DNA of 64,000 bases from positions 32,001 to 96,000 of IMG/VR virus record IMGVR_UViG_3300028603_000001. One strand, written 5' to 3'. How positions within the stretch are numbered: position 1 is the stretch's first letter; the number at the start of each line of letters is the position of its first letter. The notes beneath the pieces were generated by a model that did not search any database, was not told the origin of the DNA, and was given only the letters and a program-made list of their open reading frames with translations. This document shows, piece by piece, positions 1 to 64,000 of the stretch. This DNA comes from a virus. Its lineage: Duplodnaviria > Caudoviricetes. A program made the position numbers and the translations under genes.

Positions 1-1136
1 AGTTCAACTTCTTTTATTACAGCTAATTTGTCAAATGGATCTTTATTTTTTATTGCATTAAATATATCTAAATGAGCGGTTAGAAAATTTTTAAATGATT
101 CTTCTGCAGAATCTCCGGGAAATGTTCGATCATCATTACCATCTAGAAACTCTAGAACAGAATTATTCCTAATTTGAACTTGCCAATTAAATGTCCTATT
201 TTGTGAGCCTCTGTTCTTTGTTTTATGCATAAAACAAAACAATCTTCCGCGTCCGTTTGTATATCTTCTCCAATACATATCTGAATCAGGATCTCCAGTG
301 CACCATTTCATATTATTTGAGGTAGAGCGCCCACCACTTATAGCTACAGAAGCTGCGTGAGATAATGGTTCAATTATATCATACTCTAATGTTGATCCAA
401 TTAGTTTAAAGCTATCTTTAACAGCAAATCCAGTTTCTTCATCAATTTCTTCATTCTCTTTAAGTTCTGTAACTAAATTAGACTCAGGTCCAGATGACAT
501 ATAATCAACAAATTCTGCAACTGATTTATATGAAGTTAATTGCTGTTTTTCTTTAGGTAAAGTATTTTTAATCTCATAATAATTTTTGCAAGCTTTTGCT
601 ACTTCTTGTTTATTGTTTAGTATATTTTCTTTTTTTCTATAAGCACCTAAAAGCAGATTCTTTGCTATTTCTCCTATTGATGTTTTTGTTGTTTTTTCAT
701 CTAAAGAGATAATCGCATCAAAATCTTCTCTAGAAATATCTGTGTAGTATTTATCATATATCTGTGTTATAGGATCTACTTCTTTATCATCTAAATCTAC
801 CTGTGCTGTATCTGGGTTTTCTACATAGGTTATAAAATCAGCAACTGATCTATAGCTTGTTACTTTTGGGTACTTAGCGATATTGCTATAGAATTTTTCT
901 AAAGCTTTTTCTAATCGGTTAAGATCACTCATAAAATCTTTTTCACCATCTCTATATTTTGGTAATATTAGCTGTTTTGTAACAAACCCCATAGATCTAA
1001 CTTCATCACCACTATATGTTGTTTTTGGATCTGTTTTTACGATGGCATCAAAAGTTTCTCTGTCGATCATGGACCAGTTCCTGTTATATTCATCATCTAT
1101 CTTTGCTTCATTTAAAATATCTAGTAAAGTTATCAT
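1..1136 (-). CDS. Hypothetical protein, truncated at the left edge; two ~105-aa internal repeats plus a 'KWCT' (PcfJ-like) domain; probable head-packaged protein
   Basis: Not in the ORF track. Translated by hand from ATG 1136 (RBS AAGGAG): MITLLDILNEAKIDDEYNRNW..., open to the window edge. Repeat units IDRETFDAIVKTDPKTT...TSYRSVADFITY and ISREDFDAIISLDEKTT...TSYKSVAEFVDY. Confidence 0.85.
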   Translation of the reverse strand, partial: MITLLDILNEAKIDDEYNRNWSMIDRETFDAIVKTDPKTTYSGDEVRSMGFVTKQLILPKYRDGEKDFMSDLNRLEKALEKFYSNIAKYPKVTSYRSVADFITYVENPDTAQVDLDDKEVDPITQIYDKYYTDISREDFDAIISLDEKTTKTSIGEIAKNLLLGAYRKKENILNNKQEVAKACKNYYEIKNTLPKEKQQLTSYKSVAEFVDYMSSGPESNLVTELKENEEIDEETGFAVKDSFKLIGSTLEYDIIEPLSHAASVAISGGRSTSNNMKWCTGDPDSDMYWRRYTNGRGRLFCFMHKTKNRGSQNRTFNWQVQIRNNSVLEFLDGNDDRTFPGDSAEESFKNFLTAHLDIFNAIKNKDPFDKLAVIKEVE

Positions 1137-1147
1137 ATAATTTCTCC

Positions 1148-2242
1148 TTAATTATATTTGGAATTATGTATGGAATTATATCTGGCTCCATTTTGTAATG
1201 TCCCGTAGAATATATTTTTTCCTATTTTGCAATCTAATGGAATTTTTATTTTTTCCTTTAAATTCATGAGTGCAAAAGCTCCTTTTCCTATTTCTTTTAT
1301 TGAATCAGGTAAATATATTTTATCTATGTTTGGATTAGCATAAAAAGCAAATTGAGCTATCTTAGTAACAGGTATGTTATCTATAGTGCTTGGTATGGTT
1401 AACGTCCCCTCGAAAGATGGGTTTATTCCTAGAATCGCTATTCCTTCTCTTTCTTTTCTGTATTTTAAATTTCTAATTAATGCTTGACGCTCTTGCTCAA
1501 TTCTTCTGTTTTCATCTTCTTCAGCTTCTTTTTTTCGCCTAGTGATCTCATCTTGATGGATATAAGTTATTTTTTCTAACTCTTTCCCATGCCAAGAATC
1601 ATGCCAACCACTTGGTTTTTCAATCCAATCTACACTAATAGATTGAACATTGCTAAAAGCATTTTCAGGTACAGTTTTAACATCTTCACCTATTTTAAGA
1701 TTAATAACAGTCATAAAATCAAAAGCTCCCTTTTTAATAGCTGTTATCTGCGGAAACTTTGTTAGATCTAGGTCTGTAATTATGTCATCAGCTGTTAGTT
1801 GGGGTAACACTGCTTCTAGAACATTATTTCTAATTATTAAATTACCGATAGCGCCATCAACCTTGATATTGGGAATCAAGAATAAAGGAATTATTTCTTT
1901 TTGCGGGTGAGCTTCAAAAAGAAAATTGGTATAAAGTTCTACCTCTCCTTCGCTGCTTTTTATAGTTATTCTAGATGAAGCTTGGGAAATACTGACTGCT
2001 CCAGCATATACGTTTCGAGTATTTTCTTTTGCGAAAAAATATAGTTTTTGGTGTTCATTTATATTAGAATTAAATGTAGCTTCATTTCGAACATATGCTT
2101 GACCAGCTCGCGTATCTGAATTACCATTAAAAAATTCTTGTGCTGCTTCGTAAGTTAAGATATCAAATAGATCATACCCTTTAGCTGTTCCTATATGGAT
2201 AGCATTTTCAATATTTACCGCTTCTTTTAAATTTTTAGGCAT
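1148..2242 (-). CDS. BspA-type leucine-rich repeat protein; N-terminal domain paralogous to the neighbouring gene
   Basis: LRR_5-like units ITAIKKGAF, VKTVPENAF, IPSTIDNIPVTKIAQFAF, LPDSIKEIGKGAF; RBS AAGGAG. Confidence 0.75.
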   Translation of the reverse strand: MPKNLKEAVNIENAIHIGTAKGYDLFDILTYEAAQEFFNGNSDTRAGQAYVRNEATFNSNINEHQKLYFFAKENTRNVYAGAVSISQASSRITIKSSEGEVELYTNFLFEAHPQKEIIPLFLIPNIKVDGAIGNLIIRNNVLEAVLPQLTADDIITDLDLTKFPQITAIKKGAFDFMTVINLKIGEDVKTVPENAFSNVQSISVDWIEKPSGWHDSWHGKELEKITYIHQDEITRRKKEAEEDENRRIEQERQALIRNLKYRKEREGIAILGINPSFEGTLTIPSTIDNIPVTKIAQFAFYANPNIDKIYLPDSIKEIGKGAFALMNLKEKIKIPLDCKIGKNIFYGTLQNGARYNSIHNSKYN

Positions 2243-2278
2243 AATATATCTCCTTGTATTTATAAATCATTATCATCT

Positions 2279-2287
2279 AATTTAGCA
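2279..2287 (-). promoter_or_regulatory. Putative late promoter TGCTAAATT
   Basis: Recurrent motif, ~37 nt upstream of ATG 2242. Confidence 0.7.
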
Positions 2288-2288
2288 A

Positions 2289-2319
2289 AGAAGCTTTCAA
2301 CTATATATTGAAAGCTTCT
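2289..2319 (-). terminator. Hairpin, probable terminator
   Basis: 12-bp inverted repeat AGAAGCTTTCAA/TTGAAAGCTTCT just after the stop of the 415-aa gene. Confidence 0.55.
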
Positions 2320-2336
2320 GTATTTAACAATATAAT

Positions 2337-3584
2337 TTAAAATAAAGATGTTCCTTTGTTTCCTATCATATAAATCTTCTTCAAATAGAAATTTAATGGC
2401 TGAGCAGCAGAAACGATCTCTCTTCCATCTGGACCTAACTTAACCCTATCTTCTCTTCCATTTAATAAATCATTTTGTCTTGAAGGAGTCAAATATTGAG
2501 CAACTTCCTGTTTTGTCGCTTCTTTTAATTCACCACCATCAATACTTATGAAATATTTATTTCTAGCTCTGCTATTTCTAGCTACTAATGGTACTAAAAC
2601 TAAGTCACCACTGGCTTTGCTTCTAAATAAGCTTCGATGTTCACCTGTATGTTCTAACCAAGAAGGTGTGGATCTCTTAGGCTCAATTTCAAACTCTGGA
2701 TTTTCTCTATAACTAGTCATTTGTTTATTATGAGCTTTTGTTTTTTTAGAATCTTGATATCTTTCTAAATAAAGTCCAGTTATTTCAGAACATTTAACAA
2801 TTTGAACTGTTGGGTTAGCTTCTCCTGTGGTTTTATCTATATGATCTCTGCTTCCCTCTTTAAATTTACTAGCAACAGGAATTTCAGTTACAAATCCGAT
2901 AGTGAATGTTAGTGATGCTGGGCCTCTATCTTTTGTTGCTTTTGGTACTGAGTCGATAAAATCTAAAATTTCTTTCTCATCTAGTATTTCTACAGGTGAT
3001 GGAAAATCAATATTCTCTGTTAAAGATTCAGTTACTGATAGTGTTCCTAGATAAAAAGGTGAAACAGGTAAGTCGTCTAAATCTTCCTCATTTTCAATAG
3101 CTATCTTCTCTTTATACTTATCAGGAATAAGGTCAAAATATACTGGCTCTCCTTGTGGAACAATAATATTAAAATATACTATATCACCTTGTCGTGTCTT
3201 AAAATATTGAAGGCCATATTTCTCGGCAACTCTTTTAGCTTCTGCGAAAAAAGTATCTTCTTTTATATTCTTTGGATCTCTGATTCCAGTCTTATCATAT
3301 CTAACCTTTATAATACTGTCAGAATATTTTGTTCTTCCTAGTTTTGTTGCTATCTGATCTGGGTTATATTTTCCTTTTTTACCATCGTTACAAATAGCAA
3401 ACATTTCATTATCACCAACATCAACTAATGTGCAATAAACTTGGTCCCATAAATCTTCTAATTTTTTAAGTTTTGGGCGAGCTGCTGTAACGCTTTCAAC
3501 TACGCCTCTTTTATGTTTACGATTGCGCATTTTATTCGTATCGCTAATTCGTAATTTTCTCATTGCTTCTTGAATTGAATCCAT
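2337..3584 (-). CDS. Hypothetical protein, probable head-packaged protein
   Basis: 415-aa ORF with RBS AAGGAG; IQEA, VVES and LTEN motifs; late motif upstream. Confidence 0.7.
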   Translation of the reverse strand: MDSIQEAMRKLRISDTNKMRNRKHKRGVVESVTAARPKLKKLEDLWDQVYCTLVDVGDNEMFAICNDGKKGKYNPDQIATKLGRTKYSDSIIKVRYDKTGIRDPKNIKEDTFFAEAKRVAEKYGLQYFKTRQGDIVYFNIIVPQGEPVYFDLIPDKYKEKIAIENEEDLDDLPVSPFYLGTLSVTESLTENIDFPSPVEILDEKEILDFIDSVPKATKDRGPASLTFTIGFVTEIPVASKFKEGSRDHIDKTTGEANPTVQIVKCSEITGLYLERYQDSKKTKAHNKQMTSYRENPEFEIEPKRSTPSWLEHTGEHRSLFRSKASGDLVLVPLVARNSRARNKYFISIDGGELKEATKQEVAQYLTPSRQNDLLNGREDRVKLGPDGREIVSAAQPLNFYLKKIYMIGNKGTSLF

Positions 3585-3618
3585 ACTTATCTCCTTTTGT
3601 TATAATTATATTACAAAT

Positions 3619-3627
3619 AATTTAGCA
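3619..3627 (-). promoter_or_regulatory. Putative late promoter TGCTAAATT
   Basis: Motif upstream of ATG 3584. Confidence 0.7.
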
Positions 3628-3633
3628 ATGAGA

Positions 3634-4095
3634 TTATCTATGACCACTTATATGTTCAAAAGCTACTAAATCTGCTTTTATAAGTTTTAATAATTTTAAA
3701 CACGGGATTAGATCATAAGTTTTATAATAAGTATTCAGCACTCTAGTTATTTCTTCTGCTCTACTGTGTTTTAAAAACATCTTATTATCATCTAATTTTT
3801 TAGCAAAAAGTAAAATTTGTAAATTTAAAGATGATAAAGTTATTAAAGCTTCAATTGGATTAGTTAATTCTTCTTTTACTAGATTAATATATAAATTAGA
3901 TCTTTTTTTGTTATAATTTTTGCGTAATAATTCATAAAAAACTGATACATCAAATTGCCGATTATCATTTATATATTTTAATACATCATATGGAATTACT
4001 TCTGATTTTAGTAGTTTAGCTATATATGTATCAACATTTTTTCCGCTTTCTTCTATATCAGCAAGCAATAATACTAAATCGTTTTTTGTTAGCAT
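3634..4095 (-). CDS. Hypothetical helical protein downstream of the portal
   Basis: 153-aa ORF, RBS GAAAGGA. Confidence 0.7.
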   Translation of the reverse strand: MLTKNDLVLLLADIEESGKNVDTYIAKLLKSEVIPYDVLKYINDNRQFDVSVFYELLRKNYNKKRSNLYINLVKEELTNPIEALITLSSLNLQILLFAKKLDDNKMFLKHSRAEEITRVLNTYYKTYDLIPCLKLLKLIKADLVAFEHISGHR

Positions 4096-4124
4096 TCTTT
4101 TGTTTTGTCCTTTCTTTTCAGATA

Positions 4125-6002
4125 TTAGTCTTCAATACTATCTAACCCTAGCTCTTCAGGAGTTGGAAGGTAAGAATCTTCTTCTTCATCTTCGGCTGTT
4201 TCATTTAAAAGGTCTTTAGTTTCTTCTTGATGGAAAGATTCTAATGGTGCTAGTTCTGCTTCAGGTTCAGATAAGTCTAATCCTGAATCTGATTCAAAAT
4301 CAATATCTTCTGAGTTGTTATCATCAGCTTTTTCATTATTTTCTTCTTCTTTAGCTTTTAATATATCAATATAATCATGAATATAACTAATTACTTCTGG
4401 GTTACCAATAACGTCTCCTAATAATGATTTAAGTATTTCTAATCTTATAATTTTATCTTCAATATCACTGAGTTGTTGCATTATATCACTAATATATCTT
4501 AGTCTATTATCATTATTAGCTCTTCTATCTAATTCTTCTTGTGTAACAGGTGCTTGCATTCTAACTCTAAACTTATTTACATAGCTATCTAAGCCTCTGT
4601 CGATTAAGAATAGGTTTATAACATCAATCATCATTTGGCATAAAATATTTTGAATATTTTTTATTGATTTACCATATCGGCTAGATAATATTGTCAAAGA
4701 TGTTCCACCGTTAAATCCAGCACCGTCATCTGTGAACCCAAAGAATTGTTTTGGAACTTTTAAATTACCGAATAATTTGTCTCTGAAATATTCAATATCA
4801 ACTAAAGATTTAGGATCAAAATCGCCACCAAGTGTTGTCGCACTTATTGTTCCCTGTGTTCCATGAACTGGTACATATATGGTATTTTCAATAGGTGCTG
4901 GGTTAGTATATTCAGCCATTCCTGTTCCTACATCTAAAGCAGTTTTTTGTTCTAGCTTATCTTTTAATCTTTGCATAAATACCTGAACTTGATTTTTAGG
5001 CATATCACCTACATCTACGGTAATTATACGTGTTACTGCTGATTTTGTAACTCGGTTTAGTAAAGCAGACATCTCGAGTAATGTTAGTTGTCGCCAATTT
5101 CTAAATGAATTATATAGAATTGATTGACCTCGTTTAACACTGTATGTGCTTGTCATACTATCACTTTTATTTTGAGCTTCTTCTGACAATGAGTCTAAAA
5201 ATATATCTACGGTTTCGGGTTGACGTTGACTAGTTGTTTCTAAACATCCATGAACAAAAGACATAGCATCAAATATCTCAACATCGCTTTGTTTCATCTT
5301 GTATCGCGTTATGTAATTAAACATATTATCATTATGTTGTTGAATAACTCGTGTTGCTGCTTTTATATATCCTTGTGTTTTACCAAATTTTTGTAAATCA
5401 AACATCTCTCCTGGATTATCAACCATTTGAATATAAGGAATGTATTTGTCATTATCTCCATATAATTTTAATTTAACCTCTTCTGTTAAAGGTTCATTGG
5501 TTTTACGAATAATAGATTCATTTAATTTATTCGTTTTAGGGTTATTTTTAAACAATAAATCTTCTTCAACATCGGATTTTCGGAATAAGCGTAAATAAAC
5601 ATCTCCATAGGTAACTAAACAATACGCCCATTGATATAGATGCTTATCAACATTTAATGATTCAAGTAACCATGAAGTATAATTTAAAACTCGAGCATCA
5701 TTAGCTTCTATCCACATTATATCACCATTATCATTTGTTTGCACAACATCTTCAGCATAAGTTTCAAGAACAGCAGCAATAATTGTGTCTTGAGTCATGG
5801 CGTCTATTAGTTGATAAGCTTGTTCTCTGTTTTGCGCACTTTGGGTTAATGCGTCTATAGATGATAAATCTAATGTTCCAACTTGCGCAGAATCAAGAAT
5901 ATTGTCTATAAATGTTTTCTCTGTATCAATACCAATTTCTGGGGTTGTTGCAGATATTGGTTTAACTTTAACTTCATTTAAATTAATTTTATTATCGTTC
6001 AT
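4125..6002 (-). CDS. Portal protein (T4 gp20-like)
   Basis: DIEYFRDKLFGNLKVP and RIITVDVGDMP motifs typical of gp20-family portals; directly follows the terminase. Confidence 0.9.
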   Translation of the reverse strand: MNDNKINLNEVKVKPISATTPEIGIDTEKTFIDNILDSAQVGTLDLSSIDALTQSAQNREQAYQLIDAMTQDTIIAAVLETYAEDVVQTNDNGDIMWIEANDARVLNYTSWLLESLNVDKHLYQWAYCLVTYGDVYLRLFRKSDVEEDLLFKNNPKTNKLNESIIRKTNEPLTEEVKLKLYGDNDKYIPYIQMVDNPGEMFDLQKFGKTQGYIKAATRVIQQHNDNMFNYITRYKMKQSDVEIFDAMSFVHGCLETTSQRQPETVDIFLDSLSEEAQNKSDSMTSTYSVKRGQSILYNSFRNWRQLTLLEMSALLNRVTKSAVTRIITVDVGDMPKNQVQVFMQRLKDKLEQKTALDVGTGMAEYTNPAPIENTIYVPVHGTQGTISATTLGGDFDPKSLVDIEYFRDKLFGNLKVPKQFFGFTDDGAGFNGGTSLTILSSRYGKSIKNIQNILCQMMIDVINLFLIDRGLDSYVNKFRVRMQAPVTQEELDRRANNDNRLRYISDIMQQLSDIEDKIIRLEILKSLLGDVIGNPEVISYIHDYIDILKAKEEENNEKADDNNSEDIDFESDSGLDLSEPEAELAPLESFHQEETKDLLNETAEDEEEDSYLPTPEELGLDSIED

Positions 6003-6011
6003 ATTTCTCCT

Positions 6012-7517
6012 TTATAGTATGATTATATCATCATACATAAAATAATCTTCAGTTTTCTTTTGGGCATCCGATGGGTGCATCCGATCTGGTTTTAATCTCC
6101 CATTAATCATTTTTAACTCTTCTTCCATGTTTAATGTTAATTGCTTAATATCATCTGAGAAACTATTATCTTCATTTATCTGCAATAACTGTTCAGCGCT
6201 TTCACCATATTCATAAGCGAACTGTTCAGCATGCTTACTTGCGTTAAATATTGATCCACAAACAGCATCGCAGACATCTTTCGCTCCACCGCTCGGGTGA
6301 TCTATTTTACCAGTATTGATATTACGCTCTAGATTAATTATCTGATGTATAAGCATCCTGTCATCGTACATCTCTAATCTTTTTTCATATATAGTTGATT
6401 TGAAATATTGGTAAGGAACACACACATGGTTTGTATCAACACGATCGACCGATAACACAGAATATGGATAACCTTTAGCTCTTAACGTCTCACCAGTATC
6501 ATAAGATTGATATGTATCTGTTGTTATCCCTCTTATATTAAAACCTTTGCTTTTTAACCAGTAAATAAAGTTTCTATTTTTTTCAAAACTTATATGTCTC
6601 CCTCTTGGAGCTTTAATACTAACACTAAAAGCTAAAGAATAAAACAAATCTTTACTTTGGTCTAAATCTATTTGAGAATGTTTTTTTCCTCGTATAAATA
6701 TTCCTGCGATTCCAGTCATATCTCCTGAATAAGACATATCTAAATGTATAAATAGTGGTTTATATCTTAAAGCTGGGTCAATTTTATCTAGATCAAAGAA
6801 ATTATAATATTGAACTTCTGCATCATCTGGTCCATCACCGATTTCTAATATTTCACGACTGAATGGATTTTTAATTCTGTCTGTTACATTTTCAACCGCA
6901 GCAGCTCCGTTTATATATTTAGAAATGCTTGATGCTGAGATACCTGCAAAATCACATAAAGCTCTATCTATATCATCTAGAAAATCTGGTTTAAAATCTA
7001 TTGGTACATTGATTATTTCACTATACCCTTTTTCTCTATATGCCTCAATATCTTCATCATCTTTCATTACAACAGAATCTAAAAATTTATTTCCTAAAGC
7101 AACTCTAAATGTTGTTTCTGAATAAGTTCCAGGTGGTTTAACTTCCCAAACACTTCCTTCTGAAATATAAACATTATCTTTCTCTGAAATAAGTTTTTTT
7201 CTCATATGTTCTTCAAGAAAAGATTTATCGCTTCTTTTTGATGAAGCCAAGACTAGTAAGGTAGGATTTTTACCACGGTGTACAAATCTTGTTTTCATAC
7301 CTCCGATAGCTGTATCAATCATGTCATTGGCTTTTTTCTTTTGTTTTTCGATATCTTGATTTCTTTGGAATGAAACCTCGTCAAAAAAGCAGTTATGTGA
7401 ACATATATACGCAGTATTTGTTTTGATAAAGAAGTTGTTAAATGGATTAGCATTTATAACATCATAATATTTTTTAGGGGCATCTAAGTGATTTATCTTT
7501 ATACTTTTAATTCTCAT
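6012..7517 (-). CDS. Terminase large subunit, C-terminal half, preceded by a 42-aa C-intein
   Basis: YYDV...NNF...CSHN|CFFDE (intein blocks F/G, +1 Cys, then Walker B); nuclease motifs IHLDMS, TDTYQS, KIDHP.GGAKDVCDAV. Confidence 0.9.
   Translation of the reverse strand: MRIKSIKINHLDAPKKYYDVINANPFNNFFIKTNTAYICSHNCFFDEVSFQRNQDIEKQKKKANDMIDTAIGGMKTRFVHRGKNPTLLVLASSKRSDKSFLEEHMRKKLISEKDNVYISEGSVWEVKPPGTYSETTFRVALGNKFLDSVVMKDDEDIEAYREKGYSEIINVPIDFKPDFLDDIDRALCDFAGISASSISKYINGAAAVENVTDRIKNPFSREILEIGDGPDDAEVQYYNFFDLDKIDPALRYKPLFIHLDMSYSGDMTGIAGIFIRGKKHSQIDLDQSKDLFYSLAFSVSIKAPRGRHISFEKNRNFIYWLKSKGFNIRGITTDTYQSYDTGETLRAKGYPYSVLSVDRVDTNHVCVPYQYFKSTIYEKRLEMYDDRMLIHQIINLERNINTGKIDHPSGGAKDVCDAVCGSIFNASKHAEQFAYEYGESAEQLLQINEDNSFSDDIKQLTLNMEEELKMINGRLKPDRMHPSDAQKKTEDYFMYDDIIIL
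7392..7517 (-). mobile_element. Split intein, C-terminal part (IntC)
   Basis: MRIKSIK...YDV...NNF...SHN, ending His-Asn before Cys. Confidence 0.85.
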
Positions 7518-8724
7518 TTTTATATCCCCATATTAAATTTTCAATTATATATTTAAATTTTTTAATTGTGCGTTTAGAATATCCTTTATTTTCAATATTT
7601 CTAATGGCTGAACCTGAAATATCGGGGTAACCATTCTCTTTTAGATATGTTACTAAATCATTTCTACACTCAAATCTAATATTATTAAAAATATAATATT
7701 TGGTAGCGTTAGTGTTATTACCACCGGTTCTTAAATAACCTTTTCCATACATTGAATTTTTACAACCCTTGTGTGCTTCTGATTTACGCAACATAGCATC
7801 TTTATCATTATAATAATTGGTCATATTGTGAGCTTTTCTAGCTGTAATATTTCCTTTTTCCCATCCATTGGGTATCTCTAAGGATTTATCAATAAATTTT
7901 ACTAGCTCACCATTGTTTATTGCTATTTTATCTTTAAGTGTCTGATATCCGCTATGATTTAGCTTTTTAGCTGATGAGCTCATCTTTGTTTTTGTTTCAT
8001 CAGACAATATTTTACCTCTATTCCCAACGCTTATTTTAGCTTTAGTGTCAGGGCTCAAACGCTTGCCTCGGTTTATATCAGATAATTTTTTACGGTGTCC
8101 AGCTGTTTTAGGTCTTCCTTTAAGCGCAGCACTAATGCGAGCTCTTGAAACCTCACCTAGATCCCCACCTTGTCCACCATCTGCAATATTATATCCGATA
8201 GTAGAATCATTAGAATTGAACTTTTTAATATATTCCTTCTCACCGTTATTTAAATCATTTTTGGAAGCATAAAGCTGCAGAATTTCGCATTTGAAATTAT
8301 TTATACCATATTTTTTTACGGCTTTATTTAAAGCAAAACCACTTCCTAAATAATTTGAATCTAAAAATGCTTTTTTATGTTGACCGATATATATCTTTCC
8401 ATTAATCAAATTTGTTGTTTTATAGACATACCCATATGGGATAAAATCTAATATCTCATCTGCTTCAGTTAACTTTTGAGCTTCTTTATAAGAACCATCT
8501 ACTAACCTAAATCTATGAGTTGGGGTGCATTTTATAATGCTACCATCTTCTAGTTCTATTTCATATTCGATGCTAGATTCTGCTGTTTGTTTAACGGTAC
8601 ATTCATCGCTTATTATAAATTTATGATCATCTGATAAAGTGGGAACTTTAATTTTCTTGTCTAATAAATCCTCAATTTTGAATGTTCCATTTGTTGTTAA
8701 AATTTCGGTGTTTCCTTCAAGACA
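7507..8724 (-). mobile_element. Split intein N-part (~8724-8445) with in-frame GIY-YIG/NUMOD3 endonuclease (~8440-7507)
   Basis: Cys1 codon at 8724; block B TxxH; GIY-YIG motif follows with no intervening stop. Confidence 0.85.
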
Positions 8725-9387
8725 AAAATATATAGGCAAACCAATTAAATCATCAGCTTGTGAACCTATTTTAATATCAACAGCTTCTTGGTTATTGAAT
8801 TTTTGTGGTACCCATACTTTATTTGTTCTTCCTTCAATTGTTCCATGCTTTAAAAACCAAGGACTAGATTGAATAGTGTTTTGAAATTTAGCTATACCTA
8901 TTTCTTCTGCTAAGTCTTTTTTGATATTCATAAACGCAAAAACAAGCTTTTCAGTAGGTTTTAAGTGAAAATAAGCTATTGGATCTTTTAAGCATAATAC
9001 CCTGTGGAGAAGATAAGCAGCTATTAATACAGCTATCTCTGTTTTTCCACGACCACGAGACCCAGAGAGGATAGCGTTATTGATTGAAGTTGTCAAATTA
9101 TCTGGGAATATTTTTACTAGCTCTTCTCTCCAATATGGGTATAATTTAGATTTACCTTCACTATCATGCCATGCGTTTCCTAAATATTCATAATTATCTA
9201 CAAAGGTTAAGATATCAACCGGAATTTCATTGTAATCTTCAAGTAATAGTTTGTTTAACTGCTCTGATGTACCTTCTTTAGAATACTCTTCTAAAATAGC
9301 AAGAGCTAACTCTTTTTCTTCTGGTGATAATGATTCTAGCAAAGATAGATCCAGATTTTGGTTATTTATATTTGTTTTGCTGACCAA
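7507..9387 (-). CDS. Terminase large subunit N-terminal half, fused to N-intein and a GIY-YIG homing endonuclease
   Basis: TTG start with AGGAG; LYPYW Q-motif region, Walker A GSRGRGKT; intein CLEGNTEI...CTPTHRF; GYVY...IYIGQH...YLGSG plus NUMOD3-like repeats. Confidence 0.9.
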   Translation of the reverse strand: MVSKTNINNQNLDLSLLESLSPEEKELALAILEEYSKEGTSEQLNKLLLEDYNEIPVDILTFVDNYEYLGNAWHDSEGKSKLYPYWREELVKIFPDNLTTSINNAILSGSRGRGKTEIAVLIAAYLLHRVLCLKDPIAYFHLKPTEKLVFAFMNIKKDLAEEIGIAKFQNTIQSSPWFLKHGTIEGRTNKVWVPQKFNNQEAVDIKIGSQADDLIGLPIYFCLEGNTEILTTNGTFKIEDLLDKKIKVPTLSDDHKFIISDECTVKQTAESSIEYEIELEDGSIIKCTPTHRFRLVDGSYKEAQKLTEADEILDFIPYGYVYKTTNLINGKIYIGQHKKAFLDSNYLGSGFALNKAVKKYGINNFKCEILQLYASKNDLNNGEKEYIKKFNSNDSTIGYNIADGGQGGDLGEVSRARISAALKGRPKTAGHRKKLSDINRGKRLSPDTKAKISVGNRGKILSDETKTKMSSSAKKLNHSGYQTLKDKIAINNGELVKFIDKSLEIPNGWEKGNITARKAHNMTNYYNDKDAMLRKSEAHKGCKNSMYGKGYLRTGGNNTNATKYYIFNNIRFECRNDLVTYLKENGYPDISGSAIRNIENKGYSKRTIKKFKYIIENLIWGYKNEN

Positions 9388-9434
9388 GTTATTTCTCCTG
9401 CCTTTCTCTAAAATTTTTCAAGTTTTTCACTAAT

Positions 9435-9458
9435 ATCATACAATTTTAATTGTATAAT
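9435..9458. promoter_or_regulatory. Back-to-back pair of ATTGTAT motifs forming a palindrome upstream of the terminase
   Basis: ATACAATT-TT-AATTGTAT at 9438-9455. Confidence 0.5.
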
Positions 9459-10285
9459 TATTTTCGGTCTTTTTCAGATCTTTCTTGTTGAGCTACAGGA
9501 TTCTTATTGCTTCCTTTTTTAATTCTACCTCTAACTTTACCTAAAGCGTTTGATAAATTAATCAAAGACTCATCTGACTCTAATTTGTTTTTTACGGTTC
9601 CTTTTTCATCATAGTCAAATATACTTAGTTGAACTGCTTTATCATAAGTCATTCCATATATTTTAGGGAATATGAATCTACTGTAATTAAATTCCATATG
9701 ATCTTTGCAATAGTTGATATAGTTATTTATTACAGAAGATATTTTTTTTATCCATTCTGCGTTATTTAAAACGTTTAGTATATGCTTACAAGCTGCTCCT
9801 AAATTATCATGAGGGTTAGTTATCTTAGCTTCTCTTTTTTCTTCTTTACCTGTGTTATAATTATTTTTTGTTGCCCATACTTTAAATCTAAATTTAAAAT
9901 CAGGGCAAGAACAATCTACTTTTACATCACTGCTATTTAAAGCTTCAACTAAAGAATCATATATTATTTTCAAAGAAAGTTTATTTTTATTTTCAATTAT
10001 TCTTTTCTTTATTCTATCAAGGACTTTTGTGAATTCCACGGTTACGTTATAATTGTCTGTTTCACCTTTTATATTTATTCCGAAATTAAGAATATCTTTT
10101 TTCCAAAAAGTGTTCATATCTATCTTATTATATTCTTTTACAGTATTTGCTATGTAAACTTGTTTTTTAGCATCCCATCTATTACCTTTTTTGCTTTTAT
10201 ATTTTTCACCCTTTCTGGATTTCAAAAGCAAATCTCTTCTGGTTGCTTCACTTAAACTATATCTAACAACTCTATTTTTTTCCAT
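9458..10285 (-). CDS. SWIM-type zinc finger protein
   Basis: CSCPDF...ACKHI; basic protein; N-terminal SLSEA motif. Confidence 0.75.
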   Translation of the reverse strand: MEKNRVVRYSLSEATRRDLLLKSRKGEKYKSKKGNRWDAKKQVYIANTVKEYNKIDMNTFWKKDILNFGINIKGETDNYNVTVEFTKVLDRIKKRIIENKNKLSLKIIYDSLVEALNSSDVKVDCSCPDFKFRFKVWATKNNYNTGKEEKREAKITNPHDNLGAACKHILNVLNNAEWIKKISSVINNYINYCKDHMEFNYSRFIFPKIYGMTYDKAVQLSIFDYDEKGTVKNKLESDESLINLSNALGKVRGRIKKGSNKNPVAQQERSEKDRK

Positions 10286-10327
10286 ACATCTAATCCTTAA
10301 ATACCTTTTAATTTTTGTTTATCATAT

Positions 10328-10336
10328 AATTTAGCA
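10328..10336 (-). promoter_or_regulatory. Putative late promoter TGCTAAATT
   Basis: TGCTAAATTATATGA upstream of ATG 10285. Confidence 0.7.
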
Positions 10337-10369
10337 GCAGATAAAAAAGGATGATATTAAAATCACCCA

Positions 10370-10855
10370 TTATTTTTCAACTTTTTTTGTTTTTTTACTT
10401 TTGCGATATTCTTCTTCAGATGGTAAAGATTCCATTTCTTGTTTCCATTGATCTACATAAGCTTTAAAATGATTTCCACCCATTAATTTATATGTATTAT
10501 ATAACTCTTTCCAATTAGCTTTATCTGAGGACGATGCCCATTTCTGTTTTCGACAAAAGTTCAGAGATGTTTTCATTCTATCTCGAAGAAGAGTTAATGT
10601 TCCAGTTGATGTCACAGATGTTTGAGCTTCTATTTGCTCAATTTTAGTGATCAAAGGCTGTATTTCTTCTCGAAGGACTTCTCTTGTTTCTTCTTGCTTT
10701 TCTTCTTTTGCTCGTCTTTTTGCTTCTTCTGTGTTCTCTTTTCTTTTAGCTCGCTTATCTTCCCAGAAATACTTCATTACTGCGCCAAAACCAAATAATG
10801 ATAAAAATGATATTATAATGGTTGCTATATTATACCAAGTATTTATATTTTCCAT
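10370..10855 (-). CDS. Single-TM membrane protein, holin-like
   Basis: N-terminal hydrophobic helix, coiled coil, Y..Y...GGN C-terminal motif seen in Firmicutes phage holin-like proteins. Confidence 0.55.
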   Translation of the reverse strand: MENINTWYNIATIIISFLSLFGFGAVMKYFWEDKRAKRKENTEEAKRRAKEEKQEETREVLREEIQPLITKIEQIEAQTSVTSTGTLTLLRDRMKTSLNFCRKQKWASSSDKANWKELYNTYKLMGGNHFKAYVDQWKQEMESLPSEEEYRKSKKTKKVEK

Positions 10856-10945
10856 TTCTTCTTCTCCATTCTAATAAACTTTAATGTGAAAGTTACAGAT
10901 ATTTACTTAAAAATTTATGTATCTTTAAACTTCTTTATTCATTAA

Positions 10946-10954
10946 AATTTAGCA
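10946..10954 (-). promoter_or_regulatory. Putative late promoter TGCTAAATT
   Basis: Intergenic motif upstream of ATG 10855. Confidence 0.65.
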
Positions 10955-10957
10955 CAA

Positions 10958-11827
10958 TCATTTTAAACTTAATTCATTAGTTTTAAGTTTTAAGCGCAAA
11001 TTTTTTAATTTTTCTAAATATTTTAAACGGCGTATTTCTTTAAATACCAGATTATTAAAACCGAACTCACCTTCATTTTTTATAGATGTAATTCTTATAT
11101 CATATAAATCATCTATATATTTATCTACATTTTCTATCGAAGGGTTTTTTATGACGTCAAGATACCTTGCTTCCCATTCAGCTACAGCTTCTTCGAATTT
11201 ATCTTCATCTATATCAGGAAAAACAATTTCTGAAGGATCTTTTATCCATCCTTTATTTAAACTATATACTCCAGTTGATATGTTAGTCATATTGTTGATA
11301 TTTTCAACATATATTTCAACATCTATCCCATTAATTTCTATTCTATATTTATTATTAAAAAGTGTTTTGTATGCGTTATATATTATCTGCAAATGCTTGT
11401 CGCTGCAATCAAAAGAATCATTAGCTATTATATGTATGTCTAAATCACTTTCTTCAGTGTAATTATAATTTGCATTTGAGCCTAAAATATATATGTCGTC
11501 AATTTCAAGTTTAACTCCATCTTCCATTAGTTGATTTTTAAATTCATCAACAATTTCATATATTTTTTCTTCCACATCTTCTAATAAATTATTATCTTGG
11601 TCCCAAATTTTCGGATTTAATGTTTTATGTATCTCAAGTTTCTCTTCAAAAGCATCTTCTCGTAATATACCGCTTGTATAGTAACCTTTTAAAGCTTTTT
11701 CTATTTTCGCTGTATTCAAATCTTTTGCAGCTTCAAACAACCTATATGAAGGTTTTAATCCACCAATAAATGCCCATTTATCGAAATTAAATTTATTACG
11801 TACGCTCATATTAAATCTCACATTCAT
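10958..11827 (-). CDS. Pol-beta superfamily nucleotidyltransferase (start may be 11809)
   Basis: hGS motif LGSNANYNY, catalytic DLD, third acid in VEIY. Confidence 0.85.
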   Translation of the reverse strand: MNVRFNMSVRNKFNFDKWAFIGGLKPSYRLFEAAKDLNTAKIEKALKGYYTSGILREDAFEEKLEIHKTLNPKIWDQDNNLLEDVEEKIYEIVDEFKNQLMEDGVKLEIDDIYILGSNANYNYTEESDLDIHIIANDSFDCSDKHLQIIYNAYKTLFNNKYRIEINGIDVEIYVENINNMTNISTGVYSLNKGWIKDPSEIVFPDIDEDKFEEAVAEWEARYLDVIKNPSIENVDKYIDDLYDIRITSIKNEGEFGFNNLVFKEIRRLKYLEKLKNLRLKLKTNELSLK

Positions 11828-12968
11828 TTAGGTGATTAGCTAGCAAATCACAATAAATTATTTCACCAGCATATTTTGAATACTTCTCAACGTTTTCTTT
11901 AGAAAACCAATCACACCAATCTTTATATGAATTAAATTTTTTACCTGTATGTAATGATAATGGAATTATTACACATATTTCAATAAATGGCTGTAACGCG
12001 TAAATCAAATCATCAAGATTATTTGCTTTAATTATATTATTATCGCTGTATAAATCTTTAGCTGTTAAGATTCCGTTGTTATCTCTGGTTACTTCGAAAC
12101 CTATAGTATCAAAAACTTCATATAACATCTTAGTGTAGTTTTTAGGGTTTAGATTTTCGCCCATACCACCACCAGATGCTTCACCTGATCCAGCAGATGC
12201 TCCAGTTGATATCAAACCGCTATCTGATGTAGAATTTATAATAGATGATGTCCCATCAGGGTTACCCATTGCTGAATCAAAGAAGGAATGTTCTTTTTCT
12301 ATATTACCAATAAAATGGAAACCCATTCCCATAGCACCTTTTTTATTTGATTTAGCATGCTTTTTCTGAAGATCTCGTAATTGATTCTGCAAACTACCTT
12401 CTTGATCTTTTCTTTTTTTCTTAGTCTCAACTAATTCTTTTTCTTCATTATCAAGTTCTTCAGCATATTTTTTAGTTAATTGTTTCCAGAAATCGTCTTC
12501 TAAGTTGGTTACAGTTACTTTTTTTGAATTAAACATACTGGTACTTTCTTCATCTAAGATTAAGCCTTTATCAGCAGTATCATCTTGATCATTGATGTCT
12601 TCATCATCACTAAATAAAGATTTATTTTTTACTATTGTTGAAAAAGATTCATCATCATCTTCTGTATCATCACCATATTTGCATTCCATATCAATCTCAT
12701 TGTAACCACTAACTGTTTCAGAATTAATTACAGGACTATTGTTATCAGCAGCATTCATAATAGTTACTGGTTTATTTGATGGGTGCTTTTTAATATTAAT
12801 ATCTAAATCATCTTCATCATTAAAATTAATTATTATACCAGTTTTAACTGGAGACCTATTATCCTCAATATTTTCGGATATACTTCCAAAAGATGTATCA
12901 TCATCTTCTTCATGACCAGAAAATGACATATCTATTTGATTAATATTTTCAAGATTTTTCTCGTTCAT
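11811..12968 (-). CDS. Highly acidic hypothetical protein, probable head internal or scaffold-like protein
   Basis: ATG 12968 has AAGGAG RBS; D/E-rich, Gly/Ser linker, several (L/I)xE motifs. Confidence 0.7.
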   Translation of the reverse strand: MNEKNLENINQIDMSFSGHEEDDDTSFGSISENIEDNRSPVKTGIIINFNDEDDLDINIKKHPSNKPVTIMNAADNNSPVINSETVSGYNEIDMECKYGDDTEDDDESFSTIVKNKSLFSDDEDINDQDDTADKGLILDEESTSMFNSKKVTVTNLEDDFWKQLTKKYAEELDNEEKELVETKKKRKDQEGSLQNQLRDLQKKHAKSNKKGAMGMGFHFIGNIEKEHSFFDSAMGNPDGTSSIINSTSDSGLISTGASAGSGEASGGGMGENLNPKNYTKMLYEVFDTIGFEVTRDNNGILTAKDLYSDNNIIKANNLDDLIYALQPFIEICVIIPLSLHTGKKFNSYKDWCDWFSKENVEKYSKYAGEIIYCDLLANHLNECEI

Positions 12969-12969
12969 C

Positions 12970-13968
12970 TTATTTCTCCTTCTTGGTTTTAGGTGCTCCA
13001 CCTATAATATAACCTTCTTCTAATAATTTAGCAAATAAGTCGTTATCTTCTTTATGAATGTATCTAGTTTTATTTTCGCCTGGTTTATGCAAAGCTATTC
13101 TGCCTTTATTGGCTGCGCTTACTTTTTGTATTGTTTCTTGGGAGCGAATATACTTTTTCGTCATTCCTTTATAATACCCTATTTCTAACCATCTTTGAAG
13201 GTCTTTTTCGTAAATAGATTTATTATTAATACCATCTGTAATCCTAATACGACCTTTATGCGCTAAACCGTTTTTTAACCTTGCCTCTTCTGATCTATGA
13301 GTCCCTTTAAGTTTTGTACCTTTATACCAACCATTATTAATGTAATTATTTAACTCTGATTCACTGATAAATTTCTGTTCTAAAGTATCTTTATTAGTCA
13401 CTGCAATTTTTCCTAATCGATTAGCGCTTATAGCAGCACACCACTTTTCATCATGAATTTTTTTACCTTTATTATTAGTATTACCTAATTTTGATAATCT
13501 TATCTTTTCCCGCACTTCGGGTCTTTTAGCTGGATTTAAATCACCAACTAATTTTCCTTTTGTTATGCTTGAGTGATATGCGAACTGTTCTTCTTTTAAT
13601 GCTTGATACGAATCTAAATTTTCTATAAATTGATCTATATTTTCTTGATTCATTTTTTTATTAAATCCAATTATATGTTGAATTGCACTTATGCTGCTAT
13701 ATCGTAAATAATCATCTTTTGTGCACATTGCTATATAATAATGAGCTAATGCATGATCTCTATGTGAAAGATTTATTACACCACTTTTTGAATTATCTAC
13801 TTTTATACCTAGTTTTTTACAAAAAGATTTTGGAATAATATGATGACTAGCGGTTTTAAATTTTATTTTTTCGGTATCTCTATTTGTTTCTAACAAATAA
13901 ACGTATTTTTGAAAAAATTCGTTATTTTCAAATATGTTAAGCTTTAATAATTTAGATTGAATATCCAT
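12970..13968 (-). CDS. Free-standing HNH homing endonuclease with NUMOD3-like repeats
   Basis: HHIIPKS...NLSHRDHALAH; repeated H(S/T)EE(T/A)R.K.S and ITDG...GY.KG units. Confidence 0.85.
   Translation of the reverse strand: MDIQSKLLKLNIFENNEFFQKYVYLLETNRDTEKIKFKTASHHIIPKSFCKKLGIKVDNSKSGVINLSHRDHALAHYYIAMCTKDDYLRYSSISAIQHIIGFNKKMNQENIDQFIENLDSYQALKEEQFAYHSSITKGKLVGDLNPAKRPEVREKIRLSKLGNTNNKGKKIHDEKWCAAISANRLGKIAVTNKDTLEQKFISESELNNYINNGWYKGTKLKGTHRSEEARLKNGLAHKGRIRITDGINNKSIYEKDLQRWLEIGYYKGMTKKYIRSQETIQKVSAANKGRIALHKPGENKTRYIHKEDNDLFAKLLEEGYIIGGAPKTKKEK
13025..13033 (-). promoter_or_regulatory. Putative late promoter inside the 3' end of the HNH gene
   Basis: TGCTAAATT ~57 nt upstream of ATG 12968. 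Confidence 0.55.
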
Positions 13969-13990
13969 AATAAAATCTCCTCTTCTATAT

Positions 13991-13999
13991 AATTTAGCA
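13991..13999 (-). promoter_or_regulatory. Putative late promoter TGCTAAATT
   Basis: Directly upstream of the HNH RBS. Confidence 0.7.
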
Positions 14000-14037
14000 G
14001 AGGAGTTTTGATAGTATTTGGGTAAAAATGTGTACGG

Positions 14038-14787
14038 TTAATCCAAAGGAAAAAACATTGAAGAATTAAGGCGCAATATTTCTCTTAATTCTTTAATCTC
14101 TTCATTTCCTTCAGCAAGCATTGTTTCACCATCTTGCATCCATAAAGCGTTACTTTGTGTAAATCTTGTTCTGATTCTTCCTAATATTCTTTTTGTGTAA
14201 GCTAGAGATAATCTTTTAGCTATATCTAACCAATACTCATCTGTAATTTGTTCAATTTTTTTTATTGCTGGTATAAATTCAATTGTTATGTTATCTGGAT
14301 TTTCATATGTGCTATTAATATATAATTTTCTACCTATTTTGTCTTCTTTAAAAGCTAAATCTGTGCTTATATTATTTCTAATTTGCTGTAAAGTTGAGTA
14401 TGACATATAATTAAGAAGATAATTTTCTAGATTATGGTTCATTCCTCCACTTGAAAAAGCTAACCATTGCTGTGCATACATAGGATCTATATTGCTCGCT
14501 TGATTGCCTATAGCATTTCCAGTAAAACCTCTGATTCGATATAATTTAACAATAGAAACAGGTTCAAGCTTATATGGATTATGATCAGAATCAATTAATG
14601 TATCGAAACTGATACAATTTGAAAATGGAACTGTAACAAATATAGATTGATCATAATATCTACATATTTCAGTTATTGTTGCATCTATAATACTTCCTAT
14701 ATTATCATCTGAAAGTTCAAGCTCTAATATATTTCCACCTAAATCTAATTTGATAAAATTTATACAATCTTCTTTGGTCATTATCAT
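14038..14787 (-). CDS. Neck / head completion protein (T4 gp13-like)
   Basis: N-terminal IKLDLG...ELEL; C-terminal DGETMLAEGNEEIKELRE resembles the gp13 family. Confidence 0.75.
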   Translation of the reverse strand: MIMTKEDCINFIKLDLGGNILELELSDDNIGSIIDATITEICRYYDQSIFVTVPFSNCISFDTLIDSDHNPYKLEPVSIVKLYRIRGFTGNAIGNQASNIDPMYAQQWLAFSSGGMNHNLENYLLNYMSYSTLQQIRNNISTDLAFKEDKIGRKLYINSTYENPDNITIEFIPAIKKIEQITDEYWLDIAKRLSLAYTKRILGRIRTRFTQSNALWMQDGETMLAEGNEEIKELREILRLNSSMFFPLD

Positions 14788-14789
14788 AA

Positions 14790-15317
14790 TTATTCCTCCT
14801 TGCCAGTTAAATCAATAACTTCTGCTTTTCCCAGTAAGTGGCTTCCATATTCATCGTAAACTGTTTTGGTTGCGCATCTTGGTGCAGCTATAACTATTTT
14901 TTCAAAAGTATTTGCTAATATTGAATATATATTATACCCTAATATTTTGGCATCATATATTATCTCTTCAACTGGAATATTTTCAATTGATGCTATTTTA
15001 TCAACAAAAAACCATGAATCAATTTTTTCACCATCTAAATCTTCTAGATAAACATAATTTTTAATATAATCATCTATCTTTTTAGCTGGTTCTTTTTCTT
15101 CATGTAGCATTTCACTTGTACTTGCTAACTCTAAATTATCTTTATTAACTATCTGAATAACTGGTTTATTATCATCAAATAAAATTTTAACTACATAATA
15201 TACTGTTTCTTCAGATATCTTATCGTTATCAAAATCAGCTAAAATTATACCTTCTTTATTATTCCAAATATCATCTGTATTAGATAATATAACTCTATCA
15301 TTTTTTTTAAATGCCAT
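14790..15317 (-). CDS. Hypothetical protein with SH3/KOW-like N-terminus
   Basis: 175-aa ORF, RBS AGGAG. Confidence 0.7.
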   Translation of the reverse strand: MAFKKNDRVILSNTDDIWNNKEGIILADFDNDKISEETVYYVVKILFDDNKPVIQIVNKDNLELASTSEMLHEEKEPAKKIDDYIKNYVYLEDLDGEKIDSWFFVDKIASIENIPVEEIIYDAKILGYNIYSILANTFEKIVIAAPRCATKTVYDEYGSHLLGKAEVIDLTGKEE

Positions 15318-15356
15318 AATGTTCTCCTATTTATCAATATATCTAATTATCTAAAT

Positions 15357-15365
15357 AATTTAGCA
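15357..15365 (-). promoter_or_regulatory. Putative late promoter TGCTAAATT
   Basis: Upstream of ATG 15317. Confidence 0.7.
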
Positions 15366-15384
15366 ATTATTTTAAAGATATTAA

Positions 15385-15410
15385 AAGCAGATTGAAAAAT
15401 CAATCTGCTT
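15385..15410 (-). terminator. Intrinsic terminator
   Basis: AAGCAGATTG/CAATCTGCTT stem with a T-run on the minus strand. Confidence 0.65.
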
Positions 15411-15450
15411 AATAATAAATATATCTGTTACTTTTTTAATACAAAGTATA

Positions 15451-15608
15451 ATACAATTTTTTTTATCAGAATAATCATACTATAAGATTTTTTTAGCGAA
15501 AAAACATAATTTTATCGAGTTTTACCTCGAAGAGTAAAACTCCTAATAACCTTTCGTTATTTTTAAATATATCAATATATTTATACAATTTTTTTTATCA
15601 AAATAATC
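15451..15608. repeat. 26-nt direct repeat pair flanking two hairpins
   Basis: ATACAATTTTTTTTATCA(G/A)AATAATC at 15451-15476 and 15583-15608, 25/26 identical. Confidence 0.85.
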
Positions 15609-15609
15609 T

Positions 15610-16128
15610 TCATCTGTTATTGAAAATATTATAAGCAACAGCTAATCTTTGTTTTTGATTAGGAAATTCTTTGATTGTTCTTTCATTAGAAACAAATCTA
15701 GAAACAAATTCTTGTTCTGTCTCATCTTTTTTCGGTTTAATTAAAGCTTCAGCTAATTCAGGGTCACTTAAAATCTGTTCAACTTTATCTTCACCTATAT
15801 CAAGAAGTTGTAATCTTCGTTTATTCATCATACTAGCTACTTTTTGTAAAACACCTATATTTATAGTAGCATCATCAACAACAACATTTAGAATTTCAAT
15901 AATGTCATCTTTTAATTCATCTTCATAATTAACTGCTAAAGTAGCTATTACAGATTTAGCATCAGATATAAAATCCCAAGACTTTTGAATTAAAATATTT
16001 ATAGTTTCTTCAGAAGCTATTTTAACTGTTTCTTCATCTATCTCTGGTGCGTCTTCTACTTGTTGATTTTGTTCAGTATTCGGTATTGGTGTAACTTTTG
16101 TTTGGTCTTCATTTATTAGTTTAAGCAT
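15610..16128 (-). CDS. Hypothetical protein, probable head-packaged protein
   Basis: MLKLINED start; C-terminal KPKKDET..EFVSRF...KEFP.QKQRLAVAY module recurrent in phage proteins. Confidence 0.7.
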   Translation of the reverse strand: MLKLINEDQTKVTPIPNTEQNQQVEDAPEIDEETVKIASEETINILIQKSWDFISDAKSVIATLAVNYEDELKDDIIEILNVVVDDATINIGVLQKVASMMNKRRLQLLDIGEDKVEQILSDPELAEALIKPKKDETEQEFVSRFVSNERTIKEFPNQKQRLAVAYNIFNNR

Positions 16129-16142
16129 ATTTAAAACCTCAA

Positions 16143-16487
16143 TTATTTCTTATTTATATCATTTACAAACTTTATTGTTTGATCGATATAAGCACTTAAT
16201 TCATCAATAAATGTTGATATATCTAAATTAGCAGCATCGCAACCAGCTTTGATTGAAGCAATAACCATTTCTTTCTTTTCAACACCATTTTTACCACTTC
16301 TTTCAGCTTCTTTCATAGCAGCATCAGCCATAGACATCACTAATGCCCAAATTTCATTTTTATTTTTTTCTTTCAATACTTTGATGAAGTTTTTTATAGC
16401 AAAGAAAGCACCTATACCAGTTCCAACAAGTCCAATTAACCCAGTAATTAAAGCTATTAGACTCTCAAATGTTGTAATCCATTCCAT
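16143..16487 (-). CDS. Holin (LL-H-like)
   Basis: N-terminal TM helix followed by AMKEAE...GVEKK. Confidence 0.65.
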   Translation of the reverse strand: MEWITTFESLIALITGLIGLVGTGIGAFFAIKNFIKVLKEKNKNEIWALVMSMADAAMKEAERSGKNGVEKKEMVIASIKAGCDAANLDISTFIDELSAYIDQTIKFVNDINKK

Positions 16488-16527
16488 TTCATATTCTCCT
16501 TGTTCGATTTGATTTTATATGTCATAT

Positions 16528-16536
16528 AATTTAGCA
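16528..16536 (-). promoter_or_regulatory. Putative late promoter TGCTAAATT
   Basis: TGCTAAATTATATGA upstream of the holin. Confidence 0.7.
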
Positions 16537-16600
16537 CATTTATAATAAAACCATTATAGTGTGTTATTAATTATCATTTTCTTGATCTATTTTCCGCTTC

Positions 16601-16867
16601 TTACAAATATTTTTTCAAAGCTGCAGGCAAAACTGGATAATCTTCATATGAAGTCAGTTCTGTTATTGTATCAGGGAAGTCTAACATCTCTTGATACCAA
16701 GTCATAACATCTTGATCATCTGTTTCCCTGCCTCTTAGTACTGCACGTTCCCAAATATCAAATGCTTTGAATTGTTGTTCTCTTAATATTCTAAAATAAA
16801 TGAACCTTCTTTCAAGCAATTCTTCCTTAGTTATTTTGTTTTGTAAATATAAATTCTTAAGCAACAT
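16601..16867 (-). CDS. Tail fibre assembly chaperone-like protein
   Basis: R..R....D...WYQ.MLDFP...P..P pattern; follows the fibre gene. Confidence 0.55.
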   Translation of the reverse strand: MLLKNLYLQNKITKEELLERRFIYFRILREQQFKAFDIWERAVLRGRETDDQDVMTWYQEMLDFPDTITELTSYEDYPVLPAALKKYL

Positions 16868-16870
16868 AAT

Positions 16871-18541
16871 CTACCTCGCATAAACTACAACATAATTTTT
16901 TGATGCACCACTAATGCTCCATTCAATGCTAATGGAGTTGGTGTTACAATTAATAATAGAAGAACCCACATGTCCTGGTAAAGTCATTCCATTTACTAAA
17001 CTAACAGGTCCATACACAACCTCTGTCATATCTGAATATTTTCCAGTTGATAAGTCGGTGTAAATTACCATATATTCACTAACGTTTTCTGGAGAAAATG
17101 ATAGTCCACCATCATTACGCGGAGCGCTACCAAGATATGTCCATTGTTTTATATCTGATATAAAAGCTACTTCTCCAGACTTACCTGCAGGAAAGAGTAT
17201 ACTGTCGTTTAATGGAGTTGTTATTTCCACATCTGAGCCAGTACTAGTTATAGCTACACCATTTATTTTAGCTGCTATGCTTCCACCTTGTTGTGCTTGA
17301 ATAATATCATATTCAGCGCTCCCATCACCTAATTTATACCAAGAATTTGTTCTATTGTTATTTAATTTTTTCTGAGCCCAAATGTATTCTTCATTAGGAG
17401 CGCTAGAAGCAACATCGGTAGGAAGATGTAACGTAGCTGATGTCCCTGAAAGTGGTTTTGGCATATATATTTGAGTTTTAGTTGTAGCGCTATTATCCAC
17501 TATAAACTCTACTGGATGGATAGTACCTGAAGTTGAACTTTCTATAGATATGTTTCCTAGTTTTATTTCCGAACTCTTGATAGTTATTCCTTTACTATTA
17601 CCTAAATCTATTTTTGAACCAATTGGAATAGTAACTTCGCCAGTCATATTTACCAGGTTTGTACCAGTTAGTAATCCACCAACGCCAATAGTGAGATCAC
17701 CATCAATATCAACATCTCCATCTATCTCTATAGGTTTTGTACCAGTTAGTAATCCACCGCTGCCAATAGTGAGATTACCATTAATATCAACATTTCCGTC
17801 AATATCAATAGTTTTATCATCTTCTGTTTTAATATTTTTATCAATTGTTATTATAACTCCTGCATTCTCAGCTGTTATAGTAGAAACTTTAAGTTGATCT
17901 GTTTGCACTGAGTCAGCTGTAATATCTCCGCTAGTTATAGAATTGCTCTGCACATTACCGGCAGATATTGTTTCTGATACAGATATGTTATCAGCGTTTA
18001 TTTCCTCTGCGAGTATTGCAGTTGTCGTTAATTCTTCTCTGATAGATCTATTTGTATTTTTATTTCTTATTTCATCACTAGTTAGTTTTAATTTTTGCTC
18101 TATTATCTCTCCATTTTCATCTCTAACCTTTAAGCCATAATACTTTACTATTAACTCACCGTTATCATATTCATCATCAGGAATAGTTGCATCAAAACCT
18201 AACCCAGTAAAATTATCAGATTCATCATCTAAAGCACTTGCAGGTATTGCAGATAATGTCCACCCCACTCCAACTTTTTCTAGTTTAATGTATGCAAATA
18301 AATTATTTCCTAGTGGTATACTTGTTTTTAAACACCTAAACCAATATCCGTGAATATTAAATATTACATAATCTGAATCATCTGGGTCGGTAAACATTTG
18401 TTCTAAATTCTCATCTGATGAACTTAAGCGATTAAATTTAATCAGATTTTCTTCAGTTGTTCTCTTTGCTTCTGCATCACCATTTCTAAACGCCGATGGA
18501 AACACTTTTATATCAGTTGTTCCAATATATTCTATTGCCAT
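16871..18541 (-). CDS. Tail fibre / receptor-binding protein
   Basis: Position after the baseplate; G/S/T-rich beta repeats; 26-aa tandem duplication. Confidence 0.7.
   Translation of the reverse strand: MAIEYIGTTDIKVFPSAFRNGDAEAKRTTEENLIKFNRLSSSDENLEQMFTDPDDSDYVIFNIHGYWFRCLKTSIPLGNNLFAYIKLEKVGVGWTLSAIPASALDDESDNFTGLGFDATIPDDEYDNGELIVKYYGLKVRDENGEIIEQKLKLTSDEIRNKNTNRSIREELTTTAILAEEINADNISVSETISAGNVQSNSITSGDITADSVQTDQLKVSTITAENAGVIITIDKNIKTEDDKTIDIDGNVDINGNLTIGSGGLLTGTKPIEIDGDVDIDGDLTIGVGGLLTGTNLVNMTGEVTIPIGSKIDLGNSKGITIKSSEIKLGNISIESSTSGTIHPVEFIVDNSATTKTQIYMPKPLSGTSATLHLPTDVASSAPNEEYIWAQKKLNNNRTNSWYKLGDGSAEYDIIQAQQGGSIAAKINGVAITSTGSDVEITTPLNDSILFPAGKSGEVAFISDIKQWTYLGSAPRNDGGLSFSPENVSEYMVIYTDLSTGKYSDMTEVVYGPVSLVNGMTLPGHVGSSIINCNTNSISIEWSISGASKNYVVVYAR
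17655..17810 (-). repeat. 78-nt tandem duplication in the fibre gene
   Basis: IDIDGNVDINGNLTIGSGGLLTGT / IEIDGDVDIDGDLTIGVGGLLTGT; TACCAGTTAGTAATCCACC at 17662 and 17740. Confidence 0.8.
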
Positions 18542-18562
18542 TTAAATTTTCTCCTTTTGTTG

Positions 18563-19063
18563 TTATTCTGAAACCGGATTCATAAATTTTAGATCCCAAT
18601 ATATCAGTAAAGATGCCGCGACATCCGTGTCTATTCTATCAGTTCCTTCTAAATCTAATGTCGCACAGATATCCTCAGATTCATTTTTTAATTGTAATTG
18701 GGTTATCTGCTTATCAGGAATTAAAGAGCTAACTGGTACAACAAATACGTATCTAATAATGTTATTTTCTGATCCAGAACTTATCGCACTATCATTAAAA
18801 TACATAATATCTTGAACAGCTGCTTTATAATAGAAACAAGGTGATTCAGGATCTCCAGTAGCATCAACGCCCATCAAATATTTAGGCATGTATTTTTTAG
18901 CATCATCGAATCTTCCACCTAAAGCTTGTGTTATGGCAGTAAAAAGTGCTATCTTTCCTTCATTGTGCTTCTTTATTTGTTTAGTTTTTTTCCCATATTT
19001 ATATTGAATATAAACTTCTCCATTATAGAAAACAGCGTCATTAGTTTTTATATTTTTTTTCAT
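18563..19063 (-). CDS. Baseplate or fibre-attachment protein (putative)
   Basis: Context; C-terminal LLIYWDL typical of tail-collar-like domains. Confidence 0.5.
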   Translation of the reverse strand: MKKNIKTNDAVFYNGEVYIQYKYGKKTKQIKKHNEGKIALFTAITQALGGRFDDAKKYMPKYLMGVDATGDPESPCFYYKAAVQDIMYFNDSAISSGSENNIIRYVFVVPVSSLIPDKQITQLQLKNESEDICATLDLEGTDRIDTDVAASLLIYWDLKFMNPVSE

Positions 19064-19851
19064 TATGAATTTCCTCCATCAAACACAGTTCCAGTTATTA
19101 TTGTTCCTATATGTTTATTTTTTTCTTTTTTATAATAAGAACCTGGTGAATATTCTGATTCTTCATTCAAAACAAAACCACTTCCTTCACTATAAACATA
19201 ATAATCACCATAATTAGTACCCCAATTAGCGGGTTCCTCAGTTAACAACACAAACACATAACCCCCATCAGGATCAGATAATATTTGAGATGTATCTTGA
19301 TTAATACTGTAAGCATGCTCTGTATCAAAATCTGGATTAACTTCTAAATACTTAGCATCAGAAGGTTCAACTTTTGTAAATTTGTATAACATTCCAGCTG
19401 GAAGAATATAATCAAATAAATCTTCTAGTAATACGGTCCCTGTTAGCTGAGCTGGGATTTTTAGATCTAAAATAAATTGATTTTCTCCTGTTGTTGGAAT
19501 TGTACCAATAAAATCAACAATATTATTTATTTTTATTTTTTGACTGTTGATAAGTAATCTTATAGCTGTATTAATAGCTTCTTTTGTTCCTTTTTTCTTA
19601 ATTAAGTCTGAAAACGAGCTGATTATATAAATCAAATCTCGTGTTGTATATTTATGCTTAGATTCGAAACCAAGCGTTAATGCCAGAAGCTCAATTGTTG
19701 TAGCATCAATGTCTGGGGAGTCTCGATTAAACATTACAGAATCAGCCCCTGTTTTCATATAATTAAATAATACTTCAAATAATCTACCAATATAACTAAA
19801 ATCTCTTGATTGACTGTAATAAACCTCTGGAATTAATTTTTCAACTTTCAT
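19063..19851 (-). CDS. Baseplate wedge protein (P2 gpI / T4 gp7-like)
   Basis: LLA..LGF, KKKGT...I, ILPAG motifs; follows the gp6-like gene. Confidence 0.7.
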   Translation of the reverse strand: MKVEKLIPEVYYSQSRDFSYIGRLFEVLFNYMKTGADSVMFNRDSPDIDATTIELLALTLGFESKHKYTTRDLIYIISSFSDLIKKKGTKEAINTAIRLLINSQKIKINNIVDFIGTIPTTGENQFILDLKIPAQLTGTVLLEDLFDYILPAGMLYKFTKVEPSDAKYLEVNPDFDTEHAYSINQDTSQILSDPDGGYVFVLLTEEPANWGTNYGDYYVYSEGSGFVLNEESEYSPGSYYKKEKNKHIGTIITGTVFDGGNS

Positions 19852-19864
19852 CTTGTCATTACCT

Positions 19865-22800
19865 CTATTTCATAGAACTTTTAGCTATTCTTATTTTATC
19901 TTTACTTGCTGAAAAATCAATCTTAGGCAAAACCCATTTGTTAGCTATATTGTTACTATCGTAAAATGCTTGTGCTGTATTTAAAGTCACTGTTTCTGAT
20001 AATTCAATTTCTTTGCTTGGATCAAGATCTGCAAAAGGATAGAATTTCTCGTATTGCTCTCCAAATTCAGTTTCTAAATATGTAATAAATGTTGCCAAAT
20101 CAGATTTTAAACCTAATAATGGATTTATCCCTTTTACATATTTAAGAGGACTCATAGTAAATGATTGCTCTGGTTCCAATCGATTTAAAATCCAATAAGC
20201 AGCTGTTGGTGCGGTTAATGTTAATTTTAATATATTTATTCCATTATTTAGTTCCACATCATTTCCTATAGGGTTACTATCAGAATCATAAGCTTGCAAA
20301 GTAGGTTTAGCTACCTCACCGATATCATTACCATAAATCATAACATAACAATCAACATCAGCAACATCTGCAGCATAAAACTTAGCTTCACCAGATCCAT
20401 CAAAATTTGGTCCATACATGCCGTTTTCTAATACCTGTATTGCGCAATCAGTAGCTTTGCTTATTTTCAATAATGTTGGGTAAACGAAATCTTCTAAATT
20501 AGCTAAAGTAAAAACCCCTAAATTTATATTTTTTCCACCACCTTTTTGAATTAATGTATTAGCTTTTAAAACGAAACCTTGCTCTAATACACCATCATAA
20601 GTACCTGAATCTTCTGTGTCTATGGCGCTATCATCTATGGAATAATAAATCTTTTGGTTAGAAACCAATACCTGTTCTAAATTAGGCCCACAATTGATAT
20701 CTAATATTGAGCGGCAACTCCAATCAGCATCAGGAACAAGAGACTTATCAGGCAGATCTTCTCTATCTGATGTATTCGCATATTGGTAAGATATCTTAGT
20801 TCCATCGTCAATAAGAGTAAAATCATTATCTGTAATAGTCAAAGAAGGAGAACCACTACCAATATATATTGTATCACCAGCAGTAAATGTTTTTATCTCA
20901 TTTTCAGTTATCTCTAAATAGTTTTCACTAGTAAAAACAACGGTTTTAAATGAATCTCTAAGCGCATATAATCCTTCTAAATTAATATCATCTATATTTA
21001 TATCAGCATCACATTCCCAATTCCAATTAGACATTCCAGAAGTTCGTTTTAACTTAGTTCCTGAACCAAAAGCGTAAAGAGATGTTAAGTTAGGATCTGA
21101 ATAGAAGAAGTATTCGTTTTCTTTGAGAGTATAAACATCACCTTCCCATTTTATTTCATTTTTAGGTTCATTTGTTATCCAATAACATTTTTTTTGTATT
21201 ACCAATTTTTCAGAATTTATTTTTTTAATCTCTATTTGTTCATCTGGGCCTAAATAATAAACAGGATATGTTTCACTATTAATCGTTGGATTTTTATCTG
21301 GTGATTTACTATTAGCGGTATGACCTGCTTCTGTGTATAAAATATTTTTAGAATTAATTATTTTCCCTGATGTTATAAAATCATAAGTCCATTTATTATC
21401 CTTGAAATAATATAAAAGTAATGTTTCTCCTGATTTAAGTAAATAATCTGTATTTGCTGGGATGTCTGTTCCAGAGTTTAATTCTAAATAATATAAAACA
21501 CCAGCAGCATAGATATTTTCTGATATGATATTAGGCGCTATAAATTGAACAACTTCATTATCTTTAAGAGTATAAGAATTTCCTCCATCTATTGTATCAA
21601 TATTACATTCAGTCGTTATTCTCTTCACACCAGTTATTTTTTCAACCTCTTCATAAGAATAATCAGGGGTAAAATCATTATCATATTCAAATAAAGGTAC
21701 TCTTCCACCTAACACATTCTTAGCAACAATTTTTTTAAATTCATCACTGTCGGTACTAGAATCTATATAAATATCATGCTCATCACCGTCTTTTGTGATT
21801 ATTTTAGGAGTTTGCTCTGGTTCTTGTAAACTAACAGCTTTTATTCTTGCATCTGCGTTTTTCATAACATCTATTAATTTTTCAAAAGGAATTTCATAAC
21901 CGAAGTTTAATTTTCGAGCGTTGAATTCCTTAGCTAAAGCACTATACACATTAGCTATAATATCTGATTGTTCTAATATGTTAACTTTTGCTGTAGTACT
22001 TATAGTTGCAGTTAGATCATAACAAAGTTGAATAGAAACTATATCTTCATTAGCTAACGTCTTATATGTATGTGATAAATTTTTATATAAGTTTGTATTT
22101 GTTTCAATTTGTGCTGTAATAGCATTTATTTTATTTTGCGGTAAAAGCTTAAATGAATTATTATAACCATCTGTGTTTGAATTTATAGCCGAAAAGGTTG
22201 TATTTGTAATTGGCCTAAATGGATAAATAGTTAAGTCAAAAGGTGTTATAGCAGCTTTTGGGATTGACTCAACAATTGAACCAGCTGCAACATCATACGT
22301 CACAACATCGCAAGCATAATTTATATCAGTTCTTCTATCAGCTACTTGAACATTTGATACTAAAGGTGTACCTGTTGTTTGGTTAAGCATATTATAGATA
22401 ACATTAGCATAATCTCTGCAAGTAACTAATGTATCAAAAGTACCAATGATTTTTTTAAAACCTAGGTAAGATTGATCTAAAGTTTCTGGGTTAGATCCTG
22501 ATACTGCAGCAGATAAATTAGTCACTCTAATATCAGCATTATCTATTCCATCATCAATAACTTGCCCATCTTGAATTACTGTTCTTTTTTTAATATTTAT
22601 TAATTCTTTAGCTGCAACATTTCCAATTTCACCTTGTGTAACAACATAATCAACAGTTAAACCATCGCCTATAATATCTGATACCCACTCTGGGAATTCA
22701 ATATAAGGAAGATTTCTTTTTGAATCAAAACCAAACTTATAACAAGGAGACCCATAAATTTGAGTATTTAGATTATCAACTTTTTCCCATAAAGAGCTTC

Positions 22801-23407
22801 CATATAAAGAGTTTGATATAATAACACCATTTTCAGCAACCATAACCTCTGGAAAATAAAGTCTATTATTAGATGTAAGATTTTCAAGTTGTATCAAATT
22901 ATTGCCTAAAACCGATAGGTGTTGAATTTTTCCCTGAATAACTGATATTTCACCTGAAGTGTTTGTAGTTTTTGATATTTCTGCATTCTCCATTGTTACA
23001 TAAGCTATTTTAGATGAAGATTCAATTACTGAATACCTAGGAATTACGATATTTGAAATCAATTCCTCCGGTTTCTTGTAGCTACATACAACAGTTGTTT
23101 GTGCAGCTACATAGTAATGCATATGATATCCCAGAGATTCAGTTAATTCTCGCATCGATTCTTCTTGCGTACAACTAGAAATAAACATCTCTAATATATT
23201 CTTATCAATATTATAATTTACTTTATCTGCTACAAACGCAGCTAATTTAAGCAGAACGACAAATGGGTCGGTTTCAACAGCAGTTGTTGGTGAAAATCTA
23301 TTACTTATTTTTTCCGCGTATGTTAATAATTCCTCATAAATAGCTGCAAAATCTTTATTTGTATAAGATTTATTAGATATTTCTAATTCTCTTTCGGTGA
23401 ATGCCAT
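19865..23407 (-). CDS. Baseplate wedge subunit (T4 gp6 / J-like)
   Basis: KDFAAI..EL, LA..LGY-like, GSNPET, LVTCRDY motifs. Confidence 0.85.
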   Translation of the reverse strand: MAFTERELEISNKSYTNKDFAAIYEELLTYAEKISNRFSPTTAVETDPFVVLLKLAAFVADKVNYNIDKNILEMFISSCTQEESMRELTESLGYHMHYYVAAQTTVVCSYKKPEELISNIVIPRYSVIESSSKIAYVTMENAEISKTTNTSGEISVIQGKIQHLSVLGNNLIQLENLTSNNRLYFPEVMVAENGVIISNSLYGSSLWEKVDNLNTQIYGSPCYKFGFDSKRNLPYIEFPEWVSDIIGDGLTVDYVVTQGEIGNVAAKELINIKKRTVIQDGQVIDDGIDNADIRVTNLSAAVSGSNPETLDQSYLGFKKIIGTFDTLVTCRDYANVIYNMLNQTTGTPLVSNVQVADRRTDINYACDVVTYDVAAGSIVESIPKAAITPFDLTIYPFRPITNTTFSAINSNTDGYNNSFKLLPQNKINAITAQIETNTNLYKNLSHTYKTLANEDIVSIQLCYDLTATISTTAKVNILEQSDIIANVYSALAKEFNARKLNFGYEIPFEKLIDVMKNADARIKAVSLQEPEQTPKIITKDGDEHDIYIDSSTDSDEFKKIVAKNVLGGRVPLFEYDNDFTPDYSYEEVEKITGVKRITTECNIDTIDGGNSYTLKDNEVVQFIAPNIISENIYAAGVLYYLELNSGTDIPANTDYLLKSGETLLLYYFKDNKWTYDFITSGKIINSKNILYTEAGHTANSKSPDKNPTINSETYPVYYLGPDEQIEIKKINSEKLVIQKKCYWITNEPKNEIKWEGDVYTLKENEYFFYSDPNLTSLYAFGSGTKLKRTSGMSNWNWECDADINIDDINLEGLYALRDSFKTVVFTSENYLEITENEIKTFTAGDTIYIGSGSPSLTITDNDFTLIDDGTKISYQYANTSDREDLPDKSLVPDADWSCRSILDINCGPNLEQVLVSNQKIYYSIDDSAIDTEDSGTYDGVLEQGFVLKANTLIQKGGGKNINLGVFTLANLEDFVYPTLLKISKATDCAIQVLENGMYGPNFDGSGEAKFYAADVADVDCYVMIYGNDIGEVAKPTLQAYDSDSNPIGNDVELNNGINILKLTLTAPTAAYWILNRLEPEQSFTMSPLKYVKGINPLLGLKSDLATFITYLETEFGEQYEKFYPFADLDPSKEIELSETVTLNTAQAFYDSNNIANKWVLPKIDFSASKDKIRIAKSSMK

Positions 23408-23409
23408 AT

Positions 23410-23784
23410 TTATTCACTCCCTTCTATTTTAAATAAAACCAGAGAGAACATATTCGTAATAAATGTTTCTTGATTTTTATATATAATATTTGCTACAAGT
23501 TTACTTCCATCAATAAATATTTTTATATCTCTTCTTTCAATATAAATTTGTGGGCAATAATCTACTATTTTTGTGTATATTTCATCAATTAAGATATCTC
23601 TTAATATAACATTATTCTGTTCAAAAAAATATCTTTTCAGGTGTATCCCAAAATCTGGATCACCAAAAAATTCGCCGCATTCAGAACTTACAAGTAAGCG
23701 AATGCTTTGTTTTGTGGCTTCATCTCCATATTTAACAGAAGTAGAATTACCATTAAATATTTTAGGAAAACTTATAGTGTTCAT
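23410..23784 (-). CDS. Baseplate gp25-like sheath initiator
   Basis: QSIRLL...GEFFGDPDFGIHL..YFFE. Confidence 0.85.
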   Translation of the reverse strand: MNTISFPKIFNGNSTSVKYGDEATKQSIRLLVSSECGEFFGDPDFGIHLKRYFFEQNNVILRDILIDEIYTKIVDYCPQIYIERRDIKIFIDGSKLVANIIYKNQETFITNMFSLVLFKIEGSE

Positions 23785-23820
23785 TAATTTTCTCCTTTTA
23801 AGTCATTTAAAATATCATTA

Positions 23821-23829
23821 AATTTAGCA
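23821..23829 (-). promoter_or_regulatory. Putative late promoter TGCTAAATT
   Basis: Upstream of ATG 23784. Confidence 0.7.
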
Positions 23830-23855
23830 CAAATACTGATATTTTTATTTTACAT

Positions 23856-23953
23856 AAATAATTCTGAGGTAAACATGCATTATATGCTCGATAACCGAGC
23901 GTAGTCATAATTACTGCTAAAGGCAGCAAACTCATAAGCTCACCCCAGTTATT
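23856..23953 (-). ncRNA. Candidate structured RNA, unknown family
   Basis: Closing stem 23940-48/23864-72 and internal hairpins 23886-23900 and 23911-23929; GC-rich in AT-rich DNA. Confidence 0.4.
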
Positions 23954-23957
23954 TTTG

Positions 23958-24998
23958 TTATTTAATCAAGGTATATAACCATGAAGTATTTATCTTGTAA
24001 TCATCGTTAACTTTATACGGTAATTTTCCTTCAATTGGGTCATAAAACGACATTATATCTTTTCTAAATCCCATATGTAGTGTTTCACTAGATAAACTTA
24101 TTAAATTTCCTTGCGCATCAACCAAACCAAATTTAATTTTTAATGAACCTGTAAAATCTCTTCCACTGTTCCTTTTACCACTTCCATAGAATAAAGTAAA
24201 ATCATCTGTTTCTTGATCGTAAGAGATTAGAGGTAACCAGTCAATGCGATAATCAATACGTATAAAGCCATCATCTATATGTTGCTGTGTTATTTCCCAT
24301 TCTGTTTTAATTAAACCGTTATTAGGCATCCATACTGGGACATCAGGATTAATCGCTCCATCTAAACCTTGGTTTTTATTTGCAATATATCCATAACCAA
24401 AAGATGCAACACCTATATTTAAATTATTTGGATCTGATGGATGCTGATATCCTTTCTTGGATTGTCTACGTCTAGTTGTTCGGTATAAAAAAATTCTTGA
24501 TCCAATATCTGAAGCAGTAAAATTATTCAAACATATGTAAATATTATCAATGTCTTTTTTGATAGTGATCACTTTATTAATTTTATTTTCAAGATATGTG
24601 ACTTTTTCTTGCAACATTTCATTTTGCTGGATTGTTGATTGTATATCATTAAAAGATATATCACCAATAAAAGTATTTTTAGATAATTCTGTATGTCCAG
24701 TTACAGATAATCCTTTTAATTTGAGTTTTCCATTACTCTTATTATCTAAACCTTGATATATTTTCCCTAAAATTATCGGCAAAGATTTATTATTATTTAA
24801 AAATCCTACATAAACAACATCACCTATAGCATAGGAATCATATAAGCCAGGAATAGTTGAACAGTTAGCTACATATGTGTAATTACTTTTATTATCATCT
24901 CCAGGTATTTGAAATATATTCAATTCGACTTTATATGCGTTCCCAACGAAATTTCCTTTATTTATTCCTATTTCTCTTATTATGCCTGCTGTGATCAT
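23958..24998 (-). CDS. Baseplate spike / gpV-like protein with a C-terminal extension
   Basis: OB-fold-like IGDVVYVGF...PIILG; follows the hub gene. Confidence 0.6.
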   Translation of the reverse strand: MITAGIIREIGINKGNFVGNAYKVELNIFQIPGDDNKSNYTYVANCSTIPGLYDSYAIGDVVYVGFLNNNKSLPIILGKIYQGLDNKSNGKLKLKGLSVTGHTELSKNTFIGDISFNDIQSTIQQNEMLQEKVTYLENKINKVITIKKDIDNIYICLNNFTASDIGSRIFLYRTTRRRQSKKGYQHPSDPNNLNIGVASFGYGYIANKNQGLDGAINPDVPVWMPNNGLIKTEWEITQQHIDDGFIRIDYRIDWLPLISYDQETDDFTLFYGSGKRNSGRDFTGSLKIKFGLVDAQGNLISLSSETLHMGFRKDIMSFYDPIEGKLPYKVNDDYKINTSWLYTLIK

Positions 24999-25020
24999 AT
25001 GTTTCTCCTATAATTTTAAT

Positions 25021-26229
25021 TTATTCATCGCCTATTCTTTGTAGGTTTAATGTAGTTTTGTAACCATCACCGTCTATTCTATCTACTTGTTTTGTTATAA
25101 TATATAGTCCTGAATGTATATGTCTTTTTCCGAATAGTATTATATTTACTCTAACATATGTCATTAGTATAGCTGGTCGTAATAATCCCCTAATAGTTAA
25201 ACTAGCTTTTATTGGAAATTGTGTTATCTTATTCCACCAGGTCATGTCATCATTTCTTGTTTCATATAACGGGTTGTTACTAGAAATAACTGGTGCGTAA
25301 ATTTCCTCATATTCTCCATTTGCATTTATTCTTGAAACATATTCTTGAGGGTGTAATTCTTTTTGATAATTATAGAGAATTGAGTAATTTTCATCTTGCT
25401 CCACTGCAAAATTAAACACATAATTTGATCCTGGGTAGCCTATATCTAGCTGATATGCCTCAGGATGTAATATTTTATTATCAACTAAAACGATTTTAAA
25501 ATATGATCCTCCAAAAACCCCAGTTGTATCATCAACTATAGTCAAGACATAAAAAGCACCATTTGATACACCTCTATTAACATCTGGGGTCATAAGAGAT
25601 ACTAATTCATTTAAATAATCCAATACTGAGATATTATCATACTGTCTTATTGATACTTCCATATCTGTATTAGGAATTAATCCAGCGTTTGCAACTAATG
25701 TTAAATTTCGCATACCAGGGAATAAGTCTTGGAGACCATACTTTTCATTATCTTTTAATATATCCCAAATACGCATACTTGGTTGTACTGTTTCAGCTGG
25801 AAAAGGATATCCTCCGCTTAGTCCTAAAGAAGCTTGACTAACAGCTGTTATAGTATACTCTATAATAGCGCCATCTAAAAATCTTGAAGTTGTTTTTGTG
25901 ATAATTCCTACTTCATTTCTATATATGAAATTAGGCATAGAAGCATCACCATAGGTAAATTCTATCTTACGTGTTCCAGATACGCTTGAAAGGACTTTTT
26001 CAAAATAATTTGGGTCATTAAATTGGTTTATAACATAGACTAATGATAACACGTAAGTATTAACTTTTCCATTTACTTTTGTCACCTCTAATGACTTGAC
26101 ATAGTTTGGATATTGTTGAAACCCTGTTTTTTCATCTTTTTTATATACCCCAAAGCTATACTCACCAATATTCACTTGAACAACTGGAACCTGAACATAT
26201 ACCGGAGCTGTTATTAAACTTTGCGACAT
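25021..26229 (-). CDS. Baseplate hub protein (gp27/GPD-like)
   Basis: SGLYIITKQVD.I...GYKTTLNL C-terminal motif. Confidence 0.7.
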   Translation of the reverse strand: MSQSLITAPVYVQVPVVQVNIGEYSFGVYKKDEKTGFQQYPNYVKSLEVTKVNGKVNTYVLSLVYVINQFNDPNYFEKVLSSVSGTRKIEFTYGDASMPNFIYRNEVGIITKTTSRFLDGAIIEYTITAVSQASLGLSGGYPFPAETVQPSMRIWDILKDNEKYGLQDLFPGMRNLTLVANAGLIPNTDMEVSIRQYDNISVLDYLNELVSLMTPDVNRGVSNGAFYVLTIVDDTTGVFGGSYFKIVLVDNKILHPEAYQLDIGYPGSNYVFNFAVEQDENYSILYNYQKELHPQEYVSRINANGEYEEIYAPVISSNNPLYETRNDDMTWWNKITQFPIKASLTIRGLLRPAILMTYVRVNIILFGKRHIHSGLYIITKQVDRIDGDGYKTTLNLQRIGDE

Positions 26230-26233
26230 ATTA

Positions 26234-26554
26234 TTATTCCCTATATTCCATAGAAGTGAGAGATGGAATTTTCAATGTTGTGTGATAATCACTTAATTTA
26301 ATAAATGGATCTCTGATATCATTAAAATCAGCTATAATCCAAAAATAATCAGGTCTTCCATAATATTTATTAGCTAATATATCTAGCGTATCTTCTTGTT
26401 TAACAGTAACTTTAACATATTGAATATTTTTTGATAAATGCCCTGTCAAACCATACATATATTTTTTATCTAAACTGTGATAATAAAAAGGAAAAGAAGC
26501 ATATCTAGATATATGTTCATATGATATTTTAGATTTGTTTTTTAGTACATCCAT
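26234..26554 (-). CDS. LysM-like baseplate protein (gp53/gpX-like)
   Basis: DTLDILANKYYG...FWIIADFN.I.DP. Confidence 0.8.
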   Translation of the reverse strand: MDVLKNKSKISYEHISRYASFPFYYHSLDKKYMYGLTGHLSKNIQYVKVTVKQEDTLDILANKYYGRPDYFWIIADFNDIRDPFIKLSDYHTTLKIPSLTSMEYRE

Positions 26555-26574
26555 AATTAAATCTCCTTCTAACC

Positions 26575-27177
26575 TTAATTATTTATAGCTTTAATCTTTT
26601 TTTCTATGTCTGAGGTAATACCTCGCAGACTTCCTAATTTTCCTACTGAATCTGCATCATATGGTTGAATTTCAGAAACAGTGAAAGATATTGTTGCTTG
26701 TGCATATTTATTGTTAACTAGTATTGGCAAATCATAAACAACACTGACACCGCCCTGTACAATACCTTTTATAAATACTGTATCACCAAATCTTACAGCA
26801 ACCATCGGTGGATTAACTAATTTATCACTTGCTTTATATCTTGGTAAAGCTATTGACTGTAATTTTTTAATTAATAAATCAACATAATCATCGTTATTTA
26901 TTCGAGTTTCAATATCACCATCTGCTGTATTATATTTGATTCTAGCAGCTCCAGTGTTAAAATTATTCATCATATCTCTATGTAGCTTCAATGTTATCTG
27001 TATTGATCTAGGCCCTGAGTTATTATATGAGTATACTGGGGCGGTTCTAGATAAAGCATTTTGGCTGCTGAAGTTTGAGTCTAGTTGATCTTGTAACGTA
27101 TCAGGGTATTGAGGTAAGATGAAATACTCATCTGTGTGGTATAAATATATATAACACTCTGGTAATTTGTAATTCAT
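26575..27177 (-). CDS. Tail tube initiator / baseplate-tube cap protein
   Basis: SRTAPVYSY...GPRSI, PP.V.VRFG motifs; context. Confidence 0.65.
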   Translation of the reverse strand: MNYKLPECYIYLYHTDEYFILPQYPDTLQDQLDSNFSSQNALSRTAPVYSYNNSGPRSIQITLKLHRDMMNNFNTGAARIKYNTADGDIETRINNDDYVDLLIKKLQSIALPRYKASDKLVNPPMVAVRFGDTVFIKGIVQGGVSVVYDLPILVNNKYAQATISFTVSEIQPYDADSVGKLGSLRGITSDIEKKIKAINN

Positions 27178-28280
27178 TATTTATCTTCTCCCATTCTAAA
27201 ATCAAACTGTACCTGGTCAAACTCTAGATTAGCTATCAGATATTTTTCAATATCTTTATCTACATAACCTAAGAAATCATATTTAATTAAACCATGAGAT
27301 ATAGCTATATATTTAATAATTTCAACATCATGGTTGTTCCAGATACCATATTTTCTGTTATTGCTTTGTAATTTCTCTAGCATTTTTTTCCCCACAAGAA
27401 AATTATCTAAAATAATTTGTATTCTTTTAATATCATATGGCTCGCTTAGTTCGTATATAACGTTCCCTGTTAAATATTCAACAATACGGTCAGCTAGCAA
27501 ATAATTACCTCTTGTGTTTTCTGTTGATAGAAGTTGTGCAGCTATTTTAATATCTACATTATCAATTTCACCAATAATTAAAGGATTTAAATTTAAATAT
27601 TTATCATAATATTTACCTTCAAGAACAACTATCGAGTTATTAAAATCTCTAGGTACCTTTAATAATAGAAATAAATCATTAGAAACTTCAGTATCTATTT
27701 CACCAACTTCATAGTGAAATAAATTATTTATCTTGATTTTTCTATATGTTTTTTTACTCAACGTTAAACCACTATCTTTTTCATCATATAAACACAATTC
27801 GATATTCTTTGTGTTGTGTATTGAGATAGAATACGTTGGTACTAATGAGATTGGAATTTTATAGCTTATAAAACCATTACTATTTGATTCAAAATTAATA
27901 TCAAAATCTCCTATATTGAATTTTATATCATAATCTAAGAATCTTTCATCAAAACAGTTATACATAGACATAAGATTTATCTTTTTAAAATCACGCATAA
28001 ATCTTAGATATTTTCCTAAATATTCATGAGTATACCTATCATAAATTAAATTTTCTATTTTTAGATTATCTGTTATATTAAGATACGGGTAATCATAAAT
28101 ATAATCAAAACATTTCTTACTTGAACCATTTGCGTTTTTATAATAGATATTATTGTTTTTGATGTAGTATGAATTAGGCATAAGATTATCATCACCAACT
28201 CGACATAAAGGGAGATTAAAATCTTTTAATATTTGTTTTATTTGTCCTACAAATATAGATGTATTATTTAATGAAATCAT
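27177..28280 (-). CDS. Hypothetical tail-module protein
   Basis: 367-aa ORF between the tape measure and the tube initiator. Confidence 0.65.
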   Translation of the reverse strand: MISLNNTSIFVGQIKQILKDFNLPLCRVGDDNLMPNSYYIKNNNIYYKNANGSSKKCFDYIYDYPYLNITDNLKIENLIYDRYTHEYLGKYLRFMRDFKKINLMSMYNCFDERFLDYDIKFNIGDFDINFESNSNGFISYKIPISLVPTYSISIHNTKNIELCLYDEKDSGLTLSKKTYRKIKINNLFHYEVGEIDTEVSNDLFLLLKVPRDFNNSIVVLEGKYYDKYLNLNPLIIGEIDNVDIKIAAQLLSTENTRGNYLLADRIVEYLTGNVIYELSEPYDIKRIQIILDNFLVGKKMLEKLQSNNRKYGIWNNHDVEIIKYIAISHGLIKYDFLGYVDKDIEKYLIANLEFDQVQFDFRMGEDK

Positions 28281-28291
28281 TTAATTTCTCC

Positions 28292-30796
28292 TTAAGCTCG
28301 TCTATTTACTTGAGTAAGACCTTCAATTAAAGTGCTACTTACTCCTAAGCTTGATGGTATTTTTCTATTTATTTCTGCTATATTTTCAACTATTGATTTA
28401 AAATCATCGATAAAGTTTATTTTATCTAAATACTCTGTAACAGGTGAAGCTGAAGAGACTGTTGTTACGCTTGTTAAATTGCTAGAAATCAAAGTGTTTT
28501 CAGAGCTAAATAATGGCATAACCGCTGTTTTATCGAAGATTTTACTTCCAAAATTAACAGAAGCTGTGCTATTTATAGCTGGAATAACCTTTTCTAGAAT
28601 ATTAGTATTTAAGGTAGTTAAAGCAGTTATAATATTAGTTGATTCAGTACTTATTTTATTTAACAGTTCGTATTTATTTGTTGCAGCAGCTGTTAGAGCT
28701 ACAGCAGTTCCTTTTAGGTCTACATCCTCTGCTAAATATTTTAATATTTTTAATGTTGGGTTATTTTCTTCTTGGCTAGATATTTCTTTTTGTAATTCTT
28801 TATCAGATTTACTTTTTTGTTGTGCTATTGTTGCTTCATGGTAGGAATCAGAATCTTCTTGACCGATATATGTTATCTGTGATGTCCCTGAACCACTTGT
28901 TCTCGCAGCACCTAAGTTTAATCCAGGTCCGAAAGTTTTGAAATTACCACTTCCTGCACTTATCTGTAATTTATCTAAAAGAACTTCTCCAGAACCAATA
29001 GATCTCATTCCATTTACTATGTTACCAATATTACCTAACATATTAACACCAACTAAACCAAGTTTCATTAAGTTTTCAACTGTTGTGTTAAGGTCAATTC
29101 CAGTTCCTAAAGCAGTGATAAATGGTATATTAATTCCACCAGTAACTCCTTGAATTAAATCAGTTATCTTCCACATAGCAAATGAAACAGGATTTGCAGC
29201 TATACTCATACCTGTTTGATATGTTAAATTGCTAAATAAGTTTTCTAATATATTTGCAATACCCATTCTAGATGGTAATTGATTAAATTGATTTCTCAAG
29301 CTTGTATACATTCCTGTATAAGATAATAGATCATCATTTATAGCTCTTATATCTGATTGCTGCATTTTTGCAACAGCAACTAAATCACTTATTGAAACAC
29401 CGAAAACTTTAGCTAATTCAGCTTTTGTTACATTGGTACCTGTATCAGCTAATGTTTGCAGATAACCAACCATCGACATTAACAATTTATTTGTTGTTGC
29501 TGCATCTAACCCCTCATTGAGAACTTCACCAATGTTTATACCAATAGCGCTTGCAGACATCGTAAGTAATTTTCCTATGTCATCTGTTAATACATCAACG
29601 TCTCCAGCACCTAATCTACCTAAAGCTGTTGCTATACTTTGTGCTGTTTGGTCACTTAAACCGATTCCAGTTAAAGTTCCTAACCATTTTTGAACAACAT
29701 ATTCAAACTCAAGAGAAGCTCCAACTCCGCTAGCTCTACCTAAAACAGCGCTTGCTTCTAATAAACTGCTTGCAACATTATCAAATGTGCTTTGTAAATA
29801 TTCTGTATTTTCAACATAGACATTTAAAAATCTAGTTAAATAACTCTCCATCCCTAAACGAGCTGCTGTGCTATCATTTCGTTGTATACGAATTATTCTA
29901 TTTAAAGACTCTGAGGTTGCATCAAATGTTGTTGATATGCCGTCCTTTATGGTAGCAAAGAATGCTCTTTGAGCTACATTAGTAACAATACCTTGATTAA
30001 CTAAATCATTCAAGTTAGAATATAAATTAGACGCAGAAATTAGGGGAGAAAAAGCTACTTCATCTAATGTATCAACTAGTTCACCAAAAGTTGTTCTTCC
30101 TTGTAATCTAGCGTTTATCGATGTTTGATATTTAGCATAATCAGAAATAGTTCTATTAATAACATTCAAACCTTCTGTTATCGCTTTTCCAACAGATTTA
30201 AGTGAGTTTATCATAGCTTTTTCTGCAGATCTTTGAGCAGCATTTCCTAAAGCTATTTCATCTGTTAATGGTTGAAAAAGCTGTTCTTTAAGAGCATCTC
30301 CAAATTCGTATCCTGCACCTTCTTGTTGCAACTTTTCTTTTCTTGCTTGCAACTCACCTTCTTTTTTAAGCTTAGCTAGTTCTTTTTCAACTTTTTTAGC
30401 TTCGCTATTTTGACCTTTACTCTTAAATACAGCAACCTCTTTTTCTTTCTTTAGTATATCTAACTGTTTTTTACGTTTATCTTCTTCTGTTTTGCTGAGA
30501 TTTTTTAAATTCTGGATCTCCGCTTCTAACTTATCTTTTAAATTTTCATCTTGCAGTCTTTGCTCATATTTCGCTACCTGCTCAGCTGTTTCAAAACGGT
30601 TTTGCAATATAGCTTCCATTACTTGTTTTTGTATATATTCTTGCTGTATGCGTTCTTGATCTTCTAACTTCGCTAGAGCATCACTACGTAATTTTAAAAA
30701 GTCAGCAGCTTCTTTTTTAGCTACTTCTTCTAATTTTTTGCTATATACTTCAAGAAGCTTTTGTATTTCTTCATATTCTTTGTTATTATTTGCCAT
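28292..30796 (-). CDS. Tape measure protein
   Basis: Long helical/coiled-coil A/L/S-rich protein after the tail chaperones. Confidence 0.75.
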   Translation of the reverse strand: MANNNKEYEEIQKLLEVYSKKLEEVAKKEAADFLKLRSDALAKLEDQERIQQEYIQKQVMEAILQNRFETAEQVAKYEQRLQDENLKDKLEAEIQNLKNLSKTEEDKRKKQLDILKKEKEVAVFKSKGQNSEAKKVEKELAKLKKEGELQARKEKLQQEGAGYEFGDALKEQLFQPLTDEIALGNAAQRSAEKAMINSLKSVGKAITEGLNVINRTISDYAKYQTSINARLQGRTTFGELVDTLDEVAFSPLISASNLYSNLNDLVNQGIVTNVAQRAFFATIKDGISTTFDATSESLNRIIRIQRNDSTAARLGMESYLTRFLNVYVENTEYLQSTFDNVASSLLEASAVLGRASGVGASLEFEYVVQKWLGTLTGIGLSDQTAQSIATALGRLGAGDVDVLTDDIGKLLTMSASAIGINIGEVLNEGLDAATTNKLLMSMVGYLQTLADTGTNVTKAELAKVFGVSISDLVAVAKMQQSDIRAINDDLLSYTGMYTSLRNQFNQLPSRMGIANILENLFSNLTYQTGMSIAANPVSFAMWKITDLIQGVTGGINIPFITALGTGIDLNTTVENLMKLGLVGVNMLGNIGNIVNGMRSIGSGEVLLDKLQISAGSGNFKTFGPGLNLGAARTSGSGTSQITYIGQEDSDSYHEATIAQQKSKSDKELQKEISSQEENNPTLKILKYLAEDVDLKGTAVALTAAATNKYELLNKISTESTNIITALTTLNTNILEKVIPAINSTASVNFGSKIFDKTAVMPLFSSENTLISSNLTSVTTVSSASPVTEYLDKINFIDDFKSIVENIAEINRKIPSSLGVSSTLIEGLTQVNRRA

Positions 30797-30837
30797 AATT
30801 TATCCTCTTCTTATATAATTATAATAGGTAGTTTTTT

Positions 30838-31071
30838 CTAATTTTTCTTATTAGCTAAGCTTTCTTGTCTAGCTTTATCTAACATAGCTGCCCTCTGTTC
30901 CGCTTCTTTTATCAAAAATCTGATTATGTAATTACGTTCCGTCGGTGATATCTGTAAGACATCATTATAAGGGGTATTTAAATTTTTGCTTATTATGCAG
31001 CATTCATCAATTATTTCTTTATATCTAATAGGACCATATGGCTTACCATCTTCAGTCAGTTGTTGGTCCAA
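30838..31071 (-). CDS. Tail chaperone C-terminal part (T4 gp51-like), possibly expressed by frameshift
   Basis: ISPTERNYII motif; TTG start without SD overlapping a T6 run. Confidence 0.55.
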   Translation of the reverse strand: MDQQLTEDGKPYGPIRYKEIIDECCIISKNLNTPYNDVLQISPTERNYIIRFLIKEAEQRAAMLDKARQESLANKKN

Positions 31072-31801
31072 AAAATTCAGATGTGATGCGAAAGGGAGTT
31101 CTCATTTCTGCACCACAATTAGCACATTTAATTGTAATTTCATTGTCAACACCAACAGCATTAGATAATTTAGTTGCTTGATTTAATATATAATTAGCGT
31201 CCCTACTTGGGAGATTTTTTATAAACTCTTCAACTGAAATTGGATCTAATATTTGACCATCAACCTTTTCTACTAGAGAGACTAATGTATATAAAACACT
31301 ATAATCGATATTTTGCTTTGTTTTCTTTTTCATTTCAGCACTTAAATATGCGATTTGATCTAAATCATGTGGTGTTTGAAACCTTAAAAGAACCTGTCTA
31401 TTAGTTTTAGGTAAAGTAATCATTTTTTGTTTTATTATATCTGGTGTATACTCATTTACAGCTAAAGAGTCAAGATTAGCTATCGATTCAGTAACAGCAT
31501 CACAATGGTTACATTTAATCAGCATTTTATATTCTGGTCCATATGTAACAACTCTTAACTTATGTAGTAAAAATTGATAATCACCAAGAGCCATATTATA
31601 AACATGAATTGAAGGCTTTTCTTGCATACATGCTTCAATTATATCGCTCATAACCTTATATGGTGTATCAGTTGGGCTTAATCTTTTCATTTCCTCTAAA
31701 GTAGTCATACTTCTTAAAGTTACTCGAGGATTAACCTCTTTGTCGTATATTAATCCTTTCGATGGTAAAGTAAAACTTTCAAATATAGTTGCATTATTCA
31801 T
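31052..31801 (-). CDS. Baseplate hub / tail assembly chaperone (T4 gp26-like)
   Basis: LPSKG, LR..TYG, two CxxC pairs, C-terminal EFF. Confidence 0.8.
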   Translation of the reverse strand: MNNATIFESFTLPSKGLIYDKEVNPRVTLRSMTTLEEMKRLSPTDTPYKVMSDIIEACMQEKPSIHVYNMALGDYQFLLHKLRVVTYGPEYKMLIKCNHCDAVTESIANLDSLAVNEYTPDIIKQKMITLPKTNRQVLLRFQTPHDLDQIAYLSAEMKKKTKQNIDYSVLYTLVSLVEKVDGQILDPISVEEFIKNLPSRDANYILNQATKLSNAVGVDNEITIKCANCGAEMRTPFRITSEFFGPTTD

Positions 31802-32137
31802 TTATTTATTTTCCTTTCGTATTTTTAATTTTAAATCATATAAAATTTCTAAACCATATGCTTTCGCAACAGTATGCTCAATGCGACATCCGCGAGCATT
31901 TTCCCAACCCTTGATAAAATAAACAGCATCACATAAAGACATATATTCTAACGATTTTGCTAAATATGCTACTGATTCTTGTTTTGTGGCAGAGGTGATA
32001 ACATTTTCATCAACAAACGAATCAACAAATTCATACCCCATGTTTATTAGCTTTGAAATTGTTTTTTCTCTTTCATTTTTTATTTCAGTTTCAGTTTTAT
32101 TGGCCATTGGCTGACTTATCATGACTTTTTTAACCAT
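31802..32137 (-). CDS. DUF4406 / nucleoside deoxyribosyltransferase-like protein
   Basis: ISQPM...CDAVYF..GWENARGCRIEH. Confidence 0.75.
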   Translation of the reverse strand: MVKKVMISQPMANKTETEIKNEREKTISKLINMGYEFVDSFVDENVITSATKQESVAYLAKSLEYMSLCDAVYFIKGWENARGCRIEHTVAKAYGLEILYDLKLKIRKENK

Positions 32138-32322
32138 TATTTATTTTCCTTTTCTTTCTCATTCTTATAATATAAAAATATTATCTTTCGCAATAAATCT
32201 GATATAGACATAAATGCATCATCAGCTTCCATTTTCAGTTGATCATACATCATGTGTGAAACTTGCGTACCAACAACTTTCTTAGGTTTTCCTTTTTCTT
32301 TTTCTTGAATTTTAATTTCCAT
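32137..32322 (-). CDS. Ribbon-helix-helix DNA-binding protein
   Basis: VVGTQVS..MYDQLK.EA....MSISDLLR. Confidence 0.65.
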   Translation of the reverse strand: MEIKIQEKEKGKPKKVVGTQVSHMMYDQLKMEADDAFMSISDLLRKIIFLYYKNEKEKENK

Positions 32323-32363
32323 ATTAGTATCCTTTCATGCTATAATAGATTATGTTTTCATTT

Positions 32364-32372
32364 AATTTAGCA
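32364..32372 (-). promoter_or_regulatory. Putative late promoter TGCTAAATT
   Basis: Upstream of the RHH gene. Confidence 0.7.
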
Positions 32373-32418
32373 ATTTTTTATTATGGTTTGTTTTTAAAGT
32401 CTTTAAAGATTTTTTACA

Positions 32419-32450
32419 TAAAAAAAATTTAGATTGCTCTAAATTTTTTA
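32419..32450. terminator. Terminator after the tail tube gene
   Basis: AAAAATTTAGA/TCTAAATTTTT stem with flanking A/T runs. Confidence 0.55.
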
Positions 32451-32456
32451 TTTCAA

Positions 32457-33041
32457 TTATTCTTGTGTTCTTACAACTGTTTCTTCAGGAATAGCTCTAT
32501 CATAAATGATTGTCACATCAACAGTTCTCTTATCATTTGAATCATGTGTGAAAGATCCTTCTGATAATGCTCTAACCCAACAATTTTTCAATGTCCAGGT
32601 TCTAATAATTCTAGAATAATCTGGAGTATATTCTACTAACTGGCAATCAAATTTATAATTTACAGCTAAGTTAACAACATCTTTTGCAACATCATATGCT
32701 AATGCTTGCCAAGCTAATAAAATAGCTTTTGTTTTAGCTCCAACATAATCATTACATTTGATTGAGTATTCATTGAAAGTTGGTGTTCCAGCAAATTTCA
32801 TTGTTGAATTACCTCTTTTGATTTCAATAACACCTAAATCAAAATGTGGCACACTTGCTTCAGAAACAGATAATTTGATAACATCTTGGATTCCGGTTAA
32901 CATTGTTGTATCATCTGGTAAAGTGACCCCTGCTTGAACTAATGTGTTTATTCTGCTATTAACCACAAACTCGAACGCATTATTTCTTGATGGTTCGTAT
33001 AATGCTGGATTATCACTTAAATGGTATGTTCCATAATTCAT
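32457..33041 (-). CDS. Tail tube protein (T4 gp19-like)
   Basis: MKFAG.PTF, RTWTLKNCW, VTIIYD motifs; follows the sheath. Confidence 0.85.
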   Translation of the reverse strand: MNYGTYHLSDNPALYEPSRNNAFEFVVNSRINTLVQAGVTLPDDTTMLTGIQDVIKLSVSEASVPHFDLGVIEIKRGNSTMKFAGTPTFNEYSIKCNDYVGAKTKAILLAWQALAYDVAKDVVNLAVNYKFDCQLVEYTPDYSRIIRTWTLKNCWVRALSEGSFTHDSNDKRTVDVTIIYDRAIPEETVVRTQE

Positions 33042-33063
33042 ATATTAATCTCCTCCTCTTTCT

Positions 33064-34254
33064 CTACTCGCTAACAACTGTATTTGCATCAGTCATTATT
33101 ACAGCAAGTTCAATATCTTCAACAGCTTCAATCGGTTGGATAATTATTTCAGCTTGCATTTTAGCTCTAGCGGTAGTCTTAAGTTTATTTATTGAATAAC
33201 CTAATGCACCATTTCCGTGCGTAATTCTATCAAGTGTTGGTTCTATATATGATTTGTAATTAACCCATAATATATCTGAATTTTGTTCAAATGTGAACCT
33301 ATTAGCAGCTTCAAAAGCAACCTTCTTAACTAATGATACCATATTTCTTACATTTATGAATGATGTGGCTGTTAATTCACCCTCATTCTTTTTTAATGTT
33401 CTATTTCCATAAATTACAAAACCTGCTGGTCTAATGTATGCTATTGCATTAACACCTCTTCCAACATTATCACTTGAATCATCTGCTCTGTTTTGTAATG
33501 CATTAACCTCTGCTGTTGAAAATTTATGTTTTACCCTAGTTAATTCTGGAATAACGCCTCTTTCAAATCCGGCAACTGCAAACCATTCTGGATTGTTTCT
33601 AATTGATCTAGCATAAGCAAATAGATAACCAAAAGGAGCAGGAAGTAAGACTTCAGTTTCTGGATCACTTGTGAAATCTGAATCTGCTGTATAGAAGAAT
33701 GGTGTGAAAGCAGCAGCGTAACCTCCTATATCAATATTGTCTTTAGTTAGATCTGAATCTTGCAATAAAGCTAAAATATTTGTTACCTCATAACTAAAAA
33801 CAACTTCTCCGTCTGTGTAAGTTTCATTAAAACCAACAAGAGCTGTGCAATCACCTCGATTTTTAGCACATTCAACCATCTTTTCGTCTATATCGTCTGC
33901 TGAAGATCCCTCAAAAGCACCAGTAGTTAAAAATCTAATGTCATAATTATTCTTATCTTCTAAAGCTTCCCAATCATTTGCAGTCAAAGCATCTGTAAAA
34001 CCCTGAACTAAAACTGGAAGACCTAATCTAATTAAATGCTTAGCTAACTTATAGCCTAAGTTAAGCTCATATTCTAGAACAGCTGCATCTTCTAATAACT
34101 TATCCTCAAAATTATCTTCTAATTCTTTTAATGTTTTACATAATATAGGTTCCGTCTTTTCTTTTGTTTCTATAGGAACAAAAACCGTATTAGAAGCAAT
34201 AATTTCACCTACACTGCCAGTTCTATCAATTTCTGTTATTAAATTTCTTGGCAT
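33064..34254 (-). CDS. Tail sheath protein (compact)
   Basis: WFAVAGFERG, VNAI, YGNRTL, INVR, FTFEQN motifs. Confidence 0.9.
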   Translation of the reverse strand: MPRNLITEIDRTGSVGEIIASNTVFVPIETKEKTEPILCKTLKELEDNFEDKLLEDAAVLEYELNLGYKLAKHLIRLGLPVLVQGFTDALTANDWEALEDKNNYDIRFLTTGAFEGSSADDIDEKMVECAKNRGDCTALVGFNETYTDGEVVFSYEVTNILALLQDSDLTKDNIDIGGYAAAFTPFFYTADSDFTSDPETEVLLPAPFGYLFAYARSIRNNPEWFAVAGFERGVIPELTRVKHKFSTAEVNALQNRADDSSDNVGRGVNAIAYIRPAGFVIYGNRTLKKNEGELTATSFINVRNMVSLVKKVAFEAANRFTFEQNSDILWVNYKSYIEPTLDRITHGNGALGYSINKLKTTARAKMQAEIIIQPIEAVEDIELAVIMTDANTVVSE

Positions 34255-34300
34255 ATTTATATTTTCTCCTTTTTATATATTATAATAAATATTTTCATTT

Positions 34301-34309
34301 AATTTAGCT
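34301..34309 (-). promoter_or_regulatory. Late promoter variant AGCTAAATT
   Basis: AGCTAAATTAAATGA upstream of the sheath. Confidence 0.6.
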
Positions 34310-34358
34310 CGATTTTTCTCTTAAAGCTACATAATCTAATCATTTTATTCAACCTCTG

Positions 34359-35000
34359 TTATCTTACCAAAATATTGGTTGATTCAAGACTAACAAATTC
34401 TTTAGTTGGTATACTAAATAAATAAGCATCTGTAATAAACACTTTCAAAGTAAATCTAACAAATTGATCTGCAAATAAATGTTCTCTTATATCACTATTA
34501 TCTGTTATACTGCTTTCTAATGATATATTTGATTCGTGTCGGACTCTTAAATCATTATAAGGTAATTCAACAATAAGTTTAGGATAGTTAATAAGATTAA
34601 ATACAAAATTTCTTATATATTCATCTGCTTCTGCCATTCCTTTTGTATATATATCTATTTGATAACCTATTTGAATTGGAATAACATTAATAGGAATAGA
34701 CATATCAGGATTTTTAGTGCTATCTAGTTGATCAAAGTTTGCATCAAGTCTGTTTAAATCAAGCTTATTTGGAAAAAATCCATCAAATGTTTTTGGCTGT
34801 TTCTGTGGCGCTAATATTTCAACGTCTCTATTTCTAGCTATAGAGATTAATGGTAGGGTAAGCACCTTATCTTTTTTGAGGTCTGCTGTTAATTCAAAAA
34901 GACGTGTCGCTTCATCTGGTTTTAGTATTTTTAAATTGGGGTCTTTTACCCAGTTAGCTATTTTATTACTTATAGCTTCATCATAAAATCTTATTCCCAT
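34359..35000 (-). CDS. Tail terminator / sheath stabiliser (gp15-like)
   Basis: LPLISI.R, P...GYQIDIYT; precedes the sheath. Confidence 0.7.
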   Translation of the reverse strand: MGIRFYDEAISNKIANWVKDPNLKILKPDEATRLFELTADLKKDKVLTLPLISIARNRDVEILAPQKQPKTFDGFFPNKLDLNRLDANFDQLDSTKNPDMSIPINVIPIQIGYQIDIYTKGMAEADEYIRNFVFNLINYPKLIVELPYNDLRVRHESNISLESSITDNSDIREHLFADQFVRFTLKVFITDAYLFSIPTKEFVSLESTNILVR

Positions 35001-35395
35001 TTTTGCTCTCCTCTCATCAAGTAATACATATAAATAATTCTTATATTTGTACTTATATAAGAGATTATATTATCAAATAAATTACATCCTCTAAAGCTTA
35101 AATCACCATCATTAATATAATTAATTATTTGCTCTAACATTACGCCTTCTTTTAATGCGATTTGATTAAAACTAACAATATATTGACCATTAACCTCAGA
35201 CACATTTATATTTTTTGGATGCAATGCTTTTTTAAAAGTGTTTTTATCAATCTTATACTTTTCATTTACTTTATTTAGAATTGAATTGTACTCTTTTTTT
35301 CTTAATTCATCTGAAATTAACCTAACATATATTTTTGGAATATATTTCTTACCAAAATTTTTTCCTAATGTTTTATTGAAAGATAATGTTTTCAT
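34991..35395 (-). CDS. Hypothetical protein
   Basis: 134-aa ORF overlapping both neighbours. Confidence 0.6.
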   Translation of the reverse strand: MKTLSFNKTLGKNFGKKYIPKIYVRLISDELRKKEYNSILNKVNEKYKIDKNTFKKALHPKNINVSEVNGQYIVSFNQIALKEGVMLEQIINYINDGDLSFRGCNLFDNIISYISTNIRIIYMYYLMRGEQKWE

Positions 35396-37119
35396 TTTTC
35401 TGCTAATAATTGTTTCATTAATTTTTTGATTTTTATATTTTTAGGATCATCTAATTCTCGCTTTAGCTTCTCTATTTCTCTAGCTGCATTACTACCTTTG
35501 ATCTCTGTAAACATTCCTTTGAGCTTTTCTAAAGCAGCATCATCTATACCAATTAATTGATCACTTTCTTCTGCATCATCATCTAACTCATTATAATTAG
35601 CATTAGATCTTCCTTTTATAGCTGAAAATATTTTATTTATTTCATCAACTGGTCTTAATTTATTGTTGTTGAATATCATAAAATCAGCTAATCCACCAGC
35701 ATCTTTAATATCTCCTTTTGCTGGAATATCTATATTTTTCTGGTTAATATTAGTTAATGCAGTATCTAACATTTCTTTTTTTATAGAGGAATTTTTTATC
35801 GCGTTATATTTATTATAAATATCAGAACTTGTTACTGTATCTAAATCACTTCTCATAAATACCGCGTTATAAATCAATGAAGAATCATCAATAGAGTTTA
35901 AATTTTTTATTATTTTCTTTTTAGCTAGCAAATAAATTAAATTTTTTAACTCTTCACCAATATTTGATCCAGAAGCATCTTTATTTTTAAGATAATATTT
36001 AACAAAAATATTGAATAATGGAGCTTTCTTTACGTCGAAACTCTTAACAGCATCTATACTTTTGAATAATTCAGCAGCTTCTTCTTCAGATAATTTTAAT
36101 TTAGGATTTGTTTGTCTATAAAAATAAAGCGCTACTAAACTTGCACCTTTTTTAGCATCACCCTTTATCTGCTCTAAAGCTTTATCAAAAGTGTCTGTTA
36201 CCGGGTCGCCTAAAGCTTCATTTAAATTTTCACCGATAATATTAAGGATTTCATCACCTAAATTATCTTTTAGCTTTGTTTCAAAATCAGATCCTTTTTT
36301 TATTTGATCATCTGATGAGCCTGTTGTTTTTAATATTTTCTCATCATCTAATTTAATATCGATATTTAGTTTTTTATTTAAGAATTTGATAAAAGTATTT
36401 AAACTACAATTTATTTTGGTTATACCAAAATTAGTTACATAATTAACCACTTTGATGCGATATTGCCTATTAGCTATTTTTACTGCTTCATCTAATTCAT
36501 AACCTGCACCTAAAATAAATTTTCCATTAACCTCAAATTCAAGTAAATTATCTAAAGCTTTAGAAGACACCTTTAAATTAGTTGCTCCAATTGCTTCTAA
36601 ACTATCTTTTAATTTATCTCCACATGGTTTGATTAAATTTTTAATATCAGATATTTTTGAACTAGCTTTAATATCTCTCTTATCCTTAATGCCTTTGATA
36701 ATATTTTTTATGCTATTGAATATATTGGGTGCAAATTCATTTAATACGTTTTCTTTTAATTGGTTGATTTCGTCTTTATCAGCACCTGGAATATTTTTTA
36801 CAGCAGCAGGACAAATAGCAGTTTCCCAACTTTCCATAAATTGGTCTGCAGAAATAATAAGATCTTCATTTCCCAAAGACTCTCCAGATGCATCAAAAAT
36901 ATTTATTTTAAAATTATCTTCTTGCTTTTCTACACGTATTTTAACTAAATATCCAAACTTTGGTTTAATATAAAATCCTTTATCTTTTTCATCGTGAAAT
37001 ATATAATTTTTGCTCTCAACTATTGATTTTATTTCTTTATGTGCTGCATCTAATGTTTGTAAAAATAAACCCCTTGCAGCATCAGCCTCGTATAGATTTT
37101 GTACAAACTTTAATTTCAT
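35392..37119 (-). CDS. Hypothetical protein, probable head-packaged protein
   Basis: 575 aa; LYEA, LKEN, LNEF, LDEA and LNEA motifs; RBS AAGGAG. Confidence 0.7.
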   Translation of the reverse strand: MKLKFVQNLYEADAARGLFLQTLDAAHKEIKSIVESKNYIFHDEKDKGFYIKPKFGYLVKIRVEKQEDNFKINIFDASGESLGNEDLIISADQFMESWETAICPAAVKNIPGADKDEINQLKENVLNEFAPNIFNSIKNIIKGIKDKRDIKASSKISDIKNLIKPCGDKLKDSLEAIGATNLKVSSKALDNLLEFEVNGKFILGAGYELDEAVKIANRQYRIKVVNYVTNFGITKINCSLNTFIKFLNKKLNIDIKLDDEKILKTTGSSDDQIKKGSDFETKLKDNLGDEILNIIGENLNEALGDPVTDTFDKALEQIKGDAKKGASLVALYFYRQTNPKLKLSEEEAAELFKSIDAVKSFDVKKAPLFNIFVKYYLKNKDASGSNIGEELKNLIYLLAKKKIIKNLNSIDDSSLIYNAVFMRSDLDTVTSSDIYNKYNAIKNSSIKKEMLDTALTNINQKNIDIPAKGDIKDAGGLADFMIFNNNKLRPVDEINKIFSAIKGRSNANYNELDDDAEESDQLIGIDDAALEKLKGMFTEIKGSNAAREIEKLKRELDDPKNIKIKKLMKQLLAEK

Positions 37120-37162
37120 CTAATATCTCCTTCTATTATCAATTGTTATTATCTAATCATAT

Positions 37163-37171
37163 AATTTAGCA
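37163..37171 (-). promoter_or_regulatory. Putative late promoter heading the structural arm
   Basis: TGCTAAATTATATGA. Confidence 0.7.
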
Positions 37172-37180
37172 AATACTTTA

Positions 37181-37190
37181 ATTGTATATA
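37181..37190 (+). promoter_or_regulatory. Putative early/middle promoter ATTGTATA heading the replication arm
   Basis: Recurrent motif; divergent from the late motif 10 nt away. Confidence 0.55.
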
Positions 37191-37234
37191 AATATATATA
37201 TATTAAAATATTGGTAAAGGAAATTATAGGTAAG

Positions 37235-38269
37235 ATGGAAGAAAACAAAAAAGAGAAATTTTCGTACTCAAAATTAGATACATATAACTCATGTGGGTGG
37301 AAATATAAATTAAAATATATCGATAAAAATTTTGTTGATTCAGATCTAATAGCCGCTGATTTTGGTACTTTAGTTCATTATATTGAAGAGACTATAGCAA
37401 ATGATATAATCGCAAATAATCATGAACCACATTTTATGCTCGATGATCAAAAATATATTGATTTATTTATTAATGTTGATATCGCTAACGAAAAAGAAAC
37501 AATCTTAGGAATAAAAAAAATAAAAGAAAAATACCCAAAAGATTTCTATGTAGAAGACAAAAGCGGAATGGATTATGCTGAAAAAGCTAACCATTATTTA
37601 AACTTTGGTATATATCGTTTAAGAGATTATTTAGCTGAAAATAGACATATGCAAATTATTGCTATTGAACAGCCTTTTGAAATAGAATATAATGGGTTTT
37701 TATTTCATGGGTTTATTGATAGAGTATTTAGAAATACATTGACCGGAGAAATAATTGTTGAAGATATTAAAACATGGTGGACAATTGATAAACATGAGCT
37801 AACAACACCATTGCAATTTGTTTTATACACAAAGGCAGCTCAAGAAATATATAAAACAGAAAATATTAGATGTTTCTATGACTTACCTTTAGCAAAAAAC
37901 AGATACCAAGCTGGAACTAAAGGTTTTATAAAAAGAGGTTTTAAAAAAATTGATGCGTTATTAGAATCAATTGGCGCTGATATTTTCATCCCAAAACCAA
38001 GTCCATTATGTGCATGGTGTCCATACTCACCAACAAATCCAAATCATATTGAAAAAGAAGAAGCTTTATGTCCATATCATTCTAATTATACTAAAAAACG
38101 AAGAGATTTTTCAGTTAATTATATTTGGGCAGATATTGAAAACCATGCAGTAATTCAAGAAGATTTTTTGAATAAGCGCAGAGCAATACTTCAACCGATT
38201 ATGGTTGAAAATACCAATTTAAGAGATGAGAACAGTAGTAGACGTATATTTTTAGGTCGAAGAGAATAA
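37235..38269 (+). CDS. PD-(D/E)XK exonuclease, Cas4/AddB-like
   Basis: FSYSKL...C, GT..H, GFIDRV, EDIKT, Q...Y, CAWCPY...C (start may be TTG 37211). Confidence 0.85.
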   Translation: MEENKKEKFSYSKLDTYNSCGWKYKLKYIDKNFVDSDLIAADFGTLVHYIEETIANDIIANNHEPHFMLDDQKYIDLFINVDIANEKETILGIKKIKEKYPKDFYVEDKSGMDYAEKANHYLNFGIYRLRDYLAENRHMQIIAIEQPFEIEYNGFLFHGFIDRVFRNTLTGEIIVEDIKTWWTIDKHELTTPLQFVLYTKAAQEIYKTENIRCFYDLPLAKNRYQAGTKGFIKRGFKKIDALLESIGADIFIPKPSPLCAWCPYSPTNPNHIEKEEALCPYHSNYTKKRRDFSVNYIWADIENHAVIQEDFLNKRRAILQPIMVENTNLRDENSSRRIFLGRRE

Positions 38270-38299
38270 AAAGGATAGATAAAATCTAACCTTTTTTTT

Positions 38300-38309
38300 A
38301 TTGTATATT
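38300..38309 (+). promoter_or_regulatory. Putative early/middle promoter ATTGTATATT
   Basis: After a terminator-like hairpin (38268-38299), before the Mre11-like gene. Confidence 0.55.
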
Positions 38310-38368
38310 ATTATATATAATTAAAGTACAGCAAATTATAAATTTAGGTAAGGAGATAAAAAAAAATT

Positions 38369-39412
38369 ATGAAATATTTAATTTATGGAGACGTGCATTT
38401 TTGTGAATATTCATCTATAATTAGAAGTGAAGGAAAAAAATATTCCACCAGATTAGAAAATTTGATTAAATCAGTAAGTTGGGCAGAAAATTTAGCTCTT
38501 GAATATGATTGTGATGAAATAATCTGCTTAGGTGATTTTTTTAATGCTCCTGATTTAAACAGTCGAGAAATAACCGCTTTGCAAGAAATAGTTTGGGCAC
38601 CTATCCCGCATACATTCCTAGTAGGCAACCACGACGCCTCAAATAAATCATTAAAATATAATAGCATAATGGCACTTAAAAATAATGGTTTTAAAATTAT
38701 ATCCGAACCAGCGCTAACGACCATATCAGATATAAACGGGTTAAAACAATTGCTATTTTTACCATATATAACAGAAAATACAGATATTAGCTTGAAAGAT
38801 TATCCAGTGAATAATAAGTATCCATGTATTGTTTTATCTCATAATGATATAAAAGGAATTCAATATGGAATTGTAGAATCTAAACATGGATTTGATGTAA
38901 ACGAGATTGATGAATCAGGCTATTTATTTTTAAACGGACACATTCATAATAGTTCACAGTTTGGTAAAAAGGCTTTTAATTTAGGAGTTTTAACAGGTCA
39001 GAATTTTAAAGAAGATGCTTTTAGATATACACACCAACTTGCTATTTTAGATACAGTTGATAATACATTAGATTTCATTGAAAATCCTTACGCATTTAAC
39101 TTTTACAATATAGCTGTTAACACGGTATCAGATTTAATTCAACTAAGAGAGATCAAAGATAACGCAGTTTTATCAATAAAATGCAATGAGGACTTAAAAG
39201 ATATGCTAATGAAATATTTGTCAGAAACAGATAGCAAAATCGTAGCAAAAAGAGTTATGATTACGAGAAATATAAAAGGCGTATCAAACAACAACCTAGA
39301 AGATCTACAAAATTACGCCACAAATTATTTGGTGGAGTTTAGCTTGTTCTGCAAAAACATTATTGGTACTAGTGAAATATTAGATTATGAATTATCGGAG
39401 GTGTGTAAATAA
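38369..39412 (+). CDS. Mre11/SbcD-like nuclease (gp47-like)
   Basis: GDVH, LGDFF, VGNHD, SH, NGHIH; coupled to the Rad50-like gene. Confidence 0.9.
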   Translation: MKYLIYGDVHFCEYSSIIRSEGKKYSTRLENLIKSVSWAENLALEYDCDEIICLGDFFNAPDLNSREITALQEIVWAPIPHTFLVGNHDASNKSLKYNSIMALKNNGFKIISEPALTTISDINGLKQLLFLPYITENTDISLKDYPVNNKYPCIVLSHNDIKGIQYGIVESKHGFDVNEIDESGYLFLNGHIHNSSQFGKKAFNLGVLTGQNFKEDAFRYTHQLAILDTVDNTLDFIENPYAFNFYNIAVNTVSDLIQLREIKDNAVLSIKCNEDLKDMLMKYLSETDSKIVAKRVMITRNIKGVSNNNLEDLQNYATNYLVEFSLFCKNIIGTSEILDYELSEVCK

Positions 39413-41286
39413 TGTTTATAAAATTTCAAAAAGTCGTTATGCATAATTTTCTTTCTTATGGACATTCAGAGATTGATTTAACCGATAAACGTTATTGTTT
39501 AGTTAGCGGAATAAATAATGATAAAAAAGATAATGCATCTTCTAATGGAGCAGGGAAATCAAGCTGGGGATCTGCAATTTGCTGGGCACTAACAGGTGAA
39601 ACAATTCAGGGAATAAGCTCTGGAATAAAAAATATTCATGTACAAGAAGATTTATGTTATGTTGAGCTCCATTTCTCTGTGGATAATAATGAGTATAAGA
39701 TAACAAGGTATAAAAATCCAAAATCAAACTTAAAAATTATTGTCAATGATCAAGATGTTTCTGGAAAAGGTATAAGAGAATCTGAAGAAATACTTAATAA
39801 CTATATACCTGATTTAACTAGTCAATTACTAGGTTCGATAATTATTTTAGGTCAAGGGCTTCCTCATAAATTTTCAAATAATACACCTAGTGGTAGAAAA
39901 GGTGTTTTAGAGAAATTATCTAAATCTGACTTCATGATTGAGGATTTAAAAGAGAGGATAAGTGAAAGATCTACCATATTGAATAAAAATCTAAGAGATG
40001 TTGAAGATAAAATACTAACAACACAATCAAATAAAACTCTCTTAGAAAAGCAAATCATAGAGCAAGAAGATATAATAAAAAAATTAAGTGAGCCTCGAGA
40101 CTTTGATTTAGAAATTTTAAATGTATCGAATAAAATAGAAGATATAATGAACAAACAAAAAAATTTTAAAACTAAATTAGCTGAATTTGAAGCAGATAAT
40201 AACACAAAAAATAATTTATTAGCTGAAAAAAATAAAGAGCGTTTACATGCATTATCTTTAGAAAATGCGGAATTTGATAGATTAAAATCAACATATTTTG
40301 AAAAAAGATCTAATCTAATGTCATCTATCTCATCTTTAACCTTGAAAATATCTGATTTAAAATCAATAAAAGATACCTGCCCAACATGTGGTCAAAACAT
40401 TCCAAATGTTGTTAAACCAACAACTGATAAAGAAGAGCAAGAATTAAAGGAAATTACAGGTGAATTAGAAAAACTCAATAACACATATACTTCTTTTGAA
40501 AAAACACATCAAGCTGAACTACAACGTCTAGATCAGCTGTTTAATGTAGAAACTGCAGAAATTTTATCTGATTTAAAAAATATAAAACAACAGATGGATT
40601 TAATAAAAGCTCAAGATGATCAATATTATAAGCAATTAGTTAATTTTAACACAGAAGTTAATAAAATTAAATTAGAAAAAGAACAATTTATAAACAACAT
40701 GAAAAACGCAGAAAAAATATTGTATAATTTAAAATCCACAGTTGAAAAATTAGAGTCAGAAATATTGTATAATAATAGTGAAAAAGAAACCCTTTCTAAA
40801 CATATCTCAGTTGTAAATCAAATGTCAACTCTAATAAAGAGAGACTTTAGAGGTTATCTTTTAAGCAATGTAATTTCATATATTGAATCAAAAGTAAAAG
40901 AATATTCTCTCGAAATCTTCGGCACAGATTCCTTAACAGTAACGTTAGAAGGAAATAATATAAATATAAGCTACTGCAATAAGCCATTTGAGAATTTAAG
41001 CGGTGGAGAGCGTCAGCGTGTTGATTTAATTCTTCAGTTCGCAATTAGAGATATGATGAGACAATATTTAAATTTCTCTTCAAATATTCTTTTATTAGAT
41101 GAGATTTTTGATTCATTAGATGTAATAGCTGTTGACGCTGTATTAAGATGTATTTGTAATAAATTAGCAGATGTTGAAAGTTTATTTATTATTTCACATC
41201 ACGCTAGAGAATTAGAAATACCATATGATTCAGAGTTGATTATTACAAAAGATGAAAATGGCATAAGCAATATTAATTGGAGATGA
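39412..41286 (+). CDS. Rad50/SbcC-like ATPase (gp46-like)
   Basis: NGAGKS, CPTC zinc hook, LSGGE, LLDE, IISH. Confidence 0.95.
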   Translation: MFIKFQKVVMHNFLSYGHSEIDLTDKRYCLVSGINNDKKDNASSNGAGKSSWGSAICWALTGETIQGISSGIKNIHVQEDLCYVELHFSVDNNEYKITRYKNPKSNLKIIVNDQDVSGKGIRESEEILNNYIPDLTSQLLGSIIILGQGLPHKFSNNTPSGRKGVLEKLSKSDFMIEDLKERISERSTILNKNLRDVEDKILTTQSNKTLLEKQIIEQEDIIKKLSEPRDFDLEILNVSNKIEDIMNKQKNFKTKLAEFEADNNTKNNLLAEKNKERLHALSLENAEFDRLKSTYFEKRSNLMSSISSLTLKISDLKSIKDTCPTCGQNIPNVVKPTTDKEEQELKEITGELEKLNNTYTSFEKTHQAELQRLDQLFNVETAEILSDLKNIKQQMDLIKAQDDQYYKQLVNFNTEVNKIKLEKEQFINNMKNAEKILYNLKSTVEKLESEILYNNSEKETLSKHISVVNQMSTLIKRDFRGYLLSNVISYIESKVKEYSLEIFGTDSLTVTLEGNNINISYCNKPFENLSGGERQRVDLILQFAIRDMMRQYLNFSSNILLLDEIFDSLDVIAVDAVLRCICNKLADVESLFIISHHARELEIPYDSELIITKDENGISNINWR

Positions 41287-41301
41287 TAAGGAGAAGAACA
41301 T

Positions 41302-42189
41302 ATGGGGGTAATGTATAATAAGCCCGCACACTTAAAATATACTGACTTAGCTATATATATTGACGCAAACTCAAGAAAAATTCTCAATGAAGGTGAATAT
41401 CCTGAGGTGGAAGTAACTATTTATGAGTACTTATACCACATTTTATATGCTTTAGCATTTAAATCTGCGTATTTCAGACATTTTCATGATTATGATTCAT
41501 TTGCCTGTTATGCTGCTGGTGAGATATATATGGCAATGCGAAATAAGCTAATAAATGAAGGGAAAGAGGTTAGGGGTAAGAAAATTGTTCCTATTAAATC
41601 ATCATTAAACTTTATAAAAGCAACAATATTTCCACTAAAAATAAATTACCAAAATGAAAATTTCTCAACTGTTGTTGACCCTGCGCTGCACCCAAATACT
41701 CCAGCATTACAGGTAGATTTTACAGAATCTGTCCAGCAACAGTATCGACCACCGCTTTTAGAAGCGTATAAAGAAACAGCTAACTTGATACCTGATATTG
41801 TTAAAAAAGTTATTAATAATACACCATTTAGAAATGATAAGTTATTTTGTAAAAAGCTTTATATATCAATAACTTTAACATTATTAAATGATATAACTAT
41901 TCCTAGAAAACTGCACAAAAGATTAATGAAAAAAGTTCAGAAATTATCAAAAATAAAAGGAACAAAACATTTAATTGACACATATGTGAACAACCTTGAA
42001 CCAGCTATTTTATGGCATATTGATGATAGTTTTCAAAATTATGTTCGATTGTTAACTACAAAGGTTAAAAAAATAATATCTAAAAAATTTAATTATGCTG
42101 TCCATAGTAATGATCTATCAGATGACTTAGTCGATTGTATAATGAGAAACGTATATGAAAATTATGAAGACAGAGGAGATTTCAATTAA
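41302..42189 (+). CDS. Hypothetical protein, candidate phage late sigma-like factor
   Basis: Helical basic protein next to gp47/gp46-like genes; only weak resemblance to sigma region 2. Confidence 0.35.
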   Translation: MGVMYNKPAHLKYTDLAIYIDANSRKILNEGEYPEVEVTIYEYLYHILYALAFKSAYFRHFHDYDSFACYAAGEIYMAMRNKLINEGKEVRGKKIVPIKSSLNFIKATIFPLKINYQNENFSTVVDPALHPNTPALQVDFTESVQQQYRPPLLEAYKETANLIPDIVKKVINNTPFRNDKLFCKKLYISITLTLLNDITIPRKLHKRLMKKVQKLSKIKGTKHLIDTYVNNLEPAILWHIDDSFQNYVRLLTTKVKKIISKKFNYAVHSNDLSDDLVDCIMRNVYENYEDRGDFN

Positions 42190-42581
42190 TGGCAAGAAAA
42201 AGAATAACCAAAGTAACAGAAGCGTTAAATGCATTAAATAAAGAAGATATTTATTCCTTAATGTTATTTACTTTATATAAAATGAAAGATATTCCAGATT
42301 ATTTAACATTAACTGAATTATGTTATCTTTTAGACCAAGATAATTTAAATAGATTTTTAAATTACTATGGTGGAATGACGATAACTATCCCAAAACCACA
42401 TGAGCTTAAATTAGTTCTACAAGCATTAAGTCTATACCAATATGTTAATATGGAAGACGGAGATTTAGAAGCTGGTCTTAAATCAATTGTTGAACACTCC
42501 TATGATATAGAAGAAGTTAAACAAATATACACAAAATTAATAGAGGTTTTAGCTGATTATGAATTTTCTATACAACTCTAA
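42189..42581 (+). CDS. Mor/C-like transcription activator (putative)
   Basis: FLNYYGGMTITIP resembles the Mor family GG..IYIP motif. Confidence 0.5.
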   Translation: MARKRITKVTEALNALNKEDIYSLMLFTLYKMKDIPDYLTLTELCYLLDQDNLNRFLNYYGGMTITIPKPHELKLVLQALSLYQYVNMEDGDLEAGLKSIVEHSYDIEEVKQIYTKLIEVLADYEFSIQL

Positions 42582-42837
42582 ATTAGATGAAAACATTAAA
42601 ACTATACAAAACGAGCTAGGTGAATATTCAAATTTAGATCGCACAGAGATATTCAATCAGGCTATTAATAAGTTATTGATGCATACTTTGAAAAAATATA
42701 ATAACAAGATTGATGATTTATCTGGTTATTTGTTAAACCAAGAAGGGATGCGAGTACTAAAAGCTATAACAAAAATACAGAAACATGCTGATAAAAAAGT
42801 TATATATGAAAATATGAAAGGAAACACAGATGGCTAA
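42559..42837 (+). CDS. Hypothetical protein
   Basis: 92-aa ORF in an overlapping operon. Confidence 0.6.
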   Translation: MNFLYNSKLDENIKTIQNELGEYSNLDRTEIFNQAINKLLMHTLKKYNNKIDDLSGYLLNQEGMRVLKAITKIQKHADKKVIYENMKGNTDG

Positions 42838-43165
42838 TATAATAAGTGATGTATCTATTTTGACAACAATCCCAGAGAAAACTATAGCTAAATTTTTTAG
42901 GAAAATGATTTTTTGTATCTGTGAAGCTGTTGCTGAAAATATGTTGAATGAAAATTCTAATAGCAATATTACAGAGCTAGATATTGGAATAGGAAAATTG
43001 TATATTAAACATGTTGGAACAGATATAAAATACCGTTTCGAACCAAGTGAATTATTAGAAAAATCTATTTTAGCCACAGTGGTTAATAAGAAGAACCACC
43101 TTGAAGAGTTTCTAGATGCAACATTGGTAAAAAAATTCACTGAAGTATATAAGGATTTATGTTAA
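42830..43165 (+). CDS. Hypothetical protein
   Basis: 111-aa ORF, RBS GAAAGGA. Confidence 0.65.
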   Translation: MANIISDVSILTTIPEKTIAKFFRKMIFCICEAVAENMLNENSNSNITELDIGIGKLYIKHVGTDIKYRFEPSELLEKSILATVVNKKNHLEEFLDATLVKKFTEVYKDLC

Positions 43166-43806
43166 TGGAAACAAATGTTAAAGAAAATGAAACGCAAATT
43201 CTAGAAGATGAATCAGAAAAAGATGAAGAAGCAGAATTAGATGAAGCTATTGATTTTTCTTTATCTACTTTGCCTTTAGAGAATACAGAACAAAAGCTGA
43301 TGGCTAAGATAATTGAAGCACCAACAAGGGCAGAGTTACAAGCGCAGCTTGAATTATTCAATATTAATCAAAGCAAAAAAAACGCTTTAAGAATTGTTAA
43401 ATTAAGTCACCTTTTAGAAAAAGTTGAAGATCAGGCAATAGAGAGATTTGAAAGAAGACCAGATCAAGTATCTAACAAAGAATTATTAGAATATATGAAT
43501 GTGGTATCAAATCAAATTGAAAGAGCTCAAAAATCAGTAGACTCACTAAAGGATGCTCCAGCGATAAATATTACTAATCAAACTAATGAACTTAATATTA
43601 ATGTTGGACCTAAGCTTGATAGGGATAGTAAAGAAAAAGTTATGGACGTTATATCAGCATTACTAAAACAGGTTCAACAAAAAGATGTAGAAACTGTTGA
43701 GGTTGAAATTATTGAAGAAACAAAACAAAATGATGAAATCACGGATGTTGAGGGTGTTCAAGCCCAAGAAGCAATATTCGATGAATTGATTGACGAGGAG
43801 AATTAA
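43165..43806 (+). CDS. Hypothetical coiled-coil protein, possibly small terminase-like
   Basis: Two helices then the beta-prone INITNQTNELNINVG; acidic ends; weak call. Confidence 0.4.
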   Translation: METNVKENETQILEDESEKDEEAELDEAIDFSLSTLPLENTEQKLMAKIIEAPTRAELQAQLELFNINQSKKNALRIVKLSHLLEKVEDQAIERFERRPDQVSNKELLEYMNVVSNQIERAQKSVDSLKDAPAINITNQTNELNINVGPKLDRDSKEKVMDVISALLKQVQQKDVETVEVEIIEETKQNDEITDVEGVQAQEAIFDELIDEEN

Positions 43807-43812
43807 TTAAGA

Positions 43813-45039
43813 ATGATAACAAAACATGAATTTGATGCATTTATTAAATCATTAAATAAGAAAGCTGGAGAATACACTTTAGAAGAATTATTTGACATTG
43901 GTTTAATGCATAAACAATTACCCACTGAAGATAAAAGCTGGAAAAAATTGACAGCTCGAGTAGGCTATCCTGGGCAGCCTGGTAGCTATAGAAACTTTGT
44001 TTTCCGTAGACAAAAAAGCCAGGAAATAGTTGATATCATCGCTAAAGAAGAGATTAAAAACAACCAAAAAGAAAATAATCAACCAACAAATAATGATCAA
44101 TATGAGGAACTATATCGAAAACGTGTAGAAATAAGTGATATCTACAACACTTATAGAGCCGGGTTAAGAAATGAATCAAGGTTAAATACATTCAAAGAAT
44201 TATTAGTTAAAAATATTCAAGAATTAAAAGATCTACCTGTTGTAAAATATGATGGAAAGTTTAGTGATGATGCCGAAGCAATTCTAATGTTAAGTGACCT
44301 GCATATCGGAGTTGATTGTGCTAATTTTTATAATACATATAACAGCGAGATAGCTAAAAAGAGATTGAGTAAACTTGCAAAAGATACTATTTCTTATTGT
44401 AAAAAATTTAATATTAAACAATTAAATGTATTAGGACTAGGTGATTTTATTCACGGTATCATCCATATAAACGCAAGAATTAATGCGCAAATGAATGTGG
44501 TTAAGCAAATTATTATAGCTTCTGAATACATAGCTGACCTGTTAAATGATCTGCAAGAAGCTGCACCTATAGTCACATATAGAAGCTGTACTGATAATCA
44601 TAGTAGAGTCTCACCTAATAAAGAAGAATCTGTTGAAAATGAAAATCTAAATAAGCTAATTGATTACTACTTAGGCATTAGATTATCTAGTTCAAAAGTT
44701 AATTTTATCAGTGATAATTTAGATGATACATTAGGAAGTTTCCGCCTAAAGAATGGAAAACATGTGGTTTACGCACATGGGCATTTAGACAACATAAACA
44801 GAACATTTGAGAACTTTGTTGGAGCAACAAGACAATTTGTTGATTATATGATATTAGGTCATTATCATTGTGAGAAAGCTAAATCATTTCAAGGTGCTCG
44901 AGTGTTTGTAAATGGGTCTATCTGTGGGACAGAGGAGTATGCTTTAAGCAAACGATTATTTAGCGAACCATCGCAAACATTGTTGATTTTTAATAATGAT
45001 AATTTATTAAATATTAGTATTAATTTGAATAATGTGTAA
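43813..45039 (+). CDS. Calcineurin-like metallophosphoesterase
   Basis: SDLHIG, LGDFIHG, DNH, AHGH, GHYH. Confidence 0.85.
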   Translation: MITKHEFDAFIKSLNKKAGEYTLEELFDIGLMHKQLPTEDKSWKKLTARVGYPGQPGSYRNFVFRRQKSQEIVDIIAKEEIKNNQKENNQPTNNDQYEELYRKRVEISDIYNTYRAGLRNESRLNTFKELLVKNIQELKDLPVVKYDGKFSDDAEAILMLSDLHIGVDCANFYNTYNSEIAKKRLSKLAKDTISYCKKFNIKQLNVLGLGDFIHGIIHINARINAQMNVVKQIIIASEYIADLLNDLQEAAPIVTYRSCTDNHSRVSPNKEESVENENLNKLIDYYLGIRLSSSKVNFISDNLDDTLGSFRLKNGKHVVYAHGHLDNINRTFENFVGATRQFVDYMILGHYHCEKAKSFQGARVFVNGSICGTEEYALSKRLFSEPSQTLLIFNNDNLLNISINLNNV

Positions 45040-45046
45040 AAATAAC

Positions 45047-45076
45047 AATCTCGCTAGCAAGGCGAGATTTTATTTT
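45047..45076 (+). terminator. Intrinsic terminator
   Basis: AATCTCGC/GCGAGATT stem plus T-run. Confidence 0.7.
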
Positions 45077-45085
45077 ATTGTATTA

Positions 45086-45095
45086 ATTGTATAAT
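45086..45095 (+). promoter_or_regulatory. Putative early/middle promoter ATTGTATAAT
   Basis: Upstream of ATG 45133; second partial copy at 45077. Confidence 0.55.
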
Positions 45096-45132
45096 ATTAT
45101 ATAGAAAAAGATACTTTAAAGAAGGAGTTCAT

Positions 45133-45489
45133 ATGGCAAAATCACATTTAATAAAATATTTTTTAGAGGTAGAATACCAATACTTAGAGATGTTAGATAT
45201 TTTAAAAGAGTTGAAAGAATTAGTAAAAGAAGGTAGAATTTCACCCGAAGCTTACGCTGAAGAAGAGGTTAATGTTAGCAGATTAAAAGAAAACTATGAA
45301 AGATTAGCTTTTGTTATGTTCTTATTAAAACAACCTCAACGAAAAGGTAAAAAAATAAGTAAAGATGATTTAAGATGGTATGAAGAGCTAAAAAATCATT
45401 CCAAAGAAGCTATTATTGATGAAAATAATGATGTTTTATGTACAATCAAACAGTTGATAAAAGAAGGAAAATTAAAAAATGAAGAATGA
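45133..45489 (+). CDS. Hypothetical protein
   Basis: 118-aa ORF, RBS AAGGAG. Confidence 0.7.
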   Translation: MAKSHLIKYFLEVEYQYLEMLDILKELKELVKEGRISPEAYAEEEVNVSRLKENYERLAFVMFLLKQPQRKGKKISKDDLRWYEELKNHSKEAIIDENNDVLCTIKQLIKEGKLKNEE

Positions 45490-46207
45490 AATCATTAAAA
45501 TAGTTACAGATTTAGATAGATTCAATGAAAGAATTGATGAGATAACTGGAGAAGTTTCCTACGCAACTATTAAACATTGCGTATCAAGGTTAAAGCAAGC
45601 ATTATACGATAACCCAAAAATATCTGCTTTATGTGCACCGCAGATAGGTGAAAATTTAAGATTATTTGTTGTAAGAACAGCGAGAACAGAAGATAGACGC
45701 TTTAAAGTATTCTTAAATCCTATGGTTGTAAAACCAGAAGGCATGCATTTGAGCAGGGAGATTAATGCAAGCATTCCAAATAAAGAGTTTATTATTCCTA
45801 GAAGAAATAGTGTTCATGTGGCTTTTCAACATGAAGATGGGCACGTTGATTCTGAAACATATGTTGGTGCTTATGCAGAAATTGTGCAACAGATGATTGA
45901 GATGTTAGATGGAATCACTTTATTTGATTATGGGTTAGATCTCGATGATGTTGGTGGCCCTGATGCCTTTGATAAATCTTCAGATAAACAAAAAACAGAG
46001 CTGTTAGCTTTGTATTTAGAACAATTAAAAAATATGTCTTCATCACTTAAAGAAGAGATAGAAAATTCTCCAACATTAAATATTTTGAATAAAAATATCG
46101 ATTTCACTGCTGGTGTTCTAGCAGGGACAATAACACCAATTGTTGAAGATAACAAGGATTCAAAAACAAATACAGAATTTGAGCAGACTCAGGATAAGCA
46201 ATTATAA
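45479..46207 (+). CDS. Peptide deformylase homologue with degenerate active site
   Basis: ALCAPQIG...RLFVV...FLNP...EINASIP...R...AEIVQQMIEMLDG follows the PDF scaffold but lacks the Cys and HExxH ligands. Confidence 0.8.
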   Translation: MKNEIIKIVTDLDRFNERIDEITGEVSYATIKHCVSRLKQALYDNPKISALCAPQIGENLRLFVVRTARTEDRRFKVFLNPMVVKPEGMHLSREINASIPNKEFIIPRRNSVHVAFQHEDGHVDSETYVGAYAEIVQQMIEMLDGITLFDYGLDLDDVGGPDAFDKSSDKQKTELLALYLEQLKNMSSSLKEEIENSPTLNILNKNIDFTAGVLAGTITPIVEDNKDSKTNTEFEQTQDKQL

Positions 46208-46225
46208 AAAGACGAGGATAAAAAC

Positions 46226-46600
46226 ATGGAATTTGAATTTAATAACCAACTATCACCTCAAAATGTTATAGAAATTGAAAATATAGGCCATTTCGCATTA
46301 GAAGCAACAAGTTCATCTGGTTTTATGTATTACTATATTGTTAAAACAATTATGGGACAAACATTATTAGCAGAATGCGGACCTGTAAATTCTGATTTAA
46401 ACATTATACCTTCTGGTTTCAATATACGCATTACCAAACTTCCTTATAGTGAACATAGGATCTATAAGCAAGTAGATTTATTTTTAAACGACAAGTATAA
46501 AAAAATAGTAGAAGCTAGCGAAATAGATATTTATACCGCCATAGATCAGTTTGTAGATGTACGTGAATACCTAGAAAATTTAGATGAGGATACCTTTTAA
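46226..46600 (+). CDS. Hypothetical protein
   Basis: 124-aa ORF, RBS GAGGA. Confidence 0.7.
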   Translation: MEFEFNNQLSPQNVIEIENIGHFALEATSSSGFMYYYIVKTIMGQTLLAECGPVNSDLNIIPSGFNIRITKLPYSEHRIYKQVDLFLNDKYKKIVEASEIDIYTAIDQFVDVREYLENLDEDTF

Positions 46601-46601
46601 T

Positions 46602-46820
46602 ATGAAAACAACACAAACAATAAGAGATTTTTATGGGAGAATTATTGGTTATATTGAGACAGATGAGCGAACAGGAGATAAAGTAGCACGAGATTTCTAT
46701 CGCAGAATTGTGGGTTATTACAGTAAAAAAGATAATACAACAAGAGATTTTTATAGAAGAATATTGGGTAAAGGAGATATATTAGCAGCTTTAATTATGG
46801 CTGAAAATAATAAGAAGTAA
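46602..46820 (+). CDS. Small protein with three RDFYxRI(I/V/L)G repeats
   Basis: RDFYGRIIGY / RDFYRRIVGY / RDFYRRILG. Confidence 0.7.
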   Translation: MKTTQTIRDFYGRIIGYIETDERTGDKVARDFYRRIVGYYSKKDNTTRDFYRRILGKGDILAALIMAENNKK

Positions 46821-46823
46821 CAT

Positions 46824-47267
46824 ATGGGAATTTTTAATAGGAAAAAACAGATAACCGTCTACGCATTAATTCACACGCAAGTAAAAAATAAATTTTTAAC
46901 GATCAGTGATAACAAATATGATATTCATGAATATGCAATGGCTTTAATGCAGATTCAGCATCAAGCACATTTTGAAACATGGTGTCAAGTAAGAGCGTTA
47001 GATAAAGAAGATTTTGATAATTGGGTCACGTATTATTCATCTTGCATATCAGATGAGGAAAAAAGCAGCTTTCAGGCTATAAAGATTAAATATAACATAC
47101 GAGATGTTATAGCTATAATGCGAATGTTCGGGAATTGTTTTCCAATAGGTTGCTCCTTTGATACAGAAGCTGAATATGAATACTTCAACAGCATAATTAG
47201 CGAAAATTTCTCAGATATTTTCCAACAAGTTACTGAAAAGGATAAGAAAGCAGATGTCGATAAATAG
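46824..47267 (+). CDS. Hypothetical protein
   Basis: 147-aa ORF. Confidence 0.65.
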   Translation: MGIFNRKKQITVYALIHTQVKNKFLTISDNKYDIHEYAMALMQIQHQAHFETWCQVRALDKEDFDNWVTYYSSCISDEEKSSFQAIKIKYNIRDVIAIMRMFGNCFPIGCSFDTEAEYEYFNSIISENFSDIFQQVTEKDKKADVDK

Positions 47268-47727
47268 AGGAAAAAGTTTTGAAATTAAGTTTAAGAATGA
47301 TTTTAAAAAATCTTTCCCCAAGGGTACTATAGATAGATTATACGACTCAGTTTCTGGTTATATGGGTGTTAGCAACATATCAGACTTTATTGGTTATAAT
47401 TACCCTAATATATTCTATTTGGAATGTAAAACACATAAAGGTAATACTTTCCCCTGGTCAGCTCTCTCTCAATATGATAAATTGATTACCAAAGTGGGTA
47501 TAAAAGGAGTTAGAGTTGGAGTTATTTTATGGATGATTGACCATGATATCGTGGTATATCTTCCAATATCAACAGTAGCTAAAATGAAAGCGGATGGTAA
47601 GAAATCTTTTAATGTAAAAATGTTAAAGAGTGGTGAATATAGAATTATAGTTATCCCAAGTACTAAAAAGCGTGTATTTTTAGATTCTGATTATACCTGC
47701 TTGTTGGATTTAAATGAGGGGGAGTAA
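47254..47727 (+). CDS. RecU-like Holliday junction resolvase
   Basis: NRGKSFE, SDF, LECK, Q motifs. Confidence 0.75.
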   Translation: MSINRGKSFEIKFKNDFKKSFPKGTIDRLYDSVSGYMGVSNISDFIGYNYPNIFYLECKTHKGNTFPWSALSQYDKLITKVGIKGVRVGVILWMIDHDIVVYLPISTVAKMKADGKKSFNVKMLKSGEYRIIVIPSTKKRVFLDSDYTCLLDLNEGE

Positions 47728-47728
47728 A

Positions 47729-47935
47729 ATGACTTTATATCAATTTTTAAGATTTTTTCAGTCTGGTAAAGCAATAGTTATATTCGACATAGCAGGAGTT
47801 TGTATTTGCAGCGTTGATACAAAAGAAGATATTCCCTCTGACCTATATGGGTATGATTTGTTAAATATTGATTTAGGAATAATAAATAAATTTATGAGCC
47901 AAAGAGTTTGTCAATACATAACAATTCAAAAATAA
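47729..47935 (+). CDS. Hypothetical protein
   Basis: ATG 47729 with GGGGAG RBS. Confidence 0.6.
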   Translation: MTLYQFLRFFQSGKAIVIFDIAGVCICSVDTKEDIPSDLYGYDLLNIDLGIINKFMSQRVCQYITIQK

Positions 47936-47960
47936 TTAAAAAGAAAAGGAAAAATGAAAG

Positions 47961-48449
47961 ATGGCAAAACCAAAATTAAATAATGCTTTAGATAATGTTG
48001 AGGTAACCTATAATGATGTCATATCTATCGCTAACGATATGCTTTCACCTTTATTTGATGCAATAAATAATTTAGTAGGTGAGATTAATTCTAATATTAA
48101 TGCTCTTACTGTCGAGCAAATAAGAGATTATATGATGAGACTGCAACTAAGAGCTTATGAAATAAGTGAAACAAAAGATAAATCAGCTTTAAAAGCACAG
48201 CTTGCAGAAACTTTAAGGAAAGAAAAATACGCAATGAGGTTTAATGAAGCTCAAGGAACAGCTGGAACTAAAGATAATACTGCATTGTTAGCAGCTTCTG
48301 AAGAAATAGTTGTAGAAGCGTTGTATAATTTAGTAGCTAATTTATTGAGAACAAAATTAGACCAGCTTCATAGATTAATTGCAACACTTTCATCTATTCT
48401 TATATCTAGAATGCAAGAAGCAAAAATGTCGATGAATGGACTTGAATAG
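47961..48449 (+). CDS. UvsY-like recombination mediator (putative)
   Basis: All-helical 162 aa directly upstream of the recombinase. Confidence 0.5.
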   Translation: MAKPKLNNALDNVEVTYNDVISIANDMLSPLFDAINNLVGEINSNINALTVEQIRDYMMRLQLRAYEISETKDKSALKAQLAETLRKEKYAMRFNEAQGTAGTKDNTALLAASEEIVVEALYNLVANLLRTKLDQLHRLIATLSSILISRMQEAKMSMNGLE

Positions 48450-48459
48450 GGAGGTATTA

Positions 48460-49650
48460 ATGACAGATAAAAAAACAGAAACTAAAATGTTTAGCGTTGC
48501 AGACTTTGCAAAAAAATTGAATAGGGAGTATAAAGATGATACCTTATTACGAAAATCAGATATTATACCTCAGTATAGAAGATTAAAAACAGGAGCTCTA
48601 GGGTTAGATTTTACTTTATATGGTGGATTTCCTTATGGAAGAATTGGTCAATTATCTGGAATGTATCATAGTGGTAAAACATTAGCATCAACATTGTGTA
48701 TAGCCGCATACCAGAAAGAAAATCCACATCAAACATGTGTGTATGTTGATGCAGAACATGCTTTAGACTTACAATTCAATGTGTTGATGAATCACGTTGA
48801 CCAAGATAAATTATTTATTTTTACACCTCCTGTTGGAATGTCAGGTGAACAAATACTCGGAGCTGTTTTAGAACTTCAAACAACCGTAGATGATATCGGG
48901 TTAATTGTTATAGATTCAGTTCCAGCTTTAGTAACATCAGCAAACCTAAAAAGCGATTTTGAAGATGATAAAGGAATGAGGGGTACAATTGCTAAATATA
49001 TGCATAAATTTTGCCCTGAAGTTATACCATCAATTCAAGCTAAAAATAATATGATTTTATTTATAAATCAATCAAGAATTAAAGGCTATAATTCATTCAG
49101 AGGACAACAGATTCCTATTTATGGTGAATATGGCGGCGATGCATTAGGATTTTATTCTTCAGTTTCTATCAGATTTGGAACAAGAAAATTCATGAAAAAT
49201 GGGGAGCTTTTAACTGGTACAAAAGGTGATGGTGCAGATGGATTCAGGTTAGTATTTAACGTAACTAAAAATAAAACAGCAGCAACAAATAGGGGCGGTG
49301 GATTTATTACCTATAATTATGAAACAGGGATAGATTTCATCGGAGACGCTTTAGCGATAGCTTTTACATATGATTTTTTAAGGCCAGCTAGCTCAAGGAC
49401 ATATTTTTTAAGTGACCCACTAACAGGAGAAATTTATGTTGATGAAAATGGTAAAGAGATTAGGGGATATGAAAAAGACATTAAAGAATATTTACTTAAC
49501 CATGAAGATGTTTGTACCAAATTCGTTAATAATCTTCTTGAGGCTATATCAGCAAGCAATACTGTCAAATCATTGCTAAGTGAGGAAGATTTGGCTCAAA
49601 TAAATGCTGAAGAAGAGATGGTAATTAAAGAAGCTAAGGCAGCTGTGTAA
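48460..49650 (+). CDS. recA: RecA/UvsX-like recombinase
   Basis: TG...LD..L.GG.P.GRI, SGKT, DAEHALD, IDSVPAL, FINQ.R, GG.AL.FY.S, KNK. Confidence 0.95.
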   Translation: MTDKKTETKMFSVADFAKKLNREYKDDTLLRKSDIIPQYRRLKTGALGLDFTLYGGFPYGRIGQLSGMYHSGKTLASTLCIAAYQKENPHQTCVYVDAEHALDLQFNVLMNHVDQDKLFIFTPPVGMSGEQILGAVLELQTTVDDIGLIVIDSVPALVTSANLKSDFEDDKGMRGTIAKYMHKFCPEVIPSIQAKNNMILFINQSRIKGYNSFRGQQIPIYGEYGGDALGFYSSVSIRFGTRKFMKNGELLTGTKGDGADGFRLVFNVTKNKTAATNRGGGFITYNYETGIDFIGDALAIAFTYDFLRPASSRTYFLSDPLTGEIYVDENGKEIRGYEKDIKEYLLNHEDVCTKFVNNLLEAISASNTVKSLLSEEDLAQINAEEEMVIKEAKAAV

Positions 49651-49651
49651 T

Positions 49652-50032
49652 ATGAGTAGAGTTCCTTTAGTTGTAAGAGAAAAAGATGGAGATAAGAAAC
49701 CAACCAGATATTTTTCTAAAAAGCAAGAAGATACAATAGCTAAGCAATTAGGTGGAAGAAGAGTTGCAAACAGTGGAGCTACCATGTTTCAAAAAGGTGA
49801 TATAATAACGGATTCCTTCTTATTGGAAGCTAAAACGAAAACAACTTCTTCTAAATCAATTTCTATTAAAAAAGAATGGTTAATTAAAAATAAGCGAGAA
49901 GCTCTATCGATGTCAAAACCTTATAATGCTTTAGTGTTTAATTTTGGCCCTGATGAAGAAAATTATTATGTTATTAATGAAGAATTATTTCAAGATTTAT
50001 TAGTATATTTGGAAAATAAAGCTGAAGAATAG
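49652..50032 (+). CDS. PD-(D/E)XK nuclease, Holliday junction resolvase-like
   Basis: QE...A..LGG....SGA...KGD...EAK. Confidence 0.75.
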   Translation: MSRVPLVVREKDGDKKPTRYFSKKQEDTIAKQLGGRRVANSGATMFQKGDIITDSFLLEAKTKTTSSKSISIKKEWLIKNKREALSMSKPYNALVFNFGPDEENYYVINEELFQDLLVYLENKAEE

Positions 50033-50066
50033 TTTCTTTAGCTTTTTGTTTTTTTTATCCTCTATG

Positions 50067-50075
50067 TGCTAAATT
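50067..50075 (+). promoter_or_regulatory. Putative late promoter TGCTAAATT inside the replication arm
   Basis: After a terminator-like hairpin (~50018-50056), before ATG 50129. Confidence 0.7.
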
Positions 50076-50128
50076 ATATAGTGATATAGGTCACAATAGA
50101 AAAATATAAAAAAGGAGAAACAGACAAA

Positions 50129-50356
50129 ATGGCAGAAAGAATTAATAAGCTCCATGGGATGCAAATTGAAGATAATAGAGTCCCAGATCTTATTAAAAAA
50201 ATTGAAGAATTAGAAGTTAAGTTAGCTGGTTTGCCAACCCTTCCAGAAACAGCGGGAAGTTATGCGCTTACCGTTACAGAAGAAGGTGAAAAATTAGTGT
50301 ATAGCTGGGAAGTTTCAGCAGCTGGCGGTGATTTAGATTTAGGAGCTGAATACTAA
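50129..50356 (+). CDS. Small putative virion protein
   Basis: Coiled coil plus LPTLP...G.Y.L.V......YSW, a fibre-like module; RBS AAGGAG. Confidence 0.55.
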   Translation: MAERINKLHGMQIEDNRVPDLIKKIEELEVKLAGLPTLPETAGSYALTVTEEGEKLVYSWEVSAAGGDLDLGAEY

Positions 50357-52089
50357 TGGCAGCACAAGATTTTCAAGTAGGCACTATTTTACCTAAAGGT
50401 AAAGTTATAATAACATATGGTGGAGATCTAGAGAATTTAGAGTGGATAGATGTTAGTTTTATTGAGCAATCTGGTATTTATGCTTATCAAGAGGGGATAG
50501 AGTTCAACATGGGATTTCCTATGGCTTCTACACCCGCAGTCAACCCTGGTGAAAATGATGTTATTCATTATGCAGAGATTGATTTAGGTAAATTTACTGA
50601 AGCTGAGCGTACAGTAGTTCAGATTGAATATGAAAATGAATTTGGTAATTCTTTTTTAAGATGGGAACCTGGAGATAATAACCATACAATATCTTTTGAT
50701 ACTAATGGGGGAGACGATATTGAGGAAGTAGTGTCAGATACGTTTCCAAATGACATTTTAACACCTGTAAAACCTGGATTTGCTGTTGGGGAGCACATAT
50801 ATACATATGAATTTATAGGGTGGTATGATAAATATAGTAGATTAGTTAGCCCTGGAGATCCTATTATAGACGACATGACTGTTTATGCAAAATGGGAGTT
50901 AATTGAACCAGTCGGAGGACCTCAATTATTATCACCAAAAGATAATGCGAAATACACTAAAAATCTGCTTAGATTACCTAGAGGTATTTTAAGATTTTAT
51001 TCTGTTTTTGATGAAACAAAAGAGGAATATTATTCTAATCATGGAACAAATATCAGTTTAAATAACTGGGATGGTTATATAGCTTTCTCTGTAAACGTTC
51101 AGGGAACGCCTGGAAATTTCACCTTTAATTATACAAGCGAGTACATGTTACCAAATGGGATGACTAGAGGAAGCGATCAACTTTCAAGCATTGAGGTATA
51201 TACAGCAGCATTTTTAGAACCAATATATATAACTTCGGTGGAGAGAGATTATGATCAAGTTTACCATGGATTATTTTGGGAAGTTTTAGAAGCTGAAGAA
51301 TTTACTATTGATTTCAATACAAACGGTGCTGAAATACTTTCACCTATAACAACTTCAAAAGTAACAGATGAACTACCTGTACCAACGAAAGCTGGATATA
51401 CTTTTGCGGGATGGTATTTAGATAATGATTTTGAAGAAAAAGCAGAAGAAGGAATGTATTTTTTTGAAAATACAACGTTGTATGCAAAATGGACTAATCC
51501 ACAAGATTTGTTTGAAGAAATAGCTGGTAGAATAAGAGAAAAAGATGGAACTGAGGCATTAATTAAAGGTTTCGATTTTCCAGACCGAATTAAAAAAATA
51601 TCAACTTTTGAAAATAAACCAGGGATTATCTTATCAACTAAGGCTAGGGCCGAGGTGTGGGATAACGATGCTCAAGACTATATTGAAATGGAAGAATATT
51701 TTTCACCTAGTTGCAGCATTGAAATCTGGAACTCTGATGAGGAGGAGCCCTTTGCTTATCTAGATGGATCAGATAAAGGATATGTAACAATGGATATTCC
51801 TGAAAAAATGTATGGAGTAGAGTTACGTAGTTTGAAGTTTATTATTCAGAGCAGAAGTGTCTATAGTCTTTATATTAAAGAGTTGTTATATAGACCTATT
51901 ATGATATCTATTAAGAATGGAGATGATGTTATTTATAGTAAATTACTAACACTTATTGGTAATGAACCATCTGAAGTAGGTCTTTTTGAAGAGTCCATGT
52001 TTATTTTAGATGCACTTCCAGAAATTTATATTGAACCAAATACTCAAATAAGTATCAGAGTTTTTATGCCAAAGCACGTCGGCGAATAA
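50356..52089 (+). CDS. InlB B-repeat (Flg_new) surface or virion protein
   Basis: Two repeats: ISFDTNGG...P.KPG...FIGWY...VYAKW and IDFNTNG...PTKAGYTFAGWY...LYAKW. Confidence 0.8.
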   Translation: MAAQDFQVGTILPKGKVIITYGGDLENLEWIDVSFIEQSGIYAYQEGIEFNMGFPMASTPAVNPGENDVIHYAEIDLGKFTEAERTVVQIEYENEFGNSFLRWEPGDNNHTISFDTNGGDDIEEVVSDTFPNDILTPVKPGFAVGEHIYTYEFIGWYDKYSRLVSPGDPIIDDMTVYAKWELIEPVGGPQLLSPKDNAKYTKNLLRLPRGILRFYSVFDETKEEYYSNHGTNISLNNWDGYIAFSVNVQGTPGNFTFNYTSEYMLPNGMTRGSDQLSSIEVYTAAFLEPIYITSVERDYDQVYHGLFWEVLEAEEFTIDFNTNGAEILSPITTSKVTDELPVPTKAGYTFAGWYLDNDFEEKAEEGMYFFENTTLYAKWTNPQDLFEEIAGRIREKDGTEALIKGFDFPDRIKKISTFENKPGIILSTKARAEVWDNDAQDYIEMEEYFSPSCSIEIWNSDEEEPFAYLDGSDKGYVTMDIPEKMYGVELRSLKFIIQSRSVYSLYIKELLYRPIMISIKNGDDVIYSKLLTLIGNEPSEVGLFEESMFILDALPEIYIEPNTQISIRVFMPKHVGE

Positions 52090-52136
52090 TTTTTATATTA
52101 AAGAAAATTTTAAACAATAATAATAAAATAATTAAC

Positions 52137-52169
52137 AGAGAGATTGAACATTAAAATTCAATCTTTTTT
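52137..52169 (+). terminator. Intrinsic terminator
   Basis: AGATTGAA/TTCAATCT stem plus T-run. Confidence 0.65.
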
Positions 52170-52179
52170 ATTGTATAAT
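52170..52179 (+). promoter_or_regulatory. Putative early/middle promoter ATTGTATAAT
   Basis: Upstream of ATG 52212. Confidence 0.55.
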
Positions 52180-52211
52180 ATAATATCAAGATGAAAGGAA
52201 ATTAATATAAT

Positions 52212-52409
52212 ATGAAATTTGAACACGCGTATATTGAAATGTTAAAAGGTAGAAAAATTAAAAGACCTCAATTTAAAGGTTATTGGTTTATCGATGCTAT
52301 ATCTGGAAAATTAATTATCCATTTAGCTAATGGTGAAGAAATAGACCAAGGTGAGCTAGATCTGACTGTTAGAAATGTTTTAGCTGAAGATTGGGAGGTT
52401 TTTGAATAA
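52212..52409 (+). CDS. DUF2829 / Tad2-like protein
   Basis: M.F..A...M..G.KI.R......VLAEDWEV. Confidence 0.65.
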   Translation: MKFEHAYIEMLKGRKIKRPQFKGYWFIDAISGKLIIHLANGEEIDQGELDLTVRNVLAEDWEVFE

Positions 52410-53044
52410 TGAGTTTATTACCAGAACAAATTGAAAAAAACAAACAGTTATTTTTAGGATTGATTCGTCAGATTAAAATTGAGGGAGCTGATATTAACGG
52501 CTTGATCGAGTTCTTAACTAACAGTGATTTTTTCACAGCTCCTGCTTCTACAATCTATCATGGAAACTTCGAAGGAGGTCTTTGCTATCACAGTTTAAAC
52601 GTATTTGATGCTTTATTAGAGTTAGCAGAAAAATATACACCTGGAAGATACGACAGAAATAGTTTATTAGTTGTTGGCTTATTACATGATTTATCAAAAA
52701 CTAACTTCTATGAGAAATATATAATGAACAAAAAAGTATACCTACCATCAGGAACTAAGCAAGATAATCAAGGAAGATTTGACTGGTTTGCAGAAGAAGC
52801 ATATAAAGTTAAAGACGCTAAAGAGCGCTTTATTGGTGGTGACCATGCTACTAATAGTATGTTTTTAATTAGCAAATATATCCCTTTAACTTATGAAGAA
52901 AGCGTAGCAGTAATTAATCACCATTTTATAACAGAAACAAATGGGTTATTAAGAGATATTACTCCAATTTATAATACATACTCATTAGCTACGTTAATAC
53001 ATTTAGCTGACATGATTGCTGTGTATTTGATTGAAAATAAATAG
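52409..53044 (+). CDS. HD-domain phosphohydrolase
   Basis: APAS..YH....GGL..HS, LLHDLSK, H, HH, HLAD. Confidence 0.9.
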   Translation: MSLLPEQIEKNKQLFLGLIRQIKIEGADINGLIEFLTNSDFFTAPASTIYHGNFEGGLCYHSLNVFDALLELAEKYTPGRYDRNSLLVVGLLHDLSKTNFYEKYIMNKKVYLPSGTKQDNQGRFDWFAEEAYKVKDAKERFIGGDHATNSMFLISKYIPLTYEESVAVINHHFITETNGLLRDITPIYNTYSLATLIHLADMIAVYLIENK

Positions 53045-53050
53045 GAAAAT

Positions 53051-53413
53051 ATGTTTGTAAGTAAAATAATTGAGCAGCAGTTAAAGAAAACACAGAATGT
53101 TGATATAAGCAATTATAACCCAGAAACAAATACTTACATCATTAAAAAACGAAATGATATTAAAATAGAAGAGAACTGTATGTATTTAATTAAATTAAAA
53201 GATTCAGCTTTTTCAAACACTGTAGTTATAAATAATTGGAATAATGGGTTTTTTACATCATCAAGATATTTGAAAATTGATGTGCATACAAAAATGACAA
53301 ATATGATAAAAGTGGTAGGTATTGGTTATGATATTGAAACGCAGCAAGATCTAATCGGTCGTTGGTCTGGTTGGTTATGCATTGATAATATAGAAGTTTT
53401 AGAAAAATTATAA
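53051..53413 (+). CDS. Hypothetical protein
   Basis: 120-aa ORF. Confidence 0.65.
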   Translation: MFVSKIIEQQLKKTQNVDISNYNPETNTYIIKKRNDIKIEENCMYLIKLKDSAFSNTVVINNWNNGFFTSSRYLKIDVHTKMTNMIKVVGIGYDIETQQDLIGRWSGWLCIDNIEVLEKL

Positions 53414-53431
53414 TATATGTATATATATCTT

Positions 53432-53441
53432 ATTGTATATT
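53432..53441 (+). promoter_or_regulatory. Putative early/middle promoter ATTGTATATT
   Basis: Upstream of dnaX. Confidence 0.55.
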
Positions 53442-53478
53442 AGAGTATACATACAGAAAGAAAAAGGTGGTTAACTAA

Positions 53479-54501
53479 ATGGCAGAATCATTAGCTGTAA
53501 AATATAGACCTAAAAATTTTGAAAGTATTTTAGGTCAGAAATCAATAATTAGAATATTGCAAAGACAAATTGAATCAAATAACATTGCAAACTGTTATCT
53601 ATTTTCTGGACCCTCTGGGACTGGGAAAACAACTATGTGCCGCGCTCTAGCTGATATGATAAATAACAACCAAGGTAATCCCATTGAGATAGATGCTGCG
53701 AGTAACAATGGGGTTGATGCTGTGAGGGACATTATAGAAGATGCCCGACAGCGAAGTATCGATTCAGATTACAAAATATTTATTGTAGATGAATGTCATG
53801 CAATTACTACACAAGGATGGCAAGCATTTCTTAAATGTATCGAAGAGCCTCCTAAGTACACAATTTTCATGTTTTGTACAACAAACCCAGAAAAAATTCC
53901 AGAGACAATTTTAAATAGAACTATGCGCTTTAATATCTCAAAAGTTGATACAAATCTTATCAGAGAGCGATTAATATATATTTGTGAGAAAGAAGGCTTT
54001 ACAAATTATTTAGAAGCTTGCGATTATCTATCAAAATTGGGTAATGGATCTGTAAGGCAAAGTATAGCTTATTTAGAAAAATGTGCTAATTATGACCTTG
54101 ATTTATCTATTGAAAATGTTTTAGAATGTTTAGGTAATTTTTCATATGATTCATTATTCGATCTAACAGGAGCTATTTTAAACTGTGATGAAGCGTTTAT
54201 TTTAGATCTTATTGATTCATACTATAATGCTGGAAATGATTTAAAATTATTTGTTGAGCAGTATTTAGAATTCGTTTTAGATTTAACAAAATACTGTCTA
54301 TTTAGAAATATGAGGACTTTAAAAATTCCAGTAAGTTTAGAGCCTAGATGTTTAGGATACTCAAATATTCCAAATATTTTAGACTTTTCAAATAAATTAG
54401 TAGAAAAAGTTTTAGAGATAAAAAACACAATCAAATATGATACAAATCCAAAAACAACGGTTGAAGCTATGCTGATTGTATTATGCAGAACGGAGCTATA
54501 A
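53479..54501 (+). CDS. dnaX: Clamp loader ATPase, DNA Pol III gamma-like
   Basis: KYRP..F, GPSGTGKTT, EIDAASNNGVD, DECH, LKCIEEPP, TTNPEKIPETI. Confidence 0.92.
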   Translation: MAESLAVKYRPKNFESILGQKSIIRILQRQIESNNIANCYLFSGPSGTGKTTMCRALADMINNNQGNPIEIDAASNNGVDAVRDIIEDARQRSIDSDYKIFIVDECHAITTQGWQAFLKCIEEPPKYTIFMFCTTNPEKIPETILNRTMRFNISKVDTNLIRERLIYICEKEGFTNYLEACDYLSKLGNGSVRQSIAYLEKCANYDLDLSIENVLECLGNFSYDSLFDLTGAILNCDEAFILDLIDSYYNAGNDLKLFVEQYLEFVLDLTKYCLFRNMRTLKIPVSLEPRCLGYSNIPNILDFSNKLVEKVLEIKNTIKYDTNPKTTVEAMLIVLCRTEL

Positions 54502-54504
54502 AAA

Positions 54505-54912
54505 ATGATGCAGAAGAACATAAGAGAGTTAGAAACTAAAATAAAAGAAAATTATGAAAAGATAAAAGAATTTAAAGAAATATGCTTTAATTATTCACAC
54601 GCAGTTTATGAATTTTTAGGAGCAATGTCTGAAGAATCAATATCAAAACTTAATCCTTTTGAGCAGATAGCCTTAAATAAATTAAAAGAAGATATTGATA
54701 GACATATATCATCAGAAAATTATAAAGAGTTTCTGAAGAGAAAATATATTGATAAGAATGTTCCTTATAATTATGTAGTTGGTCTTGCTGATATTTTTAT
54801 TGAAAAATATGAAAAACGTTTTAATAAAGATATTTTAAAAGAAAACTTTCCAGAAGATGATACAGAAACTCTTAAGATAATTGAACATAAAGATATTAAG
54901 GAAGGACATTAA
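54505..54912 (+). CDS. Hypothetical protein
   Basis: 135-aa ORF. Confidence 0.6.
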   Translation: MMQKNIRELETKIKENYEKIKEFKEICFNYSHAVYEFLGAMSEESISKLNPFEQIALNKLKEDIDRHISSENYKEFLKRKYIDKNVPYNYVVGLADIFIEKYEKRFNKDILKENFPEDDTETLKIIEHKDIKEGH

Positions 54913-54921
54913 AAGATAAGT

Positions 54922-55389
54922 ATGGACACTGAAAAACAACCAAGCTATATAGTAGGTAGTAGCGACTTTATAGGAACTTATATTAAAAATATAGTGATAA
55001 TGGCACCTGGATTTAAACCTCGAAAATTGGATATAATAATTGATAAACTTAAGGCTTATTTTAGAGAAGAAACTAGACAATTTGCCCTTGATATGAATAA
55101 CAACCCATCACCTGATGGTAGCATTGGCGCTAATTATCCGCATATGACAGAAGATACTATTAGTGACCTTGTAAGAAATGCCCCTAAAAAAATTGAGGAG
55201 ATAGAAGAATTAAATCTTTCTAATTATGAATTTAATAAAGGAATAACTGTTGATGATCCTAATAGAAGTATGTTTGGATTTGTTGGTAGGGATTTTAGTC
55301 TTAAAGAAGAACATGATTTTATAGATCTAGATGCTTTAACTCAAAATGTATTTTGCGAACTGATAGACCAAGTTACTCGCAGCTATTAA
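54922..55389 (+). CDS. Hypothetical protein
   Basis: 155-aa ORF. Confidence 0.6.
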   Translation: MDTEKQPSYIVGSSDFIGTYIKNIVIMAPGFKPRKLDIIIDKLKAYFREETRQFALDMNNNPSPDGSIGANYPHMTEDTISDLVRNAPKKIEEIEELNLSNYEFNKGITVDDPNRSMFGFVGRDFSLKEEHDFIDLDALTQNVFCELIDQVTRSY

Positions 55390-55397
55390 TATCTCTT

Positions 55398-55580
55398 ATG
55401 AAATTACGAGTTACAGTTACAACTGGAGGAAAAGCAATCTCTGGAGAAAAAGAAATTCGAGCAAAAGATCATTTAACAGCTCAAATTAAATTCCCACATT
55501 TAATTCAAAGAAATAGAGCTAAATATACGAGAAAAATAAAGCATAAAAATAGAAAAGAAATGGAGAATGAAAATGGATAA
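55398..55580 (+). CDS. Small basic protein with an ArfA/BrfA-like Y.RK.KH motif
   Basis: ATG 55398; ...FPHLIQRNRAKYTRKIKHKNR; fills the gap in the operon; no strong SD. Confidence 0.5.
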   Translation: MKLRVTVTTGGKAISGEKEIRAKDHLTAQIKFPHLIQRNRAKYTRKIKHKNRKEMENENG

Positions 55581-55917
55581 TTTATGTACAAAATGCGATT
55601 ACAAACATCTCTGTAAATTTAAAGAAGATTTTATAAAAATTGAATCTAAAATAGACTTTCATTTAAAAGACTTAATAGAAGCTAATAAGCAAATATTTTT
55701 TAATATAAAACTAGAATGTCAATTTTTTAAAGAAGAGTTTCCAACGTTGGCAACTAACAAACGCCCTTTGGATTATTCCACTACTGACAGATCTTATGAT
55801 CCATGTAGAGATTGCCTAAACAAACCAGATTTGACTAAAGGCCTAACTGTTGGGGATAGAGTATGTGATTGGTGTCAACATAACCCCTATAAACTTACCT
55901 GTCTTACAGCAAAATAA
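55567..55917 (+). CDS. Cys-rich, probable metal-binding protein
   Basis: CxxC-x4-C, CxxC, CxxC. Confidence 0.6.
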   Translation: MKMDNLCTKCDYKHLCKFKEDFIKIESKIDFHLKDLIEANKQIFFNIKLECQFFKEEFPTLATNKRPLDYSTTDRSYDPCRDCLNKPDLTKGLTVGDRVCDWCQHNPYKLTCLTAK

Positions 55918-55940
55918 TAACTATATAGAAAGGCAACAAT

Positions 55941-56738
55941 ATGATAGGACAAAAAAAATTATTAGATAATATTTCTAAACTTAATATTGATACTTTTCCT
56001 AGATCGACTTTATTAATTGCTGAGAAAGGTATGGGAAAACATACTCTTGTTAATTATATAAAAGATAATATTTTAAAACTGCCTTTATTAGACATAACAG
56101 AAAATCTATCAAGTGATTTTATAGATAAAATCTACAGGAATCCTAATCCATATATTTATGTTATTAATCTATCAGACATAACAGAAAAAAATCAAAACAT
56201 AATGTTGAAACTAATCGAAGAGCCGTTAAATAACTCTTTTATAATTTTATTAGCTGAAAATCAACATTTTGTTTTAGACACAATTATAAGCAGGTGTGTT
56301 CTATTTGAATTTGATAATTATTCAAAAGAAGAATTAAAAACATTTGTTACAGATGCTGATAATGTTGATTTAATTTTATCTATACTTGAATCGCCTGGTA
56401 AAATATTAGAAACTAATACTCAAAATATTAAAGATATAATAGATACATGTGAAAAAATTGTGGCAAAATTAGGTCAAGCACATTACGCTAACGCATTATC
56501 TATAGCAAATAAAATAAATTTTAAAGACTCATATGATAAGTTTGATTTTGAAGTTTTTATAAGCTCACTAACAACTCAGTTATTCTCTGCTTTTTTAAAA
56601 ACAAACAATCATAAAATATTAAAAATGTATGAAATATTGCGAGACCAGAAAAAATTGCTGATTGATAAGAGATTAAATAAAGAGATATTTTTTAATAACT
56701 TGATTACAAAGCTATGGAAAGCGGTGAGAGGTGTCTAA
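55941..56738 (+). CDS. holB: Clamp loader delta-prime-like subunit
   Basis: MIGQ, degenerate Walker A GMGK, N.MLKLIEEP, TIISRC arginine finger. Confidence 0.8.
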   Translation: MIGQKKLLDNISKLNIDTFPRSTLLIAEKGMGKHTLVNYIKDNILKLPLLDITENLSSDFIDKIYRNPNPYIYVINLSDITEKNQNIMLKLIEEPLNNSFIILLAENQHFVLDTIISRCVLFEFDNYSKEELKTFVTDADNVDLILSILESPGKILETNTQNIKDIIDTCEKIVAKLGQAHYANALSIANKINFKDSYDKFDFEVFISSLTTQLFSAFLKTNNHKILKMYEILRDQKKLLIDKRLNKEIFFNNLITKLWKAVRGV

Positions 56739-56741
56739 ATA

Positions 56742-57626
56742 ATGACTAACAAAGAATTAAAAGAAAAGATAAAGCAAAACACTTTAGATGATTCTGCATT
56801 AATTTTAATCTATCCAGATATTCCATTCGTTTGTAATCAATACGTCAATCAGATTTGTAAAAATAGGGGTCTAGAAAAAATAAAAATAAGTAAGCTATCA
56901 GAGATACAAGCTGATGATGAATTATTCGATACGAAGCAATCTTTTTTATACATGTATGAAGTAGATAAGCTAGAAGAAAAACTACCTGAAGACATAAAAA
57001 ACATTATAGTGGTGTGTAAGCAGGCAATGAACAATGAAAATATAGAAACAGTTAAAATAAATAAATTAGAAAATTGGCAGATTGAAGATTATGTTAAAGT
57101 GCGAGTTCCTGGAATAACAGATGACCAAGCAAAATGGTTATGTTCTGTAGCTAAATACAACATATACAGACTAGAAAAAGAATGTGATAAATTAAGCATA
57201 TTTAACAAAGAAGTTCAGCAGTTAGTTTTTAACCAGTTAAATCAAGAAAACGCTTATTATGATCTAAACAGCTTAACTATATTTAATTTTATAACTGCTA
57301 TAGTTAATAAAGATTATCAAACAATGAATGAAGTTTTAGAAAATATCAGATGGATAGATATAGAACCCTCTGGTTGTATAACATTATTATTAAAGCAATT
57401 TAAAACATTAATTGATGTAGCATTTTCTAGTAGTTGGAATAAATCATTGTCATGTTCAGAAAAGCAATTTTATTATTTTAAACATAATATGATGGGATTA
57501 TACACACAAAAACAATTAGTAGATATATATGAATTTTTAACCAGTTTAGATTATAAACTAAAATCAGGGTTTGTTCCAAATAATAGCCTTATAGATTACA
57601 TTTTAGTAAACATTTTAACTCTCTAA
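56742..57626 (+). CDS. holA: Clamp loader delta-like subunit
   Basis: L..E.DKL, IFNFI.AI, LDYKLKSG C-terminus; follows the holB-like gene. Confidence 0.7.
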   Translation: MTNKELKEKIKQNTLDDSALILIYPDIPFVCNQYVNQICKNRGLEKIKISKLSEIQADDELFDTKQSFLYMYEVDKLEEKLPEDIKNIIVVCKQAMNNENIETVKINKLENWQIEDYVKVRVPGITDDQAKWLCSVAKYNIYRLEKECDKLSIFNKEVQQLVFNQLNQENAYYDLNSLTIFNFITAIVNKDYQTMNEVLENIRWIDIEPSGCITLLLKQFKTLIDVAFSSSWNKSLSCSEKQFYYFKHNMMGLYTQKQLVDIYEFLTSLDYKLKSGFVPNNSLIDYILVNILTL

Positions 57627-57647
57627 GAACACATTAATTGATTTATT

Positions 57648-57667
57648 TGCTAAATTTATTGTACAAT
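57648..57667 (+). promoter_or_regulatory. Tandem late (TGCTAAATT) and early-like (ATTGTACAAT) promoters before the ncRNA cluster
   Basis: 57648-57656 and 57658-57667. Confidence 0.6.
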
Positions 57668-57677
57668 ATGAAAAATA

Positions 57678-57744
57678 AAGATACCTACAGCAAAACAAAA
57701 ATCCTACAAATAGTTGTTGCTTCTCGGGAGAGAGCGGGTATCTT
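57678..57744 (+). ncRNA. Skipping-rope-like small RNA
   Basis: Stem AAGATACCT/GGGTATCTT closing a large loop that begins ACAGCAA; internal TCTC-GGGA-GAGA hairpin; family assignment from memory of the motif. Confidence 0.55.
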
Positions 57745-57764
57745 GTTCTTATTTTAATTTATTC

Positions 57765-57839
57765 TGCAGAGTAGAGCAATGGTAGCTTACCGGGCTCATA
57801 ACCCGGCGGTTGAGGGTTCGAATCCCTCCTCTGCGACCA
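57765..57839 (+). tRNA. tRNA-fMet (CAT), initiator type, CCA encoded
   Basis: Cloverleaf; anticodon stem CCGGG/CCCGG with three G-C pairs; A11-U24; weak U1.G72; TTCGAAT T-loop. Confidence 0.93.
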
Positions 57840-57840
57840 T

Positions 57841-57880
57841 AACATAATATTATTGGTCACCTCAGCATTGGTATTATGTT
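57841..57880 (+). ncRNA. Hairpin RNA in the tRNA trailer with an anti-SD-like loop (UCACCUC)
   Basis: AACATAATATTA/TGGTATTATGTT stem; loop TTGGTCACCTCAGCAT. Confidence 0.45.
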
Positions 57881-57949
57881 TAAATATTTATATAGGTGAA
57901 GATAGGAATTCATCTATAAATGTCACAAAAAACTAAAAGGAGAGTTATT

Positions 57950-58429
57950 ATGGACAAATCTTTAAACAGAAAAGAAAAATCAAACACATCTTTCAGCTAT
58001 TATAGTAAAGTTTTACAAAAACCATTTGACACCATCGAGGAGTTAAAAGAAGCTGAAAAAGTTTACCACTCAGAGCAAGCTAAAAAAGAAGCTGCTGCTT
58101 TAGCTAAGAAAAAAGCCGCTTCAATCGTTAACAGCGCTATTGATGCTTATGAGGAAGGAAAAGTAAAATGCAATGAGGCTATTAAACAAGCTTATAATGA
58201 ATACAAAGCAAAAGTAGCTGAAACTGAAAAAGAATTAGCTGTTTTAGAAAAAGATGCTAATGAAAAACTAAACAAATGGTTGGAAGAACATCCAGGTCAA
58301 GGTTTCCATTATACTTACAAATCAGCAGATGGAAAAGTTACAAGACAATATAATTATTACAATAGAAGATATGATGTTTTTGAAGAGTTTGAAAAATTTA
58401 GCCGCCTTCTAAAGGATATTTGGTTCTAA
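57950..58429 (+). CDS. Coiled-coil hypothetical protein
   Basis: ATG 57950 has AAGGAG RBS; YYSKVL.K.FDT.EEL..AE N-terminus. Confidence 0.75.
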   Translation: MDKSLNRKEKSNTSFSYYSKVLQKPFDTIEELKEAEKVYHSEQAKKEAAALAKKKAASIVNSAIDAYEEGKVKCNEAIKQAYNEYKAKVAETEKELAVLEKDANEKLNKWLEEHPGQGFHYTYKSADGKVTRQYNYYNRRYDVFEEFEKFSRLLKDIWF

Positions 58430-58486
58430 ACAGTACAATAAAATAATTTAATAAGTGTATATTTAAAAATTCTGAGGTGAATGCTG

Positions 58487-58513
58487 TAGCTGCAATTGAT
58501 TGCAGCTATTTTT
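58487..58513 (+). terminator. Intrinsic terminator
   Basis: TAGCTGCAA/TTGCAGCTA plus T5. Confidence 0.75.
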
Positions 58514-58622
58514 ATTGTATATTACAGTCTAAATTAAATTAATATAAGAAAGGTACCTAGATATAAAATTAAAAATCACAAAGAAAACAAAAAAAAGATA
58601 TTAATAAAGATTAGATAATAGC

Positions 58623-58631
58623 TGCTAAATT
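58623..58631 (+). promoter_or_regulatory. Putative late promoter with no downstream ORF
   Basis: TGCTAAATTATAATGA directly before a hairpin-terminator. Confidence 0.65.
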
Positions 58632-58637
58632 ATAATG

Positions 58638-58691
58638 AATAACGTATCAGGTTAACTTATCCTTTCATAGCCTGATATGTTATTTTTTTTT
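58638..58691 (+). ncRNA. Candidate ~50-nt sRNA with an anti-SD loop (UAUCCUUUCA)
   Basis: 17-bp stem 58638-54/58668-84 (two G.U pairs), loop ACTTATCCTTTCA, then a T-run. Confidence 0.55.
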
Positions 58692-58723
58692 ACTTTTTTA
58701 TTGTTACATTAATAAATTATTTC

Positions 58724-58733
58724 ATTGTATATT
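58724..58733 (+). promoter_or_regulatory. Putative early/middle promoter ATTGTATATT
   Basis: Upstream of the NADAR-DnaC-DnaB-DnaG operon. Confidence 0.55.
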
Positions 58734-58753
58734 ATAATAAGGAGGATATTATT

Positions 58754-59221
58754 ATGTTATTTAAAGATAAATATTTCTTTTTAAGTACATTTCACCAAGC
58801 AACATTTTCAATGAATATTGATGGAAAAGAATGTAAATTCTCAAATGTTGAAGCAGCATATCAAGCACAGAAAAATCCAGAGATAGCAGATAAATTCTCA
58901 CAAGTAAAAGGACTAGAAGCGAAAAGGATGGATGACAAGTTAATAATAACTGTACCTAATTGGGAAAGATACAAATTATATGCGATGGCAAATGCTTTAC
59001 ATGCAAAATTCAGCAACAAGTTAATATTCTCACAGTTAAAAGCTATTAAAGAAGACATCATCAATGATAATTATTGGGGAGATACTTATTGGGGCGTTTA
59101 TAAAGGCCGAGGAAAAAATATCCTAGGAAAAATGCTGATGAATATTCGGGATAATAATAATGATAAAGATATATTGTATAGTTATATATCAAAAGAATTG
59201 ATAGGAGAAGATGATAAATGA
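58754..59221 (+). CDS. NADAR (YbiA-like) family protein
   Basis: FLS.F, VEAAYQAQK, AKF, WGDTYWG, G.NILGKMLM.IR. Confidence 0.88.
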   Translation: MLFKDKYFFLSTFHQATFSMNIDGKECKFSNVEAAYQAQKNPEIADKFSQVKGLEAKRMDDKLIITVPNWERYKLYAMANALHAKFSNKLIFSQLKAIKEDIINDNYWGDTYWGVYKGRGKNILGKMLMNIRDNNNDKDILYSYISKELIGEDDK

Positions 59222-59913
59222 TAGATCCAAAAGACTGCTGGTTAAAAGATAATTGCAAACAGCTTCATTGTAATGATAAAAATGGGTGCTTAATCTTATA
59301 TAAATTAAATTATTTATATAATGAAGCTAATGTTCCTTTGAAATTACGTAAAAATATTCCTTTAAGAACAGATGCGGATGGAACAGATTTAGAAGAATTT
59401 AAATTACTGAAAAACATTCAAGATAATATATCAGAATTTGTTGCAGACGGGGGTCAATTATATATTCATTCAAGACAAGCAGGAAATGGGAAAAGTAGTT
59501 GGGCGCTAAGACTGTTGCAGACATATTTTAATAAGATATGGTTAAGAACTGATTTAAGATGTAGAGCTTTATTTATTAACGTCCCATTATTTCTAATAAA
59601 ATTAAAAGAAAATATTTCAAATAAATTAGAATATATAACACACATACAAAAAAACGTATATGATTGCGACTTAGTCATTTGGGACGATATTGGGACAAAA
59701 AGCTCCACAGTATATGAAGGTGAAAATCTATTAAGTATTATCGATTATAGGATCGGTAACGGAAAAGCTAATATTTTCACTTCAAACTTAAATGATAAGG
59801 AATTGCATGAAGCTTTAGGAGATAGATTAGCAAGTAGAATCTGTAATTCTGGGATAAATATAGAATTTCGCGGTGGCGACAAACGAGGATTAGATGTTGG
59901 AGGTGACAATTAA
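59218..59913 (+). CDS. DnaC/IstB-like helicase loader
   Basis: N-terminal Cys cluster, GNGKS, WDDIG, IFTSNL, R..SR. Confidence 0.85.
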   Translation: MIDPKDCWLKDNCKQLHCNDKNGCLILYKLNYLYNEANVPLKLRKNIPLRTDADGTDLEEFKLLKNIQDNISEFVADGGQLYIHSRQAGNGKSSWALRLLQTYFNKIWLRTDLRCRALFINVPLFLIKLKENISNKLEYITHIQKNVYDCDLVIWDDIGTKSSTVYEGENLLSIIDYRIGNGKANIFTSNLNDKELHEALGDRLASRICNSGINIEFRGGDKRGLDVGGDN

Positions 59914-61196
59914 TGATTCAAGCACAAATACTTAATTATCTATTAAACTCTAAAGATTCTTCAATAATAACTTTAAATGGACTTACAACTGATTATTTTT
60001 CAGATTATATTAGTGAATATAATTTTATTAAATCACATTTAGATAAATATAACACTATCCCTGATCCTGAAACTTTTTTAAATGTGTTTCCAGATTTTCA
60101 AACGATGATTGTTAACGAACCAACTGATTACTTATTAACTGAATTAATGCGAGATAAGAACAGGAGATTCTTAGCGGCAAATTATAATAAAGCTAGACAG
60201 TTAATAATGGACGGGAAAGTAGAAGATGCTTTAGCTATATTGAAGCAAGCAGGAGAAGAATCTGTTGAATTTGTCAGCTTAAATGCTATTGATTTAATGC
60301 ATGATACTAGCAGATATGATACATATGTTGATAAAATGGCGAACTTTGATAGGTACTTCATAACAACAGGTTTCAAAGAATTAGACTCTATTATTGGTGG
60401 TTGGAATGTTAATGAAGATGTAGCAACTATTGTGGCAAGAAATGGAGTTGGAAAATCATGGATTCTATATCGATGTGCATCAGCAGCTGCTTTAGCAGGA
60501 AAAAGGGTTGGTCTATATTCAGGTGAAATGTCTGAAGATTCTGTTGGTTATAGAATTGATACCTTAATTGGACATATTAGCAATGGAGCATTAGTTCATG
60601 GTGGTGCGTCTGTTAAGAATGATTATAAGAAATTTTTAGATCGATTATCATCAGAATGCAAAGGAAATCTATTTGTTTTAACACCAAAACAAATAAAAGG
60701 AAGACCAACCGTTTCTTCGTTAAGAGCTTTTGTAGAAAAGTATAAGTTAGAAGTTTTGTTTGTCGATCAACACTCTTTATTAGATGATGAACGAGGTGGA
60801 AAAACCGATGTTGCTGTAGCGTCTAATATATCAACTGATCTTAAAATGTTACAATCAATAAAAAGAATACCTATTATATGTGTTTCTCAACAAAACAGGG
60901 ACAAAACAGAGACAGGTGAGTTTGATACTAGACAGATTGCTCGTTCAGATAAGATTGGTCAAGATAGTTCTATTATCATATTTTTAGAAAGAAAAGATGA
61001 TTTGATGCGACTCCATTTAGGAAAATCAAGGGAATCAGGTTCAGGGCAAGTTTTATCTTATAGAATTGATTTAAATCGAGGTATTTTTGATTATATTCCA
61101 GGTGAAAATGATGCTTTAGTAGAATCAACAGGTGAAGATATCCCAGATATGTATGATTCAGATAACTTGCAGTATACAGATGAGGATGTGTTTTAA
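59913..61196 (+). CDS. dnaB: Replicative DnaB-like helicase
   Basis: TGFKELD, ARNGVGKS, SGEM, FVD, SQQNR, SD.I.QD, KSR. Confidence 0.92.
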   Translation: MIQAQILNYLLNSKDSSIITLNGLTTDYFSDYISEYNFIKSHLDKYNTIPDPETFLNVFPDFQTMIVNEPTDYLLTELMRDKNRRFLAANYNKARQLIMDGKVEDALAILKQAGEESVEFVSLNAIDLMHDTSRYDTYVDKMANFDRYFITTGFKELDSIIGGWNVNEDVATIVARNGVGKSWILYRCASAAALAGKRVGLYSGEMSEDSVGYRIDTLIGHISNGALVHGGASVKNDYKKFLDRLSSECKGNLFVLTPKQIKGRPTVSSLRAFVEKYKLEVLFVDQHSLLDDERGGKTDVAVASNISTDLKMLQSIKRIPIICVSQQNRDKTETGEFDTRQIARSDKIGQDSSIIIFLERKDDLMRLHLGKSRESGSGQVLSYRIDLNRGIFDYIPGENDALVESTGEDIPDMYDSDNLQYTDEDVF

Positions 61197-61201
61197 TAAT
61201 T

Positions 61202-62176
61202 ATGGAATACTTAAAAGTTCGAAACGCAAAAGTATCGACACCAATAATTAACATCATTAAAGATGTTAAGATTAATCTCACCAATGGAAAATTATCGACA
61301 ATAAAACCATCAGGTCGCAATATTCGCGTATCTTGTGTTAATCCAGAGCACAAAGGTGGACATGAATCAAGAGCTTCTGCTGACGTGTATATAGGAAACT
61401 CTACTGAGAGAGTTAAGTACGGAACATATTCATGTTTTACCTGCCAATTATCTTGCTCATTTGTTCATTTTGTTGCTATGTCTTTTGAGAAATCAGATGA
61501 ATGGGCAGAAAAATGGTTAATTGATAATTATTCTGATGGTATTATAGAAGAAGAACTTTTAAACTTACCTGAAATATCACTTAATAATAAAAATCAAAAA
61601 ATTTATCTTGATGAATCTATCTTGAATAATTTTGAAAGTTTTCACCCTTATATGATTAAGCGTAAATTATCTAAAAGAATTATTGAACTTTTTAAAATAA
61701 AATATGATCCAGATACAAAATGTTTAGTTTTCCCAGTATATGATGAAAATAATAATTTAGTTATGTTAACTCGAAGAGGAGTTGAAGGTAAATTATTCAT
61801 CATTGATAAAGAAAAAGAAAAACCATTGTACCTGTATAATTATATCAAAGAAAATAATTTTGATAGAGCGATTATAACTGAGGGTCAAATAGATGCTTTA
61901 ACCGCTTATGTTTACGGTTTCCCTGCTATTGCAACCATGGGTGCCTTATCTGAACATCAAATAGATATAATAAATAAATCTAATATTAGAGTATTATATT
62001 TATTTTTTGATAATGATTATTGGGGAAAGAGGTTTAAAGATAATTTAATAGCGAGAGTAAGGAAAGATATTTTATTAATTGATGTTGATATAAGTAAAAC
62101 AAATAAAAAAGATATAAATGAATTAAGCGAAAATGAGTTTTGGCAATGTATTCATGAAGCTGAGAATAGATTTTAA
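61202..62176 (+). CDS. dnaG: DnaG-like primase
   Basis: C...H...CxxC zinc finger, TEGQIDA, FDND..G, KDINE (TOPRIM). Confidence 0.9.
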   Translation: MEYLKVRNAKVSTPIINIIKDVKINLTNGKLSTIKPSGRNIRVSCVNPEHKGGHESRASADVYIGNSTERVKYGTYSCFTCQLSCSFVHFVAMSFEKSDEWAEKWLIDNYSDGIIEEELLNLPEISLNNKNQKIYLDESILNNFESFHPYMIKRKLSKRIIELFKIKYDPDTKCLVFPVYDENNNLVMLTRRGVEGKLFIIDKEKEKPLYLYNYIKENNFDRAIITEGQIDALTAYVYGFPAIATMGALSEHQIDIINKSNIRVLYLFFDNDYWGKRFKDNLIARVRKDILLIDVDISKTNKKDINELSENEFWQCIHEAENRF

Positions 62177-62204
62177 AATCATATATAAAAAATAAAATAT
62201 TTAA

Positions 62205-62214
62205 ATTGTATATT
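62205..62214 (+). promoter_or_regulatory. Putative early/middle promoter ATTGTATATT
   Basis: Upstream of the SSB gene. Confidence 0.55.
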
Positions 62215-62272
62215 TATATGTATTAAAAATAAATAATACAAAAAAAATAAAATAATAAAAGGAGAAAAAATA

Positions 62273-63163
62273 ATGGCAAGTTACACTTATGACGCTTATG
62301 CAGCACAACAAGCTGCACAAAGAAGCACAAATCCAAACGGCGGCCTAGGTCCTGAAGTACGATTTTTAAACGAATTTTTAAAAAGTGATGGAGATGTTGT
62401 GGTTGTGAGATTTCCATACCACAACATGTCAGATTTAATTTTTGAAACAACACATGCAGTATTATTCCCAGGGAAGAGATTTCCATCAAGAGTGAGATGT
62501 ACTGGTGACGCAACATGTCCGTTCTGCGCAGAAAAGGTAAAACTTGATACTAGGTTTTTTGCGAAAGCATTAGCCTATGTTATCGATGAACAAACTAATG
62601 AGGTTAAGATTATTAACACTGTATGGGACAGACCTTCAGCTTTTGCAGATATCGATATTAAAAATTTAATGCAAGAATATGGAGATATTTCTAATTTCTT
62701 ATTTAAGATTAAGAGAAATGGAACAGGAACAGCTACTCGTTACACAATTACCATTGTAACTAATACTACTGTATATAATCCAGCTATTTATAAAGCAGAT
62801 TTTAGTGAATTAGATGTAGTTGATCCAATAAGAATTCTATCAAAAAGTCTAGAGCAATATAAAGAAGCTTTAAATCCATCTGCTCCAAAACAAGCTGTTC
62901 AACCACAACCTCAACCATATGCGCAACCTCAACCATATGCACAACCTGCGCAACAACAACCTTATATGCAAGGACATGCACATCTTCCTACAGGAGCTAC
63001 AGCTATACCGCCATATGTACATGGAGAAGAATTTAATTCACAAGCACCTGCACCTCAATCTCAAACAATTCCAACAACACCATTGCAACAGCAATCAACC
63101 ACTGCGGTGCAACAAGATCAAGCAAGTGATCAACGCAGACCAACGACAAGGTATAAATTCTAA
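62273..63163 (+). CDS. Single-stranded DNA-binding protein (gp32-like) with a Q/P-rich tail
   Basis: VVRF, H, C...CPFC, KIKRNG.G..TRY; low-complexity QPQPYA tail. Confidence 0.75.
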   Translation: MASYTYDAYAAQQAAQRSTNPNGGLGPEVRFLNEFLKSDGDVVVVRFPYHNMSDLIFETTHAVLFPGKRFPSRVRCTGDATCPFCAEKVKLDTRFFAKALAYVIDEQTNEVKIINTVWDRPSAFADIDIKNLMQEYGDISNFLFKIKRNGTGTATRYTITIVTNTTVYNPAIYKADFSELDVVDPIRILSKSLEQYKEALNPSAPKQAVQPQPQPYAQPQPYAQPAQQQPYMQGHAHLPTGATAIPPYVHGEEFNSQAPAPQSQTIPTTPLQQQSTTAVQQDQASDQRRPTTRYKF

Positions 63164-63189
63164 ATATAATTAGAAAACCTATTTAAAAT

Positions 63190-63216
63190 AAAGAGCAGTG
63201 TTTACCTGCTCTTTTT
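63190..63216 (+). terminator. Intrinsic terminator
   Basis: AAAGAGCAG/CTGCTCTTT plus T-run. Confidence 0.7.
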
Positions 63217-63228
63217 CATATATATATA

Positions 63229-63238
63229 ATTGTATAAT
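63229..63238 (+). promoter_or_regulatory. Putative early/middle promoter ATTGTATAAT
   Basis: Upstream of the polymerase RBS AAGGAGGT. Confidence 0.55.
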
Positions 63239-63257
63239 AAAATAAAGGAGGTTATTT

Positions 63258-64000
63258 ATGGGTATAGATAGCTTATGGGGCGAAGAGTTTACTGTTCCAA
63301 AAGAGAAAGAAAAAGCAAAAACCATAGCCGCTAAAATAGCAAAACCATATAATGCAAAAACTTCAATCGAAAAGCAAGTGAAAAGTAAAGTTATCCCCCT
63401 AAAGGAGAAATTGGATCTTATAGAGAAGGAAGTTCGTAATAAATTGAGTAAGCAAATGAATAATGTTCTATGTATAACAAGCAAAGAAGATTTTCACGCT
63501 TATATTGATAAATGTATTAAAAAAGGACGAGTTGCTGTTGATACAGAAACTAATAATAGTTTAGATCCCATAACATGTAAGCTAATGGGTCTTTGCTTAT
63601 ATACTCCAGGTGAAAAACAAGCATATATTCCGGTAAATCACAGAGATCCAGATTCTAAAGAGCGCTTAGATAATCAATTAACAGAAAAAGATATAGCTGA
63701 AGGACTTGTAAGATTGCTTGAGTCAAAAGCTTTATTTGAAACACAAAAAGGTCAGTTTGATTATCAGGTTATTTATCATACGACAGGAGTTAAAATAAGA
63801 ATTGACTGGGATACTTTAATAGCTGAAAAGCTCATTGATGAAAATAAATATGTATATTCATTGAAAGAGCTGTATGTCAAACAGGTAGATCCAGAGCAAG
63901 AAAAATACAGCATCGACAGTCTTTTTGAAGGAATCGAGTACGCTGATGTCGATCCTGAAATATTTGCGCTTTATGCAGCAACAGATGCTATGATGACATC
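63258..64000 (+). CDS. DNA polymerase, family A-type 3'-5' exonuclease N-terminal part, truncated at the right edge
   Basis: Not in the ORF track. Hand translation MGIDSLWGEEF...VAVDTET (ExoI)...YIPVNH...FD (ExoII)...WDT.IA...SLK.L...YAATDA (ExoIII). Confidence 0.88.
   Translation, partial: MGIDSLWGEEFTVPKEKEKAKTIAAKIAKPYNAKTSIEKQVKSKVIPLKEKLDLIEKEVRNKLSKQMNNVLCITSKEDFHAYIDKCIKKGRVAVDTETNNSLDPITCKLMGLCLYTPGEKQAYIPVNHRDPDSKERLDNQLTEKDIAEGLVRLLESKALFETQKGQFDYQVIYHTTGVKIRIDWDTLIAEKLIDENKYVYSLKELYVKQVDPEQEKYSIDSLFEGIEYADVDPEIFALYAATDAMMT

Follow-up and report, generated by a model that had tools for sequence, protein, structure and literature searches.

A probable naturally split intein with its N-terminal half fused to a GIY-YIG homing endonuclease in the large terminase gene of an uncultured phage

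Introduction

Fractured genes, i.e. phage genes cut at an intein, were described in 2009 by Dassa, London, Stoddard, Schueler-Furman and Pietrokovski, with gp41-1, NrdJ-1, IMPDH-1 and others as examples (PMC2677866), and AceL NrdHF is a comparable case (PMC7891396). In published fractured genes the intein is split at the canonical nuclease-insertion loop, the halves carry complementary charges, and a GIY-YIG homing endonuclease lies between them as a free-standing ORF. At one locus of the 2009 study, ‘Terminase’, the large terminase of a phage carries a natural, atypically split intein, so that packaging depends on trans-splicing. According to the same authors, GIY-YIG nucleases were not known within inteins, and their model of intein-nuclease evolution holds that losing the flanks of a free-standing nuclease brings it into frame (PMC2677866). 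For non-canonical inteins of actinophages, Gosselin et al. (2025; bioRxiv 10.1101/2025.01.02.630785) likewise proposed that free-standing nucleases invade and later shift into frame.

In canonical bifunctional inteins a LAGLIDADG or HNH nuclease is translated in frame as part of the intein; these and the actinophage inteins are either single polypeptides with both sides closed, or their nuclease lies in another frame or on the other strand. Two further atypically split inteins of the large terminase (TerL), AceL-TerL and GOS-TerL, are reportedly known from work by Thiel in 2014 and by Bachmann and Mootz in 2015. In such inteins the break comes after motif N1, leaving a very short N-terminal half (IntN) and a C-terminal half (IntC) of >100 aa. 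The halves of the Npu and Ssp DnaE inteins (PDB 4lx3, 4qfq, 2keq, 4kl5) lie far apart in the genome, without a nuclease. The Seg- and I-TevI-type GIY-YIG enzymes of T4-like phages (PF19835, PF01541; 1ln0) are free-standing or intron-encoded, with their own initiation. Here we describe a terminase locus that combines features of several of these systems.

Results and discussion

The TerL of a 181-kb uncultured phage is encoded by two overlapping minus-strand ORFs in the window, i.e. the 64,000-nt stretch of DNA analysed here, to which all coordinates refer. ORF1 (9387..7507, 626 aa) starts with a TTG preceded by AGGAGA, holds the TerL N-extein, IntN and a homing endonuclease in a single frame, and belongs to a 90 % protein cluster with five members of 626 aa. 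Its N-extein (8725..9387; residues 1-221) is 83 % identical to the uninterrupted TerL of locus L004, carries the Walker A motif GSRGRGKT (9063..9040) and ends in ..LIGLPIYF, the first half of Walker B. There follow IntN (8437..8724; residues 222-317, 96 aa, net charge -10), a Seg-like GIY-YIG catalytic domain (8158..8436; residues 318-410), and NUMOD3 repeats with a conserved, presumably DNA-binding C-terminal module (7510..8157; residues 411-626), whose tail ..LIWGYKNEN runs up to the stop codon TAA (7509..7507).

ORF2 (7517..6012, 501 aa) begins with IntC (7392..7517; 42 aa, C-terminal ..ICSHN, net charge +4) and continues with the remainder of TerL, a C-extein of 459 aa plus stop (6012..7391) that opens with CFFDE (7391..7377), including the Walker B Asp-Glu, and is directly followed by the portal gene. 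The two ORFs overlap by 11 nt (7507..7517, minus strand), ORF2 being in the +1 frame relative to ORF1, with the ORF1 stop falling within the IntC codons ATT-AAA and the IntC ATG within the nuclease codons AAT-GAG. A Shine-Dalgarno-like GGGGA (7525..7529, minus strand) stands 7 nt 5' of this ATG, within the Trp-Gly codons of the nuclease. Each intein half therefore lies on a separate polypeptide with one extein, the first ending at 7509..7507 and the second starting from its own ATG at 7517, and the whole mobile cassette of 1333 nt (8724..7392) sits in the Walker B codons of TerL. On rechecking of ORFs and motifs, the coordinates, frames and 11-nt overlap given by a first-pass annotation of this DNA all hold.

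Searches of ORF2 against Pfam and PHROGs gave no match; ORF2 was recognised as TerL-C by tblastn hits on annotated terminases and by comparison with L004. The complete 180.8-kb genome, with terminal repeats, holds a single copy of TerL-C and no second TerL gene, and the gene is therefore presumably essential. No intron or other RNA family was found by Rfam in 5500-10000. Around one third of sampled words were present, as word matches, in the RNA runs X4 and X6.

The junction of the two ORFs contains a run of five adenines (A5; 7518-7522), at which a 1-nt error could have fused the frames: one A fewer in tataaaaatgag would join them, and the true gene would then be one contiguous intein with an in-frame GIY-YIG domain. 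This explanation is hardly conceivable given the contigs across 7505-7520, the stretch initially singled out for checking. Logan's independent assembly of the probable source run is identical over 5900-9500, and contigs from three other studies, i.e. from an anaerobic digester (6491-7999, 44 substitutions), sludge (6910-7618, 94 substitutions) and a bioreactor (7294-7858, 19 substitutions), cross 7505-7520 without a gap. Thus, the junction is gap-free in four runs, of which three come from other studies and differ from the window by 3-13 %. Furthermore, homologues down to around 42 % identity end at the same residue, a 96 % identical relative (P0157) has the same starting Met, and a separate IntC ORF is seen at the DNA level in seven IMG/VR loci. 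The split architecture is real and not a sequencing error.

Regarding the intein itself, the nucleophile at position 1 is Cys222 (8724..8722), which is invariant in 28 homologues, and block B reads TPTH (T288-P-T-H291; 8526..8515), with H291 invariant and T288 nearly so. Residues 40-43 of ORF2 read ..SHN followed by C, where N42 and C43 are invariant and H41 nearly invariant. The F-block His is replaced by Asn (NNF), as in many relatives, and the Pfam Intein_splicing match in ORF1 stays below the cut-off. The closest solved sequences to IntN are the DnaE inteins of Npu and Ssp (E ~8e-5, low identity), the Npu DnaE N-intein being the nearest; they share the split site and the acidic-N/basic-C pattern with our intein, and the complementary charges of IntN and IntC are as described by Dassa et al. 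(2009). When IntN and IntC were modelled as a complex, an ipSAE of 0.75 was obtained in three runs, against 0.00 for the best control; 58 of 80 solved complexes and two of 110 mismatched pairs attain that mark. The runs share at least 93 % of contacts, with a partner pLDDT of at least 76, and IntC residues 1-43 contact residues 220-317 while barely touching the nuclease domain. The docking score shows likeness to solved split-intein complexes rather than proof of binding, and could stem from solved split inteins that the model has memorised.

In L004, an intein-less TerL with 83 % identity reads exactly ..LPIYF-CFFDE.., the sequence that splicing had been predicted to rebuild. The uninterrupted L004 gene aligns without a gap to the two joined extein DNAs of the window, both share the protein junction ..LPIYFCFFDEVSF.., and DNA identity within 60 nt either side of the insertion site is 90-96 %. 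Taken together, these sequence comparisons support the view that a naturally split class-1 intein fractures TerL at Walker B. One could also imagine that the intein pieces serve only as a dimerisation module and that the two proteins assemble non-covalently without splicing, as split genes can function unligated, e.g. the split NrdA of phage Aeh1 (PMC3045599). We regard this as very unlikely: every splicing residue is conserved across the family, exactly the ligated sequence is present in intein-less relatives, and the break falls within the Walker B strand, where around 140 extra residues and the nuclease would occupy the ATPase core.

The in-frame fusion of the N-half to a GIY-YIG/NUMOD3 nuclease, as first annotated, is borne out by Pfam matches in ORF1 to SegE_GIY-YIG (PF19835; 28.8 bits, cut-off 25) and NUMOD3 (25.3 bits, cut-off 20.4), and by a PHROGs match to the homing endonuclease phrog_314 (8e-39). 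Between IntN and the GIY motif there is no stop codon, the linker to the GIY-YIG domain is only 2-3 residues long, and no in-frame ATG, GTG or TTG occurs near the junction. Since the nuclease lacks its own start codon, its synthesis is tied to that of TerL-N. The GIY motif reads GYVY (8433..8422) and the YIG motif IYIG (8394..8383), and Y322, Y333, G335, E383 and N400 are invariant across the 28 fused homologues. Among solved proteins, I-TevI (1ln0) matches the domain; no conserved Arg equivalent to I-TevI Arg27 follows YIGQ, and the Seg-like subfamily has Y-x-GSG. Active Seg enzymes of T4 carry the same Y-x-GSG motif. The order of GIY-YIG, NUMOD3 and C-terminal DNA-binding module is also that of the Seg- and I-TevI-type enzymes, which differ in having their own initiation, and the free-standing homologues P0052, P0064 and the L130 ORF begin with M-[YF]GY, the exact start point of the fusion.

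It may be asked whether the cassette is a decaying remnant with an inactive nuclease and only splicing kept. Homing nucleases often decay once fixed, and the family includes both a disrupted HNH version of the cassette (L008) and a truncated GIY-YIG within a contiguous intein (P0181). Here, however, an open frame colinear with the 309-aa nuclease is kept in homologues at 45-65 % identity, its catalytic Tyr, Tyr, Glu and Asn do not vary, and the mosaic identity and intein-less close relatives described below indicate recent movement. Decay is therefore a rather unlikely explanation, albeit one to be taken seriously.

GIY-YIG nucleases are fused to this N-intein in around 30 distinct protein clusters, and HNH or other nucleases in around ten further clusters, i.e. 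the layout recurs with several unrelated nucleases. The clusters P0002, P0008 and P0018 have 6-12 members each, on contigs of up to around 200 kb, and P0001 (65 % identity) and P0008 (45 %) match ORF1 colinearly over its whole length, with the same stop position. The fused ORF recurs in eight IMG/VR loci (35-46 % identity). For seven of these the contig also includes the IntC ORF, which starts at the homologous Met, in line with the separate initiation of the C-half that had been proposed. The IntC ORF overlaps the end of the fused ORF by 4-20 nt in six of these seven loci and follows after a 157-nt gap in the other; L144 and L149 have the same 11-nt geometry as the window. Shine-Dalgarno-like sequences are found at the equivalent position in L007, L008, HSE3, LIS04, SP-15 and L138-L149. 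Judging from these sequences, the fused layout is a stable family and not a one-off, and it occurs frequently, at least at this site in the terminase gene.

The same comparisons bear on a programmed +1 frameshift or stop bypass, which would yield a contiguous, cis-splicing precursor and leave the separate IntC start unused or partly used. The frames do overlap, a +1 shift at AAT-TAA-A would read on into ..KSIKINHL.., and translational bypassing was considered by Dassa et al. (2009) as another explanation of fractured genes (PMC2677866). Nevertheless, it is highly improbable here, as no RF2-like stimulator was found at the right spacing, and read-through is impossible in relatives whose IntC starts at the same Met but after a non-coding gap of 50-940 nt or, in GXN1, 60 kb away. 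The overlap length also varies among loci (4, 11, 14 and 20 nt), so that no slippery site is conserved. Minor +1 read-through at the ORF1 stop may still yield some contiguous intein.

In the phage collection, a megablast of the region gave no match, a protein search found no deposited phage covering at least 80 % of ORF1, and no cultured phage with the exact fused GIY-YIG form was found; Vibrio phage 150E35-1 (H39) and Salmonella phage S16 (H37), which were considered as fused forms, are not colinear fusions. A scan of viral contigs with P0001 gave no match either. For the metagenome scan, alignment A1 was too diverse and A2 was used afterwards, returning 80 general GIY-YIG loci, none of them fused to an intein half. 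Among these loci, L112 shows the classic layout. In the full-text literature searched, which contains few subscription journals, an IntN-nuclease fusion was nowhere found described.

We class the arrangement as a variant of the 2009 ‘fractured gene’ layout for which no published description was found. As in those genes, an intein divides a phage gene, the break falls in the canonical nuclease-insertion loop, and halves of complementary charge flank a GIY-YIG homing endonuclease; as in the ‘Terminase’ locus of 2009, packaging would depend on trans-splicing of TerL. The free-standing endonuclease ORF that belongs to a fractured gene in the sense of Dassa et al. (2009) is absent from the TerL locus, where the nuclease is instead part of the IntN polypeptide and its stop lies within IntC codons. 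In the same phage, the gene for an SNF2-like helicase is a textbook fractured gene with a free-standing nuclease. In contrast to the atypical TerL inteins, this one breaks at the canonical site (96 + 42 aa). While canonical and actinophage inteins may be closed on both sides, closure is limited to the N side in the present intein, which remains split: the two halves do not form a single polypeptide, and the frame break after the nuclease is conserved. The background assumed at the outset, i.e. that intein nucleases are usually LAGLIDADG enzymes and that fractured phage genes usually hold a free-standing nuclease, agrees with Dassa et al. (2009).

Overall, it is quite probable, on sequence grounds, that the cassette is a naturally split class-1 intein with IntN fused to a homing endonuclease and that it trans-splices TerL. 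A late message would carry both ORFs; ORF1 would be translated into TerL(1-221)-IntN-nuclease, ending within the first IntC codons, and ribosomes would initiate IntC-TerL(222-680) behind GGGGA at the ATG 8 nt upstream of the ORF1 stop, so that the two halves would be translationally coupled. As motifs, charge and model suggest, acidic IntN (-10) and basic IntC (+4) would dock into one HINT fold, in which Cys1, TxxH, His-Asn and Cys+1 would perform trans-splicing. Splicing would yield a TerL of 680 aa in which Walker B is whole (..IYFCFFDE..), the sequence seen in the intein-less relative, and leave IntN-nuclease/IntC as by-product. This by-product, or the precursor, may then cut intein-less TerL alleles of co-infecting relatives, whereupon repair would copy the whole cassette into them.

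The signs of such movement are indirect, namely a mosaic of identities and a sporadic occurrence. In P0153 the extein is 60-90 % identical, as against 93-100 % for the intein and most of the nuclease; in P0003, the extein is 86-96 % identical, the intein 40-60 % and the nuclease 13-36 %. Moreover, L004 and L006 are intein-less at 79-83 % identity. This mosaic identity, together with intein-less close relatives, points to recent movement of the cassette.

The N-intein tree, in which fused forms fall among bare split, classic and contiguous ones, is based on 96 columns with few supported branches and so shows interspersion but cannot give the direction of change. At the level of protein sequence, the linkers of the contiguous mini-inteins P0006 and P0004 hold an apparent remnant of the C-terminal tail of the nuclease, and at least these two look to be derived from the fused form by nuclease loss. 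In addition, the sole difference in one near-identical strain pair is split-with-nuclease versus contiguous-without, which suggests that split inteins can re-join and that the layout states interconvert. The first-pass annotation had taken the in-frame fusion with a separately initiated IntC for an intermediate in split-intein formation. While the arrangement itself stands, this role is not borne out as stated, considering the stability of the family, the interspersed tree and the signs of change from split to contiguous. It is tempting to propose, with a little less than even confidence, that the IntN-nuclease fusion with a separate, translationally coupled IntC is a selected, stable solution and that splitting is reversible.

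Implications

The locus bears on a gap in the 2009 evolutionary model, as here the 5' flank of the nuclease is lost and the 3' flank persists as an overlap, and the layout links GIY-YIG and NUMOD4/HNH_3 nucleases covalently to an intein half. Current annotation wrongly labels terminases of this kind ‘intein splicing region protein’ plus ‘putative terminase’, and annotators and intein surveys assuming one ORF will miss them. The suggested use as a protein-ligation tool is plausible but ordinary, since 96 + 42 aa is a canonical size for the halves; the family does provide many natural split inteins of canonical size with a Cys+1 junction, and screening them for ligation speed would be an incremental use.

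If the proposal of a selected, stable solution is true, elongated two-domain homing nucleases, i.e. a GIY-YIG or HNH catalytic domain, a NUMOD linker and a distal DNA-binding module, could serve as intein nucleases, although their ends would lie too far apart on DNA to be closed into an intein loop on both sides. The fused form would then have arisen or persisted through repeated nuclease turnover, and deletion of the nuclease would heal the split into contiguous mini-inteins (P0002-like to P0006), so that the history of these elements would not be one-way decay.

Structure of the split terminase gene

The large terminase (TerL) gene is divided over two minus-strand ORFs, which overlap by 11 nt within 6012-9387. 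ORF1 (9387..7507, 626 aa, with a TTG start behind AGGAGA) encodes the TerL N-part (residues 1-221, ending ..DDLIGLPIYF, with the Walker A motif GSRGRGKT at 9063..9040), followed by the N-half of an intein (IntN, 96 residues), which opens at Cys222 (8724) and has TPTH as block B. The GIY-YIG motifs GYVY and IYIG follow 2-3 residues past the IntN end (..EADEILDF), and thereafter NUMOD3 repeats and a conserved C-terminal module extend to ..LIWGYKNEN and the stop codon. ORF2 (7517..6012, 501 aa, N-terminus MRIKSIKINHL..) comprises the C-half of the intein (IntC, the first 42 residues, ending ..ICSHN) and the TerL C-part, starting CFFDEVSF.., with the portal gene directly 3' of it. For ORF1, Pfam placed SegE_GIY-YIG and NUMOD3 above and Intein_splicing below the cut-offs, and the PHROGs match was a homing endonuclease (8e-39), in agreement with the first-pass annotation of a TerL split over two overlapping ORFs, with IntN fused in frame to a GIY-YIG/NUMOD3 nuclease. 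Since there is no ATG, GTG or TTG in frame near the IntN-nuclease junction, the nuclease can be made only as part of ORF1. The TerL C-part is present as a single copy in the 180.8-kb genome (a complete virus record with terminal repeats), and Rfam gave no family, hence no known intron, in the terminase region.

A run of five A at the ORF1/ORF2 junction could mask a 1-nt error, and public contigs were therefore aligned to 5900-9500. The Logan assembly of the probable source run, from a landfill metagenome, was identical across this region, and 7505-7520 was crossed gap-free by contigs of three further origins, with 44 substitutions for an anaerobic digester (6491-7999), 94 for sludge (6910-7618) and 19 for a bioreactor (7294-7858). 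Among these alignments no indels were listed in 7261-9500. Contigs from four sources being ungapped at the junction, a sequencing indel restoring one frame is ruled out, and the split frames are confirmed.

Two close relatives are wholly without the cassette, i.e. IntN, nuclease and IntC. The TerL N-part of the IMG/VR contig L004 (83 % identical) is uninterrupted at the Walker B site, reading ..DDLIGLPIYFCFFDEVSFQRNQ.., and TerL of L006 (79 % identical) reads ..LPIFFSFFDE... The 240 nt of N-extein DNA and the 240 nt of C-extein DNA that border the cassette form a single ungapped block on L004, with 90-96 % identity in the 60 nt on each side of the insertion point. Therefore, the inserted cassette is 8724..7392 (1333 nt), and the predicted spliced product would be a TerL of 680 aa with Walker B rebuilt, the latter as had been proposed from the sequence. 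A different intein lies in the nuclease domain of TerL in L004 (5983..8502) and L006 (620..2740), running from ..DHPDGG/CFTG.. to ..FVHN/SKD; it is a mini-intein in both, carries an HNH-like insert in P0157 (a protein 96 % identical to ORF2) and is absent from TerL of the window.

Splicing residues and modelled docking of the intein halves

The set of residues required for class-1 splicing is complete; C222, H291, N42 and C43 are invariant across the family, and T288 and H41 nearly so. IntN is acidic (net charge -10) and IntC basic (+4), the pattern described for natural split inteins (Dassa et al. 2009), and the nearest solved sequences to IntN are Npu DnaE N-inteins. A complex modelled in three runs from ORF1 212-420 and ORF2 1-55 gave an ipSAE of 0.75 (best control 0.00); of 80 solved complexes, 58 attained this mark, as did two of 110 mismatched pairs. 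The runs had at least 93 % of their contacts in common, partner pLDDT was at least 76, and IntC 1-43 lay on residues 220-317, with hardly any contact from the nuclease domain. Since split-intein complexes are already in the PDB, the modelled docking shows likeness to solved split inteins rather than binding.

Distribution of the fusion

ORF1 was searched against 1.84 billion representative proteins and the matches were parsed by domain. Among the best 150 representatives and the members of ten of their clusters, intein-less proteins being left uncounted, IntN at the Walker B site was followed by an in-frame GIY-YIG nuclease ending the protein in 43 proteins (about 30 distinct 50 % clusters) and by another in-frame domain in 23 (about ten 50 % clusters), while 34 ORFs stopped right after IntN and 28 proteins held a contiguous mini-intein. 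The in-frame nuclease fusion, like the split intein, constitutes a family. The GIY-YIG fusions form at least three subtypes; of the other domains, Pfam HNH_3 with or without NUMOD4 was found in five of ten proteins tested, and an HHIIPKC-type HNH motif was read by eye from the alignment in two more, where Pfam gave only NUMOD3 and/or the intein domain. Two homologues, P0001 (65 % identity) and P0008 (45 %), match ORF1 colinearly from end to end, with the same last residue (..W[GR]YKNE[ND]), and the clusters of P0001, P0008, P0002 and P0018 have up to 12 members on contigs of up to about 200 kb. Nuclease homologues encoded by free-standing genes begin M-[YF]GY, exactly at the fusion joint.

Just beyond the window end, a DNA-polymerase-like ORF of the same genome (L130 103..2406, about 95.7-98.0 kb of G000:C1) breaks off abruptly, and after it comes a free-standing Seg-like GIY-YIG gene (303 aa, starting MYGYIY), the GIY domain of which is 47 % identical to that fused in ORF1. 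The locus may represent a polymerase gene that was fractured with no intein involved, and its nuclease is a possible relative of the fused one.

The catalytic Tyr, Tyr, Glu and Asn of the GIY-YIG domain are invariant in 28 fused homologues, and the frame of the nuclease (309 residues) stays open at 45-65 % identity. In P0153, identity is 60-90 % over the extein but reaches 93-100 % over the intein and the greater part of the nuclease; in P0003 it falls from 86-96 % (extein) to 40-60 % (intein) and 13-36 % (nuclease). Judging from these alignments, cassette and host gene have separate histories, and mosaic identity of this kind, along with close relatives that have no cassette, is what homing would be expected to leave behind.

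When IMG/VR was scanned with a profile, eight loci at 35-46 % identity were recovered, the fused nuclease being of the GIY-YIG type in seven and HNH in the eighth. L137, a GIY-YIG locus, ends ahead of any visible IntC; in all seven others the IntC ORF begins at the homologous Met, with a GGAGG-like sequence upstream. The IntC start overlaps the end of the fused ORF by 4 nt (L141, L143), 11 nt (L144, L149), 14 nt (L138) or 20 nt (L139), or lies 157 nt past it (L140). L144 and L149 share the geometry of the window, i.e. the nuclease end ..K-N-E-N-stop or ..K-D-E-D-stop is the IntC start ATG-AAR-ATT-AAA read one base off, with the TAA inside the IntC Ile-Lys codons. The KNEN tail is common to the GIY-YIG and HNH versions because its codons are the IntC start codons in another frame, and from this overlap translational coupling of the TerL halves would be the natural reading.

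The same intein in deposited phages and multiply broken terminases

This intein is split in many phages. At the same site, deposited genomes encode it by two genes: in Bacillus phage vB_BceM-HSE3 these are gp054 and gp056, on either side of a 90-aa ORF, and in Streptococcus phage vB_SagM-GXN1 they are 60 kb apart; Bacillus phage SP-15 and Listeria phage LIS04 are further cases. The IntC ORF of each is preceded by a Shine-Dalgarno sequence and has the homologous Met as its first residue (MKVKS.., MKVSY.., MKIKS..).

In the cultured phage vB_SagM-GXN1 (PQ819873.1; L127 2378..3316, L128 1447..4053), TerL-N with IntN is at 61.2 kb and IntC with TerL-C, unannotated in the record, at 122.6 kb. This second ORF closes with a further N-intein (after ..DHPPNS) that continues in frame into a Vsr/DUF559-like nuclease, and no C-extein follows within the ORF; TerL is thus divided into three pieces or more. 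In SP-15 (L003 1708..3199) and LIS04 (L002 1769..3892), the TerL N-extein is cut again, ahead of the IntN piece, by a Vsr-like nuclease gene annotated 'holliday junction resolvase' or 'endonuclease', which spreads the terminase over three or more ORFs. HSE3 gp053 (L001 620..1138, 172 aa, annotated dCTP deaminase) is nearly all mini-intein (C..LEANTEI.. to ..YAHN/C) with only about 10 residues on each side, and its annotation is probably that of one piece of a larger, fractured gene. TerL is broken several times in L008 (1..4400 of IMGVR_UViG_3300001598_000083): IntN stops, 380 nt without a long ORF follow, and the C-terminal two thirds of an HNH-type nuclease then meet IntC via a TAATG overlap; the sequence further downstream holds one more intein, with an HNH ORF, as well as a third IntC. 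The whole looks like a cassette decaying beside active ones. P0181 (1276 aa; nine NCBI/ENA/Logan contigs up to 208 kb) and P0039 are single TerL proteins with three inteins, i.e. one in the P-loop, the Walker B mini-intein and, 9 residues after it, a contiguous one in which IntN and IntC enclose, in frame, a truncated GIY-YIG catalytic domain of about 95 aa that lacks a DNA-binding part.

Evolution of the fused form

The four states are intermixed throughout a 103-member N-intein tree, with 39 changes needed against a minimum of three; given only 96 columns and few supported branches, this tree gives no direction of change. P0002 (fused, split) and P0006 (contiguous mini-intein) are identical at 221 of 222 extein and 92 of 96 IntN residues. 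The linkers of P0006 (11 residues, HTQNYKNIKPQ) and P0004 (12 residues, TILNRWNNKKEI) both resemble the nuclease tail ..TWGYKNEN, a motif absent from the short linkers of the other mini-inteins. From such short protein motifs only, P0006 and P0004 are read as putative nuclease deletions that re-closed the intein. At the IntN side, only a few point changes are required between the fused and the TAA-ATG-coupled form, and both exist, even inside this one genome. Calling the fused form an intermediate in the formation of split inteins, as in the first-pass annotation, is therefore too narrow: it represents one state among several that can interconvert and are evidently viable.

The split inteins described by Dassa et al. 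(2009) were accompanied by free-standing nucleases of GIY-YIG or Vsr-like type; the authors stated that neither type was known within inteins and proposed that a nuclease gene losing its flanks could come into frame. Gosselin et al. (2025) proposed the same in-frame route for out-of-frame and antisense nucleases. In contrast to the former, the nuclease of the window is part of the IntN polypeptide, and in contrast to the contiguous actinophage inteins of the latter, its intein is split. The classic layout of 2009 is seen in a second fractured gene of this phage, encoding an SNF2-like helicase (L133 811..2981, L131 2544..; about 106.1-109.1 kb of G000:C1, outside the window), from which the TerL locus differs by the IntN-nuclease fusion: the N-part with IntN (after ..VVDEVHK) stops, 47 nt and a free-standing I-TevI-like GIY-YIG ORF (372 aa) follow, and the start of IntC (..ILVHN/C) with the helicase C-part overlaps the nuclease stop by 1 nt.

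The split TerL intein with its IntN-fused nuclease is real and conserved, and very probably functional. Its layout is a variant of a known arrangement, and no description of a natural split intein with a nuclease fused to IntN was found in the full-text literature searched, the coverage of which is incomplete. The interest lies less in the single locus than in its family, in which modular nucleases have repeatedly been captured covalently by an intein half and split inteins have apparently re-joined.

Follow-up and report, generated by a model that had tools for sequence, protein, structure and literature searches.

A covarying hairpin RNA gene in an uncultured 181-kb tailed phage, with an invariant loop complementary to Shine-Dalgarno regions: a candidate trans-acting small RNA

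What is the role of a promoter that appears to fire straight into a terminator, with no reading frame between the two? The question is raised by a locus in an uncultured tailed phage of 181 kb, here called G000. It was examined in a window of 64,000 nucleotides, bases 32001-96000 of an IMG/VR virus record of 180.8 kb that has direct terminal repeats and about 29% G+C; coordinates given below are those of the window. A search for close relatives found no DNA similarity to INPHARED phages beyond a tRNA match, and the samples from which the lineage was recovered appear to be rumen. On balance we favor, with modest confidence, a small hairpin RNA gene of about 55 nt, whose loop would pair with Shine-Dalgarno (SD) regions and lower translation. 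Since the loop does not change and is able to pair with ribosome-binding sites (RBSs) of two phage genes, a small regulatory RNA is the most likely reading.

The hairpin lies on the plus strand. In the minimum-free-energy fold its 5′ arm (58637-58654) pairs with its 3′ arm (58668-58685) over 18 bp, an arrangement also indicated by covariation, and the arms enclose a loop of 13 nt (58655-58667). At -20.7 kcal/mol (z = -3.6), the fold has a stability that none of 200 shuffled sequences equaled. The conserved loop core, AACTTATCCTTTCATA (58654-58669, plus strand), is delimited by its invariance across different stems; it contains the anti-SD-like UCCUUUC and is the proposed seed. The stem runs into nine T residues (T9, 58683-58691, plus strand), which would form the U-tract of an intrinsic terminator and are the putative 3′ end of the RNA. 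There is no open reading frame of at least 25 aa on the plus strand between 58430 and 58753, and the two strands of the hairpin itself hold just frames of 6-13 codons, which have no SD and are not conserved. The original prediction described a box, a stem, a loop and a U-tract without an open reading frame, and all of these parts were found; its stem of 17 bp becomes one of 18 bp in the fold.

The element shares with an ordinary intrinsic terminator a stable stem with a U-tract directly behind it and, in relatives, a position after a stop codon. It is unlike one in having an invariant loop of 13-19 nt in place of a short, unconstrained loop of 3-8 nt, in having a promoter box of its own and, in G000, in being separate from the terminator of the upstream gene. 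The length and invariance of the loop explain why a consensus terminator scan missed the hairpin at 58637. At the level of sequence, the element has the makeup of an independent transcription unit, with its own promoter and terminator and no open reading frame.

The intergenic region in which it lies, 58430-58753, separates a gene for a protein of 169 aa, of no known family, from a NADAR-domain gene (58754-59221). Along the plus strand the region contains an intrinsic terminator found by a terminator scan (58486-58509), a promoter-like box of a second class, TTGTATATTA (58515-58524), the box TGCTAAATTA, the hairpin, T9 and, at 58725, a second copy of TTGTATATTA immediately 5′ of the NADAR start. 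Since the 169-aa gene has its own terminator at 58486-58509, it ends without need of the hairpin. The second-class motif, TTGTATAWTA, has 27 copies in the genome, which are mostly 3′ of terminators and 5′ of genes of the replication type or of nucleotide metabolism. The copy at 58515 is 105 nt upstream of the hairpin and faces it across bases that contain no open reading frame, so that in G000 only it could yield a longer RNA isoform of about 160 nt; the hairpin is retained in the predicted fold of this long form. In five relatives, the RNA gene is placed between a gene for a metallophosphoesterase-like protein of 280 aa (L035:1553-2395) and the NADAR-domain gene, and the element follows directly 3′ of the metallophosphoesterase-like stop codon; the upstream neighbor in G000 is instead the 169-aa gene. 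NADAR proteins reverse DarT-type ADP-ribosylation of DNA bases, and the downstream gene may therefore serve in counter-defense.

A tRNA-Met gene (57765-57839), 0.9 kb upstream, has a late box ahead of it at 57648 and three G-C pairs in the anticodon stem, as in initiators (window 57648-57880). Directly after this tRNA there is a 12-bp hairpin with UCACCUC in its loop, which is the other half of the anti-SD tail of 16S rRNA.

The box that precedes the RNA, TGCTAAATTA (58623-58632, plus strand), is a long -10 element with no -35 and belongs to a motif repeated in the genome. The core of this motif, TGCTAAATT, has 26 copies in 180.8 kb, 22 of them on the minus strand, the arm that encodes the tail sheath and a tail protein. 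Nearly all copies are 20-90 nt 5′ of an SD and ATG or of a tRNA, including one ahead of the tRNA-Met at 57765, and they have in common the downstream consensus TGCTAAATT-www-TGATA. A distant relative, G001, likewise has this 8-mer in excess in the intergenic DNA 5′ of its genes. In those members of the RNA family that were found without requiring the box, the box is 4-5 nt ahead of the stem, and CTAAATT is at a fixed spacing in every one.

Although the phage is not a recognizable herellevirus by its sequence, the box is of the type seen in Herelleviridae, TG(C/T)TATATTA, a long -10 without a -35 in front of late or structural genes, and agrees with it at 9 of 10 bases. The mapped late promoter of Listeria phage CKA15 is TGCTATATTA (PMC12282133), with 9 of 10 bases identical to the box. 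The late promoter of Kayvirus, from Staphylococcus phages, is TGTTATATTA (PMC7698491); it resembles the box, both being extended -10 elements of 10 nt that have no -35 and are found 5′ of structural genes. The two herellevirus promoters have been mapped; the box described here is known from its sequence, and its use late in infection is predicted by analogy. Transcription in Kayvirus starts 6 nt past the late box, often with G (PMC7698491). By this rule the RNA would start on the first bases of the stem, and a start within about 3 nt of 58637 is the likely one.

Is the hairpin conserved as an RNA? Homologues were collected by three routes: through the neighboring NADAR and metallophosphoesterase-like genes, by a search with the loop 17-mer, and with a box-plus-loop pattern in metagenomes and IMG/VR. 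A covariance model made from 4 sequences recovers 15 distinct homologues, from contigs of viruses and metagenomes, at E values from 1e-19 to 2e-6. It finds exactly one copy each in G000 and G001, and no copy in five more distant large relatives. Among the 15 homologues, 14 of the 15 modeled stem pairs have changed on both sides; the first six homologues alone gave 13 of 15. Paired cells make up 92% of the total, compared to 41-61% when the 3′ partner is slid, and the covariation score was equaled in 0 of 500 shuffles. While the stems have become nearly unrelated, the box, the loop core AACTT[A/T]TCCTTTCATA and the T run, which follows the stem in all homologues, have not changed. The core is identical in G000, G001, L048 and L049 despite dissimilar stems, and an A-to-T variant is present in L047, L051, G013 and G014. 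Altogether 16-17 loop bases are invariant, which is partly forced in the metagenome members, where the search pattern demanded the box and 14 loop bases; the six members to which synteny or the loop alone led provide independent evidence of both the box and the hairpin. What is kept of the stem is its pairing only; the loop core, AACUU(A/U)UCCUUUCAUA, is preserved in sequence and is single-stranded in the covariation-based structure.

In Rfam there was no match to the window at the gathering score, and the hairpin was unmatched even at E <= 10 when 57600-58800 was searched. Judged by its covariation, the element represents a genuine family of RNAs that Rfam does not contain. About 40 contigs from freshwater lakes that matched the box-plus-loop pattern (L174, L176, L180, L183-L185 and about 35 more) were rejected as homologues. 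They have no hairpin; the match, with a fixed span of 39 nt, is the RBS of an unrelated group read from the opposite strand, where a gene has the conserved start ATGAAAGGAAAAGAACC....

With which messages could the loop pair? In the window the 11-mer TATCCTTTCAT occurs just twice, at 58658 within the hairpin and at 32328, in both cases on the plus strand. The second copy is at the start of a gene for a ribbon-helix-helix (RHH) protein, and that gene runs along the minus strand from its ATG at 32322, which makes the loop antisense to AUGAAAGGAUA. The proposed target site (32328-32338, minus strand) consists of the SD and 4 nt upstream of it and ends 5 nt before the AUG. This identity is present as originally described. 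It is also the longest complementarity to the loop among the translation initiation regions (TIRs) of G000, rank 1 of 258, with a duplex energy of -14.0 kcal/mol, which is within a continuous distribution and is no outlier. A count of 11-mer matches had been suggested as a check. It found only the two copies, and shuffles gave 0.09 for the recurrence of the 11-mer, but the lone 11-nt match is not significant, since 63% of SD-centered 17-mers from G000 TIRs also match another TIR over at least 11 nt. The complement of the loop is a typical SD and spacer of low-GC genomes, and unrelated phages and bacteria have it, as GAAAGGATAAGTTATG, where genes start. There is no perfect 17-nt target in the phage genomes compared. 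A search for a perfect host target in 185,579 species genomes gave 60 scattered matches, approximately the number expected by chance, which do not cluster by genus or gene; roughly half of them are ordinary SD-ATG sites of unrelated genes. Host mRNAs may still be hit through a shorter or an imperfect match.

The RHH leader (window 32323-32342) has an AUG of its own, opening a mini-frame of 4 codons (AUG AAA GGA UAC UAA) that overlaps the SD and stops one base before the real start codon. Two shorter matches had been pointed out as well, and both exist. The gene at 42830, with 10 nt, has orthologues in which the motif that would support it as a target is missing, and for the gene at 52212, with 9 nt, the genomes compared contain no orthologue. 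Also considered and rejected as a target was the NADAR gene downstream of the hairpin, whose SD pairs over 8 bp only, including two G-U pairs, in a pairing that is not conserved. In the 13-18-kb contigs of four relatives, no local complementary site rises above the control level. Outside the window, genes for proteins of 256 and 526 aa have nearly identical leaders of 30 nt, AAA(A/T)ATATGTCATGAAAGGAAAATATAAAAATG, and these duplicated start regions (G000:C1 ~156541-156571 and 164646-164676) have 9 nt complementary to the loop.

The target predicted in G000 is a CopG/Arc-like RHH regulator of 61 aa (32137-32322, minus strand), recognized from its translation and an orthologue profile. It is in the structural arm, where it adjoins the tail sheath gene, and it has its own late box at 32364-32372; an own late box precedes the RHH gene in 6 of 6 cases. 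A profile of four orthologues matches AvtR (5.9e-5) and CopG (0.025), followed by ORF56 and ParG, and the G001 orthologue matches a PHROG of Arc-like repressors (4.3e-7). Matches of the orthologues to Pfam RHH_1 are below the cut-off. The profile and PHROG matches uphold the RHH identity that had been proposed for this gene. A second target family, equally strong and overlooked in the first reading of the sequence, encodes proteins of 96-118 aa that have no family match in profile searches of Pfam and PHROGs. Its promoter is of the other class, and the motif complementary to the loop is about 15 nt past the box.

The stronger evidence for targeting comes from a comparison of the large genomes that have the RNA: G000, G001 (157 kb), G013 (167 kb) and G014 (101 kb). 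G000 and G001 have 78 of 266 genes in common, with a median identity of 47%, and only about a quarter of the genes are common to the four genomes, at about 47% identity. In each genome the TIRs were ranked by their longest complementarity to that genome's own loop; the gene calls are rough, the gene at 42830 having been missed, and a scan free of gene calls agrees. The RHH gene of G000 has 11 nt and ranks 1 of 258, and the 96-118-aa family has no site there. In G001, the 118-aa gene ranks 1 of 266 with 14 nt, and the RHH gene has 11 nt. In G013, the 96-aa gene ranks 1 of 323 with 12 nt, and the RHH gene has 8 nt. In G014, the RHH gene is first of 179 with 12 nt, and the 96-aa gene is second with 11 nt. 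The top TIR thus belongs to one of the same two orthologue families in 4 of 4 genomes, which are not four independent tests, since G013 and G014 are close relatives. Two RHH orthologues on short contigs have 12 nt of complementarity (L314) and 10 bp including one G-U (L315). Mock loops with the GAAAGGA core and random flanks reached the scores of the two families in 0.5% and 1% of 400 trials over 81 orthologue families. Complementarity to start regions is therefore conserved beyond chance. The set of targets is not uniform, the 118-aa orthologue of G000 (at 45133) being without a site and the RHH site of G013 having only 8 nt. The claim that the RNA has a loop antisense to the RHH RBS gains support from the covariation in 15 homologues and from the 11-12-nt RHH matches of G001, G014 and L314.

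Among the orthologues compared between G000 and G014 and between G001 and G014, no other TIR is conserved as strongly as that of the RHH gene. Loops with UUAUCC face targets with GGAUA and loops with UUUUCC face GGAA at 6 of 7 sites for which the loop is known, the exception being RHH in G001; since there have been just one or two independent changes, this agreement is only suggestive. The L315 target, left out of this count, reads GGAAAA. In two relatives without the RNA, G006 and G008, the orthologues have plain AAGGAG SDs and the motif is absent. The RHH motif of G000 and L314 is 6-7 nt from the ATG and 25-30 nt from the box, from which it follows that the motif tracks the start codon and not the promoter. 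In G001, G013 and G014 it abuts the promoter box. There its first bases may precede the transcription start, and it may partly reflect the TGA element found downstream of the promoter. The full motif is inside the leader in G000, in L314 and at all sites of the 96-118-aa family.

Several other readings of these facts have to be weighed. RHH proteins often autoregulate at operators that overlap their own promoters and are usually palindromic or repeated. It is conceivable that the common 16 bp are an operator in double-stranded DNA, perhaps for the RHH protein itself, so that the gene starts and, in inverted orientation, the terminator loop share a protein site and no RNA pairing takes place. 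The abutting motifs of G001, G013 and G014 and the motif close to the promoter box of the 118-aa gene would suit such an operator, which we nevertheless regard as very unlikely: the spacing in G000 and L314 follows the ATG, the motif always doubles as an SD and is neither palindromic nor repeated, and its fixed position in the loop of a covarying stem would be unexplained. Still less probable, to a point where we give it little weight, is that the hairpin is a promoter-proximal terminator gating read-through into the NADAR and helicase genes, with the short RNA as a by-product. In lambda, PR′-tR′ has the same layout of a promoter firing into a terminator and yields the short 6S RNA, and late transcription of Kayvirus passes at least one terminator largely unhindered (PMC7698491). 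What makes a gate unlikely here is that the downstream genes have a conserved promoter of their own, where the gated late genes of lambda have none. Their box, of the other promoter class, is 35-40 nt past the U-tract in 6 aligned homologues, and the genes are of the replication type, not late. Nor would gating be expected to select a loop that is invariant and complementary to start regions far away.

The remaining readings accept a functional RNA and differ on what reads the loop. A conserved loop recognized by a phage or host protein, serving as an element of stability or processing or as a decoy for a factor of the 16S tail, is unlikely but must be taken seriously. The 16-17 bases are invariant at about 47% protein identity, which is more than a seed of 11-14 nt needs, and for this reason something else may read the loop in addition to the target mRNAs. 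UCCUUUC is common to the loop and the 16S tail, the place directly after the metallophosphoesterase-like stop in five relatives is one where a terminator is expected, and neither the missing perfect target in the phage genomes compared nor the lack of clusters in species genomes speaks for pairing over 17 nt. No candidate for the binding protein was found, however, and such recognition leaves unexplained why the top matches in four genomes fall in the same two families and why the motif is absent from relatives without the RNA. A generic mimic of the anti-SD, in which an abundant late RNA competes for SDs of the GAAAGGA type and has no dedicated targets, seems to us more doubtful. Across TIRs, the energy of the duplex with the loop is correlated with that of the 16S anti-SD (Spearman 0.51-0.66), the complement of the loop is an ordinary SD-spacer-ATG in unrelated phages and bacteria, and the hairpin with the UCACCUC loop is 0.8 kb upstream. 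Yet for a sponge the 7-nt core would suffice, whereas the flanks are invariant and have family-specific matches; for most late genes the SD is AAGGAG, with poor pairing beyond GGA; the energies of loop-TIR duplexes are equal between the two arms, or gene classes, of G000 (p = 0.95); and no UCACCUC hairpin was seen after the tRNA-Met genes of G001 and G013. A related and slightly less probable proposal is that the RNA mimics the 3′ tail of 16S rRNA and, together with the tRNA-Met and the UCACCUC hairpin, re-programs the initiation of translation late in infection. One way would be to compete for, or protect, a class of SDs on mRNAs of the phage or the host; another would be to serve as the decoy of some host factor attacking the anti-SD tail.

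In the small regulatory RNA that we favor, the phage late-type promoter would start transcription at the first base of the stem or within about 3 nt of it, and the 18-bp stem with its U-tract would end transcription and shield the RNA at its 5′ and 3′ ends. Resembling the 3′ tail of 16S rRNA, the loop would pair with phage SD regions that read (U)AUGAAAGGA(U/A)A. Its targets would be the RHH regulator under a late promoter in G000 and the 96-118-aa protein under the other promoter class in the relatives. Pairing would block binding of the 30S subunit, and less of these proteins would be made late in infection. The RNA and the RHH mRNA, expressed from promoters of the same class, would rise together, so that the regulator would be capped or delayed; in the case of the 96-118-aa gene, the RNA would shut off an earlier product. 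Expression, timing and repression are all inferred from sequence.

Antisense RNAs that occlude RBSs are found in other phages: P22 sar, P1/P7 c4, lambda OOP and DicF of a prophage. P22 sar is in a circuit with the RHH repressors Arc and Mnt, and c4 and DicF have loop or seed complementarity to an SD region. The hairpin RNA is like this group in being short, in ending at an intrinsic terminator and in its proposed masking of an RBS, and has no sequence similarity to any of the four. Sar and OOP are cis-antisense RNAs, unlike the RNA described here, which is encoded 26 kb away from its target; it does not overlap the RHH gene on the opposite strand, the other copy of the 11-mer being 26.3 kb off. 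All four come from temperate phages of Proteobacteria, whereas G000, tailed and 181 kb long, encodes a tail sheath, has a direct terminal repeat and shows no link to lysogeny.

Firmicutes have regulatory RNAs, such as RsaE/RoxS, with C/U-rich loops that pair with SDs. The hairpins of S. aureus RNAIII likewise have pyrimidine-rich loops on stable stems, complementary to the SDs of mRNAs encoded in trans (PMC2837412). The action proposed for the phage RNA, a block of the 30S subunit, is the same as for the Firmicute loops, and a terminator hairpin likewise carries the seed. The phage RNA differs from the Firmicute RNAs in being phage-encoded, in consisting of a single hairpin of about 55 nt under a phage late-type promoter, and in having phage genes as its candidate targets; no kinship to the Firmicute RNAs with C/U-rich loops was found by sequence or in Rfam. 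With a conserved single-stranded seed on a structure kept by covariation, and as neither a cis-antisense RNA nor a member of a described family, we class it provisionally as a trans-acting anti-RBS small RNA.

Very little has been charted of the regulatory RNAs that large lytic phages encode, and the functions of the abundant non-coding RNAs of Kayvirus phages were stated to be unknown (PMC7698491). Here, comparison of sequences has given a circuit that can be tested, consisting of a promoter class, a 55-nt RNA, a 16-nt seed with a natural A/U variant that follows its targets, and two target leaders. If the proposal is correct, an uncultured lineage would provide a clear example of a phage transcription regulator under the control of an anti-RBS small RNA acting in trans, and the RNA would be a small natural component with which translation could be controlled in low-GC hosts.

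The relatives with the RNA also have large sets of tRNA genes, 26 in G001 and 32 in G013 (loci L036-L043 for G001, L292-L300 for G013 and L301-L306 for G014). A tRNA with anticodon UCA, labeled SeC by ARAGORN, is present in G001, G013 and G014, and under table 11 the coding density of G001 is 78%, compared to 91% in G000. In the three phages with this tRNA, UGA may be reassigned or subject to read-through.
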